DNA of 63,911 nucleotides, filler included, from Octopus bimaculoides (lineage: Eukaryota), in the NCBI RefSeq assembly GCF_001194135.2. It is 6 parts of 6 records of this genome, joined end to end, with 100 filler letters (N's around TTAATTAATTAA, not from the genome) between each part and the next. Parts side by side here need not be neighbours in the genome. Positions count along the whole stretch, not along the records: positions 25,280 to 38,282 come from NC_069005.1; 5 more parts are not named here. One strand, given 5' to 3'. The translations under genes were made by a program, and so were the position numbers. The notes below the pieces were generated by a model. The model saw nothing but the letters and a program-made list of their open reading frames with translations, searched no databases and was not told the origin of the DNA. Of this stretch, positions 1-63,911 are shown piece after piece (the first letter of the stretch is position 1; every line of letters starts with the position of its first letter).

Positions 1-25982: not shown

Positions 25983-27449
25983 TTCGAGATGATCAGTAAC
26001 AGAAAGTGTAAGATTGAATTATCTCCCTTGTATTAAAATTTCAGGGGAAATGACTACAAAAAAAAATTGCATGGAGTTATCTTTCTTAGTAAAGTTTTAG
26101 TAAAGCTGTTAGTGATTAACGTTCGACTACGTGAAAAATTAATATGGCTGATCGATAATTTTCAGACAAATTATGGTGCTAGTATAGTATGTTGTGTACC
26201 ATGGTGTCAAACAGGGTTATCTACCTTATCTTTCAGATATTTCAGAGATCATAGTTTTAGCATCTAACCATGATCACTCAATTGTCTGTGTGTGTGTGCT
26301 CCGCTCACTGGATCCATATAATGTCGTTGATGGTTCACTGTCAAATGGTGGTAACCTATGGCATTTAAATTATTATAAGCGAGCCACTCATCTGAATGAA
26401 TTTCTTTTCGCTCTTTTAAAGCCTAGCCAGGCTCATGGGCCCGGTTTCCCGGTTTCTATGGCGTTCCCCCCAGCTGGACGGGACGCCAGTCCATCGCAGC
26501 GTTACTCAAGAAACAGGATGAAAGAGTGAGAGAAAGTTGGGGCGAAAGAGTAGAACAGGAGTCGCCACCATCCCCTGCCGGAGCCTCGTGGGGCTTTAGG
26601 TGTTTTCGCTCAATAAACACTCACAACGGCCGGTCTGGGAATCGAAACCGCGAGTCCGCTACCCTAACCAGTGGGCCATTGCGCCTCCAATAAATGCGCC
26701 TTTTTAAAGTCTAGACAGGCTCGTGGGCCCGGTTTTTTCGGTTTCAATGGCGTATGTGTTCCTCAGCTGGACGGGACGCCAGTCCATCGCAGAGTTACTC
26801 ATTTTTGCCAGCTGAGTGGAACTGGAGCAACGTGAAATGAAGTGTTTTGCTCAAAAACACAATGCGTCGCCCAGTCCAGGAATCGAAACCACAATCTTAC
26901 GATCATGGCGCTGACACCCTAACCACTAAGCCACGCGCCTCCACCATCTGAATGAATTAGTGAACCTTTTTTCACAATTCCTTGGTGGAGTTAGCCGATA
27001 GCCAGATCCGTCCTACACCTAATTGTAACTGTTCAGCATAACTCTACAAATCAGTAATGCTTGGGTATTATACAAATGCATGCAGAGTGGTTTCGTTACC
27101 TTGTGCACATCTCGAGCCGGCTTGGCTAACGATACTACCACCACCTAGGCCTGTAGAGTTTATCCTGAACTGGCGATGCTCCTCATTGGTACTGTTAGGC
27201 TAGATATTTCTGGAAATTATCCACAGACACTGGATCGAAAGTTCTCCGGAAAAGACCAGGTAGTTAATATCTCTTGATGCCCGGAGTTTCCCCGAGGACA
27301 TTGTCGTTCTTTCCCGGCACTAAACAGTTTAAAGAACGCTATGGTGGAACTTCTACTGACTACCTTGCCAGGCTGGTAGAAAGCTGTGAACAGCTAACGA
27401 CACTCTAGGTGCCGGGTGCTTTAGCTCGGTCTTCATTTGGTCTGGAACT

Positions 27450-28580
27450 GCAGCTTTGTCAAAGAGACGAGGTGTCGAAAAACGTGTCTCACAAACGGCG
27501 ACCACACTTTCTCCTCGTCAAGAAAATTCTGGAGCTATCGTAACCTCAGTCTATTGTTTACCACGTTATGTCCAGTTCCCCACGCGGTGGATGTTGACAG
27601 CAAATAGAGCGTCTGACCAGTGTAACATGCTTGCCTCACCCACAAAGCGGAATAGCAAGCTTTCTTGTGTGGTCAGCCATGAAATGGAACAAGTCGCCAA
27701 GTCACGACGGTAAGGCCGTAGTAGATGATGGATACAATGTAGGTGTTGGCCACTTCAACCCGACCCTTTGGAATAGCTTCTTCTTGACCCATTTTGACCC
27801 ATTTCCTGGTGAGACTGGCCACTTAACTTGTCCCAGTCGTTATCCAAATGGAGGTCCGGACCAAACCAGGCGCAAAGCAGTCTAACCGGTCCGCCTGTCC
27901 AACTGTCATGCAGCATTGATCTTCCCCACCGCCTTCCCCTTGTTTTTTCCTCTCCTCTCACTGCTTCGTACTTCTTCATTGCTGCACCGATTACCTCGAT
28001 GTGTTTGGTGTCCGATAATATAACAGCAACGTTGTCCACGTATGCTGACGCGTCTCTTCGGCATCTTAATTCTCGCAGGATGCCCTTCGAAACTTCTAAC
28101 TTCCGCAGTAGGGATTCTAAAGTCAGCACAATACGCCAAGAATTAGGAAAAGGGAGCATTCATGACGGACTGAACGCATGATACTAGACGGTTTCCACGG
28201 GTTGGCATTTACTCCGATCACTAAGCAAATGTCAGTGGACCTTTCAACGATCTTACTTCTTAAAATCGAGACCGAAACCAATCACTTTCGGGACAATCGT
28301 CAAGTATTAACGATCGACCCTATCGAAAGCTTTCGATAGACATAAATTGATCAGAACCCCATCCATGCCAGATTCTTTACCAAACCTTTCTATGATTTAT
28401 CGTATGAGGTGGAGGTTGTCATGGATAGACCAGTTTGGGGATGACACGTGTTTGCGCATCACAACTAAGACAGAGGAGTTCGTGTTTGTGGCACAAAATC
28501 AAAGCCTTCAAGGGGCCACAAGAGGCAAGTATTGAAGCAGAATCGCATAAGAAACTTCAGTGTTGAGGTTGAGCATGAAT
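27450..28580 (-). mobile_element. Degenerate Tx1/L1-clade non-LTR retrotransposon reverse transcriptase
   Basis: Frameshifted RT motifs in order: IPNWSIHDNLHLIR*II, GVLINLCLSKAFDR, SVRHECSP (SVRQGCP-like), LESLLRKL, SAYVDNV (YADD-like), LCAWFGPDL. Contains stops and frameshifts. Confidence 0.85.
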
Positions 28581-28944
28581 AATTAAACGTATTTTACCTG
28601 GTTGCCCTGTGTTATCCAAGTGGGAATATATCCACCGGTAGGGCGTCTGTCAGAAATGAAGGACGCCCTCTCAGCCTCACCCCCACCGTCTGAAATTCAG
28701 AAGGACCCCTTTTTGGATTTTCTGGTGCTCCCTTAAATCTCCAGACTCCAGGTCGATGGCCCAGGTTGTGGCCCTCCTTGCTTTCATTGGCCCCATCTTG
28801 AAGTATTGCAGAGATGGAGCCTTCATATGCGGGAAATTACGTCAAGGTTATAGAAAACCTTCAGAAAGGAGTTGCTATAAACATACTATGGCCGAATGGT
28901 GAAGAAGTTTGTTTCGCAACTGGGAGGTTCTGGGTTTGATTCTA

Positions 28945-29156
28945 CAGGGTGTCCACAAGGTTTGGGTACATGGAGTGAATAAAATCATAACGTAAACAAT
29001 TAAATATAAGAAATAATAATTTCTTAAAGTATGTGTTAATCCCCATGTGGTTACATGGAGTAAATAAAATCATAACATAAACAATTAAATATAAGAAATA
29101 ATAATTTCTTAACGTATGTGTTAATCCCCATGTACCCAGACTTTGTGGACACCCTG
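28945..29156. mobile_element. Tc1/mariner-type MITE with internal tandem duplication
   Basis: TA target duplication. TIR CAGGGTGTCCACAAGGTTTGGGTACATGG versus rc CAGGGTGTCCACAAAGTCTGGGTACATGG. Two near-identical 81-nt internal units (28968-29048, 29053-29133). Confidence 0.85.
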
Positions 29157-29205
29157 TACAGAAGTTGCGTATCAATTCGAGTCTGTAATTTTCATAGGTG
29201 CAAGC

Positions 29206-29476
29206 ATAGCTGTGTGGTTAAGGAGTTTGCTTCCTAACCATGTGGTGCTGAGTTCACTCCCACTACGCAGCATCTTGAACGTATGTCTTCTTCGCTATGA
29301 GTGAATTTGGAAGATGGAAACTGAAAGAAGCCTATAGTGTGTGCGTGTGTGCTTATGTGTGCGTGTATTTGTGTGTATGTACTTATGTGTGTATGTTCAT
29401 GTGTATGTGTTTGTGTGTGTGTGTCTGTTTATGTGTGTGCGTTTGTGTGTGTGCGTGTTTATATGTGTGTTTATGT

Positions 29477-29515
<39 letters not shown>

Positions 29516-29722
29516 CCCTCCACCATCGCTTGACAGCTGATGCTGATTTGTCTACGTTCCCGTAACTTAACGGTTCAGCAAAAGAAATCGATAGAATAAG
29601 TACCAGACTGAAGATACAAAAAAGATGAGTACAGGGGTCGATCTGTTCGACTAAACCCTTCAGGGTGGTGCCCCAGTATGGCCGCAGTCCCCCAAAAACT
29701 GAAGCGAGTGAAAGATAAAAGA
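29206..29722 (+). mobile_element. tRNA-derived SINE, family A, with expanded internal microsatellite
   Basis: TAGCTGTGTGGTTAAG...GAGTTCACTCCC, internal (GT)n(CT)n, family A 3' half. Confidence 0.75.
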
Positions 29723-30045
29723 TTTTTTTAAACAAACCCTAGAAAGGATCGTATTCTGGGGTTTGCCAAGTCACACAGACAGAAAGACGAAGGCGAATCA
29801 CTGCCGAAGTGTTTAGAAGCGAAAATAGCAAAGCCAGCGCCTTGTAGGGGTTTCAGAGAATAACAATAGTAAGGATAACAATGACAGCCGTCACTCGCGA
29901 GCGAGAACGCTTGGTGTCTTCAATGAAGGCTTCCTATGAAGGTGAACAACAAGAACATTAAGAATAACAGGCCCCCAATCCCCGAAAAAGCACACACACA
30001 CACACGCATATACACATACACACAAGAAACAGCACAAATACGGGT

Positions 30046-30505
30046 TGAGAGAGAAAGGGAGAGAGAGAGTAGAAAAATTAGAGAGTAGAGACAGACAGAC
30101 AGACAGACACAGAGAGAGACAGATAGAGAGAGAGACAGACAGACAGAGCAGAAGGAGAAAGAACAAAATGGACAGAGAGAGAGAGAGGCAGAGAGAGAGA
30201 GAGAGACAGAGAGGGAGAGGGAAAAAGAAAGAGAGAGAGGGAAAGGGAAAAAGAAAGAGAGAAGACAGAAAGCAGAAAGAAGAGAGAAAGAGAGAGACAG
30301 ACAGACAGAGAGAGGGAGAGAGGGAGAGGGAGAGGGAAAAAGAAAGGGAGAAGACAGAAAGCAGAAAGAAGAGAGGGAGTGAGAGAGAGAGAGAGAGAGA
30401 GAAAGAGAACAGAGAGAGAAAGAGAACAGAGAGAGAAAGAGAACAGAGAGAGAGAGAGAGGGAGAGGGAGAGGGAAAAAGAAAGAGAGGACAGAAAGCAG
30501 AAAGA

Positions 30506-30537
<32 letters not shown>

Positions 30538-30563
30538 CAGAGAGAGAGAGAGAGAGAGAGAAC

Positions 30564-30598
<35 letters not shown>

Positions 30599-30800
30599 CA
30601 ACAGAGAGAGAGAGAGACAACAGAGAGAGAGAGAGACAGCTGAGAGAGACAGCTGAGAGAGAGAGAATTCTGAGAGAGAGAGAGAGACAGACAGATGAGA
30701 GAGAAAGAGAGAGACAGACTGCTGTGAGAGCGGGAGACAAACATACAGAGAAAAGAAGCAGCGGGAAAGAAAAGAGAGTGTGAAAGCAGAGATAGAGAGA
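30046..30800. repeat. About 750-bp GA-rich purine tract (degenerate GA microsatellite with higher-order units)
   Basis: Almost no T on the plus strand over most of the tract. Recurring units GAGGGAAAAAGAAAG, GAAGACAGAAAGCAGAAAGAAGAG, GAGAACAGAG. Confidence 0.9.
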
Positions 30801-31490
30801 GAGAGAGAGAGAAATGAGTGAAAGAGAAAGTGAGAAGGTAAAGACAGGTAGATGCAGAGNNNNNNNNNNAGAGAGAAATGAGTGAAAGAGAAAGTGAGAA
30901 GGTAAAGACAGGTAGATGCAGAGAGAGAGAGAGAGATTCCGGTGTAAGTTGCCACATGATTCGCACATAAACATCGTTAAGTTAGGAAATGAACAAGAAG
31001 ACGTTACTAAACGATAACAACGATCGAAATAACACGCCAGCCGTGACTAATCCAGCACACCGGTATTGAATTAAGCAGAGAGAGAGACAACAACTGTCTG
31101 TTATATTGAAATAGTCTTGATTAAACCAGACAAAACAGATATACAAATGGCTATAAACGACTATATAGTAAGTAATTAACTTTATTTAATTGACTTATAA
31201 CACTAATATATATATATATATGTGTGTGTGTGTATATTGAGAGAGAGAGAGAGAGATTGCACACCTACACACATAGGGAAAAAGTCTTCTGTTTATAATT
31301 CCTTATAAATCTCTTATGCATTACAGAAGTGTGTTATTAATATGCCAAGAACGAAAAGCTAATGTCGAAAGAGTAAAAGGAAAAAATCACTACAGTACTT
31401 GACTGGTATTTGATTTTAGCGTACCTTTCCACCTGCTTAGATGATTAAAAGATAAGGTTTGACCTCGGCGGGATTTCCAAATACAATACA

Positions 31491-31551
<61 letters not shown>

Positions 31552-33679
31552 AATTTAATGAATGGAGTAAAACGCATATTTTAACTGCATACTTTTCAAG
31601 TACCCAAAATATCAATATATATGAATAATAGATGAGGGAATTCGTAAAATATGTTTAGCTTTAGGTCAGAGCTCTGGTTAATCAGACTTGAGGTGAAAGT
31701 CATTCCACCCTTGACCGTCCTGTCGTCTTTTTTTTTTTTTTTTTCATATATAGATGTCATCGTGTCCACTGTGTCTTTCTTGTAAGATCGTTGTCTTTGG
31801 TGGCGAGTGATTTGAGGGAGAACGATGCTGTTATTTCTTCCTGGTTGAACGACCACGTAAAAAGCTCCCTTGCTGGTTGCTTGCTTAGCTTATAAATAAA
31901 ATTAAGTTCTTGTACCCGTACACTGAGAAGAGGAAGCGACTTCTGATGTCAAGGGTTGGACCCTTTTACGAGGACAAATAATAAAAAAAATGGAAAGTAA
32001 AGTGCGTTAATGTCTTAGTCATTAATTATAAATAAAAATAACAATTACCGTTGCTATTCAATGTATGGAATACCAATGGTGCTGTAAATTATTTTACGTA
32101 GTAGCTAATGCTGTTCTTTATTATAGGAAAGAACCCACACAAACTCACTCCCGATAAGGGCTTTCTGGACTAAAAATGTACTTTAGCGTCGCAACTTCAT
32201 TAGCGTCAGCTTTTGCAGTATTCATTTCGTTTTCTTTGTCAAGATTTAATGTGTCAAATTTTCATCATATATCGAAAATGGATAGATTAATAAAACATGA
32301 TAACAAGAACTATTGGTGCTATGAACCTCGGTCCATTGTAAACAAAAGCAGTCCTTGCTTATCGTTTTAAATCATATATTCCTTATATATATATATATAT
32401 ATATATTTCGTTTTTGGATTTGGTTTGCAAGATTCTTTATGTGAGTTCTTGTGTTGAAGCATATTCTGTTGTGTCTGGGGAGAGTCATTCCCTTNNNNNN
32501 NNNNNNNNNNNNNNNNNNNNNNNNNNNNNNNNNNNNNNNNNNNNNNNNNNNNNNNNNNNNNNNNNNNNNNNNNNNNNNNNNNNNNNNNNNNNNNNNNNNN
32601 NNNNNNNNNNNNNNNNNNNNNNNNNNNNNNNNNNNNNNNNNNNNNNNNNNNNNNNNNNNNNNNNNNNNNNNNNNNNNNNNNNNNNNNNNNNNNNNNNNNN
32701 NNNNNNNNNNNNNNNNNNNNNNNNNNNNNNNNNNNNNNNNNNNNNNNNNNNNNNNNNNNNNNNNNNNNNNNNNNNNNNNNNNNNNNNNNNNNNNNNNNNN
32801 NNNNNNNNNNNNNNNNNNNNNNNNNNNNNNNNNNNNNNNNNNNNNNNNNNNNNNNNNNNNNNNNNNNNNNNNNNNNNNNNNNNNNNNNNNNNNNNNNNNN
32901 NNNNNNNNNNNNNNNNNNNNNNNNNNNNNNNNNNNNNNNNNNNNNNNNNNNNNNNNNNNNNNNNNNNNNNNNNNNNNNNNNNNNNNNNNNNNNNNNNNNN
33001 NNNNNNNNNNNNNNNNNNNNNNNNNNNNNNNNNNNNNNNNNNNNNNNNNNNNNNNNNNNNNNNNNNNNNNNNNNNNNNNNNNNNNNNNNNNNNNNNNNNN
33101 NNNNNNNNNNNNNNNNNNNNNNNNNNNNNNNNNNNNNNNNNNNNNNNNNNNNNNNNNNNNNNNNNNNNNNNNNNNNNNNNNNNNNNNNNNNNNNNNNNNN
33201 NNNNNNNNNNNNNNNGATAGAATAAGTACTAGGTTTTACAAAAAAAAAAAAAAGACAGAAAGTCTTAGGATCGATTTATTCGACTTAAGAAAACGTTTCT
33301 AAGTGGTGCTCCGGCATGGCCGTAGTCAAATGACTGAAACAAGTAGAAGAATAAAAGAAGAAAAGAATATATACAATGGACAGTGTAGACGCTGATTAAC
33401 AAAAAGCTGACGATAGCCATCGAATCTGTTCGATGAAGGTTGGCCGAGGGCTAAAAGAAAACGTTTGATATTGTCAGTGTGAACCTTGTCGGGTTGGTTA
33501 CGTGTGAGGCTCAACATTCTTTTATGCGGTCTAAAGAAAAATTCGACCTAAAAATATTAAAAGAAAAGCCGACAGCGGGGAGGAAGAGTGGAAAGGAAAT
33601 AATTATAGAGGTGACTCCAGCAGGTCTATTTGCTTAATGACTTAGGTTTAAAAATAAATGGAAAAATATCAATGGCACA

Positions 33680-34462
33680 AGGCATGAAATTTTGGAAGGA
33701 GGGAGGCTGGTCGATTACATCGAACCCCAGTGTTTCACTGGTACTTATTACATTGACACTCAAAAGATGAAAGGCAATGTTGAACTCAGAACGTAAAAAA
33801 GAAATGCCGTTATGGGTTTTTGTCCAGCCAGCTAACAATTCTGTCGGCTTGTCACCATAATAATAATAATAATAATAATAATCCTTTCTACTGTAGACAC
33901 AAGGCCTGAAATTTTCGTAATGGTGGGGAGAGGAGGCTAGTCTATTACATCGACCCCGAAAGGATGAAAGGCAAAGTCGACCTCGGCAGGGTTTGAACTC
34001 TGAAAGTAGCGACGAGCGAAATACCGTTAAGCATTTCGTCCAGCGAATAATAATAATAATAATAATAATAATCCTTTCTACTAGAAGCACAAGGCCTCAA
34101 ATTTGGGGGAAGGGATTAGTTCGATTTACATCGACTCCAGTGCGTAACTGGTACTAATTTTATCGACCTCCGAAAGGATGGAAGGTAAAGTCGACCGCGG
34201 CGGAATTTGAACTCGGAATCTAGCGACGGGCGAAATACCGCTAAGCATTTCGTCCAGCGAATAATAATAATGATGATGAGTTCAGATTTTGCCCACAAGG
34301 CCAGTATTTTCGGGAACGACATCAGTCGATTACATCGACCCTAGTGTGTAACTGGTACTTAATTTATTAACCCTGAAAGGATGAAAGGCAAAATCGACCT
34401 CGGCGGAATTTGAACTCAGAACGTAAGGACAGGCAAAATGCTAAGCGTTTCGTCCAACGAAT

Positions 34463-34497
<35 letters not shown>

Positions 34498-34710
34498 TAA
34501 CAATGACGATAAGTTTAAATTTTGGCACAAGGCCTACAATTTCGGGGAAGGTCATGAGTCAATTACATTCGACGCCAGTATTCAAGTGGTACGTATTTTA
34601 TCGACCCCCGAAAAGACGAATGGTAACATCGGCCTCGGCAGAAATTTGAACTTAGGACTTAAAGAGCTGGAATAAATACCACTAGGCATTTCGCCTAATG
34701 CGCTAAAAAT
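33680..34710 (-). mobile_element. Head-to-tail array of about 5 tRNA-derived SINEs, family B, separated by (TAA)n
   Basis: Repeated unit TCGATTACATCGACCCCAG...GAAAGGATGAAAGGCAAAGTCGACCTCGGCGGAATTTGAACTC...TAAGCATTTCGTCCAGCG. B box GAGTTCAAATTCC on the minus strand. Confidence 0.85.
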
Positions 34711-35572
34711 TCTAACTCGTTTCATGAAGAGAAATTTGTCTTTTAATTAGAGAAAGTAAAAACCTGGAGGTCATTGTTAGTAAACACTCAAAATCAGGGG
34801 GAGATAATTCCAAATTCAATTTTTTTTTTACTTTAGTTATACAACCTTCGGTTAATCCTCATTTAGCAGATTCTTGATAAATCGACATTCCAGGAATATC
34901 CATCTTTTTATATATATATATATATGTGGCTGTGTGGTAAGTAGCTTGCTTACCAACCNNNNNNNNNNNNNNNNNNNNNNNNNNNNNNNNNNNNNNNNNN
35001 NNNNNNNNNNNNNNNNNNNNNNNNNNNNNNNNNNNNNNNNNNNNNNNNNNNNNNNNNNGGGGGTTTTGGGGCAAAAAAAAAAAAGAAAATGGGGGGACGG
35101 GAGGAAGTCTTTCCTTCTTTTCTTCCTATGTGCAATGTACCAGGGATCTTGTGGCCCAATTCATCTTTTTTATAGATTGTGCGCAGAGCTTCACTTCACA
35201 CATGAATAAATAAAGCCTTGGCAATGGTTAGTGACCCTGTTTGGTGGTGGGGAAAGTAGATGGAAGCAATTATTATTATTATTAAATTAATGATGATAAT
35301 ATCTAGTTTTAATTCCTGACAATCTCATTTTTCTACCAGTGTTATTTTGCCCCAGATTTGCCCTATTTCCCCAGAACTATAACTAAAAGTATTCCAGTTA
35401 TGATATCATCCCATTTTATATATATACATACATACCTAAATACTTGCATTCATTCTCATACACACACACACAGCTGTATGGTTAAAATGTTTTTCCTAAT
35501 TTTTACTGTAGCTTTGGTTTCACCAATGCTTTGTGCCTGGATTTGGTAGACAGAAACTGAAAAAATCCTGTC

Positions 35573-35603
<31 letters not shown>

Positions 35604-35629
35604 TCGCTTGAAGCATTGTGTATTGTTTG

Positions 35630-35860
35630 TAAAGAATAAAAGTTTAGAATGGTACAACAATGCACTATAAAACAAAAAATGGACTATATACCTGTTGTAA
35701 TTTGGTTATCTATAGTCCGATGATATTTCGGAATTACAATTCCTTCTTCAGATCTTCTTAGCTGGAGACTCCAGATATAGATAACCAAATTACAACAGGT
35801 ATATAGTCCATTTTTTGTTTTATAGTGCATTGTTGTACCATTCTAAACTTTTATTCTTTA
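35630..35860. repeat. Perfect 85-bp inverted repeat (35630-35714 / 35776-35860) around a 61-bp spacer
   Basis: Arms read by eye as exact reverse complements. The spacer carries the intact hammerhead. Confidence 0.92.
35719..35754 (-). ncRNA. Minimal type I hammerhead ribozyme, intact core
   Basis: Minus strand GAU CUGAAGA A GGAAUU-GU-AAUUCC GAAA UAU C^ AUC. All core positions present, 6-bp stem II, 3-bp stem I, palindromic stem III AUAU, AUC cleavage triplet (cut between 35722 and 35721). Confidence 0.75.
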
Positions 35861-36308
35861 TATATATATATANNNNNNNNNNNNNNNNNNNNNNNNNNNN
35901 NNNNNNNNNNNNNNNNNNNNNNNNNNNNNNNNNNNNNNNNNNNNNNNNNNNNNNNNNNNATATATATGATATAAATATATATATATATATATATATATCG
36001 CTTTGTAAAGGCACATGGCTTAGTGGTTAAGGTGTTGCACTCACGGTTGTGAGATCGTAGGTTCGATTCCCAGACCAGGCGTTGCATTGTGTTCTTGAGC
36101 AAACCACTTCGTTTCACATTGCTCTGCGATCATTTTGACATGTGACAAATGGCACTCGTTGCACCTGTACAGGTAATGTCAATTTGATGGCAGGAGTAAG
36201 CTTATGTCTACACAAACATTTGATCACTATAAACAAATCATCTTTGTGGTTGTTCAGTAAGAACTATGTCAAACCCTTATATGTCATCTAACGATAGGAG
36301 AGACCATC

Positions 36309-36348
<40 letters not shown>

Positions 36349-37410
36349 GTTTGTGTGTATGTATGTGTGTGCCTGTGTTTGTCCCCTGTGGCCACTTGTC
36401 AACTGGTGTTGGTGTGTTTACATCCCAGTAACTTAGCAGTTCAACAAGAGACTGATAGAATAAGTACCGGTCTTAAAAAATTAGAACTGGGGTCAATTTG
36501 TTCAACTAAAAATTCTTCTAAGTGTTGCCTAAGCACAGCTGCAGTTCGCAGCATTTCACTTGGTGTGCTAACGATTCTGCCATCTCGCTGCTTTACTAAG
36601 GGTTAAATAATAATAATAATGATCATGGTTTCTTTTATTTGCCACCAGAGCAAAGGATGAGGGGGACAATACAGGGCGGGGTTAAATATTATGAAACGAT
36701 TAAAAAAAAAGGAAAGAAAAATAAGTATACACAGTATACAATAAAGAAATGATGATGATGATGATGATGATGATAATAATAATAAATGCCCTGATGAAGT
36801 GGTTCTCATGGCTTTTCATCTTAACTGATTGGAAGTGTTATCATGTACATTGGGGCATAACTACAGAGTTGTACACCCCCCCCCCCAGACTTTGGAAGGT
36901 CATAACTTTCAGAAAAATGAATATCCGTAGTTATGCCATACATTGTTTTGTTTTGATGTAAAAGATGGACTACAGCAAATATTCTGCTCCAGACCACAGA
37001 TTTGCTTGTCAGTTGTTTGACCTTAACCAGTTGAGCATGTCCCTTGGAGGCTGACGATATGTGCATCTCAGATCACAAGCAGAAGTAGTGGAGGAGCATC
37101 ATAGCCAAGTGTTGAGAGGAATTCTTTCTGGTTTCAATAATTCACCTTTAGAAACATGGGTGTTTAACCCTTGTTCAGGGACCTTTTGAGCAGGCTGGAC
37201 TACTCAACCTGAAGAAAATTCTAACTGGGCCCCACCTGCAAGGTCATGCGCTGTTTATCTTAATATGAGATCACCAGGTGGCACACATATGGTTGTGATG
37301 CATGTGCCTGGTGTACCCTTATCAAACAGGTAGTCATGATGGGTATACTGGGCTTCGTATATTTTACCCCAGTGTCACTTTGATGGCATGCACTGCTCTC
37401 TCACTCACTA

Positions 37411-37455
<45 letters not shown>

Positions 37456-38227
37456 CCTTTCTACTAAAGGCACAACGTCTGAAAATTTTGGGGAAGAGAT
37501 TAAGTTAATTATATTATTATTATTATTATTATTGTAAGTACTGGGGTAATATTCATTCGACTAAAAGTTCTTCAAGGTGGTGGTGCCCCAGCATGGCGCG
37601 CAGTCTAATGACGGAATCAAATGAATAATATATAAGATAAAGATACGTTCCAACTAAATATATGTATCAGCCTGGTCGGTGAAACTTTACTGTGAGAAAA
37701 AAATCAATCAATTGCAATTCGTGTAAAATGTTCGAGATTTACGGCTTAGAAACTTCGCCATTTGTGTCACAAACATCGACTGTCACGTACGTCACGCAGG
37801 ACGACTCTTTACGATATACGTCGTAACCTTGCTCCTGTTTCTAAGCTCCTGCTAAGATTTTTGTGGAAGCCTCACATCCTCTCATATCTCCCCTCTTTTT
37901 CGTTATATGTGTGTGTGTACCACATTTTATGGTTGAAATACTGGCTGTAACTTTATTTGCCCCTGGGCGACTGTCAATCCAACTATATTGACAATTTGAA
38001 TATTATTACACTTTTGGGGTTCCGTACTAGAATTGCTAAACTGAAAAGTCGTTAATTTCTTTCTTTATTTTTCTCTCTCAGCCGCCCAAATAAACAATGT
38101 CAGCTCACCTTGCTGGCATTTTTTCTCTCCCACACACTGACACGTTAATGATATATATATATATATATATAGCATGTATGTATGTATGCACGTGTATATA
38201 TACATACACACGCACACACACACACAC

Positions 38228-38282
<55 letters not shown>

Positions 38283-38382
38283 NNNNNNNNNNNNNNNNNN
38301 NNNNNNNNNNNNNNNNNNNNNNNNNNTTAATTAATTAANNNNNNNNNNNNNNNNNNNNNNNNNNNNNNNNNNNNNNNNNNNN
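38283..38382. other. Artificial scaffold-join spacer
   Basis: N44-TTAATTAATTAA-N44. Confidence 0.95.
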
Positions 38383-38401
38383 TATATATATATATACATA
38401 C

Positions 38402-38454
<53 letters not shown>

Positions 38455-63763: not shown

Positions 63764-63911
63764 GTCTGTCTATCTACACACACACACACATACATACAAT
63801 CTCCGACTAACAACCAATGGTCGTGAGATTTGGTAAAAATCGTAAATCGCCCAAAAAACAGAAAGCAACCGACCAAACACAGCGTCCCCCTCACACACAC
63901 ACACACACACA

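What the first reader, a model, noticed from the sequence alone, without database searches (positions are those of the whole stretch)
35630..35860. Intact minimal hammerhead ribozyme nested in a perfect 85-bp inverted repeat
Seen: the minus strand reads GAU-CUGAAGA-A-GGAAUUGUAAUUCC-GAAA-UAU-C^AUC. It has a complete core (C3 U4 G5 A6 G8 A9 G12 A13 A14, A15.1-U16.1, C17), perfect stems I and II, and a self-complementary AUAU stem III. It occupies the 61-bp spacer of an exact 85-bp inverted repeat, with no coding sequence and (TA)n nearby on both sides. Known: Penelope-like elements and retrozymes carry minimal type I hammerheads with palindromic stem III that cleave as dimers, and PLE insertions often show a 5'-truncated inverted copy of the terminal repeat. 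Inference: a young (arms identical), non-autonomous ribozyme-bearing retro-unit of about 230 bp that may self-cleave in tandem or trans form.
Basis: partly seen in the sequence, partly recalled or inferred. Interest (0 to 1): 0.85.

Follow-up and report, generated by a model that had tools for sequence, protein, structure and literature searches.

The report
Truncated Penelope-like retroelement insertion with hammerhead
This is most likely a dead, heavily shortened insertion of a Penelope-like retrotransposon in a (TA)n microsatellite, laid down as two inverted copies, one of which keeps the small hammerhead ribozyme motif typical of these elements; it is a tidy but ordinary example of a known kind.

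Summary
An exact 85-nt inverted repeat (35630-35714 / 35776-35860) encloses a 61-nt spacer. The minus strand of the spacer carries a complete hammerhead core (35754->35719, predicted cut 35722|35721). Chance is unlikely: about 1e-4 such motifs are expected in the 13-kb piece under a relaxed descriptor, and far fewer under a strict one.

The motif shows three published hallmarks of Penelope-like-element (PLE) minimal hammerheads: an extra nucleotide between A9 and G10.1, a G10.1-C11.1 pair, and a palindromic 15.2-16.2.

The surroundings match PLE insertion anatomy:
- Two inverted, 5'-truncated copies with their 3' ends facing outward.
- A 31-nt one-sided "tail" (35599-35629).
- (TA)n on both sides.
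- An element end 92 nt downstream of the cut site, against 85-92 nt in the one PLE studied in vitro.

I read it as a single dead-on-arrival PLE insertion, not a 230-bp autonomous-looking "retro-unit". There is one hammerhead, no tandem copy, no RT/GIY-YIG ORF in the piece, and no other copy in any collection I could search.

Caveats: Rfam hammerhead models do not score it, helix I is only 3 bp, folding does not favour the active form, and an assembly gap lies 12 nt away. The kind is known; interest is low to moderate.

The parts
35574..35598 (.). Left (TA)n tract: left half of the microsatellite target
   Evidence: 25-nt TA tract. TA tracts make up only 2.07% of the non-N bases of the piece.
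35599..35629 (-). One-sided 31-nt 'tail' at the 3' end of copy A. RNA sense: CAAACAAUACACAAUGCUUCAAGCGAACUAG. Its first 14 nt are 13/14 A or C. The boundary with (TA)n is uncertain by about 4 nt.
   Evidence: It is unique sequence, not part of the inverted repeat and with no counterpart on the right side. It matches the 30-40 bp PLE tail that is often present at one end only (PMC8557442; PMC11167929).
35630..35714 (-). Arm 1: the 85 nt of copy A that lie between +8 and +92 from the predicted ribozyme cut
   Evidence: arm of I1, 100% complementary to arm 2.
35715..35775 (-). Spacer: the extra 61 nt of the longer copy A. It holds a small hairpin (CUGGA-GUC-UCCAG) followed by the hammerhead. Copy A is 5'-truncated at 35775.
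35719..35754 (-). 36-nt minimal type I hammerhead motif: GAU CUGAAGA A GGAAU-UGUA-AUUCC GAA AUAU C AUC
   Evidence: Read directly. Sole descriptor hit in the piece. Chance expectation. PLE min-HHR hallmarks in PMC4209133.
35721..35722 (-). Predicted scissile bond, 3' of C17 (35722) and 5' of A1.1 (35721)
   Evidence: Inferred from hammerhead numbering applied to the sequence. Not tested.
35776..35860 (+). Arm 2: copy B, an 85-nt inverted and more severely 5'-truncated copy. It has no tail and abuts (TA)n directly. Its 5' end corresponds to +8 from the predicted cut site.
35861..35998 (.). Right half of the (TA)n target. It is interrupted by an 87-N assembly gap (35873-35959), and (TA)n resumes after the gap up to 35998.

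Best explanation
This is the footprint of one insertion of a canonical, hammerhead-bearing, endonuclease-positive Penelope-like element (PLE) into a (TA)n microsatellite.

Proposed sequence of events:
1. The PLE endonuclease cut both strands of the AT-rich target.
2. Each DNA end primed reverse transcription of element RNA near its 3' region.
3. One cDNA began at the distal start site, so it carries the 31-nt tail. It ran 177 nt, past the hammerhead, and became copy A (minus strand, 35775->35599).
4. The other cDNA began at the proximal start site, so it has no tail. It stopped after 85 nt and became copy B (plus strand, 35776->35860).
5. The two 5'-truncated ends were joined head to head.

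This gives an exact 85-bp inverted repeat whose 'spacer' is simply the extra 61 nt of the longer copy. The hammerhead is the element's own minimal type I ribozyme. In full elements it sits in the pseudo-LTR about 90 nt upstream of the reverse-transcription start, and it is thought to cut multimeric transcripts as a dimer, probably helped by protein. Here it is a solitary relic with no partner and no ORF, so the locus is most likely inert. If transcribed, it would mainly form an 85-bp double-stranded hairpin.

Shown: the sequence anatomy and that the motif is not a chance match. Inferred: PLE origin, the priming mechanism and any ribozyme activity.
For: (1) The motif is real. All core positions are present. 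It is the only descriptor hit in the 13 kb. The relaxed descriptor gives 1 hit per 200 Mb of Markov sequence and the strict descriptors give 0. My analytic estimate for the PLE-type version is about 2e-12 per position.

[quoted passage not shown] The same paper reports short helix I in PLE ribozymes (4-5 bp, and 2 bp in D. virilis) and a small palindromic helix III in fly, rotifer, shrimp and mosquito PLEs.

(3) The PLE insertion anatomy in PMC8557442 is high 5' truncation, an adjacent inverted 5'-truncated copy forming inverted repeats, a 30-40 bp tail often at one end only, the HHR near the 3' end, and (TA)n as preferred target. All of these are seen here. TA tracts are only 2.07% of the piece.

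(4) In vitro, the Anolis PLE PAc cleaves and extends both DNA strands. It starts reverse transcription at two adjacent internal sites whose interval is the tail. The main start is in an AC-rich stem-loop at +111-118, with the HHR cut at +26, so 85-92 nt downstream of the cut (PMC11167929). Here the tail-less end is 92 nt downstream of the predicted cut, the other end is 31 nt further, and the tail opens with CAAACAAUACACAA.

(5) The right arm ends 12 nt inside the contig. It continues as (TA)n rather than as the mirror image of the left flank, which argues against a simple fold-back assembly artefact.

(6) The host looks like an arthropod, probably a crustacean: the neighbouring Tc1 fragment's best named relatives are Oratosquilla, Trinorchestia and Parasteatoda. 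PLE hammerheads are known in such taxa.
Against: - No Rfam hammerhead model reports the motif, at gathering score or at E<=10, even in an 81-nt search. I could not run a known PLE min-HHR as a positive control.
- Helix I is only 3 bp and helix II only 5 bp, against the published PLE norm of 6-8 bp for helix II.
- In silico, the hammerhead secondary structure (-9.0 kcal/mol) is not the MFE (-10.6). Helix I pairs have 2-3% probability. The spacer is no more stable than shuffles (z = 0.02). The predicted dimer is dominated by an intermolecular duplex of the helix II palindrome (-24.2 against -5.6 for a double hammerhead).
- There is no RT or GIY-YIG coding remnant in the 13-kb piece.
- No second copy exists anywhere I could look, so repetitiveness, homology to a PLE consensus and covariation are all untested.
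- The 85-92 nt spacing and the two-start-site model come from one vertebrate PLE.
- The scaffold is a draft with a gap 12 nt from the repeat.
Confidence: 0.75

Rival explanations
1. One reading: the ~230-bp inverted-repeat unit is itself a young, mobile, non-autonomous ribozyme-bearing retroelement (retrozyme-like or mini-PLE). It would be propagated in trans by a PLE and would self-cleave in tandem or as a trans dimer.
For: Copy A retains the region from 54 nt upstream to 123 nt downstream of the cut. In PAc, the RNA segment from about the cut site to +172 is what the protein needs as template. Animal retrozymes have been proposed to be non-autonomous derivatives of PLE pseudo-LTRs (bioRxiv 10.64898/2026.07.22.740005). 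The arms are identical.
Against: There is no tandem or direct repeat and no second hammerhead. No other copy was found. A unit that contains its own inverted copy is not what a retrotranscribed RNA unit looks like. The asymmetry, with a tail on one side only, is explained by a single insertion event without invoking a new element.
Confidence: 0.1
2. The hammerhead and one arm are genuine PLE sequence, but the exact inverted repeat is an assembly artefact of a short-read draft. It would be a fold-back or mis-join at a contig end next to a palindromic (TA)n tract.
For: The repeat ends 12 nt from an 87-N gap, and the scaffold has four gaps in 13 kb. (TA)n is its own reverse complement and confuses assemblers. 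PMC8557442 notes that PLE tandem/inverted structures cause problems in short-read assemblies.
Against: A fold-back would mirror the left flank to the contig end. Instead, the right arm stops after exactly 85 nt and continues as (TA)n, while the left arm is preceded by 31 nt of unique sequence. The spacer contains no (TA)n and no sequencing adapter or linker that I recognise (from memory, not tested).
Confidence: 0.08
3. It is a DNA-transposon-derived MITE or foldback element (Tc1/mariner-type, TA target duplication) with long terminal inverted repeats. The hammerhead-like motif in its loop is fortuitous. A transcript would act only as a hairpin-RNA or small-RNA precursor.
For: The repeat is bounded by TA on both sides (35630-31 and 35859-60), which is compatible with a TA duplication. 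A Tc1-like element lies in the same piece. Rfam scores the locus only as a generic long miRNA-type hairpin (MIR8562 62.6 bits, mir-9 35.4 bits, all far below gathering).
Against: A motif expected about 1e-4 times or less in the piece would have to sit there by accident and would also have to show the three PLE-specific hallmarks. TA at the ends is weak evidence in 70% A+T sequence beside (TA)n. This reading explains neither the one-sided 31-nt tail nor the 92-nt spacing. No other copy was found.
Confidence: 0.05
4. The hammerhead motif is a pure chance match in unrelated AT-rich non-coding DNA.
For: There is no Rfam hit. Helices I and III are weak. The core plus helix II pattern alone occurs by chance in bacterial genes (15 hits).
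Against: Those chance hits lack helix I and the palindromic helix III. The full descriptor gives about 1 hit per 200 Mb of random sequence. The motif sits in a context with four independent PLE features.
Confidence: 0.02

Closest known systems
Minimal hammerhead ribozymes of metazoan Penelope-like elements (min-HHR; Cervera & de la Pena 2014, PMC4209133)
   Same: Type I topology. CUGANGA and GAAA boxes. An unpaired nucleotide between A9 and G10.1. A G10.1-C11.1 pair. Helix III reduced to the palindrome A15.1-U15.2-A16.2-U16.1, so it is usable only as a dimer. Short helix I. Found as a single motif in a truncated copy, as are most genomic min-HHRs.
   Different: Helix II is 5 bp rather than the usual 6-8 bp. 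Helix I is 3 bp, which lies between the 2 bp of D. virilis and the usual 4-5 bp. No family alignment is available, so covariation is unknown. Activity is untested.
PLE insertion architecture: Penelope/Poseidon, Neptune, Nematis, Naiad (PMC8557442); PAc in vitro (PMC11167929)
   Same: Strong 5' truncation. An adjacent inverted 5'-truncated copy. A 30-40 bp tail at one end only. (TA)n or AT-rich target. The element end lies about 90 nt downstream of the hammerhead cut. The start of the tail is AC-rich.
   Different: Both copies are extremely short (177 and 85 nt). There is no ORF, no pseudo-LTR tandem and no sequence homology to a named PLE that I could test. Clade assignment is impossible.
Metazoan non-LTR retrozymes (Cervera & de la Pena 2020, PMC7229834)
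   Same: Small non-coding unit with a type I hammerhead that has a short palindromic helix III. Proposed PLE ancestry.
   Different: Retrozymes are head-to-tail tandem repeats, each with a hammerhead. According, canonical metazoan type I hammerheads have a 6-bp helix I and loop-loop contacts. Here there is a single minimal motif inside an inverted repeat, not a direct one.
L1 twin priming / inversion-with-truncation insertions
   Same: Two cDNAs primed from the two ends of one target break and joined head to head.
   Different: In L1 twin priming (from my own knowledge) the two segments come from different, non-overlapping parts of the RNA. Here both start in the same 3' region, which produces a true inverted repeat, as expected when the reverse transcriptase starts at a fixed internal site.

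Membership tests
Hammerhead ribozyme (catalytic motif) | Conserved core: C3 U4 G5 A6 N7 G8 A9, G12 A13 A14, A15.1-U16.1, H17 | tested here: met
   Read directly: CUGAAGA ... GAA A..U C.
Hammerhead ribozyme (catalytic motif) | Three helices around the core | tested here: inconclusive
   Helix II is 5 bp with about 60% pair probability. Helix I is only 3 bp with 2-3% probability. Helix III is impossible in a monomer and is 4 A-U pairs in a dimer. The hammerhead fold scores -9.0 against an MFE of -10.6 kcal/mol.
Hammerhead ribozyme (catalytic motif) | Match to curated covariance models (Rfam hammerhead families) | tested here: not met
   No hammerhead family was reported at gathering score or at E<=10 in 13-kb, 274-nt and 81-nt searches. 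No positive control with a known min-HHR was possible.
Hammerhead ribozyme (catalytic motif) | Mg2+-dependent self-cleavage 3' of position 17 | not testable with these tools
   This needs in vitro transcription of monomer and dimer constructs.
PLE minimal hammerhead (min-HHR) | [quoted passage not shown] | tested here: met
   A at 35744. Criterion from PMC4209133.
PLE minimal hammerhead (min-HHR) | Conserved G10.1-C11.1 pair | tested here: met
   G at 35743 pairs with C at 35730.
PLE minimal hammerhead (min-HHR) | Palindromic 15.2-16.2 / minimal helix III | tested here: met
   A-UA-U at 35726-35723.
PLE minimal hammerhead (min-HHR) | Belongs to a genomic consensus family with covariation and compensatory changes | not testable with these tools
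   The source genome is not available. There are no copies in the piece, no translated homologues, and only chance matches in metagenome, prokaryote and viral collections.
Penelope-like element insertion | 5'-truncated copy with an adjacent inverted 5'-truncated copy | tested here: met
   Copy A is 35775->35599 (minus strand) and copy B is 35776->35860 (plus strand). They are joined head to head with their 3' ends facing outward. Criterion from PMC8557442.
Penelope-like element insertion | 30-40 bp tail, often at one end only | tested here: met
   31 nt (27-31 given the ambiguous boundary) at 35599-35629 on the left side only.
Penelope-like element insertion | Insertion into (TA)n or AT-rich target | tested here: met
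   (TA)n abuts both ends. TA tracts are 2.07% of the piece.
Penelope-like element insertion | ORF encoding a telomerase-like RT plus a GIY-YIG endonuclease, or sequence homology to such an element | tested here: not met
   No RT or GIY-YIG Pfam hit in the long ORFs or stop-to-stop frames of the piece. This is expected for a 177-nt truncated copy, but it means membership rests on anatomy and the ribozyme type only.
Metazoan non-LTR retrozyme | Head-to-tail tandem repeats of 150-400 nt, each with a hammerhead | tested here: not met
   There are no direct repeats other than (TA)n, no second copy and no second hammerhead even with a very relaxed descriptor.
MITE (Tc1/mariner-type) | Terminal inverted repeats flanked by a TA duplication, with many dispersed copies | tested here: inconclusive
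   The inverted repeats and terminal TA are compatible. Copy number is untestable. There is no other copy in the piece.
miRNA precursors (mir-9, MIR8562 and others) | Score at or above the family gathering threshold | tested here: not met
   62.6 bits against 211, 35.4 against 58.6, 27.9 against 100. The scores come from the perfect hairpin.

The most novel reading that the evidence does not exclude
The hairpin-plus-hammerhead unit could be more than an insertion scar. It could be a propagating mini-PLE, a non-autonomous element made of the RT-recognition 3' module and the ribozyme. Alternatively, its 85-bp perfect hairpin transcript could be a source of small RNAs that silence the parent PLE family. 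A related hint: the shorter copy ends 7 nt from the predicted cut site, which could mean it was templated on ribozyme-cleaved RNA. That would be rare in vivo evidence that PLE hammerheads cut.
Probability: 0.06. Interest if true: 0.6.

Novelty: new member of a known kind. Interest (0 to 1): 0.25.

Why it matters
PLE hammerheads occur in thousands of copies in many animal genomes, so one more copy is not news. The locus has modest value as a clean natural footprint. Its exact inverted twin copies, one-sided 31-nt tail, (TA)n target and 92-nt distance from cut site to element end are what the recent in vitro model for a lizard PLE predicts: both strands primed, with two internal reverse-transcription start sites. 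Here they appear in what looks like an arthropod genome. If the family can be recovered from the source genome, loci like this could be used to map reverse-transcription start sites. They could also be used to ask whether truncation points cluster at the ribozyme cut, which bears on the open question of whether these ribozymes act in vivo.

Tried and rejected
- **Rfam.** No hammerhead family at any threshold. The only hits were generic long-hairpin miRNA models far below gathering, which I rejected as artefacts of the perfect repeat.
- **Other copies in the piece.** blastn with word size 7 found only the self match and (TA)n. Strict and very relaxed hammerhead descriptors, including the U3-A8 variant, found no partner motif.
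- **Copies by translation.** The 52-aa frame across the element has no homologue in the 5.8-billion-protein collection.
- **DNA pattern scans.** There were 10 hits in metagenome contigs and 5 in prokaryote genomes. All lack flank similarity. Several read as in-frame coding sequence for a D-D/E-G-I-G-I-P-K motif, which I recognise from memory as a histidine-kinase motif. Three viral scans were empty.
- **Fetching the same genome.** I used relatives of the neighbouring Tc1 fragment as a route. The ENA contigs L001 and L017-L019 share only the Tc1 element, at 71-78% identity, so they come from other species. L001's contig length of 38338 equals the window length by coincidence.
- **RT/GIY-YIG search.** Pfam scans of the long ORFs and stop-to-stop frames of the piece found none.
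- **Supplements.** Neither key paper has supplementary files held as text. Lunse et al. 2017 is not held.
- **Snap-back (self-primed) second-strand synthesis as the origin of the repeat.** Rejected, because the second arm would then run through the tail into the target flank.
- **Sequencing adapter or linker in the spacer.** From memory, the spacer does not match the common Illumina, Nextera, 454 or PacBio adapters. This was not tested with a tool.

Full report

Yes. The repeat finder reports arms 35630-35714 and 35776-35860, 85 nt, 100% complementary, with 61 nt between them. The reverse complement of 35719-35754 reads GAUCUGAAGAAGGAAUUGUAAUUCCGAAAUAUCAUC.

In hammerhead numbering on the minus strand:
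- Helix I 5' strand GAU: 35754-35752.
- C3 U4 G5 A6 A7 G8 A9: 35751-35745.
- One extra A: 35744.
- Helix II GGAAU/AUUCC with loop UGUA: 35743-35730.
- G12 A13 A14: 35729-35727.
- A15.1 U15.2 A16.2 U16.1: 35726-35723.
- C17: 35722.
- Helix I 3' strand AUC: 35721-35719.

Three qualifications apply. Helix I is only 3 bp and cannot be extended. Helix II is 5 bp, because a 6-bp version would leave a 2-nt loop. Helix III exists only if two molecules pair through AUAU.

An 87-N assembly gap starts 12 nt to the right of the repeat (35873-35959). There are 31 nt of unique sequence (35599-35629) between the left (TA)n and the left arm, with no counterpart on the right.

**2. Is it more than chance?**

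I wrote a descriptor in the spirit of the published min-HHR descriptor. It requires helix I of at least 3 bp, CUGANGA, 0-1 extra nt, helix II of at least 4 bp with a loop of 3-8 nt, GAAA, a palindrome of 0-6 nt, U, H, and the helix I 3' strand.

It finds one hit in the 13-kb piece on both strands, and that hit is this motif. A much looser version, which also allows the U3-A8 core variant, adds nothing credible.

In 200 Mb of order-1 Markov sequence with the piece's composition, the relaxed descriptor gives 1 hit. That corresponds to about 1.3e-4 expected in the piece and about 20 per 2-Gb genome. Versions requiring Watson-Crick helices with helix II of at least 5 bp give 0 hits. My analytic estimates are about 1e-10 per position for that version and about 2e-12 for the version that also demands the extra nucleotide, G10.1-C11.1 and a palindromic helix III.

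The core plus helix II alone is not rare. The pattern CTGANGANGGAATNNNNATTCCGAAA has 15 matches in metagenome and prokaryote collections. These lack helix I and the palindromic helix III and share no flanks with the window. Several read as coding sequence for a DDGIGIPK-like motif.

**3. What kind of hammerhead is it?**

Rfam 15 reports no hammerhead family at gathering score. It reports none at E<=10 in 274-nt and 81-nt searches either. The only hits are long-hairpin miRNA models far below threshold, driven by the perfect repeat.

I could not run a positive control, so I treat this as a real negative of uncertain weight. Those models expect a closed helix III and a longer helix I.

The literature is more informative. 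Cervera & de la Pena (PMC4209133) describe minimal hammerheads in the pseudo-LTRs of Penelope-like elements. These have a short helix I (4-5 bp, and 2 bp in D. virilis), a long helix II and no closed helix III.

They list features that were not in their descriptor but emerged consistently:
- a conserved G10.1-C11.1 pair;
- a palindromic 15.2-16.2;
- families with covariation.

The candidate has the first three. The fourth cannot be tested here.

The same paper notes that most such motifs occur singly in truncated PLEs. Dual motifs on opposite strands 100-700 bp apart occur. Shrimps, flies, rotifers and mosquitoes carry variants with a small palindromic helix III. In vitro activity is low even as dimers.

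**4. What is the inverted repeat?**

Craig et al. (PMC8557442) summarise PLE insertion anatomy:
- strong 5' truncation;
- often an inverted 5'-truncated copy immediately adjacent, which forms inverted repeats;
- a 30-40 bp 'tail' often at one end only;
- hammerheads near the 3' ends, within pseudo-LTRs;
- (TA)n as the preferred target;
- resulting trouble for short-read assemblies.

Frangieh et al. (PMC11167929) showed the following for the Anolis element PAc:
- The protein cleaves and extends both DNA strands.
- Reverse transcription starts at two adjacent internal sites, and the interval between them is the tail.
- The main start lies in an AC-rich stem-loop at +111-118, while the hammerhead cut is at +26. 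The start is therefore 85-92 nt downstream of the cut.
- Ribozyme cleavage needs protein and is dispensable for insertion in vitro.

The window fits this point by point. Copy A on the minus strand runs from 35775 to 35599 (177 nt). It contains the hammerhead, then 92 nt from the cut to 35630, then a 31-nt tail that opens with CAAACAAUACACAA (13 of 14 bases are A or C), and then (TA)n. Copy B on the plus strand runs from 35776 to 35860 (85 nt), has no tail, and abuts (TA)n directly.

Both 3' ends point outward and the two truncated 5' ends meet at 35775|35776. TA tracts occupy only 2.07% of the piece, yet they flank both ends.

The 'spacer' is simply the part of the longer copy that the shorter one lacks. 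The identity of the arms follows from one event copying one element. It limits the age of the insertion but does not show activity.

**5. Mechanism, and what is inferred**

Shown: the sequence anatomy and that the motif is not a chance match.

Inferred: the element was a canonical EN+ PLE; both strands of a (TA)n target were cut and used as primers; the two cDNAs started at the distal and proximal start sites; and their truncated ends were ligated.

Any ribozyme activity is also inferred. Folding does not favour it:
- The hammerhead secondary structure scores -9.0 kcal/mol against an MFE of -10.6.
- Helix I pairs have 2-3% probability.
- The spacer is no more stable than shuffles (z = 0.02).
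- Two copies prefer an intermolecular duplex of the helix II palindrome, at -24.2 against -5.6 kcal/mol for a double hammerhead.

With a single motif and no partner within 13 kb, this locus is most likely inert. A transcript would mainly form an 85-bp perfect hairpin.

**6. Rivals**

The asymmetry is explained without it. Confidence 0.10.
- *Assembly artefact of the repeat.* The nearby gap and the draft quality count for it. Against it, the right arm stops after exactly 85 nt and continues as (TA)n instead of mirroring the left flank to the contig end. Confidence 0.08.
- *MITE with TA duplication and a fortuitous motif.* The terminal TA is compatible, but this needs a coincidence of about 1e-4 or less and explains neither the tail nor the 92-nt spacing. 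Confidence 0.05.
- *Pure chance.* Confidence 0.02.

**7. What could not be done**

The source genome is not in any collection I could query.
- There is no copy in the piece.
- The element's longest frame has no translated homologue.
- Metagenome, prokaryote and viral scans gave only chance matches or nothing.
- ENA contigs reached through the neighbouring Tc1 fragment are from other species: they share only Tc1, at 71-78% identity.
- There is no RT or GIY-YIG remnant in the piece.

PLE membership therefore rests on the ribozyme subtype plus four anatomical features, not on homology.

**8. Verdict**

The best reading is a dead-on-arrival PLE insertion (confidence 0.75). It is a new member of a known kind and of low to moderate interest. 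It is a neat natural footprint of the dual-strand, two-start-site model, with one small hint worth following: the shorter copy ends 7 nt from the predicted cut site.

Noticed in passing
window 35776 (5' end of copy B) relative to the cut site 35722|35721: The shorter inverted copy begins at +8 from the predicted ribozyme cut. It therefore stops 7 nt short of where a cDNA made on hammerhead-cleaved RNA would end. This could be coincidence, or a trace of in vivo cleavage followed by end trimming.
   Followed up: no
window 35690-35714 and 35776-35800: The inner ends of the arms contain UUUGGUUAUCUA. In one search this aligns to the conserved UUuGGUuaucUA block of Rfam's mir-9 model, and from memory it matches positions 3-14 of mature mir-9. 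Rfam mir-9 scores 35.4 bits against a gathering score of 58.6. The seed differs, so I take it as chance.
   Followed up: partly
window 25281-25595 (-): N-terminal helix-turn-helix part of a Tc1/mariner-type transposase (HTH_23, HTH_28), cut by the edge of the piece. The best named relatives are in Oratosquilla oratoria, Trinorchestia longiramus and Parasteatoda tepidariorum, which suggests an arthropod, probably crustacean, host.
   Followed up: partly
window 36000-36100: A tRNA-like head immediately after the right (TA)n. It has a box A-like TGGCTTAGTGG (36016-36026) and a box B-like GGTTCGATTCC (36060-36070), which suggests a tRNA-derived SINE. ARAGORN finds no tRNA and Rfam gives no tRNA hit.
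   Followed up: partly
window 33850-34650: Three successive diverged copies (70-91% identity) of a repeat of about 205-215 bp that carries an (ATA)n microsatellite. Nature unknown; it could be a SINE/MITE-like or satellite unit.
   Followed up: no
window 29890-30970: About 1 kb of (GA)n-dominated low-complexity sequence with extreme strand skew (GC skew up to 0.73, AT skew up to 0.91). It produces spurious long ORFs. The whole piece is microsatellite-rich: TA, CA, GA and ATA repeats.
   Followed up: no
window 27758-28159 (-): A 134-aa frame containing ...SAYVDNVAVILSD... and ...VRLLCAWFGPDLHL... resembles, by eye, the C-terminal part of a non-LTR (LINE) reverse transcriptase. It has no Pfam hit at E<=0.01. 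It is not PLE-like in any way I could show.
   Followed up: partly
locus L001 (ENA ERZ21867824 ctg86646l): This unrelated contig has exactly the window's length, 38338 bp. It shares no sequence with the piece at megablast level, and with blastn only the Tc1 element at 75% identity. The matching length is a coincidence.
   Followed up: yes
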